Origin: Salisapilia sapeloensis CBS 127946
Taxonomy: Eukaryota > Protista > Oomycota
DNA length: 64,000 nucleotides
NCBI GenBank assembly: GCA_023334545.1
Contig: JAADVB010000010.1
Coordinates: forward strand, 89,948-153,947
Direction: 5' to 3'
The translations under genes and the position numbers were made by a program. The stretch's first letter is position 1, and each line of letters opens with the position of its first letter. Under the pieces are notes generated by a model. It made no database searches. It had not been told where the DNA came from and was given only the letters and a program-made list of their open reading frames with translations. Below are positions 1 through 64,000 of the stretch, piece after piece.

Positions 1-288
1 GACGAAAGATAGGTGGGGCTGTCTTCCACATGAGCAACAAGTATTTCTTAAAACGTGAAAACTCATTGCCTCGGCTACGCGAACTATGCATGTAGATTTC
101 ACCTAGTGTTCGAAAAAGTCAAGCAGAGCGAAGTAGAGCGAGAAAGAGGTACAAGACATAGCACACCTGTCGAATAAGACTTTTTTTCCGAACCACCCTT
201 CTCACCGTAAACATGAGCGTGAGCAATCCGTCGGTCTGAATGCGGGATCGTCTCGAAAAAAAGACAGGCCTGATTGCGGCACTCCAGT

Positions 289-304
289 CCATTTCTACTT
301 TTGC
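289..304 (+). promoter_or_regulatory. Oomycete-type core promoter (Inr + FPR)
   Basis: CCATTTC-TA-CTTTTGC fits YCAYTYY-NN-MWTTTNC exactly, about 90 nt upstream of the ATG at 395. Confidence 0.55.
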
Positions 305-394
305 CTGCTCGTGCCAACAAGGTCTTTTCATCTAGTACCAAGTGGTGACAAGACAATTGCCTCTTCACCTTCTACATCAATACAAAAGACCGAC

Positions 395-1156
395 ATGACT
401 ACTTCGTCGCACACATTCCCGCACATGGAGTCTAATTTCGGACCTGCCTTCACGCATCCGACCACGGCCCATTCGCGCTTGAAGATACCGTCACCTCCGC
501 GTCTGGTATCCCAATCCGAGTCGACGTCGAGGTTGCCGCCAAAACTGCCATCTCTAGAAGGACTGCTTAAAAACATGCAGTCCGAAGGTCAGACGCACCC
601 TAGACCGTACCAAGAACCACACGCGAGCTTTCCATCACCCGACTCATCGTCTCCGATGCCGTCGCTCTTAGCGCTGTCGAATCATTCGTCACCCACAATG
701 TCTCTGCCATCCACGCCACTTGTCTGTCGGAATCCATACCAGAGCCCATGGAGCGCTGCGACACCGAATGAAGCTCAGACCAAGTACGAGAACCAGTTCG
801 ACCCATCCAGCCGGAAAAGATCCGAGCCGATGCATGTCTCGGCACCCGTTCGATCGACCAAGCAAAACCGCCCAGCCGGGAACAGAACTCGTGCGTCTAA
901 ATACTGCAAAGTAGATGGGTGCCAACGCGTGTCCCAGCGAAACAACCTGTGTCACAGCCACGGAGGCAAGCGGCTATGCAAAGAGGACGGCTGCAGCTCC
1001 AAGGATCGTGGCAATGGATACTGCATCAAGCACGGCGGCGGCAAGTTCTGCGCCTCAAGAGGTTGCATGAAAAAGGCTCGACGCAAAGGTCTATGCACAC
1101 AGTGCTTTCGCGTCACCGAGGCCGCCCAGGAAGACGCCCACGAGTGGGCATATTAA
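395..1156 (+). CDS. WRKY19-like zinc-finger repeat protein (putative transcription factor) with Ser/Pro-rich N-terminus
   Basis: Three tandem C-x4-C-x9-C-x2-H(GG) units: CKVDGCQRVSQRNNLCHSHGG, CKEDGCSSKDRGNGYCIKHGG, CASRGCMKKARRKGLCTQC (last unit ends in C). First ATG is at 395, in frame with the track ORF. Confidence 0.75.
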   Translation: MTTSSHTFPHMESNFGPAFTHPTTAHSRLKIPSPPRLVSQSESTSRLPPKLPSLEGLLKNMQSEGQTHPRPYQEPHASFPSPDSSSPMPSLLALSNHSSPTMSLPSTPLVCRNPYQSPWSAATPNEAQTKYENQFDPSSRKRSEPMHVSAPVRSTKQNRPAGNRTRASKYCKVDGCQRVSQRNNLCHSHGGKRLCKEDGCSSKDRGNGYCIKHGGGKFCASRGCMKKARRKGLCTQCFRVTEAAQEDAHEWAY

Positions 1157-1718
1157 AGCCGTCAAGGCGCTCCCTGTAACCTAGCACTAGGTGGCGATGG
1201 ACGTATGAGCTTACATAAAGTTTCGCCATCCAAATAACAAAGAAAACCATTTTTTATACACAATCTCTACTTTTATCAACTTCCGCATAAACAAAAGGAC
1301 ACATGGATTGTCGTCTCTTCCAGTGGTGCATGTGAAACGCCCATTAAAAGCTTGTCTCTATCCAGTGGTACGGACCTCTTCGTGGCCGAAAGAATGGCGT
1401 ACGTGAAACCGTCGGGGACTGGCCACTTCCAGACAGCCTCAACAAAAATATGAGGGAGGAAGATGGCACCTCCCCAGTCTTGAAGATAGTAATCCAGACT
1501 TCTTGACGTGAAAGTTGCACGAATGTTGCCAATACACCTTTACAGCAACATTTTCGTAGTAGACGATTAATGAGGCGAGCAATTCTCCGCCGTCCGGCAC
1601 CTCGTCAGCTTTTCGCACTGGTACGTCTACGCCTGTTCTTCTTGTCTGACGTTAGATCCGCGAAACGGTCAAGAAAGATCCCTTATACTTCCTTGTGCAA
1701 TCTTATTAGATTAAGAAC

Positions 1719-2154
1719 ATGAGCACTGGCGAGACTGCTGGCCCGACGGCCCTTCGGATCCAAGATAAGCTTACGTCGACCTTTCAGCCAAGTCATCTGG
1801 AAGTGCTGAACGAGAGCTACATGCACAATGTGCCGAAAGGAGCAGAGACACACTTTAAAGTACATCTACATGCGTAATCGTTATCAGACTTAAAGCTGAG
1901 AGGTAGCCTAGGTCGTCGTCGTCTCTGATCTCTTCGATGGCAAAAAAGTGCTAGAACGTCACCGCATGGTTAATGAAGCACTGCAGGAGGAACTAGATGC
2001 TGGTGTCCACGCATTGTCGATCAAGCCCAAGACACCGGCGCAGTGGTCGAAAAACTCCACAGTCGCGCCATCGCCGTCCTGCCGTGGCGGCATGAAGACA
2101 GATCCTACCAAACAAGAATTCCTAGCCAACCTCCAGGAACAGCATAAACAATAA
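1719..2154 (+). CDS. BOLA1: BolA-like protein (2 exons: 1719-1859, 1912-2154)
   Basis: Spliced product reads ...[21 protein letters not shown]|[24 protein letters not shown]...[12 protein letters not shown], typical of BolA. The 52-nt GT-AG intron joins the frames. Confidence 0.9.
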
Positions 2155-2179
2155 GACGAAAGACATCTTCCTATTCCTT

Positions 2180-3445
2180 TTAGCGTCGACGCAATCTATC
2201 TTGTAGCATTGTCAGCGCCACGGAGATGGCTCCGCCTAGCAGCACTGCTAGAATATCGTGCTTATTCCTCTCCACCCACTTCACTGCTCTCCGAAGTACT
2301 AGAGGTGTTCGATGAGCGCTAGCTGATCGTAAGTTCGCGAGACTCTCTAGAGATACTTCAATCCCACTGTCAGCCAGGTAGGCGTAATGCAGTCCAGCCA
2401 AGTGCTCCACGAGACTCTCTTCAATGTCTTGCACACCTTTCGGCCGTTCCACATTCGTCTCTCGCCCGTCCTGATGCACCAGCAACACTTGGTCAAACCT
2501 AGAGTGCAGCTCGTTGGCAACGACAACCTGCATTCCGTACTTGTTGATTGCGCTACGAGCCTTGGACTTCAAGATGTTCCAGTCGGTTTCTAGTTTAAAG
2601 GATGCGACAAAGGCCTTGGGCGCCCACTGTTGTCTTAAGACGCCAAGCAGCTTCGGTACTTGCATCAAGGAAAGATCTAGAGGTCCCTCTCGAGACTGGA
2701 TCTTGTGCTCGGCCTGAGATGCCGAGGGAACGTAAAAGTCACTAACTGCAGCAGCAAGTACGAAGAGAGCGTGCTCTCCGATCGGGTGCACTTGTTCAGC
2801 AACAAGTTTTAGCAGGAAGAAGTAGTCGTCAACGGACGTGAACGGAAGGGAGAGTAAGGAATGCGAATGGATAGCACTCTTGTACTCTGCCAAAGCAGTG
2901 GTGATCTTTGTCCGAGCACTCGCCTCTGGAATCTCCAACGTCACGTTCTGATGGTGAGTAATGTCTACTTCCAAGAAATTCAACAAGTCCAGATCGACGT
3001 GGCTGGAAGTTGATTTCTATCGTTGATAGCGTGAGTTTAGACCTGTAACATGCGGAATGTTGCTTAATACCTGTAAATGACGCGCAAAAGGAGCAATGGA
3101 TCCTGGTCGGTGGAGATAGACCACAGCATACCCCAATTGGAGCAAATGCCTGCATATAAGCATGACTGCATAAGTATTTTGCTATTAATCAACATCGATG
3201 TCATACTAAACTTACTCGACGCAGGCAGCACCTCTAGATCCGGTCGAAAAGTTGTCCAAGAATCGGACAGTATTCTTCTCCAGCGGAGCTGTCGTGCCTC
3301 CGGATGTCACAATGGCCACACATTTCCCCACCACTAGCTGGTGATCGATGAATTCATGAAGAGATTTCTTGTAAGAATCATGCCAGCTCGGAATCGGCGT
3401 TTCCTCAAAGTAGCGAGTTGTCGTGACAGCTGAATCGGCTTCCAT
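2180..3445 (-). CDS. PPCS: Phosphopantothenate--cysteine ligase (CoaB-like), multi-exon
   Basis: [72 protein letters not shown] motifs. C-terminal hydrophobic tail. Start taken at MEADS (3445). Confidence 0.92.
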
Positions 3446-3736
3446 CGACCCTCGATGGCCAAGAAGTTTTCGTTGTCGACTTTGGTTGTCAGAGCTGAGA
3501 CGAGTTGTTTGGAATAAACACCGTCCATGTATACCTTGTAAAAGTACCAAAGTGTCCGGGAACATAACTATCTTTCTAACAAAAGAGAAAATTCCTTTCT
3601 TTGAGTTCATGGCATCCTCGGGAAGTCGATGCTATGCATTGCCTCGCAGTAACTACTACTCGAGCATGATAAAATCAAGTTTCTTTCCCGGCTTTTAAAG
3701 TACAAACCATTTTTGTTTTTGCCATTTCGACGAAAG

Positions 3737-5119
3737 ATGAAGTTCGTGAGTTTGTACTACTTTCTAGCTAGCACCTTTTTGCTCGCATGCAACGGTGTCC
3801 AAGGTTCCTCGCATACTTCCGACTTGCTATGTGCCTTCAAAGAGAAGTATATTTCCGTTAGTCAAGCCAACTACTCTGGTCCGATCAATATTAGCCATCC
3901 GAATGCTCACACGATTTCCATTCAACTCAGTCGTCTCCACCTTGCGCCGGGCGAGTCGATCAGAGTCACAAACTCGCTCATAGACTATCCAAATCTCTAC
4001 AAACACTACGACAACGATGAAGACGGATTCTCTACGAGTACAATCCCCGGAGACTGGGTGCAGGTGGAATACAAGACAAATGCCACAAACAGTACGAGTA
4101 AAAGCGATGACTTTGGCTTTACCATCAGTGGCTACGTGCACGAAGACGTCCGTCTCGCCAAGGGACGAGATATATGTGGAAAGCGCGACATTCGACCGGC
4201 AAAATGCTTTGAGCAGGACGAGGTTCTCAAAAGTTTGCTTCCTGGTTCTTATCAAAGTGCCCGAGCCGTTGTCCGGATTTACATACCCCAGACACGTGAA
4301 AAGTGCACTGGATGGTTCATCGGAAGCACTTCATACATTATAACAGCCCAGCACTGCATTAAATATCCCGAAATGCTAAAAGGAATCACAATCGAGGTAG
4401 ATGGCGAGGCTGACGATTGTCACGGTGATTGCAAGCGCCCTCCGTTTTGCTATGGCAAATTTCTGCAGACGAATAACACCAATACGCACTTTGTCGTTAG
4501 TGATGCAGCCATAGACTATACTATTATCTACCTTGAAGACAATGCCCTCAATGGCCTTAACAATGAGGCCTATCTTCAATTTCGTGACCGTGGCCCATTG
4601 TTGAATGAAGCTGTGTACATTCCTCAGCACGCAGGTGGCAAAGCAAAAGCAATTGCAGCCTTCAGTGATGAGGATGAAAATATGAAGCCAATACCCGGTG
4701 TCATTCGAGCGACAGATCGAACTACATTGTGCGGTGGTCCGCATCAAGTCACCTACTTGCTTGACACTATGGCAGGGTCGTCCGGAGCTCCTGTCATCGG
4801 AAGTTTGGATAACAACGTCGTCGCTATACACATCTGTCATGGTTGCGACAACAGTGGCGTACGCCCAGATCTTATTCTTCGTCATTTGGAAAAGAATGAC
4901 ATTCGTATTCCGAATATTGTCGCTGATACTGGATCCAAGCTGGATAGATATTACGATCTAATAGGATCATTGACAGAGCTAACGTCCAATATGTCAGCTT
5001 ACCGGGTCGACCCGATGTCACCAACTGAACATTCAGGTACGCCAGCGCCGACTGCGTCTTTGAAAAGCTCTGTCAGCTCCACTAAGAACGAAGTTCTAGA
5101 TATGCCGACAAAATATTGA
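3737..5119 (+). CDS. Secreted trypsin-like serine protease with N-terminal CUB-like region
   Basis: Signal peptide MKFVSLYYFLASTFLLACNG. Catalytic triad motifs TAQHC, DYTII and GSSGAPV. Ser/Thr-rich C-tail. Confidence 0.85.
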   Translation: MKFVSLYYFLASTFLLACNGVQGSSHTSDLLCAFKEKYISVSQANYSGPINISHPNAHTISIQLSRLHLAPGESIRVTNSLIDYPNLYKHYDNDEDGFSTSTIPGDWVQVEYKTNATNSTSKSDDFGFTISGYVHEDVRLAKGRDICGKRDIRPAKCFEQDEVLKSLLPGSYQSARAVVRIYIPQTREKCTGWFIGSTSYIITAQHCIKYPEMLKGITIEVDGEADDCHGDCKRPPFCYGKFLQTNNTNTHFVVSDAAIDYTIIYLEDNALNGLNNEAYLQFRDRGPLLNEAVYIPQHAGGKAKAIAAFSDEDENMKPIPGVIRATDRTTLCGGPHQVTYLLDTMAGSSGAPVIGSLDNNVVAIHICHGCDNSGVRPDLILRHLEKNDIRIPNIVADTGSKLDRYYDLIGSLTELTSNMSAYRVDPMSPTEHSGTPAPTASLKSSVSSTKNEVLDMPTKY

Positions 5120-5247
5120 TTTTAAGTTGATACGTGGACCGTCAACCAGTAATATCTCCAATGGTTTGTAACTGCATTCATCTTGGGATTCCTCTAGCGT
5201 ACAAGTGACTTAAGTGCAATGGAACACTTCTTTTCAAATACGTCAAA

Positions 5248-8200
5248 TTAAAATCTTAATTGGTCACTTGGATCGATGCCAGACCAGCCAGTCATCTCGG
5301 TTTCGCCTAGTCTAAAGTCACCGTCCATCTCGACGCAGTTGTGGATTGCATACTGTAGCCTTTGCCGACAGATTTCATCCGTGGTATAACTTGGTAGCTG
5401 TAGTGCAAAGAAGCACGTGTGTGACTTTGGTAGCTGAATGTCCATGTCCACTTTCTTCGCTTTTGTTTCTTCGGTCTTCTCTCTTGCTGTCTCTGACCCA
5501 GTGCTCACGGACAGCAACTGTATTTTGAACTTTTGATGGAACTGTGAGCTGTTCGTCGGTAGCCGAGCTCTTGCCCAGACGAAGCGGAGGAATGCTCGCT
5601 TATCACTGTTATCCATGTCCATCAAAACACGCCAGAAACGTTGTACTACTACATGTTCAGCACTAAGGTCTTCATCGTACTCCGTATTCTCCTTCAGCAA
5701 GTTGATATCAATTTCATCTGACCCGCAAACGCGAGCTTCCAGCTCTGTCCAAGTGTAAAGATGAAGTGCTGTGACAGGTAGAATTGAATGAATGCCTTGC
5801 TTGATGATATTGATGACCTTGGCCATCTCGCCTTGCCGTGCTCGCAACACTGCACTCAGGTAGTCTTTGAGATTTGCTGTTGTAACCTGAAGGTCCTCGC
5901 CTTGGTAGCAAAGCACTTTTTCACTTCCATCCGATAAACAGGTTGTAAAGAATAGATCCATGCACATCACTTCTTCATCTAACTCGTGCTTTCTCCGAGT
6001 GCTTTGATCTGAGTCATCTGCTTCCAACTCGTCATATTCGATTGAAATGCGCTTTAGAGCTGTCCATAAAGTGTACGCAGACTGATCTGTTTCTTGCATG
6101 TCTCGAAGCACAGCTTCATCGTCTTGTTCGGCACTGCTCACGCCAACGAGCTGCCGCCACACTGCTCCTGCTAAATCCAGTCGGATGCATATACCCGTAC
6201 GTAGCCCGATCGCCAGCATCTGCCCTATGAAATGGAACATTTCTCCATATAACTGCTGAGTTTCACTCATGCGTTCGTTCCTTTCATCGCTTACTAGGCC
6301 AGCATTCAAGACAAATTTCTCTCGGTTATCTCCGACGCTATTTCTCCAATTGGGGCAGGGTAAGAAGAACGGAAGTAGGCACTTTTTCACAGACGTGTCG
6401 ATCTTATCCTTCTTGCTGGTAGCGGTGTCAATGCTAGTGAGATCTAACTCTTGCAGCTCTGCAAAAAACTGAGAAAAGAACTCGCGGTAAGGTCCACCGT
6501 AGTCATCCACTCCTTCACCTTCGAACTTTACTTTGAAACTCCTCCATTGTCCGTCATCCATTGGGTGAGAATAGAGCATACGAAGGCTACGGATGGGTAA
6601 AAAGTGAAGCTGCTCGAACGTTTGGCCGACGAGAGACATCATCAAGCTTTCCATGGTTCCAGGGTGGCATTTTGCAGTAGCAGCTTTCGGTCGATTTAGA
6701 AGAATTTGAGGCAAATCCTCTGGATAATCGTAATCGTCATCTCCATGTCGTGTCGCATGGGCGGTTTTCGTACTCAATTCGTTGAATGCATCGTGCTTGA
6801 TGGTTGTGAATAAGAGCTCACGACAATTTGCCAGAAGCTGACTTGGAAGGAAGCTTGTCTTTGGATTGAAGTAATTCCATGTCAAATCAAAGTACGCTAC
6901 GACGTGACTGAAGCACCAGTTAAGGTATCGAAGTAGACCAAAGCGAGACAAGAGAGCTATATCTTTTTCTGTCCATGAAGCATTTAATTTGCTGTTGTCT
7001 TCGACTTGTCGATTGGCGTTGATATCTAAAAGACTCAAGACTTCACTTGCTGATAAGTTCCACGGAACGACTCCTTTCTTATCGCAATGCTCGTTTACAG
7101 CGTGCATCAGGCTTTCATCCTTTCCTAAGCGTCCTTGGTGCTCATTTATCGCGGTGTTGAACACTTCTAACGTGATCACGCTGGACGAATCAAAGACATT
7201 ATCTACTGCGACGTGTGAATTAGCACATGCGCTCTTCTCATTTGCCTCCGTGTCATTAACTGCTTTCCTTTCTGTAATATTAGTCGCTACGATTCCGGCC
7301 TGCTCAATACTGTCTGTAGACTTTGCAGCTTTTTCATCTAAAGCTTCTGAGTTTGACGATATGGACTGCAGCTTGGATGGATGGAAGAACCACGCTCCGT
7401 CCTCTCCGTCAATATCCACCCAAAGCCGATCGTTGGCAACCCCAGCCACTCTGCCATCGCCTCGTAGTGTTTTCACTCTTTCGCCGACCTGAAATCCAAA
7501 TACCTGGCAGCAAGTTTCACCGACATCCACCCACAATCCATCGCCGGACCGCGTCTTTACATATCGCTTATTTCCAAACAACCATTGCTGTGTAAATTCA
7601 AATGCAGCCTTCACAATATTCGCATTCATTACATTTGCATTCCACCGCGATTCCATCATCTCACATATGACTACACAATGCTCAATGTTATTCTCCTTTC
7701 CAACCTTCATTCGATCATCAGGATTAACATTCTCCTCATCGGTTGCATCAATAACAAAACTCACTCGTTGGTTACGAGAATACAGAGCTACTGCTGGACA
7801 TACCTCTCCAACTATGTTTTCAAATGCCGTTCCGAATATAACTCCATTCTTAGCAAACGACAATGTGCCTTTTTCACAGTCTAAATGAACGCCAATAACG
7901 TCTCCTTCCCCAAAGTGTTCACCATATGACCGTACGCGACTACGTTGATAGTACAAGGCTTGATCTCCGATATAACCCCACGAGAACGTATCGGATCCCA
8001 AGAATGAGTCCACGTTAACTCGTTTGGAATCAGCAACACCGATGAACAGATATGCACAACTACTTCTCTCAATTCGTACTTCCCATGTGTGACTTCCGGA
8101 TGAAAACTTTTGAGCTGCACAGACTGTCTTCCAGAGCTCACTACCGGTATAAGAGACTGTGGATCCGTTGTCGGAGATGGTGAGCAGTGGACTACGAGCT

Positions 8201-11200
8201 TTTTTTCGATCAAATTGAAGGTGTCTCTCAGATAATGGACTTGCCTCGAGTGGTGGTAGAAATTGAATGCTTTGATCATACGCATCAGTAAGACAAGGGA
8301 AGTTTGATTCAGCGTCGCTTTTCCGGATGACGTAGAGTAATTCGATGTATGCTTGCAAGTACAAAGAGAAAATCGACCTGTCCTGAACGAGTTCTCGGTC
8401 GTGTCGAGCATTTGCCGCCTGAAGAACTTCTGCATACGACAGATTGCTCTCTCGAATCCAGCTTTCTACGAAGCTGCTCTCAACCTTACCACAAATGCGC
8501 AACAATTGGCTAAGCGTGTGAATCGTGATGCACTTTAGAGAAACATTTGAAGTCGATAACAATTTCTCCAGCCTCGTCAACCATTTCCGACATTGACTCG
8601 TATCCCAAACTTTCTGATCGTGACAAGCTTCGAGGAAAATGTCAAGCATCCAGACACTGAGTTCAACGGAAGGCTGCTGCATGGCATCGACATCACATAG
8701 ATCCAGCCCTCGCTGTGTCCATACATACGCTTCGTACTCCGTCCCATTCAGCGCCATCTCCAGTTCATTCAAACACATATCCATTCCGCACTCTAGTGCA
8801 GACTTTCCATCATCTTTAATGATACGCTGAAGGACACCAGACAATATGTCATAAGCGCTACTTCTAGTCGAGCAACTAGTCTCTTTATCGATCGCTGAAT
8901 GAACATGGCTTGAGAACTGGTCACCTCGAAACAGTACCGCTTTGCACAGTTGAAACAACTGTACAAAATCTTCTTTCGTATGCCCGCCTTGATCTGAGTA
9001 CAAGGAAAATGAATGCACCAAGGTCTTACGTGCATATAATATGACTGCCATCTTTTCAAATGTCAAAAGTTGTGCAACAAGCGTTTGCATGGACATTTGC
9101 TTCACTTCTTCGTCAAACTCCCGAAGCACTGCATGAAGAGGTAAGCTCGACTGGTCTTTCTTTTGATTTTCAAAGCGTTCTGGAGACCGAGGCTTGACCG
9201 GGCTCGTGTTGCCTGTAATCTTACGTTTCGAGCCTAATTGCGCCTCAGCCACTGTTGATCTCCACTTCGTAAAGAAGGTTGTTAAATCATTCGATCTATA
9301 TCCGCCTTCCTCAAATGGGAAGTACATTTCGCCAAACGTTCTTCTTCCTGTCTCTATGTCGTGAAGTATGCCTACAGTCTGTTTGCTTTCAATCGTCGGT
9401 ATACACTGTTCTGGATACGGTGTCAGTACTTGCATCGTTTTCTCATCCTTAGACTCATCCGTATCATCGTCATCATCATTAAACATGGTGGATGCGTCCA
9501 TTTCGTCTTGACCTCGCTTTTCCAGGGAAAACTGCATTCGAGTGAGATAGTCTAGATTATCTACAATCCATGCAGATGCACTCACAATATCATTTCCTGT
9601 CTGCTTTAAAGCAAGCGTACACCATTCCTCCGGAAATCCCATCATCATAAGCTCCTCTATAAATTCTGCCTGAGTCTCTTCGTCATCCATATCATCTTCG
9701 CTATCATCGGAATTGGACAAGTCATCGTCCTCACCAACGTCATCTGCGTTAGCACTTCCATTTGAATTTCCGTCACTCTCGTTCTTAGGAAGCTCCATAT
9801 CGTAGCTGGATGTATCGATTTGAAGATTTAAAGAAAATGAATGTCGATTGCCAACCTGTTCTACCTTGAAAATTCCTGACGGGTGTAACTTTACGCTAGG
9901 TTCTTCTGTTTTGTTTAATAGACACTTGGCCAACTCGAACGACCCTTCTTCTTGTAAATCGTCTGAAATGGAAAGCAATTGAAGGTGAAGTAGACTCAGT
10001 TTGTGTTCCAATTCCGTCAATGTACAAAACTGATGCACTTGCCCTGTTTCCAATGCAAGTTTCCACACGATGTTCCTGTAGCTTTTCAGCTCGTCTGCAT
10101 TGGGGGCTGTCTTCGAATTGGAAACGGAATGAGCCAACGCTTTCATCCATAAACGTCTTGCCTGGAGATGTGAAATAAACTTGAATGGATCATCTCCACT
10201 TTGATACTCGATGACCTCTTCTACTAAGAAATTTAGACACGACAAACCATCAGTGGCACACTTGGACGGCTGAGTCGCTTTTATCGGCACAGGGTCAAGG
10301 AGTGGATGGATGGGTTCAAGATCATCAATATTGACCCATCTACACCGAGATGCAATGGAGTCTTTGTTGTTACTACCTGACCTATGCATTTGCTGTTCGA
10401 GCGTCCTTAGTTGCTGATCAACGTTCTCACACCATCCGTTTAATTCCAAATTACTGATGTTGCATTCTTCGTGAAGTACTATCGCTCCGATTGTACAGTC
10501 TCTAGATTGGAACCACTTTGGAAGAGGGGAGGGAGGCATGGGTGTGTCTTGGTTAGTATTCTGCACAGCTATCAACGTTGCATACTTGTCAGTGCCTGCA
10601 AGATAAACCGTCGATCCAGGTCGTAAGGTCTCCAATACAGTGTTCGCCACTGAGAGAGCTGCAACTACTTCAGCTCGTTCAACTTGACTCCTTTCAATAG
10701 TTATACCGTTGATACGATAAAAGAGTCGCTCTTGTACATTGCTTCTGTCCGAAAGCGTGTTCTGTAGGACTTGCTTAATGGCTTCACTCCATTTCGATGA
10801 AGATTTATATAGCTGCTGTAGTAAAAGTATAAGTTCCTTCGCTACCAGACTCTTCAAAGCTATCGAGCTCGAATTAGCTCGACTTGTCCATGGTAAGCTT
10901 TCATCTTTCATGTCCTCTTGATCATTATAACTTTTGAGGTAGGAGCTTAGGAAATCGAGACTAGTGCTAGATTTCTCGTCATTAGCATCGACTGCTGTTG
11001 GGTTTAATTCACCACTTAACGAAAACCCAATTATCTGTAGGATGCTTTGAATACAAATGGAGTCTTTACTATAAAAGCAGGCGGGGACATTTGCATAAAA
11101 GCTTTGTCGCATGGCTTTCGATGCATCTCCTGGTGTCTGTAAGGTCAAGAGGGACTGTAGGGCTTTTAGTATGGTCTGTCGTACTGGAAGGGAGTTCACA

Positions 11201-14200
11201 TGCGCAAACAGTTTCCAGAGCATCGTCGTCCACTTTGACCCTGCGTTTGAAAAGTAGGCGATTCCTTCTGAAGACGGTGCCAGTACGCTCAAAATGCATG
11301 ACAAATCATACGCAACTTGGTACTGCCCTTTGCTCTTAACTATATCCTCAAGGTAGCTATTGCTTTTTTTGCCAGCACCATCGAGTATAGGCTTATATTC
11401 ATCGTGAACAATTCGAACATGGATTGGCGATAGAGCCCGGTTATGAAAGCGAAAGTGATTCAGAAATCCTGTAAAGCTCTGAATATTGAACGAGTCATGA
11501 CTGTCTCTTGATGACTTTGCGTCGTCGTTTTCGGACTTTCGTAAATTTGCAGACGACAGTAGTCGACGAATTGCTCCAAAGACACTATTTTTCTCCGTCA
11601 ATTCGTCAGAGTCTTTCAAAACATCGGATGGGATCCTGCCGAAGTGAAACGGTAAATCGACATTTGCTGTCGACCATGATGTAAGCAACTCTGGTGACAG
11701 AGTGAGCTGACTGTCAGGAATACCATTCACGTATAAACGAAGTTTCATGCCTTCTACGACAATACCAATGTGTATCCACATGTGCCCCATCACAGGATTT
11801 TTCGAGACAAGTCGTTCCCATATCGTGCCAGTGGTACTGATGTTTTCGGTATTTAAAGCTGACGATGGAGACCGAACTAAACCCAATTCCAAATACCACT
11901 CGGCTCCACCTTCAGGACGTAATAACAGATATGGAGATAGCTCTTGTGCATTTCCTCGAAAGAAGACGAGTCTATAATCTTCTGAAGAGTCGAAGAAATT
12001 GGTCATATTAGAAGGTGCTGGACGCTCATCGATGTAAAGCCACATTGTCATGCTAAACGTGTTCGGTTTGCATAGAGGAGCCATTGGTGGACAAGTATCT
12101 TTCTCTTCAGGACGAACTTTAGGTGCTAGTAGTTCATTGTAAGGGACTATAAATCCTTTGCGTAACTGATGAAATTTGCAAGGACGCCGAATAAGCTCAA
12201 AGCTTCTACGAAGGGTAGGTTGAGAAGGCAAGATGGGCGGAATAGCCTCAGGCATCGAAGGAGTTGAAGCTCGTTTTTGATCTTTTGAGCCACTTGATTC
12301 CTGCAAGGTGTCTAACATTTTCATGTAAAGTAGATCCATAACGGCATTTGGCATTGCGTATACAGGCCTCTGTAATTTCCTGGTAGATCCGTCCCGAATC
12401 TGTTTTTGATCTGTGAACTGCAGGTAGATATGCTGGAATAGTTCCCAGGCAGTGCATTCTAGTTTATTTATTGCAGTGTTTGCCGTTAATATATCGCTTG
12501 GCACGCTCTTTTCAGACTTGGACAGCGTCTCTAGCCAGGTCTTTATGCCTTTTAATGCTTCAAGCAAGTCTGCTAATAATTCGAGTATTCCAGAGTCTGC
12601 AACAAGTACAAAAGTCTCTTCTGTAAGACGAATACTCCAGCATTGAAGCATTCGAACTAGTAATACACAAGCATGTGGGATGGAAGCAGGTGTCTCTGCT
12701 TCCCGAAGAGTCTTCATTTCTGACCGTATGCACTCTACTACGTAACAGAGTAGATCGAAGAGTGCATTTCTATGTAACTCCGCAAAGAATAAGCTCCCAT
12801 CCTCCACGTAGAGGGCATCCACACTCGGGATGTAAACGGAGAATAGGTATGTCACAACTTGCTCGTAAATGTCTAGCCGCACCGATTTATGTCGTGGTAA
12901 TCGCATCAACTCAATCAAATGTTGTATTCCTTGAACTGAACAGCTCCTTCGACGCAAAGGATCCACGAGAACAGAGTTTAGAAAAGAAGGACTACTTGCG
13001 TCGGCATCACTGACAGCAAAGGCTAAGATAGCATTGTCTACGTTAACAGTGGATACAGGATAGCGTATGAACGATTTCCAACGCGTCAGTACGTGTACCA
13101 AGGTACGCACTATTTTCCAACGAGAATTTGGATATGCGAATAGGAATGGTAACTCATTATCCGTGTACGTTGCGCACATATGATACTTGACGCTTCCTTC
13201 CTGACTCGTAGCGTAGCCATTGCCAGTACAGCTTATATACCCTGAATCAAAAGGTGCGACATACCCACCATCTAGTTCATTACAGCGATGCTCATCAGCG
13301 TCGCGATTCTCAAGTAAGCTGAGAAGTATACAACGTTTCATAACTTGTTCCTTCATCTTGAAGACCTGGTCATTAACTAAACTAGACAATTGGCTAAAGT
13401 CTCCGTTGTTCTTGATCTCAGTAGCCTGAGACGCAACAGTGCGACGAAGCGATGCCACTGTCTTCCACAAATGCAAAAAAGCTTTTGGACATTGACCGGG
13501 AATCGGTAGTCCAGCATCACTTCGCCCCAAGACAAAGTGCATGCACTGAGCAACGAGGTCAGTGTGTACTACGAGAGCAGCAAACATCGCGTTCTCCAAT
13601 TTGCAGTCCACACTAATGCAATCCACTGAAGAGTTCAAAGTCGTTCGAGCGAGCATTCGATAGCTTAAATTTGTCCGACTGTATTCGCGTCGAACCCAGT
13701 CGCAAACTCGGGCAGCAGCCGCACAGCAATGTGGTCCAGCCAATTCACTACCTTTCCTATGTTCTCCACTCAGGCACAGTAAGAACTGCGTAGTGGAACT
13801 ATGATTGAACACGTCTGCATAAGTGTCCACATTGACGAATGGAAAGTTCGAAGCCCCATGTTTCCATACGTGTGTACCTGTCGTAATGAACCGCGGAGGC
13901 GGAACGACTAATTTCATCGACTGAACATGCGCTTCCCAAGATGTAGACGTACATTCGTAAAGGTCTTGAAAAGTAGCGTGAACAACTTCCTGCGAAAAAT
14001 TACATCCTGGAAGACTGTTTCGTAAAAATTCGGATTGTATACCTCCTCTTAGGAGCTGCTTCGAATTCGCTAACACGCTTCCATAAATGCTATCTGCGTT
14101 CGCATCTTTGGCATGAAGCGGATCGCCTTGCATTATTGTGATGGCACAATTTGCAGCAATGGAGGCAGTAAGTCGTTCCAATTGCACATTCCAAGGTAGA

Positions 14201-17200
14201 GCTCGGCACGTGGAAAGCTCTGCCAATAGAGTTGACTTTCTTTCTGGTAGATTTAATTTTGCATGGCAATGTCCTTCATACTGTTTCGCTTTACTACTTG
14301 TGCTATTGAAGCGGACAAGTAGTCTAAGTAATATTTTCAATACTGGTAGCAGCGCTGCTGATACTAAAGGTCTTGAGGAAAAGTTGGATAGACATCGCAA
14401 GAGCGTTGGCAACACCCCACCTACTATTGAGCTCTCAACTGTAGCCTCGATAAACGACTCAAGGTGACGGCGTTTATCACCCATAGGCTTCATATAACCT
14501 TCCCCATTGAAATCAGCAAAACCACCGACGGACGAAAGGTGCAAGAAAACATCACAGCAGCTCTGAAGAATCCTAGTTGCAAAACCGATAAAGCATTTTA
14601 GCTCGCTAGGAATGGAAGCCATATCCTTTAAGTCAAATCGAAAAGCGTTTACGATAACACTCGATAGCTTTTCGGAAACGCTTGCTTCGGATGCATTCTC
14701 GTCACCAAGATGCAAAGAGCCCCATGATTTAATAGTCACCGCTGTACTTGTAAGGTGCTTTAAGATGCCGAGAAGGAATGTTGCTCCTGCCTCTACTTCC
14801 TTGCTCGCGGTATCTGTCGATAGAGGTATCGCAGCGTTTAATCCTTCGTCTAGTTCTTTTATAAACTGCTTCATCAATTGATCAACAACCGCAACGTAGA
14901 TAGGCTTAAGCATATCGACACTGTCTCCCACGACGTCCAACGTGTTAGCATTGTTCATCTGACCTTCCTCTCGCGTGTTTTGACTGAAGAATGGGAGTAA
15001 CTCAGCTACAGACATATTTTCACATACTTGCTGTAGCACTTGAACTCGAAGAACGTTTCCCATCGGCACAGCTTGCTTGATGTGCCAATTCAGTAAGGTG
15101 CATTTGTTTTCGGTCTCCTTCCCATGATACCTCGGATCACCGTCGCTACTGACAGCTTGAAGTATGAACTGGAACTTGGCGCATGGACACGGAAAGAAAA
15201 GCTCGAACCCTGCCATTAAAGCCTTCATTGATGATTTTGTAACGGTACTTGTCCAGTCGGTATCTGGTGTCAATTCCTGCTCGTTATATAATGCATCACC
15301 GTTTGAATTCGCAAGAGCAAGCAAAAGATCTCGTAGACGAAGCATCACCGAGGTGTCCGTGTGCACCTCTTTCGTGCTCTCACTTTGAGCCGAATGAGCT
15401 TTCGACAGAAGTATGAATGCCCTAGCTCCGCCTGATCGTAATAGTGTAATAATGTTACAATGCACAAGCTTTATGCATGCGTTGAGCAAGTAAAATTGAA
15501 GCTCACAGAGCTCATCAGAAGACGCTTGTGGTCTATTCTGGTACGTTTGCTTCTGTGTAGTTAGCAGCTCCTGCACTCCTCGCAACGCGTCAATGTCATA
15601 ATTCCAAACATGCTCTATAAGTACAACTAGCGTTTCAAATGTCAAACTCTTTGCATGCACAGCGTATGGCTCGAACAAGCCCGGGAGCGGCCAATGCCAA
15701 TGCGCTTTTTGTACTTGACTGGCATCATTCCATCGGATTTTTTCGGTGTCGTATTCACTCAAGTGTTCCATCCTTGTAGGCAAAGACCTGGAAGCAAGTT
15801 CGTCACTAATGCGTTCAAGCTCCGCAACCAAAAAGACAGCAATGAAAACAGAGTCCGATTTTAACGCAGGTATCGCTTGATTGGATTCAGCAGAATCACA
15901 TTCGTTATTTACAGGTGGCACGGAAGATGTAGGAGCTGTAGTTAAAAGAGTATCCTGGATAACAGGGACCTCATGGTGGTCGTTGGGCATTGTGGTAGCG
16001 TCTATGAAAGACGTGGTAACTTCTGCGTTATAGCCAAGCGAAGTTAATGGACTTCTTTCATCGCTACCACTGTGTAGAGAAGAAATGGATTCTTGTCCGG
16101 TATTGCGTAAGAAAGCTTGCACGTTTTCATTTGCAAGAATCCAAGAGTAGTTTATGAATGTTTGAGGAGGCTTGCTCAATCCTGATGCAGTATAATTACC
16201 GGTAGTACTCCCACTGTCCATTTTTGGATCCCCGCCACCCTTGTCTCCGCTCGCACTCTCTTCATCGATTCCGCCAGTCAAGACTATTGTGTGATAAAAC
16301 CCAGTAGCCACCATTGCGACTCGCTTGCCGACAAAGTCTTCTATTGCAACAGGAGAAAGCCTCTCTATTGTGTCGCCTGTTCCAAGTTGTCCGTGGTTAT
16401 TTCGTCCAAAGACATATAACACACCGTTCGAGCTAGTTGCAACGGTGTGATAGCAACCACAACTAACTTGCGTAATGTCCTTATCTGACAGACTTTCAAT
16501 GCGTTGAGGGCGAAGAACCCGTTGCTGATGTTCATTCTTGCCGTTTGGCAGGATAGATTCGCCAAGTCCAAGCTGCCCATAGTCATTGCGACCAAACCCA
16601 TAGAGAGACCCACTGGCGCACTTTACTATTGAGTGATAATATCCGCACGATACTTGAGCACACTGCTCTGTCAACAAGCCCTTTACCGGCACTCGTTTAG
16701 GGATGCTCTGTAACTCCAGACTTTCCTCACCTATTTGCCCATAATCGTTCTTCCCAAAAGTGTACAAATCACCACTTGTAGTCACAACGGCAGAGTGGTA
16801 TTGCCCACAGGAGATGGAGGCAACTGCCTGTCCACCTAGAGCAATCACCGGCTGCGGCTCTCTTCTATCGTTCATATCTCCGAGACCGAGTTGACCGTAG
16901 TCATTTCGACCGAATGTGTAGACGCTTTCGCTGTAGTAAAAGCTTTCACAGGTCACAATTGTGTGATAGTAACTGCATGAAACGAGCTTCACTTTTTTAC
17001 TGATAAGGCTGCGAATGATGCGGGGGGAGTATTCACTCGCAGAGTTTCCATGGCCTAACTGCCCTCGATAATTGTAGCCAGACGTCGCAGCCTGTCCGTC
17101 TTGAGTAAGGAAGACAGTATGTTCACACCCGTTGTACGCATGCACACTCGTAACTACTTGATCCGCTATATATGGCACCTTTGTCAGCACAGCAACTCGA

Positions 17201-19266
17201 GAAGTATGGCCAAGTGCACATTGCCCATTGTCATTGTATCCGCATGCATACACTTCTCCATTCGCTGTCAAGGCAAGTGTATGCTCATTTCCTGCACATA
17301 CTTGTACTACTTCCTTATGCTGCAACTTTTCCACAAGCCCAAATGTCTTCCGAGTAATAGTGTCTCCATGACCTAGCTCACCGTACGAATTCTGCCCGCA
17401 GCTCCACACCTCGCGTTTTTCACTCTGATCTGGTTCAAACAGCTTAGCAAACTTGCTTGAAGCGTTTGCTGGGGTGCGAAGGCGTTGATGTGGCCGAGAT
17501 AACTGGCGTAATTTTACCTTTGGTGCTGCATCTAGTGTCACTAAGACAGGCAATATGTCTAGCGGATCAAGTACTAGACAAGCTGCAAAACTCCGTGCTG
17601 CTTTCTTCTTGCGTTCAACTAACGATAGCAATGACGTCGCATCGTGCACTTGAGAAGTCAAAGAAATATTTCTTTCATTTCCTCCGACATTGTTTGCTTC
17701 CGATGTTGTACCTTGCTCATCCTCAACTCTCATGCCTTCCTTCCTCTTCGAAGGTGTATTGGACATTGCAGTCAGCTTTTGCTGTGTTGCTTGTGGCGAT
17801 GAAGCGAAATGAACAGAAGTAGTCGAGCTAATGTTACCCACGAGTTTTGGTACGAACCCCTTTGGTAAGGCCTTGCGTTTGACCTGGTTTAATAGCTCTT
17901 TAGTACTGCAAGGGAGCGCTGTGTTCATGTTCTCTGCTTGGTCTCTTTTAAAAGAGGAAGAGTCTTGTACTACGTTTTTGGAATCTAGATTTACTTTATT
18001 GTCTCCAGTGACATTCTGCCGGTCCAGGTGCGACAAGGCATCCTTACTTTGTTGCCATTGATTTTCACCTCGCGCGAGGCATGGAAGTGTATCTAATGCA
18101 GACATAGAACATGAGAGTGGAGAGAACACTGCCGGGCGATTCGTGTCTCGATTATCACTGCCCTGTGGTTTGTTGTGAACGCCCAATAGTACAGATACCA
18201 CCATTAAGAAATCATTCACGGATCCAGTCGCTGATGCAAGGTAGACTAAGCAGTTCACAGCAATTGTTCGGTCATGTACGCTCTCTTCGGACTCTTTCTC
18301 AATATAGCTGTTGCTCTGCGCTGAAGCATAATCTACACTGCTTTCATCCTGGCAAATTTGTAGAAGGAAACGTTGGACGACTTCCAAGGCCTTTTGAGCC
18401 CACCATTCGTCGTACCTACTATTTGCTTCTGACAGAGATCGTTCTGTATGATCGCTTGATAAAGAAAGCGGTTGAAACTTCGTCACAGTGCGAGATATTT
18501 CCATCAAGGCTTCCTGTCTGCTCGCTGAATTGTTGGACGTTGGATCGACGAGAGAGCTGAGCATCTTCAGCGATACACGGGCAGCCATCGCAGCATCACT
18601 CCTCGACCTTGCACCTGACTGCATCGCTTCGTGTGAACCAGTGTGGCTGCTAGGTCGTCCAGATGGGAATCCCGACGTTTTTGATGATTGAAACACGTCG
18701 GTTGATTGGTGGCCTATCTCTTTCTTCATTGCCGTATCAGCTTCATGAAGCTTACGAGAGATGAGCACTTCCATGTGTTCGTCATACTTCTTCCCGAGCC
18801 GAAGCGTGTCCTGCTGCAAAACAGTAGACTCAAATATCTTTTTCATGACATTCTGTTGGAGTGCCAAGAGAACATGAAAAGGTTGTGGTGTTTCAACCTC
18901 TTTCATCGTTTCCTTGAGACCGAACATCATCAATGCCACCTTTTCATGCTGGTCAAAGTGACCAAACACAGCGACAGTACAGAGCAAATCCAGTGCCTGC
19001 ATTTGTCCATCCATTGACTGTCCATCCCATGACCATGAAAGCTCTTTGCTACAACCTCCTTTTGTCTTCTTAGCTAACAAGCGTTCAAACCAGTCACGAC
19101 TTTTATCTTCGTTCGCAAACAGCATCTTCAATATGTGTTTCCCAACATCTCGCTGATCCTCCGAAGTAGGTTTTGTATGTGAGTGCTTTAGCACAAATTG
19201 AATGTCCTCGAGCTGACCAAGGTGCATCCTGCTCCATCGGGCATCAGCTTTCGACCGAGACTCCAT
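5248..19266 (-). CDS. Giant HERC-like HECT E3 ubiquitin ligase (RCC1 repeats, LamG-like, UBA, SPRY, HECT)
   Basis: Single 4672-aa ORF. RCC1 repeats (CGQNSYGELG, FGRNDYGQLG; ~17415-16280), LamG-like (FSMTMWLY...WIHIGIV; ~12060-11430), UBA (LMMMGFPEEWCTLALKQTGND; ~9665-9555), SPRY (~8220-7770), HECT (FEGEGVDDYGGPYREFF...LPKSHTCFFALQLP). Confidence 0.95.
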   Translation of the reverse strand: MESRSKADARWSRMHLGQLEDIQFVLKHSHTKPTSEDQRDVGKHILKMLFANEDKSRDWFERLLAKKTKGGCSKELSWSWDGQSMDGQMQALDLLCTVAVFGHFDQHEKVALMMFGLKETMKEVETPQPFHVLLALQQNVMKKIFESTVLQQDTLRLGKKYDEHMEVLISRKLHEADTAMKKEIGHQSTDVFQSSKTSGFPSGRPSSHTGSHEAMQSGARSRSDAAMAARVSLKMLSSLVDPTSNNSASRQEALMEISRTVTKFQPLSLSSDHTERSLSEANSRYDEWWAQKALEVVQRFLLQICQDESSVDYASAQSNSYIEKESEESVHDRTIAVNCLVYLASATGSVNDFLMVVSVLLGVHNKPQGSDNRDTNRPAVFSPLSCSMSALDTLPCLARGENQWQQSKDALSHLDRQNVTGDNKVNLDSKNVVQDSSSFKRDQAENMNTALPCSTKELLNQVKRKALPKGFVPKLVGNISSTTSVHFASSPQATQQKLTAMSNTPSKRKEGMRVEDEQGTTSEANNVGGNERNISLTSQVHDATSLLSLVERKKKAARSFAACLVLDPLDILPVLVTLDAAPKVKLRQLSRPHQRLRTPANASSKFAKLFEPDQSEKREVWSCGQNSYGELGHGDTITRKTFGLVEKLQHKEVVQVCAGNEHTLALTANGEVYACGYNDNGQCALGHTSRVAVLTKVPYIADQVVTSVHAYNGCEHTVFLTQDGQAATSGYNYRGQLGHGNSASEYSPRIIRSLISKKVKLVSCSYYHTIVTCESFYYSESVYTFGRNDYGQLGLGDMNDRREPQPVIALGGQAVASISCGQYHSAVVTTSGDLYTFGKNDYGQIGEESLELQSIPKRVPVKGLLTEQCAQVSCGYYHSIVKCASGSLYGFGRNDYGQLGLGESILPNGKNEHQQRVLRPQRIESLSDKDITQVSCGCYHTVATSSNGVLYVFGRNNHGQLGTGDTIERLSPVAIEDFVGKRVAMVATGFYHTIVLTGGIDEESASGDKGGGDPKMDSGSTTGNYTASGLSKPPQTFINYSWILANENVQAFLRNTGQESISSLHSGSDERSPLTSLGYNAEVTTSFIDATTMPNDHHEVPVIQDTLLTTAPTSSVPPVNNECDSAESNQAIPALKSDSVFIAVFLVAELERISDELASRSLPTRMEHLSEYDTEKIRWNDASQVQKAHWHWPLPGLFEPYAVHAKSLTFETLVVLIEHVWNYDIDALRGVQELLTTQKQTYQNRPQASSDELCELQFYLLNACIKLVHCNIITLLRSGGARAFILLSKAHSAQSESTKEVHTDTSVMLRLRDLLLALANSNGDALYNEQELTPDTDWTSTVTKSSMKALMAGFELFFPCPCAKFQFILQAVSSDGDPRYHGKETENKCTLLNWHIKQAVPMGNVLRVQVLQQVCENMSVAELLPFFSQNTREEGQMNNANTLDVVGDSVDMLKPIYVAVVDQLMKQFIKELDEGLNAAIPLSTDTASKEVEAGATFLLGILKHLTSTAVTIKSWGSLHLGDENASEASVSEKLSSVIVNAFRFDLKDMASIPSELKCFIGFATRILQSCCDVFLHLSSVGGFADFNGEGYMKPMGDKRRHLESFIEATVESSIVGGVLPTLLRCLSNFSSRPLVSAALLPVLKILLRLLVRFNSTSSKAKQYEGHCHAKLNLPERKSTLLAELSTCRALPWNVQLERLTASIAANCAITIMQGDPLHAKDANADSIYGSVLANSKQLLRGGIQSEFLRNSLPGCNFSQEVVHATFQDLYECTSTSWEAHVQSMKLVVPPPRFITTGTHVWKHGASNFPFVNVDTYADVFNHSSTTQFLLCLSGEHRKGSELAGPHCCAAAARVCDWVRREYSRTNLSYRMLARTTLNSSVDCISVDCKLENAMFAALVVHTDLVAQCMHFVLGRSDAGLPIPGQCPKAFLHLWKTVASLRRTVASQATEIKNNGDFSQLSSLVNDQVFKMKEQVMKRCILLSLLENRDADEHRCNELDGGYVAPFDSGYISCTGNGYATSQEGSVKYHMCATYTDNELPFLFAYPNSRWKIVRTLVHVLTRWKSFIRYPVSTVNVDNAILAFAVSDADASSPSFLNSVLVDPLRRRSCSVQGIQHLIELMRLPRHKSVRLDIYEQVVTYLFSVYIPSVDALYVEDGSLFFAELHRNALFDLLCYVVECIRSEMKTLREAETPASIPHACVLLVRMLQCWSIRLTEETFVLVADSGILELLADLLEALKGIKTWLETLSKSEKSVPSDILTANTAINKLECTAWELFQHIYLQFTDQKQIRDGSTRKLQRPVYAMPNAVMDLLYMKMLDTLQESSGSKDQKRASTPSMPEAIPPILPSQPTLRRSFELIRRPCKFHQLRKGFIVPYNELLAPKVRPEEKDTCPPMAPLCKPNTFSMTMWLYIDERPAPSNMTNFFDSSEDYRLVFFRGNAQELSPYLLLRPEGGAEWYLELGLVRSPSSALNTENISTTGTIWERLVSKNPVMGHMWIHIGIVVEGMKLRLYVNGIPDSQLTLSPELLTSWSTANVDLPFHFGRIPSDVLKDSDELTEKNSVFGAIRRLLSSANLRKSENDDAKSSRDSHDSFNIQSFTGFLNHFRFHNRALSPIHVRIVHDEYKPILDGAGKKSNSYLEDIVKSKGQYQVAYDLSCILSVLAPSSEGIAYFSNAGSKWTTMLWKLFAHVNSLPVRQTILKALQSLLTLQTPGDASKAMRQSFYANVPACFYSKDSICIQSILQIIGFSLSGELNPTAVDANDEKSSTSLDFLSSYLKSYNDQEDMKDESLPWTSRANSSSIALKSLVAKELILLLQQLYKSSSKWSEAIKQVLQNTLSDRSNVQERLFYRINGITIERSQVERAEVVAALSVANTVLETLRPGSTVYLAGTDKYATLIAVQNTNQDTPMPPSPLPKWFQSRDCTIGAIVLHEECNISNLELNGWCENVDQQLRTLEQQMHRSGSNNKDSIASRCRWVNIDDLEPIHPLLDPVPIKATQPSKCATDGLSCLNFLVEEVIEYQSGDDPFKFISHLQARRLWMKALAHSVSNSKTAPNADELKSYRNIVWKLALETGQVHQFCTLTELEHKLSLLHLQLLSISDDLQEEGSFELAKCLLNKTEEPSVKLHPSGIFKVEQVGNRHSFSLNLQIDTSSYDMELPKNESDGNSNGSANADDVGEDDDLSNSDDSEDDMDDEETQAEFIEELMMMGFPEEWCTLALKQTGNDIVSASAWIVDNLDYLTRMQFSLEKRGQDEMDASTMFNDDDDDTDESKDEKTMQVLTPYPEQCIPTIESKQTVGILHDIETGRRTFGEMYFPFEEGGYRSNDLTTFFTKWRSTVAEAQLGSKRKITGNTSPVKPRSPERFENQKKDQSSLPLHAVLREFDEEVKQMSMQTLVAQLLTFEKMAVILYARKTLVHSFSLYSDQGGHTKEDFVQLFQLCKAVLFRGDQFSSHVHSAIDKETSCSTRSSAYDILSGVLQRIIKDDGKSALECGMDMCLNELEMALNGTEYEAYVWTQRGLDLCDVDAMQQPSVELSVWMLDIFLEACHDQKVWDTSQCRKWLTRLEKLLSTSNVSLKCITIHTLSQLLRICGKVESSFVESWIRESNLSYAEVLQAANARHDRELVQDRSIFSLYLQAYIELLYVIRKSDAESNFPCLTDAYDQSIQFLPPLEASPLSERHLQFDRKKARSPLLTISDNGSTVSYTGSELWKTVCAAQKFSSGSHTWEVRIERSSCAYLFIGVADSKRVNVDSFLGSDTFSWGYIGDQALYYQRSRVRSYGEHFGEGDVIGVHLDCEKGTLSFAKNGVIFGTAFENIVGEVCPAVALYSRNQRVSFVIDATDEENVNPDDRMKVGKENNIEHCVVICEMMESRWNANVMNANIVKAAFEFTQQWLFGNKRYVKTRSGDGLWVDVGETCCQVFGFQVGERVKTLRGDGRVAGVANDRLWVDIDGEDGAWFFHPSKLQSISSNSEALDEKAAKSTDSIEQAGIVATNITERKAVNDTEANEKSACANSHVAVDNVFDSSSVITLEVFNTAINEHQGRLGKDESLMHAVNEHCDKKGVVPWNLSASEVLSLLDINANRQVEDNSKLNASWTEKDIALLSRFGLLRYLNWCFSHVVAYFDLTWNYFNPKTSFLPSQLLANCRELLFTTIKHDAFNELSTKTAHATRHGDDDYDYPEDLPQILLNRPKAATAKCHPGTMESLMMSLVGQTFEQLHFLPIRSLRMLYSHPMDDGQWRSFKVKFEGEGVDDYGGPYREFFSQFFAELQELDLTSIDTATSKKDKIDTSVKKCLLPFFLPCPNWRNSVGDNREKFVLNAGLVSDERNERMSETQQLYGEMFHFIGQMLAIGLRTGICIRLDLAGAVWRQLVGVSSAEQDDEAVLRDMQETDQSAYTLWTALKRISIEYDELEADDSDQSTRRKHELDEEVMCMDLFFTTCLSDGSEKVLCYQGEDLQVTTANLKDYLSAVLRARQGEMAKVINIIKQGIHSILPVTALHLYTWTELEARVCGSDEIDINLLKENTEYDEDLSAEHVVVQRFWRVLMDMDNSDKRAFLRFVWARARLPTNSSQFHQKFKIQLLSVSTGSETAREKTEETKAKKVDMDIQLPKSHTCFFALQLPSYTTDEICRQRLQYAIHNCVEMDGDFRLGETEMTGWSGIDPSDQLRF

Positions 19267-19531
19267 GCTAGTGAAAAATTAATTTCCACTTGATGTTAGA
19301 TCCTTTGCAATGTCTGTTGGGCAGACGGTTGGCATGCGGCGTTGGGCCTACGTAACGGAAAGTTTATATTTTTATCTTTTCAGCACGCACAACCAAGGTC
19401 GTTTCTATTTAAAATATAACAGCTTTGGAAAGAAGAGTCCCTTCGGCGAAAAGTTGATCTATCAACTCCGAATATTCCCCATATTGGCTTCTCCACGACC
19501 TTCTCGTTAGTCAAATTAGCTGCTGTTCGGT

Positions 19532-21393
19532 ATGGCAACAATCAAACCAAGCACGCAAACCCGAGGCAACTCAAGTGGAGATCAAGATTCGTCCAGCGCA
19601 TATACAAGTGGTGGACTATGGAATCTTTTCAACCGCGTGAAGAATAAATGGCTTGGCGTCCAGGTTTACAATCTTGGATCATACTCGATTGAGCGGTTGC
19701 AGTTGTTTCATGACTATTGCATAAACACATCTCGGCTTCGGGTGACTCTTGTATGCATAGCTTCGCCCTTGCCCACGCTTGCAATGATATTGCTCATGGA
19801 ATTGATTGACTTGCAAGACCCGTATGCTGATTGGAAAGAACACCTGGTAATCTACTGCCGGACGTTCTTTTGGGGCATTGCCATCCTCGCTGGAGCTGTG
19901 TACCAGTACATACCGTTCGACTTCCCGAGTCAACCTAGTCCACTATACGTGGTCATCTGCTCGGTCATCTACGGTGCAAGCTACTTTGCCCTGTTCGTGG
20001 CGATGGCGGCGTATTGGGTGTTTCCAGTGCCATTCGGTTTTATTATCGTCTCTCATGTCTGCGCTCCAATATGCGTCTTGATGATGGTCGGGGGAATTGG
20101 AATCGATGCGATCAAGAAGAATAAAAAAAAGGTTAAGTCCATGGTGAAGCAAGTCTGTCTTGCGGGGTGCCTCACACCAACCTACTCGATGTTCAACGCT
20201 TTCTTCCAGACCCAAGAGTCTGTCATGCAAACCTTACTCATCTTTGTCCTTCCTTTAATTAAATTAATGCTGAAAAACGCGATGGTGAAGGTCAATGCAG
20301 CACTCGGCGACGTCGTGCTGGAGACTGTTGTTTTCACAGTCGAACTGTTTAATGCACTCTACATTTCCACCTGCATGCAAACAGCGAACTCGCCACTTAC
20401 AGTCTTCATCGTTATATTCGTTGATGCTGGGCAATCCTTGTTATCTATCATTGAGATTTGGGAGTATACGAAAAATGTGCCCAGGCCAACTTCATCTTCT
20501 GCCGATGGAAAGCAATTTGATCTGGTGAAGTCTGCGCTTTGTCTATGCCAAGATCCTCTGGTTCTAGACAAACTCCGAGCGAAAGGAGTTCGTTTCACTT
20601 CTAAACAGGAGCTGGTCAAGCCAATAGAATGGCACAATAAAAGGCTACCTTCGCGCACGTCTCTGGATCTCGGAAGCACGAGCGCCCCCATGAAGTCTAC
20701 TTCGATAGTACCAGAGCCAATTTCAACTGATGTTGTTCCGATTGCCAAACAAAGTATGCCTACGTACAAAGTAGACACGAAGGCTGGCCCAGTAGCACCA
20801 GGACCAGTAGCACCAGGACCGGATTTCTCAATGGTCATGATGGAACAAATAAACAAGTGGCCTGTGGAGAAAAAAGCGAAGATGGTGGGTGAAACTCTTC
20901 AGCTCATGTTCCATACAGAGTACCTTATCTGTGTCGAGTACATTGAGAGCATCATTCCAGTCGTTTACATCTCTTACATGAGCACCCTCTTCCAACTTCC
21001 GAATGCACAATATTATCCCTACTCGAGAAACATGACATCTGACGATCTACGAACGAGTGCTATTACCTTACTCCTGTACGCATTTTTGGAAGGCATATCC
21101 ATGATCGTCCTGAGCTTTATTTTAAAACGACGATTTGGATACTCCTCCATGCACCTCTTGGCATTCATGCTTGAACGACATTTTAATCAAATCCAAGGAC
21201 GATTTTTCTCCTGGATCCCACTCATCCTGCAGTTTACGCTTGTCCATTACGGTAAGACATCTTTTCATTCCATATGTATCGTGCTTCTTACTACTCTATT
21301 GACAACATAGGGACCGATTACTCCTTTGAATTTCCGTGGATGAAGCAAGCACTGAATAGCACGTCAATTCCGACTGTCGACGAAGGACTCTGA
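19532..21393 (+). CDS. Oomycete-type multi-pass membrane protein of unknown function (2 exons; intron 21252-21310)
   Basis: Many TM segments plus motifs LGSYSIERL, ELFNALY..TCMQ, EYLICVEYIESIIP. Splicing a 59-nt intron gives the C-terminus HYG|TDYSFEFPW...GL* ending at 21393. Contains a GPVAP x2 micro-repeat. Confidence 0.8.
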
Positions 21394-21584
21394 GTAGATA
21401 CACCTATACATACTAGCCTACCGACGCGATGCACCGTGTATAGCTTTCTTCGGACCTATAGTTACATTAAACTAACAAGATGCATTCGTTCGCAGCACAA
21501 CTCGTTTAAGAGACGATTAGCGCTTGTATTTGACTTGTCCACTATCGCTATCCCTTCGTGTGATGTGTCGTGACTCGCATAGCG

Positions 21585-21600
21585 TCATTTTACAATTAGC
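21585..21600 (+). promoter_or_regulatory. Inr + FPR-like core promoter of the desaturase gene
   Basis: TCATTTT-AC-AATTAGC, one mismatch to YCAYTYY-NN-MWTTTNC, 150 nt upstream of ATG 21735. Confidence 0.45.
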
Positions 21601-21633
21601 TAAACAGTTGTTGAAGTTGAGTACGTCACGCTT

Positions 21634-21674
21634 TCTAGGTTGCTGATGACACGAGCTCTAGGTTGCTGATGACA
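21634..21674 (+). repeat. 18-bp direct repeat x2 (TCTAGGTTGCTGATGACA) with 5-bp spacer
   Basis: Identical copies at 21634-21651 and 21657-21674. Confidence 0.9.
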
Positions 21675-21734
21675 TCAATCTCGGTAGCGACTTCATTTCT
21701 CGGTTCATTTGGGAAAACGCAAGCCAAGGAAGAG

Positions 21735-22724
21735 ATGGCCGAGTGGAAGTCGTATTTGCAAAACGCCAATTGGCCCATGGTCTACTATATGACCTTGGTT
21801 CATATCGGTGCCGCGATTGGCATTGCATGTCTCTTCGACTGCCATTGGCGCACCTATTGTATGGGACTTGCCTTTTACTATCTTAGCTGTGTCGGCATTA
21901 CTGCTGGATCTCACCGGCTCTGGTCCCATCGATCATACAAGGCGCATGGCTCCGTCCGTTTTGCCCTCATGTTGTGCACGTGCATAGCCAACCAAGGAAC
22001 TATCTTCCACTGGACTCGCGACCATCGCGTTCACCACAAGTATTCTGACACACCCGCCGACCCACATAACTCAGGTCGAGGCTTCTTCTTTGCCCACATG
22101 GGTTGGTTGCTACAAAAGAAGTCGCCAGAGGTTACGGAAGCTGGTAAGAAACTCAAGTTCGACGACTTGTGGGACGACTGGGTCGTTGTCCTTCAAGAAA
22201 AGTGCAATCCTTGGGGACAAATGTTCATGTGCTTCCTCATGCCTACGTTGGTCACAATGAAAGTGGCGGACGAATCATGGTTTAACGCGCTATTCGTTGC
22301 GGGTTTCCTCAAATATGCGCTGTCGCTTCATGCAACATGGTTGGTTAATAGTGCTGCCCACTTCTATGGCTACCAGCCTTACGCAGACATTCCACCCCGC
22401 GAAAACGCTTTCGTGTCGTTCTTTGCGATCGGAGAAGGATGGCACAACTGGCATCACAAATTCCCATACGACTACGCTACGAGTGAGTTCGGGGCTTCTG
22501 AGCAGTACAATCCAACAAAACTCATGCTTGACTTCCTTGCGCAACTTGGACTAGTGTACGATCGTCGTCGTGCAACCCACATTTGGGAGGGAATGAAGAA
22601 GAAGAAGGCTTGTGAAGTTAAGCTTACAGCTGACGAAAAACTGAATGTAAAAGACAAAGGTGTCGCCTCGAAAGCCGATGACGAAGTATCTGCATCTTCA
22701 CCAGTCAAGGTCAAGTCAACCTAA
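21735..22724 (+). CDS. SCD: Delta-9 acyl-CoA (stearoyl-CoA) desaturase, no cytochrome b5 fusion
   Basis: His boxes HRLWSH, HRVHH, HNWHH, plus GITAG, DPHN, GFFFAHMGW, FPYDY. Likely start MAEW (21735). Confidence 0.93.
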   Translation: MAEWKSYLQNANWPMVYYMTLVHIGAAIGIACLFDCHWRTYCMGLAFYYLSCVGITAGSHRLWSHRSYKAHGSVRFALMLCTCIANQGTIFHWTRDHRVHHKYSDTPADPHNSGRGFFFAHMGWLLQKKSPEVTEAGKKLKFDDLWDDWVVVLQEKCNPWGQMFMCFLMPTLVTMKVADESWFNALFVAGFLKYALSLHATWLVNSAAHFYGYQPYADIPPRENAFVSFFAIGEGWHNWHHKFPYDYATSEFGASEQYNPTKLMLDFLAQLGLVYDRRRATHIWEGMKKKKACEVKLTADEKLNVKDKGVASKADDEVSASSPVKVKST

Positions 22725-23010
22725 GACCAAGAGACATTGTCGAATCACAATGCATATTTTTAATCAAGAGCATATCAACGCAACTGTAGCACCATGCCTG
22801 CAAGTACTTAACATGGAAATGCTCTTTAACTTTAAATCATCGATCTCTTCATCTTTATCAATATCTATCACCATGCATTTGTGTATATTGGTAAGAATGA
22901 GCACAGAATGCAAGGAAATGGGCATACTCGATTCTTATTCATCTGCTACTATTATAATCTACCTAAGGGTACACGCAGCGTGTGCATCATTTTAAAATCT
23001 TGCAAGCGCG

Positions 23011-23346
23011 ATGCAGCTACCAGGTATATGTGCATTTGTACTGGTCTGTACCTTGTCGAGGATACCTCTATCGATAGGGACGTCTTACGATGCATATGAG
23101 GACTGTGCGCCAAGTCCCTCTATTTCGAGTGAGTTGGTGCCACCTTTGCCATTAGTGCTGGTATCAGGGCATTCAAAGAAACGAAAACTACCAGTCGGTC
23201 GAGTGCCTCCCACGCAACCTATCGCAACGACTGAGGAGTGGAATGAGACGCCGATTGCAATACCAAGTAAGCCAGTCCGTGAAACGCAGCCTTGGATGGG
23301 GAGCAGCGACAGAGATGATGGTGATGACGACACTTCGATATCGTAA
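23011..23346 (+). CDS. Putative small secreted protein, Pro/Ser-rich
   Basis: ATG start, hydrophobic N-terminus (MQLPGICAFVLVCTLSRIPLSIG), then a Pro-rich body and acidic tail. No family motif recognised. Confidence 0.4.
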   Translation: MQLPGICAFVLVCTLSRIPLSIGTSYDAYEDCAPSPSISSELVPPLPLVLVSGHSKKRKLPVGRVPPTQPIATTEEWNETPIAIPSKPVRETQPWMGSSDRDDGDDDTSIS

Positions 23347-23767
23347 CATAGCTTGTATTTCATAAACTTAAAATCGATTTTAACCGACAATCAGATATTT
23401 TGACGTCTAACTGTCCTGCTAGTTGGCTTTGTGCTAAATTTGGAATCTCTTGGCTTTGCAGCCAAGCTGGCTTTGACCTTGGATAAATATTGCTACACTA
23501 GCGGCCAAATATGTCATGCGTAGGCGAGGTCGCACCGACAAGCTTCGCCGTATGCATGGACTATTAGAGAATTGGAAACCTAGAAAATAATGTGACTTTT
23601 GTAAAGTTTGGCTTTCTAGTCCGGATAAGACCCTTAGGTCAATTCCTCTTCAGAACTTTGAAAGCACCTGGCCAAGTGAGTTACTGAGTCGTCCTCGACA
23701 CCCTCGCATCTTATTCTACCCTCAGGCTTTCAAAATGTTCATCATTATGCAAATCGCATTCCAACTA

Positions 23768-24250
23768 GCAAGAAACCACAAGATGAAGCTTATTCGACAC
23801 GCACTTTTCGTATCTTTCGTGCTCGCGGCTTATGCCACGACTACAATCGAATCTACGAGCCTTCGACGCGTCGACGAAAGAGTAGACGATGCTGAGATGG
23901 ACAACTATGGAACTCATTTAAGACAATTGGATGAAGATGGAAGCTACTTTAGCGACGACTTGGACTCCGATGTCGAAAATGAAAATCTTACCAGCGATGA
24001 TGACTACGAATCGTATGATTCGGATGATTCCTCTTTCACCGAAATTGGAAGCAGCGTGGTTGGCGATGATGTCGAGATCGAAGTTGACAGCAAAGACGAT
24101 GAAGATGTTGAGATCGAATATGAGGAAAGCGATATCGAAGAAGAAGAGCCATTGCGTATGTTGCACACAGCGAAGGAGGAACTTGGAAGTCCGACGATGA
24201 GGAAGGCAGCTGCGAAAAATGTTCCCATTTACCTAAATTACTATGTGTAA
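23768..24250 (+). CDS. Putative secreted, highly acidic low-complexity protein
   Basis: Signal-peptide-like MKLIRHALFVSFVLAAYA, then SLRRVDER and an Asp/Glu-rich core. Start coordinate approximate (track ORF opens at 23735; MKL is about 15 codons in). Confidence 0.6.
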   Translation, partial: ARNHKMKLIRHALFVSFVLAAYATTTIESTSLRRVDERVDDAEMDNYGTHLRQLDEDGSYFSDDLDSDVENENLTSDDDYESYDSDDSSFTEIGSSVVGDDVEIEVDSKDDEDVEIEYEESDIEEEEPLRMLHTAKEELGSPTMRKAAAKNVPIYLNYYV

Positions 24251-24516
24251 CTTGAAGGTAGTTCAAGTGACGTGAGTTGTCAAGAAGATTGATGTCGAAT
24301 GTTTTGTAGCGGTGTGGACTGCATGCGTCGAGACAAAGGTGTGAATGTAAACGAAGTTTGTACTCCCAGGATTCGTTCTTGTTTGGCTTGCAATATGCTA
24401 TAAATAGTTAGATTATGTTTGGCATCTCCTTGATAATGTAGTAGGATGCGAAACCGCTAAGATTGAAATTGCCTTAAATCATCAGAGGCTGAGAAAGCTG
24501 CAAGTGGCATTTACGA

Positions 24517-25979
24517 ATGAGGACTGAAGGTGAAACTCAGCAGGTAGGAAACGAGTTCGCACCCTTTTGTGCTCCATTCACAAAGTCGAATGAAATAGCT
24601 AATCGCTCTTACTTCCTATCAGACTTGTATACCTCCAGATGATAGTGTGCAGCCCGAAGATATAAATATTGATCCGCCTGCAGTATGGTCATTCTGGTAT
24701 TCTCATTATGCTGCGCGTATCTCAATACCTCTTTGTAGACCAGAAAGCATCAAGGACGGTCCAAATTGCAAAACGTAAACACACTAGCTGCCGCGAGACG
24801 TGCATCTCTACATATTAAATCGAAAATAACGTTATAGACTCGAGATAGCGTTCCTGGTCTGGCATCGCGAATGATAGAACAAGGATATAAAGCTAAAGAA
24901 CCAGCTCCACCACATCGTTGCAATGGGAAGTCCAACCTGATTGCTCTGTTGCTAATTCTGTCCTATCTGCTTGTCGGTGTTTTCTTCTTTCACTGGATTG
25001 AGGATTGGAGCATCGTGGATAGCATCTACTTTGCAACGACTATCGTTACCACAGTCGGTTATGGAGATGTCACACCTACAACTGAGACGGGAAGAGCATT
25101 TACTATTGTCTATGCTTTCTACGGCATTGTCACAGTTGGTATTGCGCTAGGCAGAGTAGCGGACTGGTTTGTCAAGCGGCAACAAGAAATTGCGAAGAAT
25201 GCAAGAAAGAAACTTTTAAATCGTGTTGATAGTGCTGCAGCAAGCACTGGGATTGGAAAATCGATTCGAGTAAAAATGCCAAAGGCTTTAGGTAGAAAAC
25301 GATCTAGGTTGATGAAAATGAAGAAGTCGTCGGGGTTGTATCGCATAATGCACTCGACAACCATCCGAGCCATCGTCAGTGGACTCATTCCTCTGCTACT
25401 TTCGATAATCGCAGGTATGGCGTTAGGAGCTGTCGAAGGCTGGTCATTTCTAGACTGCATGTACTACACTATCATTACCATCACAACTGTGGGTTTTGGA
25501 GACGTGTCTCCAACATCTTTGCAAGGACGCATTTGTGCTATATTCTACCTTCCCTTCTCCGTCATCGCTGTGGCGCATAGCATTGGCTCTGTCATCGAAG
25601 AACTGAGCAAACGATCCGCCTTCCGAATGGTACGTCTCGTTTCCACAAGGCGTTCTCTCATATCTAATCCTGTACAATATAGAAGATAAGCATGAAAGAG
25701 CTGCTTGCTATGGACGTAGACGGTGATGGCAAAGTGTCCAAAATGGAATACCTCTGCTATATGTTGATCAAACTCGACAAAATCGAACGAGAAGACGTCG
25801 ACATGATCATGAACCAATTCGATCATTTGGATAAAGACAAGAGTGGAGAGCTTGATCATGCCGATCTCGTACGCATCGATGACGAGCTACAACAAGCACA
25901 ACACGAGGATGATGATGATGACGAAGATGAACCAATTTCTACCGCTGAAGTCGCACCATCTAGCGATAGAACCAACTAA
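24517..25979 (+). CDS. Two-pore-domain K+ channel with C-terminal EF-hands (TPK-like)
   Basis: Two pore motifs TTVGYGD and TTVGFGD with 4 TMs. A 53-nt intron (25630-25682) joins EF-hands DVDGDGKVSKME and DKDKSGELDHAD. Three small upstream exons (24517-24543, 24623-24682, 24739-24774) splice in phase to 24838 and are less certain. Confidence 0.88.
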
Positions 25980-26006
25980 AAATTATATTCGTACAAAAAC
26001 TTGCAT

Positions 26007-26804
26007 CTACTTTCGAGACGGCTTTTTCAGTGGTCTGCTGCATCCTTCACACTTAAGCGTATCCAAACCCCGCTTTTCACGACGTTCGAGACACTTGGGA
26101 TGAACGAAACTTCTGTCTTCGCAATCGCTATTGCGACAGTACATACCTTGGACTAACTCGTACTTGCAAATGGCACATTTCAGCAGATTTAGCGTTCGCA
26201 AGAACGAACTCAGCTCTAAAAACGTGCGAGGACCGACGGTCAGGAAAGAGGAGGATGTGAATAGAGCACGTGAGAGCCACTGATCGTCCACGAGACGAGC
26301 TACAAGGGTCTTGATGTCACTAATAGAAGCCGAGTCACGCAAGTTAAACAAGTCTGCTTCTTCTGCCACGCCGTCATCACTATTTTCTATGTCAATAAAA
26401 CGGTGAAGGATAGGACATTATATAATGTACCTTTCAATCATCTCCTGAATGGCTTTCCGGAGAAAGACAATTTCCCACGGTTTATAGGCACTGCTAAATT
26501 TTGTAATATCATCGTTGCTCTACAAGTACTGCCATCAGCGTATGCATAGAATCCTATTAGGTTGCTCTCGTACCGTATTCACGATACCAAAGTAGAGCAT
26601 CCCATCGTCATACACTGCTCGACGGACGTCCATGCTAAACGGACGAACCTCTTCGGAAATCCGCTTGAGCATTTGGTCCACGTCGTCCATAGCAACTTCT
26701 TCGCCTACCATCCTCGCAGCAAGTTGATGCACCTTGCGTTCCTGCATGGCTCCAGCACCCATCAGTCGCTGCAGCAGCATCTGCTCACTCGATGACAAGC
26801 CCAT
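26007..26804 (-). CDS. NSE1: Nse1 (NSMCE1) subunit of the SMC5/6 complex, multi-exon
   Basis: N-terminal winged-helix-like region (QMLLQRLM...YFGIVNT), LVDDQWL, GPRTFLEL, and C-terminal RING-like CAICKYELVQGMYC...C...VHPKC...C..C. Confidence 0.85.
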
Positions 26805-27070
26805 TGTCTACTTCTTGTCCAAGTCCATCATCCGTGTCCAGAGGTCGCTCGAAGGTCGTGCAAAAGTAGCTATTGAACTTGGACACGAAACGGCTCACTT
26901 CATCATCTCCCTCCTACTGCCTTAACCCAGCCGAACGTACTTGCGTCTTCCTATTTCGCAAAAGAATTCATTGCATTCTCCACCGACAAGATCTCTAGAC
27001 GAGACGCCGTGTGTCTAGAATTAAAAAGAAATCATCTTAAATACATATCGCACATCCTGTCAGCACGTAC

Positions 27071-28090
27071 ATGACGGACATGAACGGTCTACTTAGTGGC
27101 GTTAAACACATGGACTTGAATTCTCCCTCTCGCCGTCGAGCTCGACGCCATCGAGACAGGCGCAGTCAGAACAGCACTTCGTCGGTGGACACGCCAGGGA
27201 ACAACAGCATGCTCGACAACAACGGGAATACGCCGGACAACGTGAACAACCCGATCACAGTGTCTGCGTACGGGAGTGCCACTCTCGAAGGCATGCAAGG
27301 CCATGCGAACGAAGACCGACTGGTCATCCACTCGACAGACGACTTCCACTTGTTCGCGGCCCTCGATGGTCACGGTGGCAGTGGTGCCGCCAACTACCTC
27401 CAGGAGAAGATCTCCACTGCTGTCATGACTTCCCAAAGTAAAGGAGACATTGATTCCAGCGCACTCGCCAAGGCGCTCGTTGAACTCGACCGTGTCTTCT
27501 GTCGGAACAGCGTCCGCAACGGCTTTAATGACACCAGTGGTGTCTGCATCGCCGGTATCATCCTCTACATGGATTCGGACCGTCAGCCTCAAATCCTCGC
27601 TTTCAACGTCGGCGACTGCCGTGTCGTCGTGCATACGAGTAAGCCAGCTAAGAACTCGAAGAGAATGTCGCTAGCCGCTGGTACGACTGCTCTGACGGTG
27701 GACCACTGTGCGTCTAACTCGAAAGAAAAGGAGAGACTCGAAAGGGCTGGTGGGTACATTGAAGACGATCGTGTTGCCGGTGTCATGGAACCTTTTCGCT
27801 CGATTGGCGACGTTGACATGAAAGAAGACAGTATGCAAGGGTGGGTGATTCCGAACCCAGAGTTTAAGGAGGTGGAGCTGGACATGAGCAAACAAAATGT
27901 CTTTGTGATCGCAACGGACGGCGTCTGGGGCGTGCTGGAGAACAATGAAGCCATGCAAGTGGCTTTGAGGAAAGTGGAGGAAGGCAACTACACTGGTGAC
28001 TGTGCTCACAATGCTGCACAAGCAGTTGTGAATGCTGCCAGTGAGAATGGAAGCATTGATGACATATCGGCGGTTGTTGTTGTGCTCTAG
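27071..28090 (+). CDS. Protein phosphatase 2C (PPM family)
   Basis: NEDR, FAALDGHGG, NVGDCR, DH, GVMEPFRSIGD, IATDGVW, DDISAVVV motifs. Confidence 0.95.
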   Translation: MTDMNGLLSGVKHMDLNSPSRRRARRHRDRRSQNSTSSVDTPGNNSMLDNNGNTPDNVNNPITVSAYGSATLEGMQGHANEDRLVIHSTDDFHLFAALDGHGGSGAANYLQEKISTAVMTSQSKGDIDSSALAKALVELDRVFCRNSVRNGFNDTSGVCIAGIILYMDSDRQPQILAFNVGDCRVVVHTSKPAKNSKRMSLAAGTTALTVDHCASNSKEKERLERAGGYIEDDRVAGVMEPFRSIGDVDMKEDSMQGWVIPNPEFKEVELDMSKQNVFVIATDGVWGVLENNEAMQVALRKVEEGNYTGDCAHNAAQAVVNAASENGSIDDISAVVVVL

Positions 28091-28281
28091 TGCTGGATCC
28101 GACCACATTACTCCTTTAGCATGAACTTTGGGCAATCTCGACGCACGAACGATGACGAGTGTATACACATCAAACGTCAATCGCTCGCTCGATAACTTTA
28201 ATGTGAATTTAGCTTTTCATTGATAATCTATTTTTGTCTTATATGTTGGCTACAGATAAGCGCGTTAGGATAGTTGCTCAA

Positions 28282-29872
28282 ATGAAGAGGCGAAGACGTT
28301 CCGCGTACGTCCGTCGGTCTTCGCGAAACGGAGCTCCGACTGCAGTCGTGAAATCCCTCAGCCACCGACTTCTTCCATTGGCAATTGCGCCAGTGACTGT
28401 TAACCTGGACATGGAAATTACTGATTCTCTGCTTCAGAAACCGTATAAAAGCTTGCCCTCCATTTTAATCAACCACCGGGTATCGCAGCTAGCTTTATAT
28501 CTCTTGACCTTCTGTTAACAAAGTATCGTAGATGCAACCATCAAATGCTTCTCATACCCGATCAGACGTCGTCCTACCGACAACTACTACCCTTCTCGAT
28601 GAGCAGCATGATGATTATTCTGTTAAGGATACAGCATTAAAGCACTGTTCAAGTGCAAGCTCCTTGTCAAGCAGTCCGACCAAAATTCTCTTAGCCCCAA
28701 ATGGAGCTGCCACGGTTGCAATCTCACATCGACATCATCTGTACGAAATTCTTCAGCGATTAGCAACACTCGTGGACATCCAAGATGATGATCTTGTTAT
28801 CTTAAAGAAGTCGATTGATGCCGAAGTAGGAGATGTTATTCAAGCTCTCTTGGCACTCGAATCTGTTTCTTCGCCCCAAGTCATCATATCGGAACTGCAG
28901 GTTCTACTACGAACAGGTTCACCAGCGAAACACGTTCGAGTGGAACAGAAAACACCACTTCCGAGCCTTTTACCAGCATTGCGAGGTTCTTTTGATCCTG
29001 AATCCGTTCCGTATCCACTGCAAAAGCTCGCAAGGAACCTCCAGCCATTATTTCAAGCTATTCACAATGCATCCAGTGCTCACGACGCGCCAACGCTCTC
29101 AAATCGAGCGGAAGTGATTGTGCTCGTGTCAACTGGAGCCTACAACCCCGTCCATCTTCTGCACCTTCGAGCTTTTTACGTTGCAAGGCAATACATTGAG
29201 AGCAATAATAGTCGCATACCTGTCGTAGGTGCCTTCATCTCCCCATCTCATGACACAATGGTGCGTGTAAAGACGAAGAACATAGCAAAGGAAATGATCC
29301 CAGGGCGACATCGACTCGCACTAGTAGAGGAAGCAGTTCGGAACTCGTCGTGGATCGAAGCAGACAAGTGGGAAATTACAAGACGCCGGGTGCAAGATTA
29401 CCTTAGTCTACTTGCTCACGTTCGAGATATGTGCGAAGGCCACTTTTCTCCGATTAAATTCCGCCTCATATACGTATGTGGATGTAACACCGTTGTAAAG
29501 CTTAGTTTGAGTGCCATGAAAGAAGAGGGGTTTGGATGCATCACTGTGTGTCGACCAACGCAAACGAACCAAGTGATGAGGCACCTAGGGAAGAACGGAT
29601 CGAAGTATGTTACGGTCGTCGAAGACACTGGTGTATTGCCACAGGAATTGGAGCAAACGACGTCCAACCGTGTTCGTAAAGAGTTGAAGCAATTGTCAAG
29701 TAAAGGGAATGAAATGAATCCAAAGTTAGAGAAGATGCTAGGTCGACCTGCGTGCCAGTATTTAGTACGACACGAGATAGGGAAGAAGATAAGTGGCAAA
29801 GAGACGTGGAGTGAAAAGGATAGACAATGGAGAGTCGAAGATTTGTCTCATGTGGAGTATGCGGAGAATTGA
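28282..29872 (+). CDS. NMN/NaMN adenylyltransferase-like protein with long N-terminal extension (intron 28480-28531)
   Basis: STGAYNPVHLLH (HxxH), VVGAFISPSHD, HRLALVEEA, WIEADKWE. An upstream exon joins in phase through a 52-nt intron. Start codon uncertain (28282, 28420 or 28532). Confidence 0.78.
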
Positions 29873-31100
29873 GTATAAAAGATGGGATCAGCTCAAGTGT
29901 AGATTTACCGACATATGCACGTGGATGTTCACTGGCTTACTACGGATAAAGTTTTGTTTGCATCCCATCCCAGCGTCGACTAAGCCTAGCAATGGACATG
30001 GAACAGAGACTGTCTGTGCAACCAATAGGATGCAACCGAAAGATCTGTTGGGTAAGAGCTCAGAAACGCATTTAACCTTCTGCAATTGAGTATCGTCAGC
30101 AAAGAGCGGTGTCAACTCCAGAATAGGGTCGACACAGAAAGTATCAAGACGAGGATAGGTGGACTCGACTGCACTCACGAATGGAGTGAGGAGTCTATCC
30201 GTGAAACGACACCGTCCAAGCTTTATACTCTTGCTCATTCTCAAAGCGGCCTTATATCGTTACATCATAGCAGCAACAAAATCTAGATTGCAAGGATTGC
30301 AGGACGTTATGCACTATCAGGTACACGACGTGACTCCATCGCTTCTGCTCTTCTATCCGTTTTCAACGACTTTAGCGTAAGAAGCGAAGACCTCTCGTAA
30401 ATACATCTCATCCTCGAATGTGGCATTCATGAATGCTATATCCTCCGATATGGCTAAGTTGTCAGCATGATAAAGAAGAAGAGTCGAATAGAAATAGCAA
30501 ACGAGAGTCGAACACTCGACGTATCCCAACAATGTGCACCGAGCGAACGCAATGGTTCGCCCAGCTCTTCCCACGTCCACGCAGGAAAATCGACTTTGTG
30601 TCAATTTTGTGTTTTACATACAATGCCATAGGCTGAACTTCTTGTGCTCTACCTTGGCTCGATGCACTCTCCACTTCGATCGAATATGTCTGCCTCGGTC
30701 ATACTTGCAAGTATTTCCGGTAGACAGGTACAGATTTGAGCTGGAGCATGCTGCCAATCTGGTGGGAAGTGATCGCTTTCGATGCAGACTAACATGAGAA
30801 GAGAGACGAGTCTAGCCAAGTTTCCTACTAGATCCAGACGACTATTATGGTTTAATGTAAACATGGACATGCCAAAAGACTAGAGCCCATTGTTCATTGC
30901 CGAAAGCTAGGGTTCGATCATGCAGTAGCGTTTAGTGTTACTATAATTTTTCTAGCCTCTACAAACTACGATAGAAGAGAGACAGAGATAAAAGCAAAGA
31001 ATAAATCCGAACTGGAATAGCCCAAGTTACAATGTATTATGTAAGAGTCTCAATGTACGAAAGATGTCTATCTTATCCGTTTGGACGTCAATGGATGAAC

Positions 31101-31613
31101 TCAATAGGTGATGCTTATCCAGTTGCTCAGCATCATGTAATCCTGCACAAGTTCGTGTAGCACCAGATCAAAGTGGGGCACGTACATGGCCAGCAAGATT
31201 GTTGTTGTTAACGTCGTCATTCCCGAGACGTAGTGCCAGTATTCATGCCACTGGTCGTATCTGTCGCCTCCCGGCAGTCCACAGTAGACCCAAGTGAAGA
31301 TGCAAAGAACACCTTGTACTGCTTTCACAGCTAATAGACCGTACCACTCCATTTGATACGCATGGTAGGCCATGAAGACAAAGACGACAGCTAGGGAAGA
31401 AGAGATAATAGCATCGACGAGCAAGTATCGAGTCTCTTTGCTCCTGTGGAAGAGCGTTGAGGCGCAGGCCGCACCGATTTGGAACAGTGCACAGACATAT
31501 TGCGCACAGGCGAGAGAGACGCCTGCAGCTATGACGTAGACGAGGTTGGAAAAGAGGAGTGCATCTCCCCAATCACGCCGATTCGTCTCGAGCTTGGTCG
31601 GTGGTCGACACAT
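31101..31613 (-). CDS. Small CREST-superfamily (TMEM8/DUF3522-like) membrane protein
   Basis: LLFSNLVY at TM1, SxxxH (STLFH), conserved Asp (VDAIIS) and HxxxH (WHEYWH), with about 5-6 TM segments in 170 aa. Confidence 0.7.
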   Translation of the reverse strand: MCRPPTKLETNRRDWGDALLFSNLVYVIAAGVSLACAQYVCALFQIGAACASTLFHRSKETRYLLVDAIISSSLAVVFVFMAYHAYQMEWYGLLAVKAVQGVLCIFTWVYCGLPGGDRYDQWHEYWHYVSGMTTLTTTILLAMYVPHFDLVLHELVQDYMMLSNWISITY

Positions 31614-32020
31614 CTTTTCAAATTGTGTAAAACTGAGGAGTCTCTGGTGACTGGAAAAAAGTATGAGACACGACTAGATCAGACGGTGGTCAAAATATCA
31701 ATTCGGCGGTACTGGCTCGTTTCTTATCCCGTTTTACAAGCAAGTCATACTGTCACTAGCCAAGCGTCATCCTATTTTCATCTACATGTCTAGCATGTGA
31801 CATCCGCTCCTTCGCACAAACAACATTTCCTAGCATAAAGAACCTCTTGAAAGTCGTAAACCTAGGTTCAGAATAAACTTACCTACATTCATCAAGTTGA
31901 GGCACCTTTCTAAATTAATTTGTATCCAAGATCATTATCGTTGAAACATTTCAACCAATCCCGAATCACATTCGAGCCGCCTTCCACCACAAATCCCAGC
32001 ACGAGTGTATCCAAGCTACG

Positions 32021-34279
32021 ATGAGCAGTTCATCTCCACTACCGAGCTTTTCCTCGCTGGCAGTGTCGCCTCCACCGGCACCCACCTCTCTATCTGCTAC
32101 TGAAAAGGTCTCGGCCTTGGCCGAGATCACGAACACGACCTTGTCCGACGAGCAAAAAGCGCAATTACAAAAAATCTTTGATGAGAATGAGACGCCTATC
32201 GCGTACGATGGCGTCGAGCCTTCTGGCCGCCTCACGCTCGCGAACACGTTGCTGCGTGTCGCCAACCTCCGTCGTCTGAAGCAGTCTGGTGTCCACACTC
32301 GTCTCCTCGTTGCTGACTTCCACGCAATGTTAAACAACAAGTTCGGTGGCGACATGAAGAAGATCAACAACGTCAGCAACTACACGCTGCAGGTATGGAG
32401 CGCTGTCTTCAGCCACTTCAACGTCGAGAACGTCGAGATCCTGCTCGCTTCAGAAGCCATTGGAAACCATCCGCACGAGTACTGGTCGCGTGTATTGGAT
32501 ATTGCTGGCACCTTCTCCGTCGACCGCATCCAGCAGTGTGCTCCGATCATGGGCCGTGCCATTGATGATCCGGAAGGCAAGACCAATCGTATTCTCTACC
32601 CGCTCATGCAGGCAGCAGACAGCTTCCTCATGAAAGCCCACATTCATCAAATGGGTGCGGACCAGTCTCCAATGACCAAGCTTGTCGACGAGTACATTGC
32701 ATCCAAGCCGGACTTGGCGTCCACTGTCTCCACCCCAGTGGAAGTGGCTCACCCGCTCGTGCTTGGATTGAAGCAGGAGCAGTCGAAAATGAGCACGACC
32801 GACCCCGAGTCGGCCGTCTACATTGACGACTCGAGTGCTGAGATCAACTCGAAGATCAAGAAGGCGTACTGTGTGCCTGGTGAAGTGGATGGCAACCCTG
32901 TCCTGCAGTACATGCAGCTCCTTGTCTTCCCCTTCTACGAGAACGGCATCACCGTCTCTCGTAACGAAAAGAACGGAGGCGACTTGACCTTCAAGACCTA
33001 CTCGGAGCTCGAGACTGCCTATGCTGAAGAAAAGGTGCACCCGGCGGATCTCAAGCCTTGCTTGAGCAAGTACTTGAACGAACTGGTGGAGCCCATTCGC
33101 CAGCTCCTCAACGCTGGTGAGTTGAAAAAGCTCGTGACGAACGTCAAGAAGATCAAGACGTCTCCTCTTCCGGACGGTGACAAGCTTGCCAATCTGTCCT
33201 TTAAGCCCCTTCCGAACCCTGAGCCAGAACGTACCTTCCGTCCGTCTGCACTCGAAACTCTGGATGAACGCTACAAGATCAGTCGTAGTGTCGGAGAAGA
33301 GTGTATTCAAGACCAAGAGCTACATGGATGTTTGGAAAAGAAGACTCATCCGATCGTCTACGACGGCTTCGAACCGTCCGGTCGTATGCACATTGCCCAA
33401 GGCGTCCTCCGCACCATCAACGTGAACAAACTGACGTCTGCTGGAGCAATCTTCCGCTTCTGGGTCGCCGACTGGTTCGCGATGCTCAACAGCAAGATGG
33501 GCGGAGACCTAGGCAAGATCCAGACTGTCGGCAAGTATCTCGTGGAGATCTGGAAGTCGGCTGGGATGGACATGACCAACGTCCAGTTCCTATGGGCGTC
33601 AGAAGAGATTCTCAAGCACGCCAACGACTACTGGATGCGTGTCATGGACATTGCTCGTCGCGTCACGATCGCCCGGACGACCAAGTGCTGTACTATCATG
33701 GGTCGAAAGGAGAAGAGCGATATGCCGGCGGCGCAGATCGTGTACCCTCTGATGCAGTGCACAGACGTCTTCTTCCTCCAGGCAGACGTTTGCCAGCTCG
33801 GGATCGACCAGCGGAAGATCAATATGCTCGCGAGAGACTACTGTGACCTAGCGAAGATCAAGTTCAAGCCAGTCGTCTTGAGCCACCACATGCTCATGGG
33901 ACTCAAGGAAGGACAGGAGAAAATGTCCAAGAGCGACCCAGAGTCGGCGATCTTCATGGAAGACTCGGCAGAAGACGTTACACGCAAGATCGCCAACGCG
34001 TTCTGTCCGGAGAAGACTGTTGAGAAGAATCCAATCCTGGACTACCTCAACTATCTCATTTTCAACCGCTTCGGCAGTGTCCAAGTCGCTGGTAAGACGT
34101 ACGACAGCTACGAAACGTTTGAGAAGGAGTACGCGGACGGCCAAGTGAGCAGCGCACAAGCCAAAGAAGCACTGACGCTCAGCCTGAACCGTATTCTCGA
34201 CCCTGTTCGTGAACACTTTTCGCAGGGGGAAGCCAAGGAGCTGTTGGAGCAAGTTCGTGCTTTCCGAATCACTCGCTAA
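32021..34279 (+). CDS. YARS1: Tyrosyl-tRNA synthetase, cytosolic type, double-length (two fused TyrRS units)
   Basis: Unit 1: YDGVEPSGRLTLAN, YPLMQAAD, KMSTT, HPADLK. Unit 2: YDGFEPSGRMHIAQG, YPLMQCTD, KMSKSDP. Confidence 0.95.
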   Translation: MSSSSPLPSFSSLAVSPPPAPTSLSATEKVSALAEITNTTLSDEQKAQLQKIFDENETPIAYDGVEPSGRLTLANTLLRVANLRRLKQSGVHTRLLVADFHAMLNNKFGGDMKKINNVSNYTLQVWSAVFSHFNVENVEILLASEAIGNHPHEYWSRVLDIAGTFSVDRIQQCAPIMGRAIDDPEGKTNRILYPLMQAADSFLMKAHIHQMGADQSPMTKLVDEYIASKPDLASTVSTPVEVAHPLVLGLKQEQSKMSTTDPESAVYIDDSSAEINSKIKKAYCVPGEVDGNPVLQYMQLLVFPFYENGITVSRNEKNGGDLTFKTYSELETAYAEEKVHPADLKPCLSKYLNELVEPIRQLLNAGELKKLVTNVKKIKTSPLPDGDKLANLSFKPLPNPEPERTFRPSALETLDERYKISRSVGEECIQDQELHGCLEKKTHPIVYDGFEPSGRMHIAQGVLRTINVNKLTSAGAIFRFWVADWFAMLNSKMGGDLGKIQTVGKYLVEIWKSAGMDMTNVQFLWASEEILKHANDYWMRVMDIARRVTIARTTKCCTIMGRKEKSDMPAAQIVYPLMQCTDVFFLQADVCQLGIDQRKINMLARDYCDLAKIKFKPVVLSHHMLMGLKEGQEKMSKSDPESAIFMEDSAEDVTRKIANAFCPEKTVEKNPILDYLNYLIFNRFGSVQVAGKTYDSYETFEKEYADGQVSSAQAKEALTLSLNRILDPVREHFSQGEAKELLEQVRAFRITR

Positions 34280-34303
34280 CAAGGAACATGAACCCTGTCT
34301 TTT

Positions 34304-35595
34304 TCATTTCGTTTTCATCTTTTTCAACGGATATAGAGCTCCTTGAGGCGCACCGCAACTAGCATGCACTTCATCCCATCCGTTCATCCAACACACAAAA
34401 GGCTGAGGGACTTTCGACGCATCCATGCCGTCCAGCAACGGACGCAGCTTGAGACATTCGACGCATTGCACGGCCTGTCGACGCGGCTTGACGTCGTCGT
34501 CAAGTGTCTCCACTGGTCGTTTATGAGCGGCAACGGCTTTCTCCATGCGCTGCATACGAGCTGAGAAGCTGGCAGCGTACTGTCGCTCACGGTAATCGAC
34601 GAGGTCCGACCCAGACAGCAGCACCAGCGGTTTTTCTTCCACTGCAGAGCATTTCTACAGTTTTCATTGTCAGTGTCTTGCTATGTGGATAGAGAAGAGG
34701 TACGAGTACATTGTGCTTCTTGTCCCACCGGTTCATCTTGCAGTACCAGACAGTCGGTAGCGACTCTACATTGACATGATCTACACCATTCACTCATCAG
34801 TCAACATGCTTCATGACATAGTGCTACGATTTCTATACTCGGAAGTCGTCTCCATTTCTGACACTTGTCACATTGGATCCAGTCGTCTTGCTTGCCGATT
34901 TTAGGCGCACTGCTTTCAATCTCTTTCCGATGGAACGCTGTCGTACGCGTCTCCACCGTCATGGCCGGCACGTCGTCCTCCTCCTCTCTCTCTACACTCG
35001 GCATCCCACTGTCTTCCTGTTCTGATTCGTTCGTAGACTCTATCTCGTCTCTACTTTCATACGAAGTGTCTTCACTCTCTCGTGTCTGTTCGTCATCACT
35101 GATGATCTCGACCTTTAAATCGTAATGCTTGATGATCTCCTTCTCGTCATTCATAGGCGCAATCGTCGGAAACAGACCATTCAAGTAGCTGACTCTGTCG
35201 TCTATGATGCTCCGAACTTCTGCATCGCTCTGGTCGTTCCGAAGTGGCCTCGATTCTGTCTTTAGTGGTATAAACTCATCCTTCACACGAGACTTTCGAC
35301 CGTGTTTGGTGATATTCTGCTTTGGACTAGTCTTTTTAGCGACAGAAGTACGTTGGAACTCTTCAAAGATTGACTTGCGGAGCTTTAATAAAGCTGCCTT
35401 GCGATTTAGCTCGATGGTTCGTTCATCTTTTCCTCTGCGATATAAAATCTCATGGTCTTTCGTGTGCTGGAGAACGCGATGTGCATCGACGGCGCTAGGC
35501 TTAAAGATCGTCACGTCGTCGAGTGCTAGATCTCGCCTCGACAATGGCTGAATGATGTACACATCCACCGTTTCGCTCACAAAGTCGTCTGCCAT
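34304..35595 (-). CDS. Protein with two CW-type zinc fingers (3 exons)
   Basis: WIQCDKCQKWRRLP|NHVNVESLPTVWYCKMNRWDKKHN|KCSAVEE and AVQCVECLKLRPL...FVCWMNGWDEVHASCGAPQ. Confidence 0.85.
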
Positions 35596-35703
35596 ACCAC
35601 CACGAGCTATTCCTAGTGTCTACAGTTGCAAATGTGCATAGGAGGGACATAAATTTACAAATGTACAAACACAGCATTTTATCAGAAGCTCATCATCGAC
35701 GAT

Positions 35704-36168
35704 ATGGAGACGTATGTGTTCGTTTACGGAACGCTCAAGCGCGGCTTTTTCAACTACAACAAGTACCTAGATCCGGCAGAGAAGGCTGATAAAGCTCGCT
35801 TCATTGGGGAGGCCAAGACGTCGAACCCGTCGTTCAATCTTGTCCTCAAGAAGGATCGCTACGTCCCATGTCTGTACCGAGCTGAGAATTCATCGGAAGG
35901 ATACCAAGTCCCTGGAGAAGTCTATCTTGTTGACAATGAGACGCTAGAAGTGCTGGACATTTTGGAAGGTGTAAAGGAAAAAATGTACAACCGGGAGACG
36001 GAGCCTGTGGAGATTACGTCCGGTGATCGTTCGGGTGAAAAGGTTGACTGCCAGTGCTACATCATGGATATCTCGGAAGCCCTTACATCTCAGGAGAAAA
36101 TCTACGACTATACTGCTGAGATGCACAAAGGATATAAGAGCAGAAAAGATGCTCCCAAGGCGAATTAA
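35704..36168 (+). CDS. GGACT: Gamma-glutamylcyclotransferase / AIG2-like protein
   Basis: YVFVYGTLKRG, VPGEVY, LDILEG and YNRE motifs. Confidence 0.85.
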   Translation: METYVFVYGTLKRGFFNYNKYLDPAEKADKARFIGEAKTSNPSFNLVLKKDRYVPCLYRAENSSEGYQVPGEVYLVDNETLEVLDILEGVKEKMYNRETEPVEITSGDRSGEKVDCQCYIMDISEALTSQEKIYDYTAEMHKGYKSRKDAPKAN

Positions 36169-36501
36169 AAGAGGAAGAAGAGTAAATAAAAAGAGTGGGA
36201 AAGCCTCGGCTTTAAAAACTCCTTTTTCTTTACTAATGTAAACTTCTGTGATAACTCTTTTTGTTTTTCCATTGTCGACAACTACTCGATCTATTTGGTA
36301 GAAGCTACCTAAGGCTTGTTAGGATCGAGTGGAAAAATATCGAAAGGATAAAGATCTTAGATTCGTCAGCTATCTACTCAAACCATTCAGTTTAAGATGC
36401 GTTGATCGTTTCTCGCCCTGGGGACCATAGTATATGAGCTAAAAATAAAAGCTATCTTGGATTACCACAACTTGGCTGACAGCAAGAAATCATTTGCAGC
36501 A

Positions 36502-39031
36502 ATGGCTAAGGTTCAGGATGAGACGCCAAATGACAACAATGCAAATCCAACCACGCACGCTTTAAATACTCAAGACAATGCTTATAAATCGACTCAAACA
36601 GCGAGAGCTGCATGTGCCATAATGGGGTGTATACTACGACCATCGTCGTTCTATCGGACATTTGGTCACTATGGCATTCCACTTGTCATAGTGACCACTG
36701 TCTCGATGCTCTGGACGATGTGGCTTACCGTTTTGAACATGGATCCAAATTTTGCAGCAAACGCACTTGCTAGAACGGACGCTTATGACGGTGGAGGATT
36801 TTGGATGATTGTTGAGCCTGATGCAACCTTCAAGATCATCATAGTCGCAACATTACTGATCGTAGTGCTCTCTTATATGAATGTACTTCGACTACTGTTG
36901 TTTCACGATCGATCAAAAGAGCAGTCAGTCTTAGCTTTGATACGTTCACTCAGTTCTACTGCTGAGAATTTCACTCGAAGTTCAAAAAAAGACACGAAAT
37001 CGATGCTTTATTCTGCATGGAAGAGTGTCACTGGGTACGAGGGCAAGTATCGACGAATCTGGGTATGAGCACATTATTTACTGGCAGTTTATACCTAATT
37101 ACCAGCTACTCAATACTCATGACTGTAGAATGTTTTCCTTAAATGTGGAGATTTAATCATGCAGTCAATTACACTCTATCGCATGATGGAGGATGGCACT
37201 GCAACGGAGTTGATATATTGCTGTGGAGTGCTCATATCGCTAAACTCACTCTCTTGTGCAAGTCTCATCCTATTCGGTAGAGAAACCTCCGCCATTTCAG
37301 AAATAGTGCTCGACTCGGTGTACGTTAGAATTTTTGGTATCCACAAGATCAAACTTATTAATATGTTTCTATAGGTTTGATATGATGACTGCGGTCGGGT
37401 TCCCGCTCACCTCCATGTTGTTCGCATATTATAATCTTCAATTGAACCACGATGAACTTCAACTTCGGATGGAGGCTTTCAACCCGGGGGCGTTCGAACG
37501 GCACATTAGACTGTATGCGGATCCAATTAAAGCTACCCGCTTTCGAATGAGCTTCGCAGCAAAGCAAATTACATCCTTTATGGATTATATGGTAGATATT
37601 TGCATCAACTTGGCGTTTTGTCATCGTCTTACGAGATTGACATTGGTCTTAAAACGCAAAGCGATCGCTCAGGAACAAAGGCTTAAAAAGCCACAACAAA
37701 TAGTGCAGAAATCAAGTGTTCCCGGAAGTCGCGTACAGGCGCGAGTGCCCAAGGCCGCAGCCGTGATTTTCCTTGTTACTTCAGCCATGACACTTTATAT
37801 TCCCAGTGACGCGATCTCAAGATCGACTGCGGCTTGCTCTCCTCATCCTCAATGTGTCACATACGCTTACCGGTGGACATCAATGGACAGTTGCCCTTGT
37901 ATAGGCCTCGTAGACGTTGATCGAGCAATCAAAACGTATGAAGAGTGGATCAACCCGAAGGACTCGACTGCTATTGTAAGGGAACTCGCAAGGTCGCACT
38001 ATCTCCAAATTATGATGATTGTGAATCGTCAATTGGAATTCTTACCAGAAGAGCTACAATACTGTACACGTCTGAAAGCACTGTAAGTATCTTTTGTATA
38101 AATATCTAACGCAATAATACAGATAAGCTCACTGTTGTTGTCAGATACCTCGTGTACACTGGCGTGACGGAGATCCCCGATTGGTTTGGCAACCTAGAGA
38201 ATCTCGAAATTCTGTAAGTACATATAAACCTTTTTACAAATATATCACTCAAAGCTAAAACGTCATCTTTGATTTCACCTCAGGCATATAGAAGGAAGAT
38301 CAATAGACACAAACCTTGTCAAGATGGATGAGAACGCTATGAAAAGGAAAAAGTGGCTTACATACTTTCACCTCGGTGTCCATTCCAACCTACGAAGCGT
38401 CCCTTCTCTTGATGACTCAAAGGACTTACGCTTTATATCTCTAGCATATCTATTTAAACTGGAGAAGCTACCTTCCTTCAAAGTCTTACACAACCTAGAG
38501 AACTTTATTGTCGCATACGCTCCTCGATTAACCTATCTTCCAGACATGGGATCTGTGCGAGAGTTGTCAGTCTTTGCTGTTAACTTGCCGGTGCCAGTTT
38601 GCTGCAATGGGTTCATGGGGCGATGCAACCCAAGCCATCCCTATTGTACAGGACACTCCCCGAGTGGGGTGCCTCCATCGCCATGTTTGGAAGAAAACTC
38701 GCCATTGAAGGCTACACCAGCTACACTCCAGTTAATGGCAGCACACAACCACAGTATATGTCTTCCTCCTAAAATGGAGGCAAATCCGAGTACGTTTCCA
38801 CCAACAAAGGCTAATATTGAAATATGCAATGGAACAATGTTCAAGGAATGCTATGTGACAGAGTCGCATATGAACGCAACTGTGATATATCCTGGTATCT
38901 GCTATCCATCTAGAATGCGCGTCATATACTGTGCAACTAGTCCCTACCTTATTCCCTTTCGAAAGAAGCAAATTGCACTAAACATTGGAGCTCCATGTGA
39001 CAAAGACGTAGAGTCATGGCTAGGATGTTAG
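36502..39031 (+). CDS. Oomycete multi-TM protein with leucine-rich repeats and C-terminal WLGC motif (about 5 exons)
   Basis: TM exons (36502-~37063, ~37130-37315, ~37377-38082), CPCIGLVD, LRR-like LEKLPSFKVLHNLENF, CCNGF, ending SWLGC*. Confidence 0.8.
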
Positions 39032-39732
39032 ACGCAAATTCGCCAGAGCATCTTAAGTATCCATTTTTCAAAGCGTATATGCGAACGATGGGATTGGTGC
39101 ACAAAGAGTTTTCCTCGTAAGGTAATAATTATTATAAAGACAAGTTGGATACATACTGGTGTCGCAACCTTTTCAATCGATAATGCGTTACAGCGTCAGT
39201 ATTGAGTTGCTCGTGTTACATAAGCATTTACAAAGTAAGTCAATTAATCCTGGGCCCTACCACGTTTACCGTTCGTCTCTTTGTCAGAGTTTTTATGCAT
39301 TTGATAGACAGATCATTATATCCTGTCGTCAGATTTAGCAGTCTGAGAAGTGTATATCTGCCTCTAATCAGCGTTAATACCAAGACTCAACAAGATAGTG
39401 TACACTACAGGAATTTTATTGGTGCTTTATCACATATCATATTTGTCACTCATGAGGAAATTGATCGTTTTCAGTGGTTGTTGATAAATTCATATTCGAA
39501 TGAAGCCCTTTCGGCAGAGCTACCAGTCTTGACTATACAGTTGGTGGCAGCTGGAGTGATAAAGACAACTTGATCGTTGGGAAGAGCGGGAGTTCAAATT
39601 AAAAGTGACCCTTGCTTCCTGTAGCTATAAAACTATAGATGTAGATGCAACGAATAGTACTTCAAATGATTCGTAAAGCTATCAGCATGTCTTTGATTTA
39701 AACGGCATATACTCTAGCCCAAGCTGAAAGGT

Positions 39733-40680
39733 CTACTTCGGGTCCAATGGCAACAAAGCTGCAGCAACTTTACGTTCCTCGGCATTCAAAATGTTGAAGG
39801 TAGCGCATGCATTAAGCTGCAGCAAAGTAAATATTAATATTTGCTTTGAAATTGTACGCGATGGGTAAAAGGACATGAAAACGAACCGAATCAATGTACT
39901 CGACGACAATACCACTCGTTTTCAAGTACTCTTGTAGCTCTGGATCAAGCTGCTTTTGAATACGAGATCCACAGCCAAGGAGCAGAATTTCTAAAAGTGC
40001 ACATTGTGAGTTTTTGTGAAATGCTGCTTGTAAGAGCAAACGAGTGAACCGATTGGAGGGTTGATTTTGGTAAAAACGGTCAAGCTCTCTTTGGTGATCT
40101 CCTCAAAGCGCTTCGGTTTCCATAGCTATTTCCAGTGATGATTTTCAAAGTGAGTGTTAATTGTGAACATGGCTGTAGGTGTGATATGCTGTACCATGGC
40201 CATCTGAGGTAATAACGCAACACCACCACGCATGTTCTACATTGCAAATTCAAGTAAGCTCATTAAAGTTTTGGCACAGAAGCTGACAATCATTGAGCTT
40301 GGACAGTGTCCAAGTCAAGGTAGTCACAATGAAATCTAGGAGGTAACTTACGATGCCATTCACGACGAATCCGCCTTCATCGTACTCACCAATAGTCACC
40401 TTTGCTGACTCTGCCATCATGTCCTATATCATATATATCGTCAGCGTCAAATTGCAAAACGTACACGAATATGAAGTGAATATGCGTGCATTCTGGTGGT
40501 CACGTCTTTCATTCCCGACCAATTGTCCAAGTAATGACCACAAATGACTAGTTATTGTAATATCAAGAAATAGATAGCTACCGCATGAATGTCGTGCCCA
40601 TAGTTGATGCTTCTGGCAGTGGCTCTGACGGGATTTATGAGCCTCCGGTCGCTTCGCAGCACTGATCGTAGTGCGAGCAT
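39733..40680 (-). CDS. NDUFAF3: Mth938-domain protein / NDUFAF3-like complex I assembly factor, multi-exon
   Basis: Arg-rich presequence-like start MLALRSVLRSDRRL. Exons encode EYDEGGFVVNGI, VALLP, LWKPKRFEEITKESL, EILLLGCG, NACATFNILNAEERKVAAALLP. Confidence 0.8.
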
Positions 40681-41963
40681 GTTTGTTGTCCTATATTGTG
40701 TAAATTATGTCGACATTCGAGCAACTTCACCGGATGTAGACACGATCTACGCGACGCTTATCAAGAAGTCTATGAGCGGATACTGAAATTTCGAATGAGG
40801 TCGTTTGCAGGTTTATAGACGTACTTGAGCTGCATTTGTCGGTACTTTGATTGTTAAATGTACAAATTGATCCTGAGGGAACTGATGTATGCCCTATAAT
40901 CCTTTCGTATGTCATTACTCCGATCAAGGTCTGCATGAAGCTCATCGCTCAAACGGATGCTGCTACTAGCATGCATGGTGTCTCTGATGTTCGATGTACT
41001 ATTTAGGCTTCGATGCAAATCGACCTTAAACTGGAAAACCTCAATATTGATCTCTTGTTATGTGAGAGCTCAGAAGTTTTCGTTTTCATTGACAGAGCAA
41101 TGGATACTATTAACACTTCCTACTTCCAAATCAAAAATCATTCATAATGAATGTTGTCAGTAACAACAATATAAAGCAATGATAGTTCACATGAACTTGA
41201 AGTACAGAACATTGAATAATCGTATGCAAGTATCGTAGGCCAATCGAGTCGATGATCATTTACTATTCGCCGCCATCCACCCAAACTCAATGAGTCCGTG
41301 TTGTTTTGGAGCAACACCTCACATTATCTCGATCTCGAGTTCCCTACTTAGCAAAAGTTGAGCACGTATAAACTTCATTTCGCTTTTACCTGAAGATTAT
41401 AGTCGCGATCGAAATGAACTAAATCGAACTTCAGATCATTAATGCCATATTCTCTTTATGTGGTAATGCAGCGGTGATTTGGCGCGTTCAGCACGTTGAG
41501 AGACCAGTAGACTTGGACATGAGCACGCTACTTAAGCGTAAAGCAGTGGAAACACCTCGAATAAACGCTATTTCGAACATGCAGTGCCTTTACAAAGGTT
41601 CACATAGAGCTCGTGTGTGAGTATCACTAGCCTCTCCTCCAACTGACGTTTATTTTAATCAAAATTAGACTAGAAATGGAGTTCTGTATGCCTAGTATCA
41701 TACGATGAATATGCCCTAGCTTGCAAACTCGATCAGCCAAACTCTTTACTCCACTTCCAGTGACCTTGAAATTTATAAATCAGGAAGCATGTACATTATT
41801 TCGTACCTTTAGTGCTAGACAGAGCCACAACGATAGGAAATGCCCACGTGTGCATCAACAAGATATAAGCGAGCTTTATAGATTTGCAATCAAAATGTAG
41901 GAAGAGTATAGAGAAGATCACAATGCTGACAATGTTTTTGTCGAGTTGATATGAAATCAATGT

Positions 41964-42572
41964 TTATTGTGCACCAGGGAATTCAGCTGCAACGTCATAC
42001 CGCTTCGGCTGCCTCTTCTTCCGTGTCGATCGTCTCACGGTCGTAAAGCCATCTTCATCCACTTCCGGTTCCGCCTTCTCCTCTTCCATTCCTTCATCCT
42101 CTCCACCTTCTTCTTCTTCTTGCATCTCCTCGCTTCGTAGCTTGGCCTTTTTCAAGTCGATCGGCATCATGTTCTGCACATTTTCATGCAATTCCTTCAC
42201 TCGGTTGTAATTGCCAGCCTTGCATTCGTCCGCCAGTGACACCAAAAGCTCTGAGATGTCTTCGATACTGTGGTCTTCACAAACGAGTCCGAACTGCTCT
42301 TCCACGTACTCGGTGATATTCATCGCCAAGTCATCGGCGTAGATAGTCTTGTTGTACTTAAACAGCGTCAATATCTCTTCATTCAGAATCTCCGCTTTTC
42401 GTCGAGTGTCTCCGCCACCCCACTCGCCTTCCAACGCCATACGAAGCGCCGTCCATCTTGCCAACACCAGTGTCGTAGCATACTCGAAAATATCCCATGG
42501 AGAGTTCAATTTCCCTTCGGCAAAGGCCGTACTCTTCTCCTGCGCACTCGATAGGAAGACGTACTCACTCAT
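41964..42572 (-). CDS. TSR2: Pre-rRNA-processing protein TSR2
   Basis: LARWTALRMALEGEWGG, FGLVCEDHSIEDISELL, acidic tail and VDEDGFTTV. An alternative in-frame ATG lies at 42617. Confidence 0.85.
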   Translation of the reverse strand: MSEYVFLSSAQEKSTAFAEGKLNSPWDIFEYATTLVLARWTALRMALEGEWGGGDTRRKAEILNEEILTLFKYNKTIYADDLAMNITEYVEEQFGLVCEDHSIEDISELLVSLADECKAGNYNRVKELHENVQNMMPIDLKKAKLRSEEMQEEEEGGEDEGMEEEKAEPEVDEDGFTTVRRSTRKKRQPKRYDVAAEFPGAQ

Positions 42573-42617
42573 GCTCCAGTCGATTTTTGAAGTTGAAAAA
42601 AGAAATAAATGGTACAT

Positions 42618-44183
42618 TCATGGTTCACTTAGGTCTCTCTTCCTCTTTTCCCGCTGCTTGCGGCGCTTCGACCGTCGCTCCTCGACTTGCTCTTCAAAGC
42701 CTCGCTCCCGTAGTCGCATGCGACTAACCGTGATGGCAGTCGTGACATCGTTTAGTAGTTTTAGCACATCCTCTTCCTCCACTTCTTCTTCCATGTTGCT
42801 CAACTGTTTTCCAATGCCTTTCTCCACATTTTGCAGCAACTCAATGTCGTTCTGACTAACTAGCGCGACGGACTGACCTTGTCGTCCAGCTCGAGCCGTT
42901 CGACCGACGCGATGGATATAGTCGTCGCTGTCTCGAGGGATATCAAAGTTGACGACGTAATCTACTTCTGGGATGTCCAGTCCTCGACTAGCAACGTCCG
43001 TGCTGATGAGAATGGAGCTCTGTCCGCTTTTGAACTTGCCTAGAGCAGCCAGTCGGCGGTTCTGCGACATCATCGAGTGGAGTGTCAGGCTCGATAGATT
43101 CAGCTCTCTTGCCACTTCTCCCAATAGTTCACACTTGGCACATGTAGACACGAATACCATGACGAGCTTTCCATTCGTGCCAGACGATGTGCCATTTGCA
43201 GCAGCTTTCTTGGACGATGAAAGTGCTAGTTGCTCTAACTTTTTCGCATGCACCTTTTTGTGCTTTGTCGATTTCTTCGTCTGCTCTAACTCTTCACTTG
43301 GACTCCAGAGTGACAGCAAGTACATGAGATACACTAGCTTCACTTTCTCTGGAATGAACAGATACTTTTGGTCCAACGTTTCAACCGTCTTCACTAGCTT
43401 GCCCTGACTGGCATTCACGTCCACACGAACGACTTGATCGTCCGTCAGACGCTCTAATTTCTCTAGATTAGCTGTCATTGTAGCTGAAAACAGAAGAGTC
43501 TTTCGTTTGCTCGAGTCTGGGACTGCATTCAAAATGTACTCCAAGTCCTCATGGAACGACTGTTGCAGCAGTCGATCTGCTTCATCCAGAACTAGGTACT
43601 TTAGGATCGAAAGGTTGGGAGCACTCGGACGCATAAGATGGTCGTGCATCCGTCCTGGTGTTGCAATGATCACATGAGGTTGGTTCTGTAGCTCCAGTGC
43701 TTGCGTGAGCATGTCCACGCCACCGACGATGACAGAGACTCGAGCACCGATAGCACTTCCAAATGCACGGAATTGGTCTGCCAACTGGAAAGCCAGCTCT
43801 CTGGTTGGAGTTAGCACAAGCGCAAATGGACCGTACGGGTCTTTGCTCAAGTCCTGCAGGATGGGAAGAGCGAAGGCTGCCGTCTTACCACTACCTGTTT
43901 GGGCACATCCTAAAACATCTCTGCCTTGTAAAATACTTGGAATCGTCTTGCGTTGAATGTCTGTCGGAGTCTGTAGTCCTAATAGCTCACATTTCTTGAC
44001 CATCCAAGCATCAAGACCGAGTGATGCGAAGGACGCAAGCTGATCATCATCTTCCGACACCGCTTTGGAAGTGCTAATTGGTTCGACAGCAGATTTATCT
44101 TCTCCAGTCAGTACTTTAGCTACATCTGCATTGTTAGAGGTCTTGGCAACCTTGTTGCGTCGACGGCCGAAGAGTACACTCAT
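42618..44183 (-). CDS. DDX49: DEAD-box RNA helicase DDX49/Dbp8
   Basis: AQTGSGKT, PTRELA, LSKDPYGPFALVL, ATPGR, DEAD, SAT, RGLDIP, HRVGRTARAG, QNRRLAALGKFKSG. Likely start MSVLFG (44183). Confidence 0.9.
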   Translation of the reverse strand: MSVLFGRRRNKVAKTSNNADVAKVLTGEDKSAVEPISTSKAVSEDDDQLASFASLGLDAWMVKKCELLGLQTPTDIQRKTIPSILQGRDVLGCAQTGSGKTAAFALPILQDLSKDPYGPFALVLTPTRELAFQLADQFRAFGSAIGARVSVIVGGVDMLTQALELQNQPHVIIATPGRMHDHLMRPSAPNLSILKYLVLDEADRLLQQSFHEDLEYILNAVPDSSKRKTLLFSATMTANLEKLERLTDDQVVRVDVNASQGKLVKTVETLDQKYLFIPEKVKLVYLMYLLSLWSPSEELEQTKKSTKHKKVHAKKLEQLALSSSKKAAANGTSSGTNGKLVMVFVSTCAKCELLGEVARELNLSSLTLHSMMSQNRRLAALGKFKSGQSSILISTDVASRGLDIPEVDYVVNFDIPRDSDDYIHRVGRTARAGRQGQSVALVSQNDIELLQNVEKGIGKQLSNMEEEVEEEDVLKLLNDVTTAITVSRMRLRERGFEEQVEERRSKRRKQREKRKRDLSEP

Positions 44184-44593
44184 GGGAAGCAGCGACCAAG
44201 TCCTACGACGATGCTTTTTCTGCGTTGTGTCCACCGATATGATTGTCTCAGTATACTGCATCTCTTATCGCATGTCCATAAATAATGATGACTTCAACTA
44301 TTACATCTTTGGCAGTTATCGTCGCCATCGTTACGCTTTTATCATCGGACGCTTATGCTTCTTCTTTTCCATCTTATCTCGATAGTATCGCAATGAGAAG
44401 ACGAGCTGCAGGCTTTGCATGAATGTGTCATCGAGTCGGACCAAACTCCATTATCAGAATGCATCCGAAGCCCTTTTCCACCAATGAAACACCGAAATAA
44501 GGCTTTTGTCAAAATTTTATTGGTTGCTATCCCATCTGGCGTTCGGAGTTGAAAGCTGCCAAATGCTCACAACTTAATATTCCCAGAGGTGCC

Positions 44594-45751
44594 ATGAGTA
44601 TCTGGGCGGACATCTTTACGCCATTGACACAGCACAAGCCATTCCACCACTACACCAACACAGAATCTCAGGAGACGCCACGCAGTACGAGCAGCAACCA
44701 AGGCTTTGCAAAACCGTCAATATACGACCGCTTTCGGCAATTGCTTGGTGATGAAATATCGGAGAAAGCGTTCGAACATCGCTTTCAAATAGGCCAAACT
44801 CTCGGTGTTGGTGCAACGGCGATGGTGGTGGAAGCGATTGACAGGCAACACGATGGTCACAAAGTTGCTCTTAAAATTTTCGACAAAGCTTCACTCATCG
44901 AATGCCGACGGTCGATGGCAGTAGACGGAGCGCATGCACGACAGGAAAAGGCGCATGAACGCGCCACTCGACGTCTTCGGAAATTACTTACAGAAATCGA
45001 AACGCTGTACCACGTTGGATCTCACCCGAACCTCGTGCCGTTCCACGGAGCGATTGAAACAACGCATCGAGTCGTCATCATTTATGATCTAGTAGAAGGC
45101 AGCGATCTGCTCGGACACTTATTAACTCATGGCAAGCTGGACGAAAGTTTGGTTTCCTCTATATTTACTCAGTTGGCGCAAGCACTTGCGCACTGCCACG
45201 ATCGAAATGTCTATCATCGCGACCTGAAACTTGAAAATGTTCTACTCACAACCGATTATCAGGTCAAACTCATTGACTTTGGACTTGCCGAACGTGTTGC
45301 ACCTGGATCCAAAATCACGACCGTCTGTGGCACGCCTCTCTATTGCGGACCAGAGGTGCTGTCATTGCCTTTAGAACGAGCCGCCAACATGCCTGATCTT
45401 GGGTTTCATGGCGGACCAGCTGATGTATGGAGCCTCGGCATCTTGCTCTTTGCTCTTCTCACAGGCTGCGCACCCTTTGATGACTCAGACTACCTACGTT
45501 TGCGAGAACAAGTGTGCAAACACAGCAGTCGTATCCCATACCCAGAAACCATGAGTGACGCTGCGAAAGGACTACTCAAGACCATGCTCGTGTTCGATCC
45601 GGACATGCGGCCATCCATCCACGACCTACTGATGTACGACTGGCAAACAACAGACGTATCAATTGTCAAAGACTTTAGTCGCCGGAAACTCAGCGGTACG
45701 GAAAGCCTCAGTAGCACCGCGAGCTCCAAGTATAGCGACATGGGTCGATAA
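44594..45751 (+). CDS. Ser/Thr protein kinase, CAMK group
   Basis: LGVGATAMV, VALKIF, HRDLKLEN, DFG, CGTPLYCGPE, DVWSLG. Confidence 0.93.
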   Translation: MSIWADIFTPLTQHKPFHHYTNTESQETPRSTSSNQGFAKPSIYDRFRQLLGDEISEKAFEHRFQIGQTLGVGATAMVVEAIDRQHDGHKVALKIFDKASLIECRRSMAVDGAHARQEKAHERATRRLRKLLTEIETLYHVGSHPNLVPFHGAIETTHRVVIIYDLVEGSDLLGHLLTHGKLDESLVSSIFTQLAQALAHCHDRNVYHRDLKLENVLLTTDYQVKLIDFGLAERVAPGSKITTVCGTPLYCGPEVLSLPLERAANMPDLGFHGGPADVWSLGILLFALLTGCAPFDDSDYLRLREQVCKHSSRIPYPETMSDAAKGLLKTMLVFDPDMRPSIHDLLMYDWQTTDVSIVKDFSRRKLSGTESLSSTASSKYSDMGR

Positions 45752-45836
45752 GTATACAATCCAACCTCTAAATGCGTACGTATCTTTTTGCAAAATCAAG
45801 TATAGTATATTGTCTGGAGCTCCTTGTTGCTTCCGG

Positions 45837-46751
45837 TTACGAACTCTGTTGCATCGTTTTGGCCTTGGTCTCTTCCAGCACCAGTCGAGCTTTTTCAGCC
45901 TTCTCCCTCAGCTCCTGCGCTCGTTTCTGCGCTTCCTCTGCTCGTCGCGCAGCCTCCTCTCGCTTCAACCTGGCCGCCGACTTGCTCTCCTCCAACGCTT
46001 TCAGTCGCTCTTCATGCTCACTTTGCAGTCGACTCTGTTCCTGCTGCCAGTCGAACTCGACGCGCTTCACGCTGCTATCGCGCACTTTGTTCACCGCCTG
46101 CGTGGCCTGCTCCCGCATCGTGTCTGCCCTGGACTTGAGCTCTTCTGCCTTCTTTTCTGCAGCCATCCGGCGTGCCGCTGCTTCCTCTCTCTTCTTTTGC
46201 GCCTCCGCCCGCACTCTTTCGCGCTCTTCTTCCAACTTGGCGACTTCAAGTTGCGCCATTTTCTCGTACCGCTCATGCTGCTTTCGCGTGTACTCGTCCG
46301 TTGCGAGACGAGCTTTTTCACGCGCATCAGCCGCACGTTGTTTTGCATCGAGCACGTTCTGGACCGAGTCGTGGCGCTTGGTCTTGGCGCCATGACGCTG
46401 CTTTTCTAATTCCTCGTACTGCCGCACGGCTTCAATCTCCGTTGCACTGAGGTCACTGTCGTATCGCTGTAAAATGCGTTGGTGTTGCTCGTGCTCGGCG
46501 AGCGACGCTGCTTTCACTGCTTCTAGCATCTTTTCTTCTAACGCCTTTTGCGATTCCTCTCGTCGAGCTCGAGCGGATTGTAGATCACTCGCTATATTCG
46601 TCTCATTGTATGGAGACATGTAGTGCGACGAGAAGGACGAGTTCGAGCTTGTGTTACTCGCAAAGGAGTAGCTTCGTTCGCCCGAGTCGGACATGTCGTA
46701 CGATGGCGCAGATGCAGGATAAGCGTTCATTCTTCTTCCCTCGTATTCCAT
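45837..46751 (-). CDS. Coiled-coil protein of unknown function
   Basis: 304-aa ATG-initiated ORF with Ser-rich N-terminus and long E/K/R/A-rich helical region. The overlapping plus-strand ORFs look like its antisense shadow. Confidence 0.7.
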   Translation of the reverse strand: MEYEGRRMNAYPASAPSYDMSDSGERSYSFASNTSSNSSFSSHYMSPYNETNIASDLQSARARREESQKALEEKMLEAVKAASLAEHEQHQRILQRYDSDLSATEIEAVRQYEELEKQRHGAKTKRHDSVQNVLDAKQRAADAREKARLATDEYTRKQHERYEKMAQLEVAKLEEERERVRAEAQKKREEAAARRMAAEKKAEELKSRADTMREQATQAVNKVRDSSVKRVEFDWQQEQSRLQSEHEERLKALEESKSAARLKREEAARRAEEAQKRAQELREKAEKARLVLEETKAKTMQQSS

Positions 46752-46834
46752 TTCTGTGTTTTCTTGTATGACGCTTAAAAATCTTCAAGTCCGACTTTGT
46801 ATGGTCGTGTGACACCTTTAAAATCCACGGAGCG

Positions 46835-47787
46835 ATGGGCAAAACTTCCAAGGATAAGCGAGTAGCGAATGGTCTTGAACGGACAAGGTGTCGTGGCTGA
46901 TGGTTTGCATAGGACATTTACTATCGACGAGCAAAGGAGCAAGGCTTCCGAGCGAGATCGGCCTTTAAATTGGTTCAAATTGACACGCATTTCCAACTAT
47001 TAGACGGTACCCAGTGGTTCAGTAGACATTTCATGTCGGTGATATTAATGTCCTGCTAGGTGTTACGCGAGTGGTCGACTTGTGCGCTGCACCTGGTGGA
47101 TGGAGCCAGGTGATTGCGCAGAAGTTGCGTCCGACGGGCGATGGCGTCCACGACCCTCGGATTATTGCCGTCGACTTGATGGAAATGGCTCCACTGCCAA
47201 GCGTTCACATGCTCCAGATGGACATCACCCACTCGGTCACTTGTGACACGATCCTCGACTTGCTGAGTGGTCACAAGGCTCAACTAGTAGTCAGCGATGG
47301 CGCACCAGACGTCCTTGGGTTGCACGATCTAGATGAATATTTGCAGGCACAACTGGTGTACGCAGCATTAGACCTAGCAATCCAGATCTTGGAACCGAAC
47401 GGAGCTTTTGTCGCCAAGATCTTCCGAGGTCAATTCGTAAACGACTTGTACCGCTCTCTCTGTAAATACTTTTCATCAGTCAAATGCGTCAAGCCACAGG
47501 CGAGTCGCAATTCGAGTATGGAGTCATTTGTGGTATGTCAAGGCTTCCGAGAGGTTCCACTTGCTGATGACAATCGGAACCATGTTGAAGCGGAGGAAGT
47601 AGAAGACAGTCGAGGTGTTTGTGACGAAGTCATCTTCATCGGCGCCAAAGACCAAGCTGGATGGGACGCCGACCAGTCGTACCCTCTCAACTCGGAACTC
47701 GGCGAGTACGCTCATCAAGAACCTCTCCAAAAGCCGATCAACCCTCCATACGCCAGTGCCCTCCAAAAAACAAAGCTCGATGCATAA
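46835..47787 (+). CDS. TRM7: tRNA (Cm32/Gm34) 2'-O-methyltransferase Trm7/FTSJ1 (introns 46862-46912, 47007-47059)
   Basis: Spliced: MGKTSKDKR|[20 protein letters not shown]...|[54 protein letters not shown]. Confidence 0.93.
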
Positions 47788-47915
47788 TTTTCTTTTCTTT
47801 TTCTTAGTCGTACCCTCGACGTACCCTTCCATCATCCTAGTGCCAGTCCCAAAGTAGAGACTCGTTAGCTCATCCTGGAAGCTCTTCCTTTTCTAATTAC
47901 AAGCTGCGAGCTCCC

Positions 47916-49577
47916 ATGACGACGCATCATGGATCTCCTGTAACCACGAGCTACCAGGAAGCTGTCACTCCGATGGCAGACGCAACGGAGCCAACACAGC
48001 CGATAGACCGTTCCTACACAGCTGAAATCGGACCAGTCCCGACGTGGCCTCCGCCTACGCTCGGCTCCGACTGCCATCGCTTCTCATCGCACAGTGAGAA
48101 GAGTTCTCTATGCTGTAATTTTGCTGCGTTTAAAAAGAAATGCAAGTACTGGTGGTCGCTCAACGCTGTGCAGCGTGTACTGTCGTCCCTCGTACTCGCT
48201 CCTGCCGTCACAGGCTTCTTGTGGGGCTCCCCTGCTTTCTTCACAGCTACAATCTGTTCATTCCTCACCAGCACATGTGCATATGAGTACGCTTGGCTCG
48301 AGCACCGCATCCATACACGCATCACGACGCAGTTAGAGCGGACATATCGCACAATGAGCTCAATGAATAATGACTCGAGGGGCCAATTCGGAAGCTCTAC
48401 TACTAGAAACAGTTCTCCGCCTTGTGAAAGTGATGAAGTGTGCTTTGATAATGTCACGAGAGAGATAGAGGCCTTTGATAATACAGAGGAGAGCGAGCCG
48501 GTGGACCAAGCAGAAGTAGATGAACGATCAGAAGCAGAGTGCAAGGACCCTTTGCTTTACATGGAAATCCCAGACGCATCTATCGATCGATGTGCCATTT
48601 CTGACATCGCCAATCGGTACTTTGGCGGCCATCAGCGCCTAGCTGCCGCGAGTTTGTCCCTCTTCTCCGCTGCGTTCATGTCCAGCATCTTCCTCGCCAT
48701 CACACCTCACGTCACTCAGCTCCGACCGACGGACCTGTACCACCTGCGCTACTTTTACGCTCCTGCAACTGACTTTATATCGTCCTTCTGCGCTTTCCAG
48801 ACACCCAACTGGAGCTATGCTCTGTCCTGTTTGGCCCAGAAAGCAGTCTTTACGATATTGACCATGCATTCGACGATCTGTCCCATCAACCAGTTCACAT
48901 GTGGCCTTGCGATGGAGCCAGCGCAGATCTTTATTTCTGGCTCCGTCGTGCTCCTCTTCCTCCGCCTGTATCCGCTGTACTCTGTCCAACAGACCGACGG
49001 CAGCGGTCTCACACGCGTTTCTCTCTTGATTCTAGCGCTGTTGGATCTACTAGGCTACCTCTACGTCGTCGGTCCACTCTCTGTAATCGTGTCGTTTGTC
49101 GATGATGAAAGACTGGAGGAGTATCGAAAGCTGCTCATCGTCCTTCTGTACGTTGTCTGGGCATCCGACTCAGGTGCCTACTTGACCGGCAAGTTCTTTG
49201 AACGAGTGCAATACAAAAACTACCATCCACTCGCTCCTCATTTAAGTAAGAACAAGGACTATGAAGGAACGTTGGGTGCCATTGGTTTCGGTGTCATGGC
49301 CATGTTCATCGCGTCGGACATTTTGAGTGTCGAAGGAGATGGAGTTGTTAAAAGTGTCTTTACTATTCTCGCAGTCATCGCTGGTCGGATTGGTGATTTG
49401 TTTGAAAGTCTGTTGAAGAGAGCGGCTGGTGTCAAGGACTCTGGACGGCTGATCCCTGGACATGGCGGCATGCTCGACCGTATTGATGCGCTCATGTTCG
49501 CCAGCATCGTGTTTGCAAGATACTATGCGACTATTGTGGTAGGCCATGGAGGCAAGAGGCCAGAGGAGCATGTATAA
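47916..49577 (+). CDS. Phosphatidate cytidylyltransferase (CDP-DAG synthase)
   Basis: Multi-TM. WASDSGAY, SKNKDYEG (variant of SPxKxxEG), GDLFESLLKR, KDSGRLIPGHGGMLDRID. Confidence 0.9.
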   Translation: MTTHHGSPVTTSYQEAVTPMADATEPTQPIDRSYTAEIGPVPTWPPPTLGSDCHRFSSHSEKSSLCCNFAAFKKKCKYWWSLNAVQRVLSSLVLAPAVTGFLWGSPAFFTATICSFLTSTCAYEYAWLEHRIHTRITTQLERTYRTMSSMNNDSRGQFGSSTTRNSSPPCESDEVCFDNVTREIEAFDNTEESEPVDQAEVDERSEAECKDPLLYMEIPDASIDRCAISDIANRYFGGHQRLAAASLSLFSAAFMSSIFLAITPHVTQLRPTDLYHLRYFYAPATDFISSFCAFQTPNWSYALSCLAQKAVFTILTMHSTICPINQFTCGLAMEPAQIFISGSVVLLFLRLYPLYSVQQTDGSGLTRVSLLILALLDLLGYLYVVGPLSVIVSFVDDERLEEYRKLLIVLLYVVWASDSGAYLTGKFFERVQYKNYHPLAPHLSKNKDYEGTLGAIGFGVMAMFIASDILSVEGDGVVKSVFTILAVIAGRIGDLFESLLKRAAGVKDSGRLIPGHGGMLDRIDALMFASIVFARYYATIVVGHGGKRPEEHV

Positions 49578-49607
49578 ATTGAAGTAGCTTTTATATACGA
49601 AAAATCA

Positions 49608-50387
<780 letters not shown>

Positions 50388-50567
50388 GTTTTTAATGGTT
50401 CTTGTCATCACTTGTGTCCAAAGATCTTGTATTTTATCTAGTATACCTACAATCGTACATATAAACAAGGTTTTTGTATTTGATCCTGTATTATGACCAG
50501 CCTAATGCAAAATTGATTCCAAACAGACTTTCGACCTCCATCCGGACTTGAACCTACCTTCCTATCC

Positions 50568-52772
50568 TTACAAACGATTCGATCCGCTGAACGACATATC
50601 CATCTGACTCGAATGGAAACTCATGTCGGCTGAACTCGGTCGACTTAATGGTACTCCCGGATTGATATGCTTCATCTTGAAGTAGAGCGATACTTGCGTC
50701 GGAATCTCCGCCAGCGTCTCCTTTGCCAATCGAGCAGGGTCATTCCTGTACCTGTTAAACGGAACGAACTGGACGATATCTCTGGCTGCAGGTTGTCCAT
50801 CCGTCTTTCGCAACACTTTATCATCTGCATCCAGGACGTTCATGGCGCTAAAGTCTGCATCACCAACACCCACGATGACGATTGAGAGTGGCAGGATAGA
50901 TGCATCCACTAGCGCATTAATCGTCGGCTGTACATCCATAATTGCTCCATCCGTCAGTAACAACAGAACAAAATACTTTAACGTCTCGCTCTTTGATCCA
51001 AACTTGTGTGCGATCGCTGCTGCTTGACGCACGATCGGAGCAAAGTACGTCGGGCCATGGAGTCGGACGAACTGGAACGACTGAGCATATGCTTGCATGA
51101 TACCACGCAATCCCTCTACCTCCGGTTGAGACGGATCAAATGTCAGTGGAAAGCAGTGGTTCGTCTCTCCGTTCACAAGTCCACCAAAGCCATAGACAGG
51201 AAACCTCCGGTCGCTGTCATAAGGTTCTAGGATCCGACCAGTGGCAGCGATGGCAGACTGATATGCATTCATACTGCCCATGACAGATGCAGTAGCGTTG
51301 TTATACCGTTGGTCGAGGAAGGGATTGCTAATGTAGTGGAGACTAGCCGGATCGGATGGAGAGCCGTTGGACGCAGTGTAGTCGATGCCAACGATAAGAC
51401 TGAGCTCCATGCCTCCTCGAAGGTACTCTGCCAAGGTATGCTGCTTAAAGAATTCACATCTAGACACACGCAAGACGCCTGAGTTGACATACTTTTTCCC
51501 CTTCTTCCGCTGTCGCTCCTTGTTGATCAAGTCCATGTGCCGTTTCTCGCCATGCACAAGCTCTTTGCATGTAAGGACAGTACTTCCGATGAACTGATGC
51601 TTCCCATTCTTTTCCCAGTCCATGCACTCGATACGCAAGAGGCGATTGACGTCTCCATTGCACAGCATCTGGACGCTCAAGTCTCGTTCTTTCCACGTCG
51701 GATTTAAATTGTTCATCACTACTTCACTCCGCCACACGTGCAGCCACGATGACATGTCCGTCGGATCTCGATCGGGTTCTCTCAGACGGTAAATGTTAAT
51801 AAAAGGATCTGACTTGCCAAAGATCCCGTCCTTGTTATCCAACTTTTGACCTGTGAACTGGATTTTAACATAGTCAGAGCACGTGGACACCTCTTCTCCC
51901 GATATGATAATATGTCCTTTAATGCCTGACACCTTTCGCTGGTTTTCTCGTTGTAAAAGAGCTAGAGAGATTGACTGTCCTTTGGCAGACATGAGCTGAC
52001 CCATCGTCAGTTCGACACAACCTAAGAAGTCGTGGTCCTTTAGCCTTTCGGACGAACTATCTCGATCAAATACTTCTAGTCGTAACAACTGCACTTCTTC
52101 AAAGCGAAATTCTACTTGGAAGGCACTTGTGAAGGATGGATTACACGTATTGCTCACTGTCTCGGTTCTGCCTATCTCTCGCCACGACCGAAAGGAATTG
52201 TCCTGCATGTACACGACAACGAACGGATCCGAGTCGGACAGCAAGTCTGCTTTCTTCAGTCCCTTGCATCGAAACCGTAGCTCTACTATACTCGACAACG
52301 ACCGACCTTGTTCAAAGTCGAGACTCGTTCGACTACTTGCGTCATGCGCAAGTACGTTACGAGCAGATCCTTGGGCATTTTCAATCGGTTCGAAGCCACC
52401 TGCTAGATAAGGCAGGTCCTCCGACATGGATGAACGCATTGATGCAGTCGTGGTGCTCTCGCGCTGTGCATACTGTGGTGGCTGAGGTGGATAAACCGAT
52501 ACAGCGGGAGGTGGGGGACAAGGGGGGTCTAGTGTAGATAATGGCGGGTACAATGACGTTTGTGCAGGGTTTCCCATGCCTCGATAATTATAGTCTGGAG
52601 GCTGCTGAAAACTGTCATACGGGTTATACCCATCTGCACGAGGCATGCTGCTTCTCCTGGACGCCGTACTTTCGTAATGGTAGGGCTGCTGAGCGTAACT
52701 GTACCCTTGGACATTGGTAATCGAAGAGGACCTGTCTCGAGACCCTTGGTAGTTGTTCTGGTGCATGTTCAC
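50568..52772 (-). CDS. Copine (two C2 domains + vWA) with Pro/Gln/Tyr-rich N-terminal extension
   Basis: SDSDPFVVV, GKSDPF, IVGIDYTASNG, YDSDRRFPVYGFGG, GPTYFAP, LLLTDGAIMD, LPLSIVIVGVG, RDIVQFVPF. Confidence 0.95.
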   Translation of the reverse strand: MNMHQNNYQGSRDRSSSITNVQGYSYAQQPYHYESTASRRSSMPRADGYNPYDSFQQPPDYNYRGMGNPAQTSLYPPLSTLDPPCPPPPAVSVYPPQPPQYAQRESTTTASMRSSMSEDLPYLAGGFEPIENAQGSARNVLAHDASSRTSLDFEQGRSLSSIVELRFRCKGLKKADLLSDSDPFVVVYMQDNSFRSWREIGRTETVSNTCNPSFTSAFQVEFRFEEVQLLRLEVFDRDSSSERLKDHDFLGCVELTMGQLMSAKGQSISLALLQRENQRKVSGIKGHIIISGEEVSTCSDYVKIQFTGQKLDNKDGIFGKSDPFINIYRLREPDRDPTDMSSWLHVWRSEVVMNNLNPTWKERDLSVQMLCNGDVNRLLRIECMDWEKNGKHQFIGSTVLTCKELVHGEKRHMDLINKERQRKKGKKYVNSGVLRVSRCEFFKQHTLAEYLRGGMELSLIVGIDYTASNGSPSDPASLHYISNPFLDQRYNNATASVMGSMNAYQSAIAATGRILEPYDSDRRFPVYGFGGLVNGETNHCFPLTFDPSQPEVEGLRGIMQAYAQSFQFVRLHGPTYFAPIVRQAAAIAHKFGSKSETLKYFVLLLLTDGAIMDVQPTINALVDASILPLSIVIVGVGDADFSAMNVLDADDKVLRKTDGQPAARDIVQFVPFNRYRNDPARLAKETLAEIPTQVSLYFKMKHINPGVPLSRPSSADMSFHSSQMDMSFSGSNRL

Positions 52773-52889
52773 GTAGAAAGAAGAGCAAATGTCTTTCGTC
52801 TTTCTTTATGTCTTATTCGAGGTGTAGGTATAGAAAACGGATATTTTTAGAAATAATCCGAATGTACCTCCTCTTCCATGACGTCTAGC

Positions 52890-55742
52890 CTAGATCTGTA
52901 TGGCATCTTCCGCAGGCTCCACGTCAATGTGCGTCCCGCTATAAATCTTCACGATGTTCCGGCGTAAACGATTCGCAAATGCTGCGATAGAAAGTGAACC
53001 CAGTAAAGACGTGAGTGGTGAGACACTCGTCCATAGAACCATCTCTTCCATCCCTTCAATAAGTTTCTGGACGAAGACCTGAAAGTCATTCAGAGCTACA
53101 CGGAAATATCCTACGAGATCAGTTAATTAGATGAGTGGATATTCGAGAAGTTGAATAAATGCATGGATTGTACCGCAATTTCCATTATAACTACAATCTT
53201 GGATTCTAGATTCCCGGATTGCATTCGTCAACACTTCCACTGGACCTTTTAATTGATACTCTGCTTCTTCCATAGCAAAAGTTAGCGTCTTTATCTCCTC
53301 TACATTTGGCATATAAAGTTAGAATACGTCATGCAAGATTACCAGACGTGAATACTCTACCGAGTGGTGGGTGTATTTTTGCCAGGTTCTTCGCCAAAGC
53401 AGCGGTATATTCTTCAAGCTGCAGCTTCTTTTCTGCTAAATGGGCGACGTAGTACCAATGACTGTAGATTAAATGATTTTGGTGTTCGCCAGAGTCGTCC
53501 ACGCCTCGCCAACTTTCGTTAAAAGTAGTATAGAAATAGTCTTCATCATTCAGAGATAGTATAGTACCGTCCTGGTTTGGATCGAGGAGGTAGTCAATTG
53601 TAGAATTTAAAATAAGCTGATGGATCGATTCGTTGTACGGAGAAATCACGCTCTCATTTCCAAATGCTGATTGAATCATCAGAGCTCTCTCGTCTTCAAA
53701 GTACTCTTCCTCCCACTTAAACAGCGACACGATCGCAGTCGATTCGTCAAGTAAAGCTTCCAAGTCTAATAGCTCGGGAAAACTGTAAAGCGATGGAATG
53801 TCAAGACGAATAGCGTCATCAGTAAAAGCTGTAGGATGTGGAGGTACACGCAGAGTGTCTGCGAATATCATCGATGCTGTCGTCTTCGTCATGTCATATA
53901 GACTTCGATCAAAGAGAACGTGCATGAGATCCTCTGTAGCAGTCTCCGATGATATGTAAACGGACGCATTCTCCTCCATAAGTTCGATGGCCAGCTTGAC
54001 ATCACGAGCCATGAATAGTCCTGAATACAGCGCCCCAAATAGCAAGATGTTTGCAGCGAAGGCAAGGAAGGCAAGCACGGAAACAACTCTAGGAAACACT
54101 TTTCGTTCTGTCTTCATCCCATGCACGCAGGCAAAAGTACAAAGGAATGGGATTACTCCGTTGTAAATCAAAAGAGACACAAATCCGTATGAGTAGATCA
54201 TTTGAGCTTCACGCACCAACGTACTATATGAAGCCGTCGTACGATTCAGACTTGTTTCGCCAGCGTCAAATGAGCTTTGGAGACGGGCAACGAGGTGTGT
54301 GAGCGTCGAAGTTACTACCAATTTCCTTGCGCTAAAGTCTTTCAAAAGTTCTTTTCCATTGCGCAAATCCATTTGAGCATGGACTGGCGATCGAAACCAA
54401 TAGTCTTTCGCTGTATGGATCATCTCACGTATCTGTAAGCAGGTCTGGCATTTAAAGCAGCCTGTAGTAGCCCCAGTTGACATGCGAGACAGTATACTCG
54501 CTGTAGTGCCAAGGTTTCCACATTCTTCATCGGAATAATTCGATGTCGGATATAATCTTGAGTACTGTAGCAGTTCGTCCAACACATCAAACAGAGGTTC
54601 TGCTACTCCAGCTTTATCACTTGTCTGATTGTCTAGAAAAGTGTGAGGAAGTAAATTTTGATAGCTCTGTTCCTGAAGCTCTTTAATAGACAACCCGTCC
54701 TCATTTAAACCTTGAAAGAGTATCTCCTCGAGGGGCGATAGTAATCTAGTTTTAAAAGTGTTCTGGTCTTCAGATAGTTGTACTAGTCGGTTGTTGATGG
54801 ACTCGGTGAGCGCTACCAATTTAGGATACTGGTTGATGTAGACTATCAACAGTGTCGGAATCGCTGCTAACAAGCAGACCGTTGCAGATGCTCCCCATAG
54901 TATTTTGGTTAGCCGTGAATATACTCGATAGGCACCTTTACCGCCTCTGCACATTCGTTGCAAGCATTGGAGACAGCATTTTAATAAGCTTACGATAAAT
55001 AGTAATGATAAAACAATGCCTGTTATCGCTACTGATAACGCGCACGGTGACCAAGCATATTGTCGGTAAGTACCTGTCTGAGTGACATCAAGTATTGTCC
55101 CAATTTCACTAGACGTGTCCATTCGGGTTGCATTGATCGCATCCACGACATTTAAATGCAATATTTCTGGTCGTACATCGGGCAACATAGTGTTGAGTTC
55201 GTCCAGCCTTACAATCTCTGGTCTGAGATAGGTATTGTTCTCTTTCGCAACGACATAAACTATGATCAAGTCATTGTCAATACTGATGCTCAATCGTTTG
55301 AATAAAGATACTACGTACTGCTTCGCTCACAGTGGTCACCCGTCCAGCCCCATTTTTTCACGCAATGGCAAGCTCCAGACGCATCATCGATATCTGCTTT
55401 GCACATGCCTCTTTGTTCGCAGCAAAGGTGATCAAAGTCATGATCAATAGGATATGTTCGACCTACTAAGCGTCCACTTCGAACGCGACGGTCACCAGGT
55501 TGTTCATTTAACTCAGGTTCGTACGGAAATGTGAGTAGACATACTGGAGCTGGATTGGTCTTGAGCTTGGTATTCCAAATAAAAGTCTTGGAACCAGTAG
55601 AAAGTTTGCCATTCGTGCCGTCACGCCTTTGGTATGAGGAACATCCTCCACAACAGGCAAAGTTGGGATCGTAGCTTCTGACTGCTAGAATTTGGTAGAA
55701 GGACAGTATGAGCGTGAAGAGCAAACAGTGCTTAGGCATCAC
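52890..55742 (-). CDS. Prominin/tweety-like 5-TM glycoprotein with N-terminal EGF-like module (about 4 exons)
   Basis: Signal peptide, EGF-like C...CHCVKKWGWTGDHCE, TM1 followed by Cys-rich KCCLQCLQRMC, TM2, large loop, TM3/TM4 hairpin, large loop ending CSYNGNC|GYFRVAL, TM5 (MVLWTSVSPLTSLLGSLSIAAF), stop at 52890. Exons splice in phase. Confidence 0.65.
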
Positions 55743-55841
55743 GTCGATCGTTTCAAATTATAAAAGCTACAGAACCTCTTCATGATGAAACGGTGTGAAT
55801 TCATAAAGTATCTACTTGATCTCAGTTGGTCGACCTACAAC

Positions 55842-56876
55842 TCAATATCGGAAATCATCCTCACCAGGCATCTTTCCCACAGAAAGCTTTCGATACTTAA
55901 TAATCAGCTCTTGTGTCGATTCTTCCGGTGGACCAAACCTTTGCGTCCGAGAAATTCGAGGCGGAAAGAACATGGAGTTATTGTACTCTTTTTCTTTGTC
56001 CTTGAGCTCTTGTGGCAATTCCTTCGCTGCAATGCTTGCCAAGTATTTAGTGGAAGAGCAATTTGATCGGCTCATTTGTGACACATCACTTTCATTGTTG
56101 CTACCTCTTAGTAGTCCGTTACCACTGGATGGTTGAAGCAGCTTTCGCAGCTCCATCACACTCATCCCTGTTCGACACGGTGTAGAGCTTCTTCTTTGAA
56201 CCTTTGCAGTCTCCTGTCCTTTGATGTCTTGCGTCGACGGGTTAAATAGTCTTGAAGCTGACTGTGGTCGGTGACCAAACGATATTGACTGAGTTTTACT
56301 CCTTTGCTTGCGAAGTGGGTGTTTGAAATCCTCCTTTGAGACTGCTGTAGTCTGTCGCAAGCCCGCCGTATCCACACTGATAACTTTCGGTCTGTTAAAC
56401 TGCAATGGCTCGTAGTACGGTGCTGGTGCACTTGACGTGAACTCGGCTCGAAGTCGAGGCGAGTAGCCACAACTGGCCTTCAGATCCGAGCTTTGGTTTA
56501 TAAAGCTCGAGTGATTACGTGGATTCTCGTGGTGCCTTATGGCTGCATCCGGGAGAGTATATGTATAATAGCATGGATTCTAATGCACAGAGATATCTAG
56601 TACATATGCGTCATAGCTACAGTCTCGAAAGTCTAGTACCTTGTTGTAGTTATAGAGCTCATATTCATCTGCCAGGCGACGTTCACTGCAGAAAGGGTTC
56701 TCCTGTGTGTCCACACTCAGCGCTCGAATCCGCTTGTGTGTTTGAGTGGATGCAACAGGATGTCCCTTTCGCTGTCGGTGAAAGGTTCGAAGCTCCATCA
56801 TCATCTGCTTCTCCCGAGACACATCCTCATTATCATCGTTCATGTTACCCGCCTCTTGTCGAGTTCTGGAAACCAA
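55842..56876 (-). CDS. Hypothetical basic low-complexity protein (2 exons, about 60-nt intron near 56580-56640)
   Basis: ORFs 56580..56876 and 55842..56405 join in phase through a GT-AG intron (YNYNK|NPCYY). No family motif recognised. Confidence 0.5.
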
Positions 56877-57035
56877 ATCAGACTTAAAATAGCATCATAT
56901 CGCTGTCATCTTATCAGTCGTGCAATATATCTTGTTCCGTCTTGACGACTGCTGTATCCAACCCACTTCAACAAACGTACGGGACTACCTTTCAACGAGT
57001 TACCATAGCATTCATTTGCCTTATAAAGCGTAAAC

Positions 57036-58607
57036 CTACGTCTTCGGTGTAGTCACATCCACAGCAATGTCACTATAACTACCAGACATGCTTCGATGCA
57101 TCATGTTGTGCAGTCTCCGCTCCGGATCATTCGGTGACAAGTCTCCTTGACTGCTTCCAAATTGCGATCCACCACGCTGACTCCAGATCTCGTTGACCCA
57201 TCGGAGAAGTCTCTGTCCCACGCCAGTCTCCTTTTCATCATCGACGGCACTGTTAATGCGTCCTCTCCTCGTCTGACGAGACCGAAGACCGTCCTCTGTT
57301 AATGCAACGTCGCCAAAGAGGACCCATTGCTCGAGTGCAGCTGGTCCTGTGATCCACCCTTCATTCGTTCTCTGGAGCGGCACAGGTACAGCACCTCCTC
57401 TCGTTGCCAACAAGTGGTCAATGTGCTGCTTACTTACCATGTAGATGGATACACTGACGCATCCAAGTGCAAAGAAGACGAGTGCGTACGGAAAGGAGAG
57501 CGAAGAAGTGGAGGACGTTGCCATCAAGATGAATACTTGGCCAGTTCCACCCGTCACAAGTGCCAGGAGGTACAAGACACTGGCGACGAGCTGTGGATTA
57601 GATAGTCGATAGACACCAGCAAACTCACGCTGGAGAATGAGTGCCAGACAAAGTGCCATGATGACTTCCAACGCCATCAGAGGAGAGCAAACGGTTGTCC
57701 ATGCAAGTGGGTACGAGTGGTCAAGTCGGTAAGCTTCAATCTGATACGACACAAGAGTTGAAAAGACAAAGACGAGTAGCCAGCATAGGCCAGGGAGGAA
57801 CGAGTCGGATCGACAGAGAAGATAGCGGACGAGGAAGGCTGCTTGAATGATAATAAGAGGAACGAAACCGACGTAGAGGCTGCCCATGCCCTCTATGCCT
57901 TCACTCAATCGAACACAGAACGCGATCTCACTCCATAAGAGGAGCAACGCAAGCGGCACTGTCACTGCGTAGATGACCAATATTCGCTTCAGGAGCGGCA
58001 AGAGAGGTTCTTGGGATACTAGATTCGCATCCGCAGAGCTTAGGCCGTTTGAAGAAGTCGGGTTCACATTGTTCGAGTATTCGATTTCAGCCCACATGCG
58101 TAGCTGCTTGACGTGTTTGATTGACGTGACATGCGCCAAGGACAGGATTCCATTGCCAATCCAGAACGGAAGGAATACAACCCACCAGGCTAAGTACTGG
58201 ATATGTGCTGAGTCTGAGGTATAATTCTGTGGAAGTAGAAGACCTTCAAAGTTGAGTGAAGTGAGAAAGAGACCAAGAAGGCAGCAAAAGATGTAGACGA
58301 GAACGCCGTAGAGTAACGACGCGAGGGCTTTTTCAGCGTACATGATGGGTCGGAACGGACCCATACCGGAGTACGCATCCGAGTACATTCCACTCTGAGC
58401 CGCCCGAGCGTTTGTCGTCTGTACATGTCGTGGGATGGCCATATACGTCCCATCGGATGAGCTCTGGCCGTCATTCAAGGCACGCAAAAGCGGCGACTCT
58501 TCGCTCATGCTGCTCCGACTGCTCCTACTACTACTCGAAGGACTTGGTGCACCTCTATGCTCGCCATTCCCGTTCATACGTGGTGCCGAAGTGCCATCTC
58601 CTGCCAT
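57036..58607 (-). CDS. TMEM185/Fragile-X-F-like multi-pass membrane protein
   Basis: WWVVFLPFW and WTTVCSPL repeats typical of the Transmemb_Fragile-X-F family, with about 8-9 TM segments. Confidence 0.7.
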   Translation of the reverse strand: MAGDGTSAPRMNGNGEHRGAPSPSSSSRSSRSSMSEESPLLRALNDGQSSSDGTYMAIPRHVQTTNARAAQSGMYSDAYSGMGPFRPIMYAEKALASLLYGVLVYIFCCLLGLFLTSLNFEGLLLPQNYTSDSAHIQYLAWWVVFLPFWIGNGILSLAHVTSIKHVKQLRMWAEIEYSNNVNPTSSNGLSSADANLVSQEPLLPLLKRILVIYAVTVPLALLLLWSEIAFCVRLSEGIEGMGSLYVGFVPLIIIQAAFLVRYLLCRSDSFLPGLCWLLVFVFSTLVSYQIEAYRLDHSYPLAWTTVCSPLMALEVIMALCLALILQREFAGVYRLSNPQLVASVLYLLALVTGGTGQVFILMATSSTSSLSFPYALVFFALGCVSVSIYMVSKQHIDHLLATRGGAVPVPLQRTNEGWITGPAALEQWVLFGDVALTEDGLRSRQTRRGRINSAVDDEKETGVGQRLLRWVNEIWSQRGGSQFGSSQGDLSPNDPERRLHNMMHRSMSGSYSDIAVDVTTPKT

Positions 58608-58717
58608 CCTTGATGTGCTGTCCGATCCTTTCGTCCAATTCCTGTCAGTTTATTCGACGTATACTTTAATCAAGTCGTAGCCATTTAAATCGGCGGCGGG
58701 AAATCGGACTTGGCAGG

Positions 58718-59727
58718 ATGGAAGAAGAGGATGGTCGAGGTCGGCGGTCGAGCACCATGACCGTCACGTTTGATGATGTGGAGGACGTGACAATGCATGA
58801 GGAGCCAGAGGTCGGCCCGGATGTAAAGATGATGGAGGACGAGGCCATGCAGACGTACCAGCGGACGGACCAGTGGCTGTATGCCATGAAGCGCAAGTCG
58901 TACACGTACAGTAACGAGCACGTGGAGCAGATTCTAGACGATGAGCATCGTACACAGGAAGCAGCTCGTCAGCGAGACTGGTTCCAAGAACAACATCAAC
59001 AGTTACAGTCAGGTCCTTCACTCTATTCCTCCATGTGAATGGCATTTGATTGACAGACACAAGTAGAAATCAATGGCCTCGAGTCCACAATTCGAGCAAA
59101 GGAGAGGGATTTGGAGATGATGGAGGTATATTGCATGTTATTGTCTAGGTCGCATATAGAAATTGAAGTGCTGACAATGCACTAGGCAGAGAAAGCACAG
59201 CGAGAACCTCGCCTGCACGACTTGAGGGAAGAAGCCGATGAGGAAGAGGCGAAATTGGAAGAGCTTCAGCAAGGTATTTTTCTCGTAGGTTCAGGCGTGA
59301 ACGACTTGCTCACTCGCATCAATCAGCGTCACAGGACTTTCGAAAAAAGCATCAGGAACAGCTATCGACGCTTCGGAAAGGCGTGGAGATGTACCATCGC
59401 ACAGGCCTGTTTTTTGAACGCACCGAAGGTATCTTTATCCCATCAGTCTCTCCCGTTGCTGTATTCAGTCTTTCGCTAGGCCAAAGTCTGCGCGTTGTGT
59501 TTACACAAATTGACGAAAATGAACCCGAGAGAGAGTTTAGTTTCCACCTGAGTGTCCACGATGCTTCCGACAAGTATCACGTGACCCAGTGCAACCCAGA
59601 GGTAGCTGTGGCGGAGAAATTGGCAGAAGATCTGAACGAAACGGGAGACTTTACCTACTTTATCAAGTCCATGCGCACAGTCTTTCAGTCGCAAGTCATG
59701 ATGCCGCCTCCGGAAGTGCCGTTTTGA
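58718..59727 (+). CDS. SPC25: Kinetochore protein Spc25 (about 5 exons)
   Basis: N-terminal coiled-coil exons and C-terminal RWD-like region YHRTGLFFER...LRVVFTQIDENEPEREFSFHLSV...YHVTQCNP...FIKSMRTVF. Confidence 0.85.
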
Positions 59728-60108
59728 TCCGTTTTAGCTTGAGTTTCAATCGTAAATACAAGTTGTTTCGTATGATGCATGCAGGATAGACTCCAATCGA
59801 AGGAATTGAACTGGTCTGTATCTCTTATCCATGTGAAAGGTCATTACGAACCACTTTTGATTGCGACCGAGGTGGAATCGATGGACATCCATCTCGCTCC
59901 TCATTTCCACACGAATTGGCACACAGCCACAGACTTCGGTGGGGTCGTAGGCGCCGTCTCAGACGTATACTGAAATGAAGAAAAATGATGATGGATACCT
60001 TTTTAAAAAAGACAAAAGTGGTAAAAAATGGACGTCGAGAAGGTGAAGGGTGTACGTTCACTATCGAATTTATCGGCTTTGACCAACCACCGGCTGCAGC
60101 AAGTGAGC

Positions 60109-60661
60109 ATGGGAAACGTACCGTCGAATAAGCGACCTCGACGAGAGATGGACAAGTACTTTAAGCCGACAGGGTAAGTTTCCATTTATTCGACTCGGAG
60201 TGCACTGGGCTCACTTGCTCCTGTAGACTCTACCAGACGTGCCCGTGGGAACAAAAGGCGGTGAAGAAAATGGTCGCCAGTCACAAGATTGCACCGCGCT
60301 TCAAGGGAAAGGAAGACGAAGACCCGGCGTTCAACCAAGAATGCCCCATTTGCTTCATGGTACGAACTCGACTCATTTCTGATACCGTCTCCGGATGACT
60401 TACATGATCTTTTCAACGGCAGTACTACCCAGACGACTTGAATCGAACGACATGTTGCAAGCAACTCATTTGCACCGAGTGCTACCTTCAGATGAAGCCT
60501 CCCAAGAAAGCTATCAGGTACTTTTAGATTGCTACACCCAACGTTTTGCAACGTGCATTATTCTCATCTCGTGTCCTAGCTGCCCATTTTGCATGCATGA
60601 TACATTCAGCGTCACGTACGCCGCTGCGGACGACTTATCTATAGTGCTCGAGGCACGATGA
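60109..60661 (+). CDS. Sip5/GW2/DA2-like RING protein, N-myristoylation-type start, multi-exon
   Basis: Spliced: MGNVPS...YFKPTG|[27 protein letters not shown]...ECPICFM|[24 protein letters not shown]|CPFC. Confidence 0.75.
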
Positions 60662-63178
60662 TTTTCCAGAATGCACTTGATAATTGGATATGGAAGCCTT
60701 TATAGTATGGCCCCGCTTGGCTTTTTGTCTAGAACATCAGTATATCAGGGGAAAAGAATCCATTTATACTTATGCTGGTGGCTTTCGTGTTCCAAAACGT
60801 GCATGTGAACTAGACTAGAAGTAGTTCTACTCGCTGCTACCCAGTATTCTGCATGATAGCATGACAAACTCTCTGCAGCGCCGAAAGATAGAAATATTTC
60901 CTGCCACCGAATCTTTCGTTCGGGAAACATACGTGCATAGCTACTTGCGCATGAATTGAAGCATCGCCACTTCTGGTCAACTCGTGCCTGATCTGTCCAT
61001 TTATCGCATACGAAATGTTGGCGTTAGGAATCATGGATCAAAGTCGATCTTGAGACATTGCCTAGCGTACTCGTATTCAATTTACGAACGAGAGGAATTG
61101 GTGAAATGTTCACTAGCGTACACTAACAGGAATCGACACGAAATGAATATAATCTTGACTTGTATCGATTAATATATGTTTTCTTTGAACTTGACCGACG
61201 GTGAAGAATATCAAGAGCGGAACATGGATACCGGTTGAAGAAACGGATAGCCAAATGAAACCCTACGCACTTCAATCCAGACAAACATTCAAAACTGCAC
61301 TTGTTGATTCGCTATAATAACGCCGTGGGATTGGTAACCCCGAGCCTTTTGCTTATAAGATCTGGCATGTATTAAACTCAAACTATTGGCTTAAACGAGC
61401 GTTCCAGTGCAGTCTATGGTCGATGCAAAGATACTTGGTGCGTGGCTTCGATACACACTCATGCGGTGCTCTTTGAACTACCGCACTATAAAAATTGCAA
61501 GCGAGATTTGACGTAGTTCCAAGAAGTCAAAATTCATTGAAGTGATAAATATAAAAGCTGGGCTGAGAAAATATACACTTTGTCGAGGTTACGGGGAAAG
61601 CTACTAAGACTTCCTTCCAAGAGCACGGTAAGTAAAAATTGTGCTTGTGTACAGTTGGGATTGGCCGAAAAATCTTTTCTTTTGATCGTCTTTCATCAGT
61701 TTACAATTTCAATTTGCGTAGTCAGCTTCAACGTATCTTCAATGTACACTTCAACTTGTGTTGATGCACATCATTATCCAGGTACCGACCCCTGTACATT
61801 AGTCGTATTATTGTCTTCTTCAAAGCACAAGCGAGTGCGGCGCCTATCTCTCATTGCGATGCAAAGTGCGTAGGACATGGTACGCTTTGCGGTCTCCTAA
61901 TAGTCGTGGTAGAGACGGAAGGACATAGCTACGTCAAGCGATCCTTTTTTATGGCATGTGTGATAAAAGTGGCTATGTAAAAGCGTCGAAACGCTGTTCG
62001 ACACGACGATTTGATCCTGTGTGAACAATGCGCGCTCCAAATCATAATAATTATGATTTTCACAGGGAAACGCAGCTTCACGAGCTTTCACTCTGATAGA
62101 GCTCCTGTACTGTTTTCAACTAAATGGTACTACCAACCAGCTCTTACCACTATTCTAGAATTAAAGACGCTTATAAGTGTAATTGTCCGTTTATTAGCTG
62201 ATCGTAGACAACATTCATTTTCATCGATCATCTACCATGACTTTTCTTGCGGCTCTTGTAGTGTAACTGAGTCGACCTGCCATCGAGTACATGTACACCT
62301 AAAAACTTTGCAGTTCCTTGCACTCTCTTTCAAAACCTTCTTTTGCAATATAACTCGCCCTTCCCTTCCCTTGTTCTGGTTTAGAAGACAACAAAGTGAA
62401 GATTGAGATTGTAGACCTTATATGTAGCCTCTCGTCCGGTCATCGTGTTTAATTCATTTGAACATTTGACCAGCACAGCATCCAGCTACGGGCATATAAC
62501 TCGGTGTATTTAATCGTGGAGTCAAAATAGCTTCATTGCATCAGGACACAAGTTTAGCATGCTTGTACCTGCACAGACTACTAGCGCGTCCACGATCATG
62601 GATATTCTATTCAATATGATTTAGTAGACCTTTAATCAGTAACCTGTATCCGATGTCCCGAACAGCAACATCATCGCGTTTGTGACTACTTTAGAAGAGC
62701 ACACTTACAGTTATAGCTCGACGCTAAGAAGGTAGAGGGCTACCACTTCTTCTCTAGTCCGACCGTTATGTTAAAAAAATTATAAACTAAGTTCTACTTT
62801 GTATTGACGTACAAGTTCCACTGGTAATCAATACTGTCAGATCTGGTGAGGCACCTAGATGAAAGCATGCAGTTGCAATTCTCTTAATGCCATCGTGTCC
62901 TCTATCTTTCAATAGGAATATACAAGCTCTCTGCAAGTTACTACATCTAAGCAACTGGAGTTTCTACTACATATAAAGTTTATAGGAGTAGACTAACACT
63001 ACCAAGCTAGCGCAGTTAGCTATAGCTTATCTAATTAAAAACAATCCATGCCCAATGCAGACTTGTTGCCTTAAACGCCAGACAAAACCTCTCTTCTCAC
63101 TTAGGCTGCGCACTAATAAAGTGCGTTTTATAAATATTGTATATTTATATAATTTACCAAAACCTAAATATCCATCCT

Positions 63179-63251
63179 GGGCGCTTAGCTCAAATGGTAG
63201 AGCGCCCGCTTCGCATGCGGGAGGTAGGGGGATCGATACCCCCAGTGTCCA
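63179..63251 (+). tRNA. trnA-CGC: tRNA-Ala (anticodon CGC)
   Basis: 73-nt cloverleaf. Acceptor GGGCGCT/AGTGTCC with G3:U70, anticodon arm CCCGC-TTCGCAT-GCGGG, eukaryotic Ala-type T-loop ATCGATA. Confidence 0.95.
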
Positions 63252-63254
63252 AAC

Positions 63255-63259
63255 TTTTT
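63255..63259 (+). terminator. Pol III terminator (T5)
   Basis: TTTTT 3 nt after the discriminator of tRNA-Ala(CGC). Confidence 0.75.
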
Positions 63260-63868
63260 ACGTTTTGCTCCGTTTTGTTTGGTTTGATAGGCGGGAATGT
63301 TTGGAGTACACATCACAGCTATCACTCGTCTGTGATGATCGTCACCACCTTGCACAATTATTAGACTTTTTCAAGTTCGAAAATCTCATTTGAACATTAG
63401 ATTGGGTACACCTCGGGAATTATATTCAATTTTTGCTACGCCTACATGGAGCATCTTCCTCAGCCACAAAGCTACTAGCCGTACGTCAAGCTTGTCTGTC
63501 AGTGATTAACCGTGTACACTGCTCTTGTTTGTGTTTACTTTCAGTTTTTCAACCTATCAAGTCATCTGCGCCCGAAACATCGGACTACCAAAGACCAGCA
63601 ATCAAGATATGAACCTAGAAGGCGATCATGACAGCTTTGCCACCCTCGAGCATGCTCTACATATCATGCGCAAGCCATACCCATATATTTCCGAATAGAA
63701 TTTCATTAACTTTAAAGAGGAGATCTCGTCTTCGCTACACATATAATACCGGAGTTGGATCCAAGTACGTAGCTCTATCTGACCTCAACCCCATCAAAGC
63801 TACTACAAAACGATTTAGCTGCTACTTCTATAATTTTGTATATTAGCTATAACAAAGCCAAATAACAT

Positions 63869-63941
63869 GGGGATGTAGCTCAGATGGTAGAGCGTTCGCT
63901 TAGCATGCGAAAGGTACTGGGATCGATACCCAGCTTCTCCA
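63869..63941 (+). tRNA. trnA-AGC: tRNA-Ala (anticodon AGC)
   Basis: 73-nt cloverleaf. Acceptor GGGGATG/CTTCTCC with G3:U70 and a U6.U67 mismatch, anticodon arm TTCGC-TTAGCAT-GCGAA, discriminator A at 63941. Confidence 0.93.
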
Positions 63942-64000
63942 GGCGTGTGTAGTATAGTGGTTAGTACCCTTCGTTGTGGTCGAAGTATCCTCGGTTCGAA
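63942..64000 (+). tRNA. trnH-GTG: tRNA-His (anticodon GTG), truncated by the window edge, with genomic G at -1 (63942)
   Basis: G1 at 63943 (GCGTGTG), T8A9, D-arm GTAT-AGTGGTTA-GTAC, anticodon arm CTTCG-TTGTGGT-CGAAG, T-arm start CTCGG-TTCGAA. The 3' acceptor strand lies outside the window. Confidence 0.85.

What the first reader, a model, noticed from the sequence alone, without database searches (positions are those of the whole stretch)
63869..64000. Abutting tRNA-Ala(AGC)-tRNA-His(GTG): upstream 3' processing could create the His G-1 identity element without Thg1
Seen: the discriminator A73 of tRNA-Ala (63941) is followed by one G (63942) and then G1 of tRNA-His (63943), with no T-run between them, whereas tRNA-Ala(CGC) at 63179 has a normal T5 terminator. 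Established: eukaryotic cytosolic tRNA-His normally receives G-1 post-transcriptionally from Thg1; tRNase Z cuts right after the discriminator and leaves a 5'-monophosphate on the trailer; the known nuclear dimeric tRNA precursors in yeasts have multi-nucleotide spacers. Inference: the pair is one Pol III transcript, and a single tRNase Z cut would both mature the Ala 3' end and release tRNA-His starting with pG-1. That would be a punctuation-type route to His identity that bypasses Thg1 and RNase P. A G at -1 has roughly a 1-in-4 chance alone; the zero spacer is the stronger signal.
Basis: partly seen in the sequence, partly recalled or inferred. Interest (0 to 1): 0.88.

Follow-up and report, generated by a model that had tools for sequence, protein, structure and literature searches.

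The report
Abutting tRNA-Ala and tRNA-His genes
Two transfer-RNA genes lie head to tail with one G between them, in this oomycete and in related environmental DNA, so a single cut of a joint transcript could give histidine tRNA its extra 5' G without the enzyme that usually adds it.

Summary
tRNA-Ala(AGC) occupies 63869-63941, one G sits at 63942, and tRNA-His(GUG) starts at 63943 and is cut by the window end.

The host is a divergent oomycete. Assembly-graph depth suggests about five dispersed copies of the junction, and every tRNA-His copy appears to follow Ala plus G. First readers of this scan noted the same pair on four other pieces of this genome.

The pair also occurs in unidentified metagenomic relatives. 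Eight loci from six distinct contig sequences were read as DNA, and 33 antisense-ORF clusters span it. The spacer is always one nucleotide and always G, although five of seven His acceptor base pairs covary. In relatives, His has A73 and a T-run directly behind it.

Other tRNA-X/tRNA-His pairs have 4-8-nt spacers that vary in length, with T, C or A at -1.

The best reading is a Pol III dicistron whose spacer is a genome-encoded G-1, released by one cut at the Ala-A73|G-1 bond. tRNase Z is the likelier enzyme, but RNase P could cut the same bond.

Not shown:
- the co-transcript
- the mature 5' end
- the acting enzyme
- whether Thg1 is absent

I found no published description. I rate it a new variant of known kinds.

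The parts
63836..63845 (+). TTGTATATTA, a TATA-like upstream motif at -33 to -24 of tRNA-Ala(AGC). It is the presumed upstream promoter element of the dicistron.
   Evidence: Read directly. The same motif, TTGTATATT, lies at 63137-63146 upstream of tRNA-Ala(CGC). The upstream flanks of other genomic copies carry TTGTATATTAC or TTGTGTATTAC at the same distance (loose ends). Its function is inferred. The corresponding -33 to -24 stretch of tRNA-His lies inside the Ala T-arm and holds no such motif.
63869..63941 (+). tRNA-Ala(AGC), 73 nt, with G3:U70 and discriminator A73 at 63941. It has no terminator of its own.
   Evidence: Rfam 57.6 bits and ARAGORN. Stems covary in relatives. The unitig depth of 323 against 36-42 for single-copy sequence gives about 8-9 genomic copies, of which about 5 are followed by G plus His.
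63942..63942 (+). The single spacer nucleotide G, at position -1 of tRNA-His. It is the proposed genome-encoded G-1 identity nucleotide.
   Evidence: Read. It is invariant in 8 of 8 DNA loci (alignment A3). It is implied by a Pro codon (CCN) at the junction in 33 of 33 antisense-ORF clusters.
63943..64000 (+). tRNA-His(GUG), nucleotides 1-58 of an expected 72. The window ends inside the T-loop.
   Evidence: Rfam 32.5 bits, model positions 1-57, cut at the 3' end. The source-run unitig continues 16 nt beyond 64000. Full-length relatives score 60-65 bits and have A73 and a T-run 1-4 nt downstream.
63179..63259 (+). Stand-alone tRNA-Ala(CGC) at 63179-63251 with trailer AAC and T5 at 63255-63259. 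It serves as an internal control for a normal monocistronic Pol III gene in this genome.

Best explanation
This is a conserved nuclear Pol III dicistron, tRNA-Ala(AGC)-G-tRNA-His(GUG). Transcription is driven from the Ala gene and its upstream TATA-like element. It reads through into His, because Ala has no T-run, and stops at a T-run just behind His. The single spacer G is the genome-encoded G-1 identity nucleotide of tRNA-His. One endonucleolytic cut at the bond between Ala A73 and G-1 yields two products: tRNA-Ala with a 3'-OH ready for CCA addition, and tRNA-His starting with 5'-phosphate G-1. tRNase Z acting on the Ala moiety is the most likely enzyme, because only a 3'-end-defined cut explains why the spacer length never varies. 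RNase P shifted by one position could cut the same bond. The resulting one-nucleotide 'leader' is not removed, just as Thg1-added G-1 is stable in other eukaryotes. Thg1 is then dispensable for cytosolic tRNA-His. Shown here: the gene anatomy, its copy number, its conservation, and selection on both tRNAs and on the G. Inferred: co-transcription, retention of the G, the enzyme, and independence from Thg1.
For: The anatomy is confirmed.

Within the genome, one unbranched unitig spans 63912 to 64016 at depth 185, against 36-42 for single-copy sequence. It is the only contig laid on the His part. So about 5 His copies exist and all follow the Ala 3' end plus G. Flanks diverge within a few nt of the pair, so these are dispersed loci. 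First readers noted the pair on 4 other pieces of the genome.

Across relatives, L069, L083, L084, L085, L086, L087-L090 and L091 all read Ala...CCA-G-GC...His...A73 followed by T4-T8 within 1-4 nt. Rfam places the two tRNAs exactly one position apart in each. All 33 antisense-ORF clusters have 24 His codons, then Pro (CCN), then the Ala part. Seven different His acceptor contexts occur among them.

Selection is evident. 98.4% of cells are paired and 16 pairs changed on both sides, including 5 of 7 His acceptor pairs. G-1, both A73 and Ala G3:U70 never vary.

The contrast is informative. Other short-spacer X-His pairs (iMet, Ala-CGC, Ile, Leu) have spacers of 4-8 nt that vary in length within a pair type, and -1 is T, C or A. 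Stand-alone His genes elsewhere have a variable -1.

There are precedents. RNase Z cleavage of human mt tRNA-His creates the 5' end of the abutting tRNA-Ser(AGY) (PMC12630138). C. elegans lacks Thg1 and keeps an encoded G-1 opposite A73 by an unknown mechanism (PMC4338351). Diatoms and several algae lack any Thg1 or TLP (PMC3561963).
Against: No RNA evidence was obtained. RNA-labelled runs X2, X3 and X5 hold only a stand-alone Ala copy.

The Thg1 status of this organism and of oomycetes was not tested. If Thg1 is present, the G could be redundant.

Nematodes keep an encoded G-1 without any upstream tRNA, so RNase P-type retention is possible with A73. The enzyme therefore cannot be assigned from sequence.

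The His 3' end, N73 and terminator of this particular copy are outside the window.

The relatives are metagenomic and taxonomically unplaced, and they share ancestry, so 33 clusters are not 33 independent events.

The ORF probe keeps only frame-preserving junctions. Pairs with other spacer lengths would appear as half-hits, and only the best 120 hits were listed.
Confidence: 0.55

Rival explanations
1. [quoted passage not shown] The abutment only saves a separate Ala 3' trimming step.
For: Nematode tRNA-His genes stand alone, mostly carry G at -1 and have A73. So a eukaryotic 5' nuclease can leave G-1 opposite A73. RNase P and tRNase Z both leave a 5'-phosphate and a 3'-OH, so the products would be identical. 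Single-subunit PRORP shifts to -2/-1 when -1 pairs with 73 (PMC12630138).
Against: G-1 opposite A73 cannot form the Watson-Crick pair that redirects RNase P. If RNase P alone fixed the His end, the spacer upstream of the G could vary in length, as it does in other X-His pairs. Yet it is exactly 1 nt in every case. Only two unpaired nucleotides separate the two acceptor helices, which makes a poor RNase P leader.
Confidence: 0.2
2. The pair follows the ordinary eukaryotic pathway. It is co-transcribed, RNase P cuts at -1/+1, the 1-nt G trailer on Ala is trimmed, and Thg1 adds G-1 afterwards. The G and the 1-nt spacing are kept for another reason, such as processing efficiency or compactness.
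For: Thg1 is the rule in eukaryotes (PMC9976931). Dimeric tRNA genes exist in yeasts without any link to identity (PMC2566860, listed). From my own recollection, mammalian 3' tRNase is reported to prefer a purine as the first trailer base; I did not check this here.
Against: Stand-alone Ala(AGC) and Ala(CGC) copies in the same genome have A, not G, after the discriminator. So tRNase Z has no general need for G. The base and spacer length stay invariant across lineages whose His acceptor stem has turned over, which is hard to explain by compactness. Other X-His pairs show no G at -1.
Confidence: 0.18
3. tRNA-His is transcribed on its own, with Pol III starting at or just before the G inside the Ala 3' end. 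This gives a leaderless or near-leaderless transcript beginning with pppG-1, as in Nanoarchaeum.
For: tRNA-His has intact A- and B-box regions. Pol III prefers to start at a purine. Leaderless G-1 starts are known in an RNase P-free archaeon (PMC10100707, abstract).
Against: Ala has no terminator, so read-through into His is unavoidable. The -33 to -24 region of His lies in the Ala T-arm and lacks the TTGTATATT-type motif seen upstream of the other tRNA genes here. A start exactly at -1 would be unusually close to the A box.
Confidence: 0.05
4. The pair is an assembly artefact or a decaying pseudogene pair.
For: The window ends inside the His gene, and contigs of this assembly break at tRNA genes (note s1-308081).
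Against: The junction is present in the raw-run unitig at about 5 times single-copy depth. It is also present in independent metagenome assemblies. Both cloverleaves keep 98% pairing with compensatory changes.
Confidence: 0.02

Closest known systems
Human mitochondrial tRNA-His / tRNA-Ser(AGY) junction (tRNA punctuation; indirect 5' maturation by RNase Z)
   Same: Two tRNAs abut so that the cut made by RNase Z at the 3' end of the upstream tRNA is also the mature 5' end of the downstream tRNA (PMC12630138).
   Different: That case is organellar, part of a long polycistron, and the downstream tRNA lacks a D-arm and is a poor RNase P substrate. Here the genes are nuclear Pol III genes and the downstream tRNA is a normal cloverleaf. 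What the cut would create is an identity nucleotide (G-1), not just a 5' end.
C. elegans-type genome-encoded G-1 on nuclear tRNA-His in Thg1-less eukaryotes (Rao and Jackman 2015, PMC4338351; Bigelowiella natans also mentioned there)
   Same: G is encoded at -1 of nuclear tRNA-His genes and the discriminator is A73. G-1 is presumed to be retained rather than added.
   Different: The nematode genes stand alone with ordinary leaders, and their mechanism is unknown. Here the G is the only nucleotide between the discriminator of tRNA-Ala and His +1. Thg1 absence has not been shown for this organism.
Dimeric nuclear tRNA genes of yeasts (S. cerevisiae Arg-Asp, S. pombe Ser-Met) and the Yarrowia tRNA-5S dicistrons (PMC2566860)
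   Same: Two Pol III genes lie in the same orientation, the upstream one has no terminator, and a single terminator follows the downstream one.
   Different: By my recollection the yeast spacers are 7-10 nt and carry no known function; I did not check this here. In this case the spacer is 1 nt, invariant in length and base, and coincides with an identity element.
Bacterial and organellar encoded G-1 retained by RNase P
   Same: G-1 is genome-encoded and retained after endonucleolytic 5' processing.
   Different: The bacterial mechanism needs a G-1:C73 pair. All full-length relatives here have A73.
Plant tRNA-snoRNA dicistrons processed by RNase Z (Kruszka et al. 2003, cited in PMC13578239)
   Same: In a nuclear Pol III transcript, RNase Z cleavage behind a tRNA releases the downstream RNA.
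   Different: The downstream partner there is a snoRNA whose ends are trimmed further. No identity element is created.

Membership tests
Dicistronic (dimeric) nuclear tRNA gene | Two tRNA genes in the same orientation, separated by a short spacer without a T-run terminator | tested here: met
   Ala 63869-63941, G 63942, His from 63943, with no TTTT anywhere in 63869-64000.
Dicistronic (dimeric) nuclear tRNA gene | A terminator only behind the downstream gene | tested here: inconclusive
   This lies outside the window. Six distinct relative sequences have T4-T8 within 1-4 nt of His A73.
Dicistronic (dimeric) nuclear tRNA gene | A junction-spanning precursor transcript | tested here: inconclusive
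   RNA-labelled runs X2, X3 and X5 show no junction contig.
Bacterial/organellar encoded G-1 (RNase P retention) | G at -1 in the gene | tested here: met
   Position 63942 is G. It is invariant in relatives.
Bacterial/organellar encoded G-1 (RNase P retention) | C73 pairing with G-1 to give an 8-bp acceptor stem | tested here: not met
   All full-length relatives have A73. The window's own N73 could not be read.
C. elegans-type nuclear encoded G-1 | Nearly all nuclear tRNA-His genes carry G at -1, with A73 | tested here: met
   A single unbranched junction-plus-His unitig at about 5 times single-copy depth. Pro at the junction in 33 of 33 clusters. A73 in relatives.
C. elegans-type nuclear encoded G-1 | No Thg1 orthologue in the genome | not testable with these tools
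   Only a 64-kb window is held, and no Thg1 query sequence could be obtained from a tool. First-reader notes of this genome mention Thg1 only in connection with this pair. The literature says diatoms and several algae lack Thg1 and TLP (PMC3561963) but says nothing on oomycetes.
C. elegans-type nuclear encoded G-1 | Mature tRNA-His carries the encoded G-1 | not testable with these tools
   This needs 5'-end mapping of the tRNA.
Punctuation-type 5' maturation by tRNase Z (human mt His/Ser(AGY) type) | The bond after the upstream discriminator is exactly the mature 5' end of the downstream tRNA | tested here: met
   This holds if the mature His starts at G-1: A73 at 63941 is followed directly by G-1 at 63942. 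The spacing is identical in all relatives.
Punctuation-type 5' maturation by tRNase Z (human mt His/Ser(AGY) type) | The downstream tRNA is a poor RNase P substrate | tested here: not met
   tRNA-His here is a canonical cloverleaf scoring 60-65 Rfam bits in relatives. Only the very short two-nucleotide linker might hinder RNase P.
Punctuation-type 5' maturation by tRNase Z (human mt His/Ser(AGY) type) | Demonstrated tRNase Z cleavage at the junction | not testable with these tools
   This needs a biochemical assay. An unchecked first-reader note reports a short-form tRNase Z gene elsewhere in this genome (s1-308544).

The most novel reading that the evidence does not exclude
A whole group of eukaryotes obtains the tRNA-His identity nucleotide by nuclear 'tRNA punctuation'. 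The group includes this oomycete and several unidentified lineages with 27-48% GC, possibly the Thg1-less stramenopiles and their allies. Every tRNA-His gene is fused 1 nt behind tRNA-Ala(AGC), and the tRNase Z cut that matures tRNA-Ala releases pG-1-tRNA-His. Neither Thg1 nor RNase P acts on tRNA-His. This would explain how protists without Thg1 or TLP keep G-1. It would also couple His decoding capacity to Ala tRNA gene expression.
Probability: 0.35. Interest if true: 0.88.

Novelty: new variant of a known kind. Interest (0 to 1): 0.77.

Why it matters
G-1 is the main identity element of tRNA-His. Textbooks give two routes to it: bacterial RNase P retention, which needs C73, and eukaryotic addition by Thg1. 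Several protist groups lack Thg1, and in C. elegans an encoded G-1 opposite A73 is retained by an unknown mechanism (PMC4338351, PMC3561963).

A conserved gene architecture in which G-1 is the only nucleotide between an upstream discriminator and His +1 offers a concrete, testable mechanism for that gap. It would extend the RNase Z 'indirect 5' maturation' known from human mitochondria to nuclear Pol III genes.

There is also a practical point for annotation. tRNA scanners and assemblers break or miscall this pair: ARAGORN added the G to Ala in several loci, and contigs end inside the pair.

Tried and rejected
1. I tried to extend the window through a neighbouring gene. The 523-aa ORF at 57036-58607 is not on record.
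2. Its homologues' loci in Globisporangium polare, Lagenidium giganteum and a Logan contig (L001-L003) hold no tRNA genes, so the tRNA cluster is not syntenic.
3. An exact 34-nt scan of metagenome contigs with the His D and anticodon arms found nothing.
4. Read laying gave copy-number and branching information but does not print the 16 nt beyond 64000. The RNA-labelled runs X2, X3 and X5 hold only a stand-alone Ala copy.
5. I could not place the AT-rich pair-bearing contigs taxonomically. Ciliate-code ORF scans gave only junk ORFs. An Atlas search of an L084 retroelement ORF gave only weak animal-type retroelement hits. Cluster look-ups carry no names, and two larger JGI contigs could not be fetched.
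6. I could not test for Thg1.
7. Literature searches for an Ala-His dicistron, for oomycete or stramenopile Thg1, and for tRNase Z-made G-1 found nothing on point.
8. Rejected readings:
   - bacterial-type G-1:C73, because relatives have A73
   - pseudogene or assembly artefact, because of the covariation and the multi-copy depth
   - a tRNA-derived repeat unit larger than the pair, because flanks diverge within a few nt

Full report
**Observation.** Rfam places a complete tRNA at 63869-63941 (57.6 bits). It is Ala with anticodon AGC, a G3:U70 pair and discriminator A at 63941. A second tRNA match begins at 63943 and runs to the window end (32.5 bits, model positions 1-57 of 71, flagged as cut at its 3' end). 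Its anticodon loop TTGTGGT gives GUG, so it is His. Position 63942 is a single G, and no T-run occurs in the stretch. ARAGORN reports only the two Ala genes, because His is truncated, and it adds flanking bases to Ala. tRNA-Ala(CGC) at 63179-63251 is followed by AAC and T5, a normal monocistronic Pol III gene. The His 3' strand, N73 and terminator lie beyond base 64000.

**Organism.** The window carries long, nearly intron-free ORFs at 42-52% GC. A 523-aa ORF finds only oomycete proteins. Identity is 43-47% to Globisporangium, Pythium, Lagenidium, Phytophthora and downy mildews, 40% to Saprolegnia and 37% to Albugo. The host is therefore an oomycete or close ally, distant from every sequenced genus in that collection.

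**Copy number and context in this genome.** I laid Logan contigs of the probable source DNA run on 63100-64000.
- The 660-nt spacer between the two Ala genes has depth 36, which is single copy.
- The 73-nt unitig that is exactly tRNA-Ala(AGC) has depth 323.
- One 105-nt unitig runs without a branch from 63912, inside Ala, through the G and the whole His part to 16 nt beyond 64000, at depth 185.

That last unitig is the only contig laid on the His part, since the depth there is exactly 185.1. Three things follow.
- About five genomic copies of the junction exist.
- No copy of this tRNA-His is preceded by anything other than the Ala 3' end plus G. Otherwise the graph would branch at His +1.
- His continues for a full 72 nt plus 2 nt before the copies diverge.

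Upstream flanks of other copies diverge 1-6 nt before Ala (loose ends), so these are dispersed loci, not a segmental duplicate. About 3-4 further identical Ala(AGC) copies stand alone with the trailer ATCGAATCTTTT. First readers of this scan independently noted the same pair on four other pieces of this genome, which matches the depth estimate. I did not see those sequences.

**Relatives.** An exact scan with the His D and anticodon arms found nothing. A degenerate scan for any T-arm followed within 0-30 nt of spacer by the His D-arm returned 79 metagenome loci. One of them, L069, carries the same pair. It reads Ala(AGC)...CTTCTCCA, G, then a tRNA-His differing from the window's by compensatory changes, with discriminator A and then TCCTTTTG.

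The antisense strand of the pair is an open reading frame, so I used its translation as a probe of the protein collection. Thirty-three clusters of spurious ORFs span the whole pair. Every one has 24 codons of His, then Pro, then the Ala part. That Pro codon is the complement of His G+1, the spacer base and the Ala discriminator. CCN therefore means G at +1 and G at -1, with a spacer of exactly one nucleotide. Seven different His acceptor contexts occur around it.

Fetching DNA confirmed this directly in L083, L084, L085, L086, L087-L090 and L091. L087-L090 are one sequence. Rfam places His and Ala exactly one position apart in each. All His genes have A73 and a T4-T8 run 1-4 nt downstream. 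Contig GC ranges from 27 to 48%. None of these contigs could be placed taxonomically.

**Both tRNAs are under selection, and so is the G.** The test used an alignment of the window and seven relatives (A3).
- The two-cloverleaf structure is paired in 98.4% of cells, against 88% in shuffles and 32-52% when partners are slid.
- Sixteen pairs changed on both sides, including five of the seven His acceptor pairs.
- His variable-loop positions also vary.
- The spacer G, both discriminators, Ala G3:U70 and His G1:C72 never change.
- The MFE fold of a full pair is two independent acceptor-closed domains joined by just two unpaired nucleotides, A73 and G-1.

**Contrast set.** The same degenerate scan recovered other eukaryote-type pairs with tRNA-His downstream:
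- initiator-like Met-His, spacers of 5, 6 or 8 nt
- Ala(CGC)-His, 5-6 nt
- Ile(AAT)-His, 5 nt
- Leu(CAA)-His, 4 nt

Their spacers vary in length within a pair type, and -1 is T, C or A, never G. A His-only antisense probe (A2) found stand-alone tRNA-His genes of other organisms with variable junction codons (Leu, His, Arg, Gln, Pro). Nematode entries were mostly Pro, meaning G at -1, which agrees with the published C. elegans case and validates the read-out. It found no stand-alone gene with the His sequence types of the pair-bearing lineages. This probe has limits: it lists only the best 120 hits and depends on an open antisense frame.

**Mechanism.** Shown: the gene anatomy, the copy number, the conservation and the selection. 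The rest is inferred.
- Ala has no terminator, so Pol III starting at Ala must read into His.
- A TTGTATATT(A/T) motif sits 24-42 nt upstream of both Ala genes and of other genomic copies. The equivalent region of His is the Ala T-arm, which suggests that His depends on the Ala promoter.
- tRNase Z cuts directly after a discriminator and leaves a 3'-OH and a 5'-phosphate (established knowledge). Here that bond is A73|G-1, so one cut would finish the Ala 3' end and produce pG-1-tRNA-His.
- A 1-nt leader should survive RNase P, because Thg1-made G-1 survives it in every other eukaryote.

The strongest sequence argument for a 3'-end-defined cut is that spacer length is invariant here but free in other X-His pairs. 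If RNase P alone set the His end, extra nucleotides between A73 and the G would be tolerated. RNase P cutting one position upstream at the very same bond cannot be excluded, and both enzymes may act. The ordinary pathway, with RNase P at +1 and then Thg1, leaves the invariant G unexplained. Stand-alone Ala genes of this genome have A, not G, after the discriminator.

**Literature.**
- Eukaryotic G-1 is normally added by Thg1 opposite A73 (PMC9976931; PMC6470698).
- Rao and Jackman showed that C. elegans lacks Thg1, that 16 of its 17 tRNA-His genes encode G at -1, and that it keeps G-1 opposite A73 by an unexplained processing step. They note Bigelowiella natans as similar (PMC4338351).
- Diatoms and several algae lack any Thg1 or TLP, for reasons not determined (PMC3561963).
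- In human mitochondria, RNase Z processing of tRNA-His generates the 5' end of the abutting tRNA-Ser(AGY) (PMC12630138).
- I found no paper describing an Ala-His dicistron, a one-nucleotide G spacer, or tRNase Z-made G-1 in nuclear genes. A 2026 review of tRNA gene repertoires mentions neither tRNA-His nor Thg1.
- The library lacks most subscription journals, so prior description cannot be excluded.

**Transcript evidence.** There is none of weight. RNA-labelled runs of the same organism hold a stand-alone Ala locus and a low-depth contig at 63424-63720, but no junction. One run of another organism label, guessed to be RNA, holds all four sampled words of 63912-64000.

**Not done.** Thg1 presence, HisRS type, the RNase P type of this organism, the actual N73 and terminator of this copy, and the taxonomic range of the pair all remain open.

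**Verdict.** The pair is multi-copy, appears to be the only form of tRNA-His in this genome, and is conserved with an invariant one-G spacer across divergent lineages. The interpretation that the G is a genome-encoded G-1 released by a cut at the Ala discriminator is the best-supported reading, at about 0.55 as stated. I put retention of the G by either nuclease at about 0.75. The enzyme and Thg1 independence are untested. It combines known elements (dimeric tRNA genes, encoded G-1 in Thg1-less eukaryotes, RNase Z-made 5' ends) in a way I could not find described.

Noticed in passing
L004:1-9500 (metagenome contig Ga0315318_10001793): This contig holds sixty tRNA genes in 9.5 kb, almost all on one strand, with a eukaryote-type anticodon set. 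It includes Ala(CGC)-TGTGT-His followed by a T-run. It is an extremely dense tRNA array of unknown origin, possibly a picoeukaryote or a giant virus.
   Followed up: partly
L006:1657-1953: In a contig of 25.7% GC, four tRNAs lie in a row: Asp, 3 nt, Met, 1 nt, an odd tRNA with a 6-nt anticodon loop, 1 nt, then His, followed by T9. The base before His +1 is again a single G, directly behind the upstream discriminator (C), and His has A73. This is a second, unrelated instance of a one-G spacer before tRNA-His.
   Followed up: partly
L084:88-10166: This is an Ala-G-His pair in which the 5' 27 nt of Ala are replaced by unrelated sequence. Downstream lies a non-LTR-like retroelement with ORFs of 842 and 1361 aa, the latter carrying RVT_1. 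The element begins right behind another tRNA-Ala(AGC) gene at 9264-9348, which suggests a retroelement that targets tRNA genes.
   Followed up: partly
P0151-P0153, P0155, P0165, P0214-P0217, P0220, P0236; P0058, P0061, P0092, P0105: These deposited 'hypothetical proteins' are antisense translations of tRNA genes. The nematode entries (Necator, Dictyocaulus, Ascaris, Strongyloides, Steinernema) overlap tRNA-His. The entries from Medicago, Arachis, Mucuna and Laminaria overlap tRNA-Ala. Most nematode entries have Pro at the junction codon, meaning G at -1 of tRNA-His, which fits the C. elegans report.
   Followed up: partly
window 63424-63720: Low-depth contigs (3.6-5.2) in two RNA-labelled runs of the same organism cover this ORF-poor stretch between the tRNA genes. 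It may be an unannotated transcript.
   Followed up: no
window 63137-63146 and 63836-63845: A shared TTGTATATT(A/T) motif lies upstream of both tRNA-Ala genes, at -42 to -33 and -33 to -24. Upstream flanks of other genomic tRNA-Ala(AGC) copies carry TTGTATATTAC or TTGTGTATTAC at the same distance. It is probably a TATA-like Pol III upstream element.
   Followed up: partly
L014, L015, L025, L046, L047, L060, L068, L073, L081: An initiator-like tRNA-Met(CAT) is followed after 5-8 nt by tRNA-His, with a T-run only behind His, in several marine and freshwater metagenome contigs. In the scan for a tRNA lying just upstream of the His D-arm, tRNA-His was the downstream gene in many hits, with several different upstream tRNA types.
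   Followed up: partly
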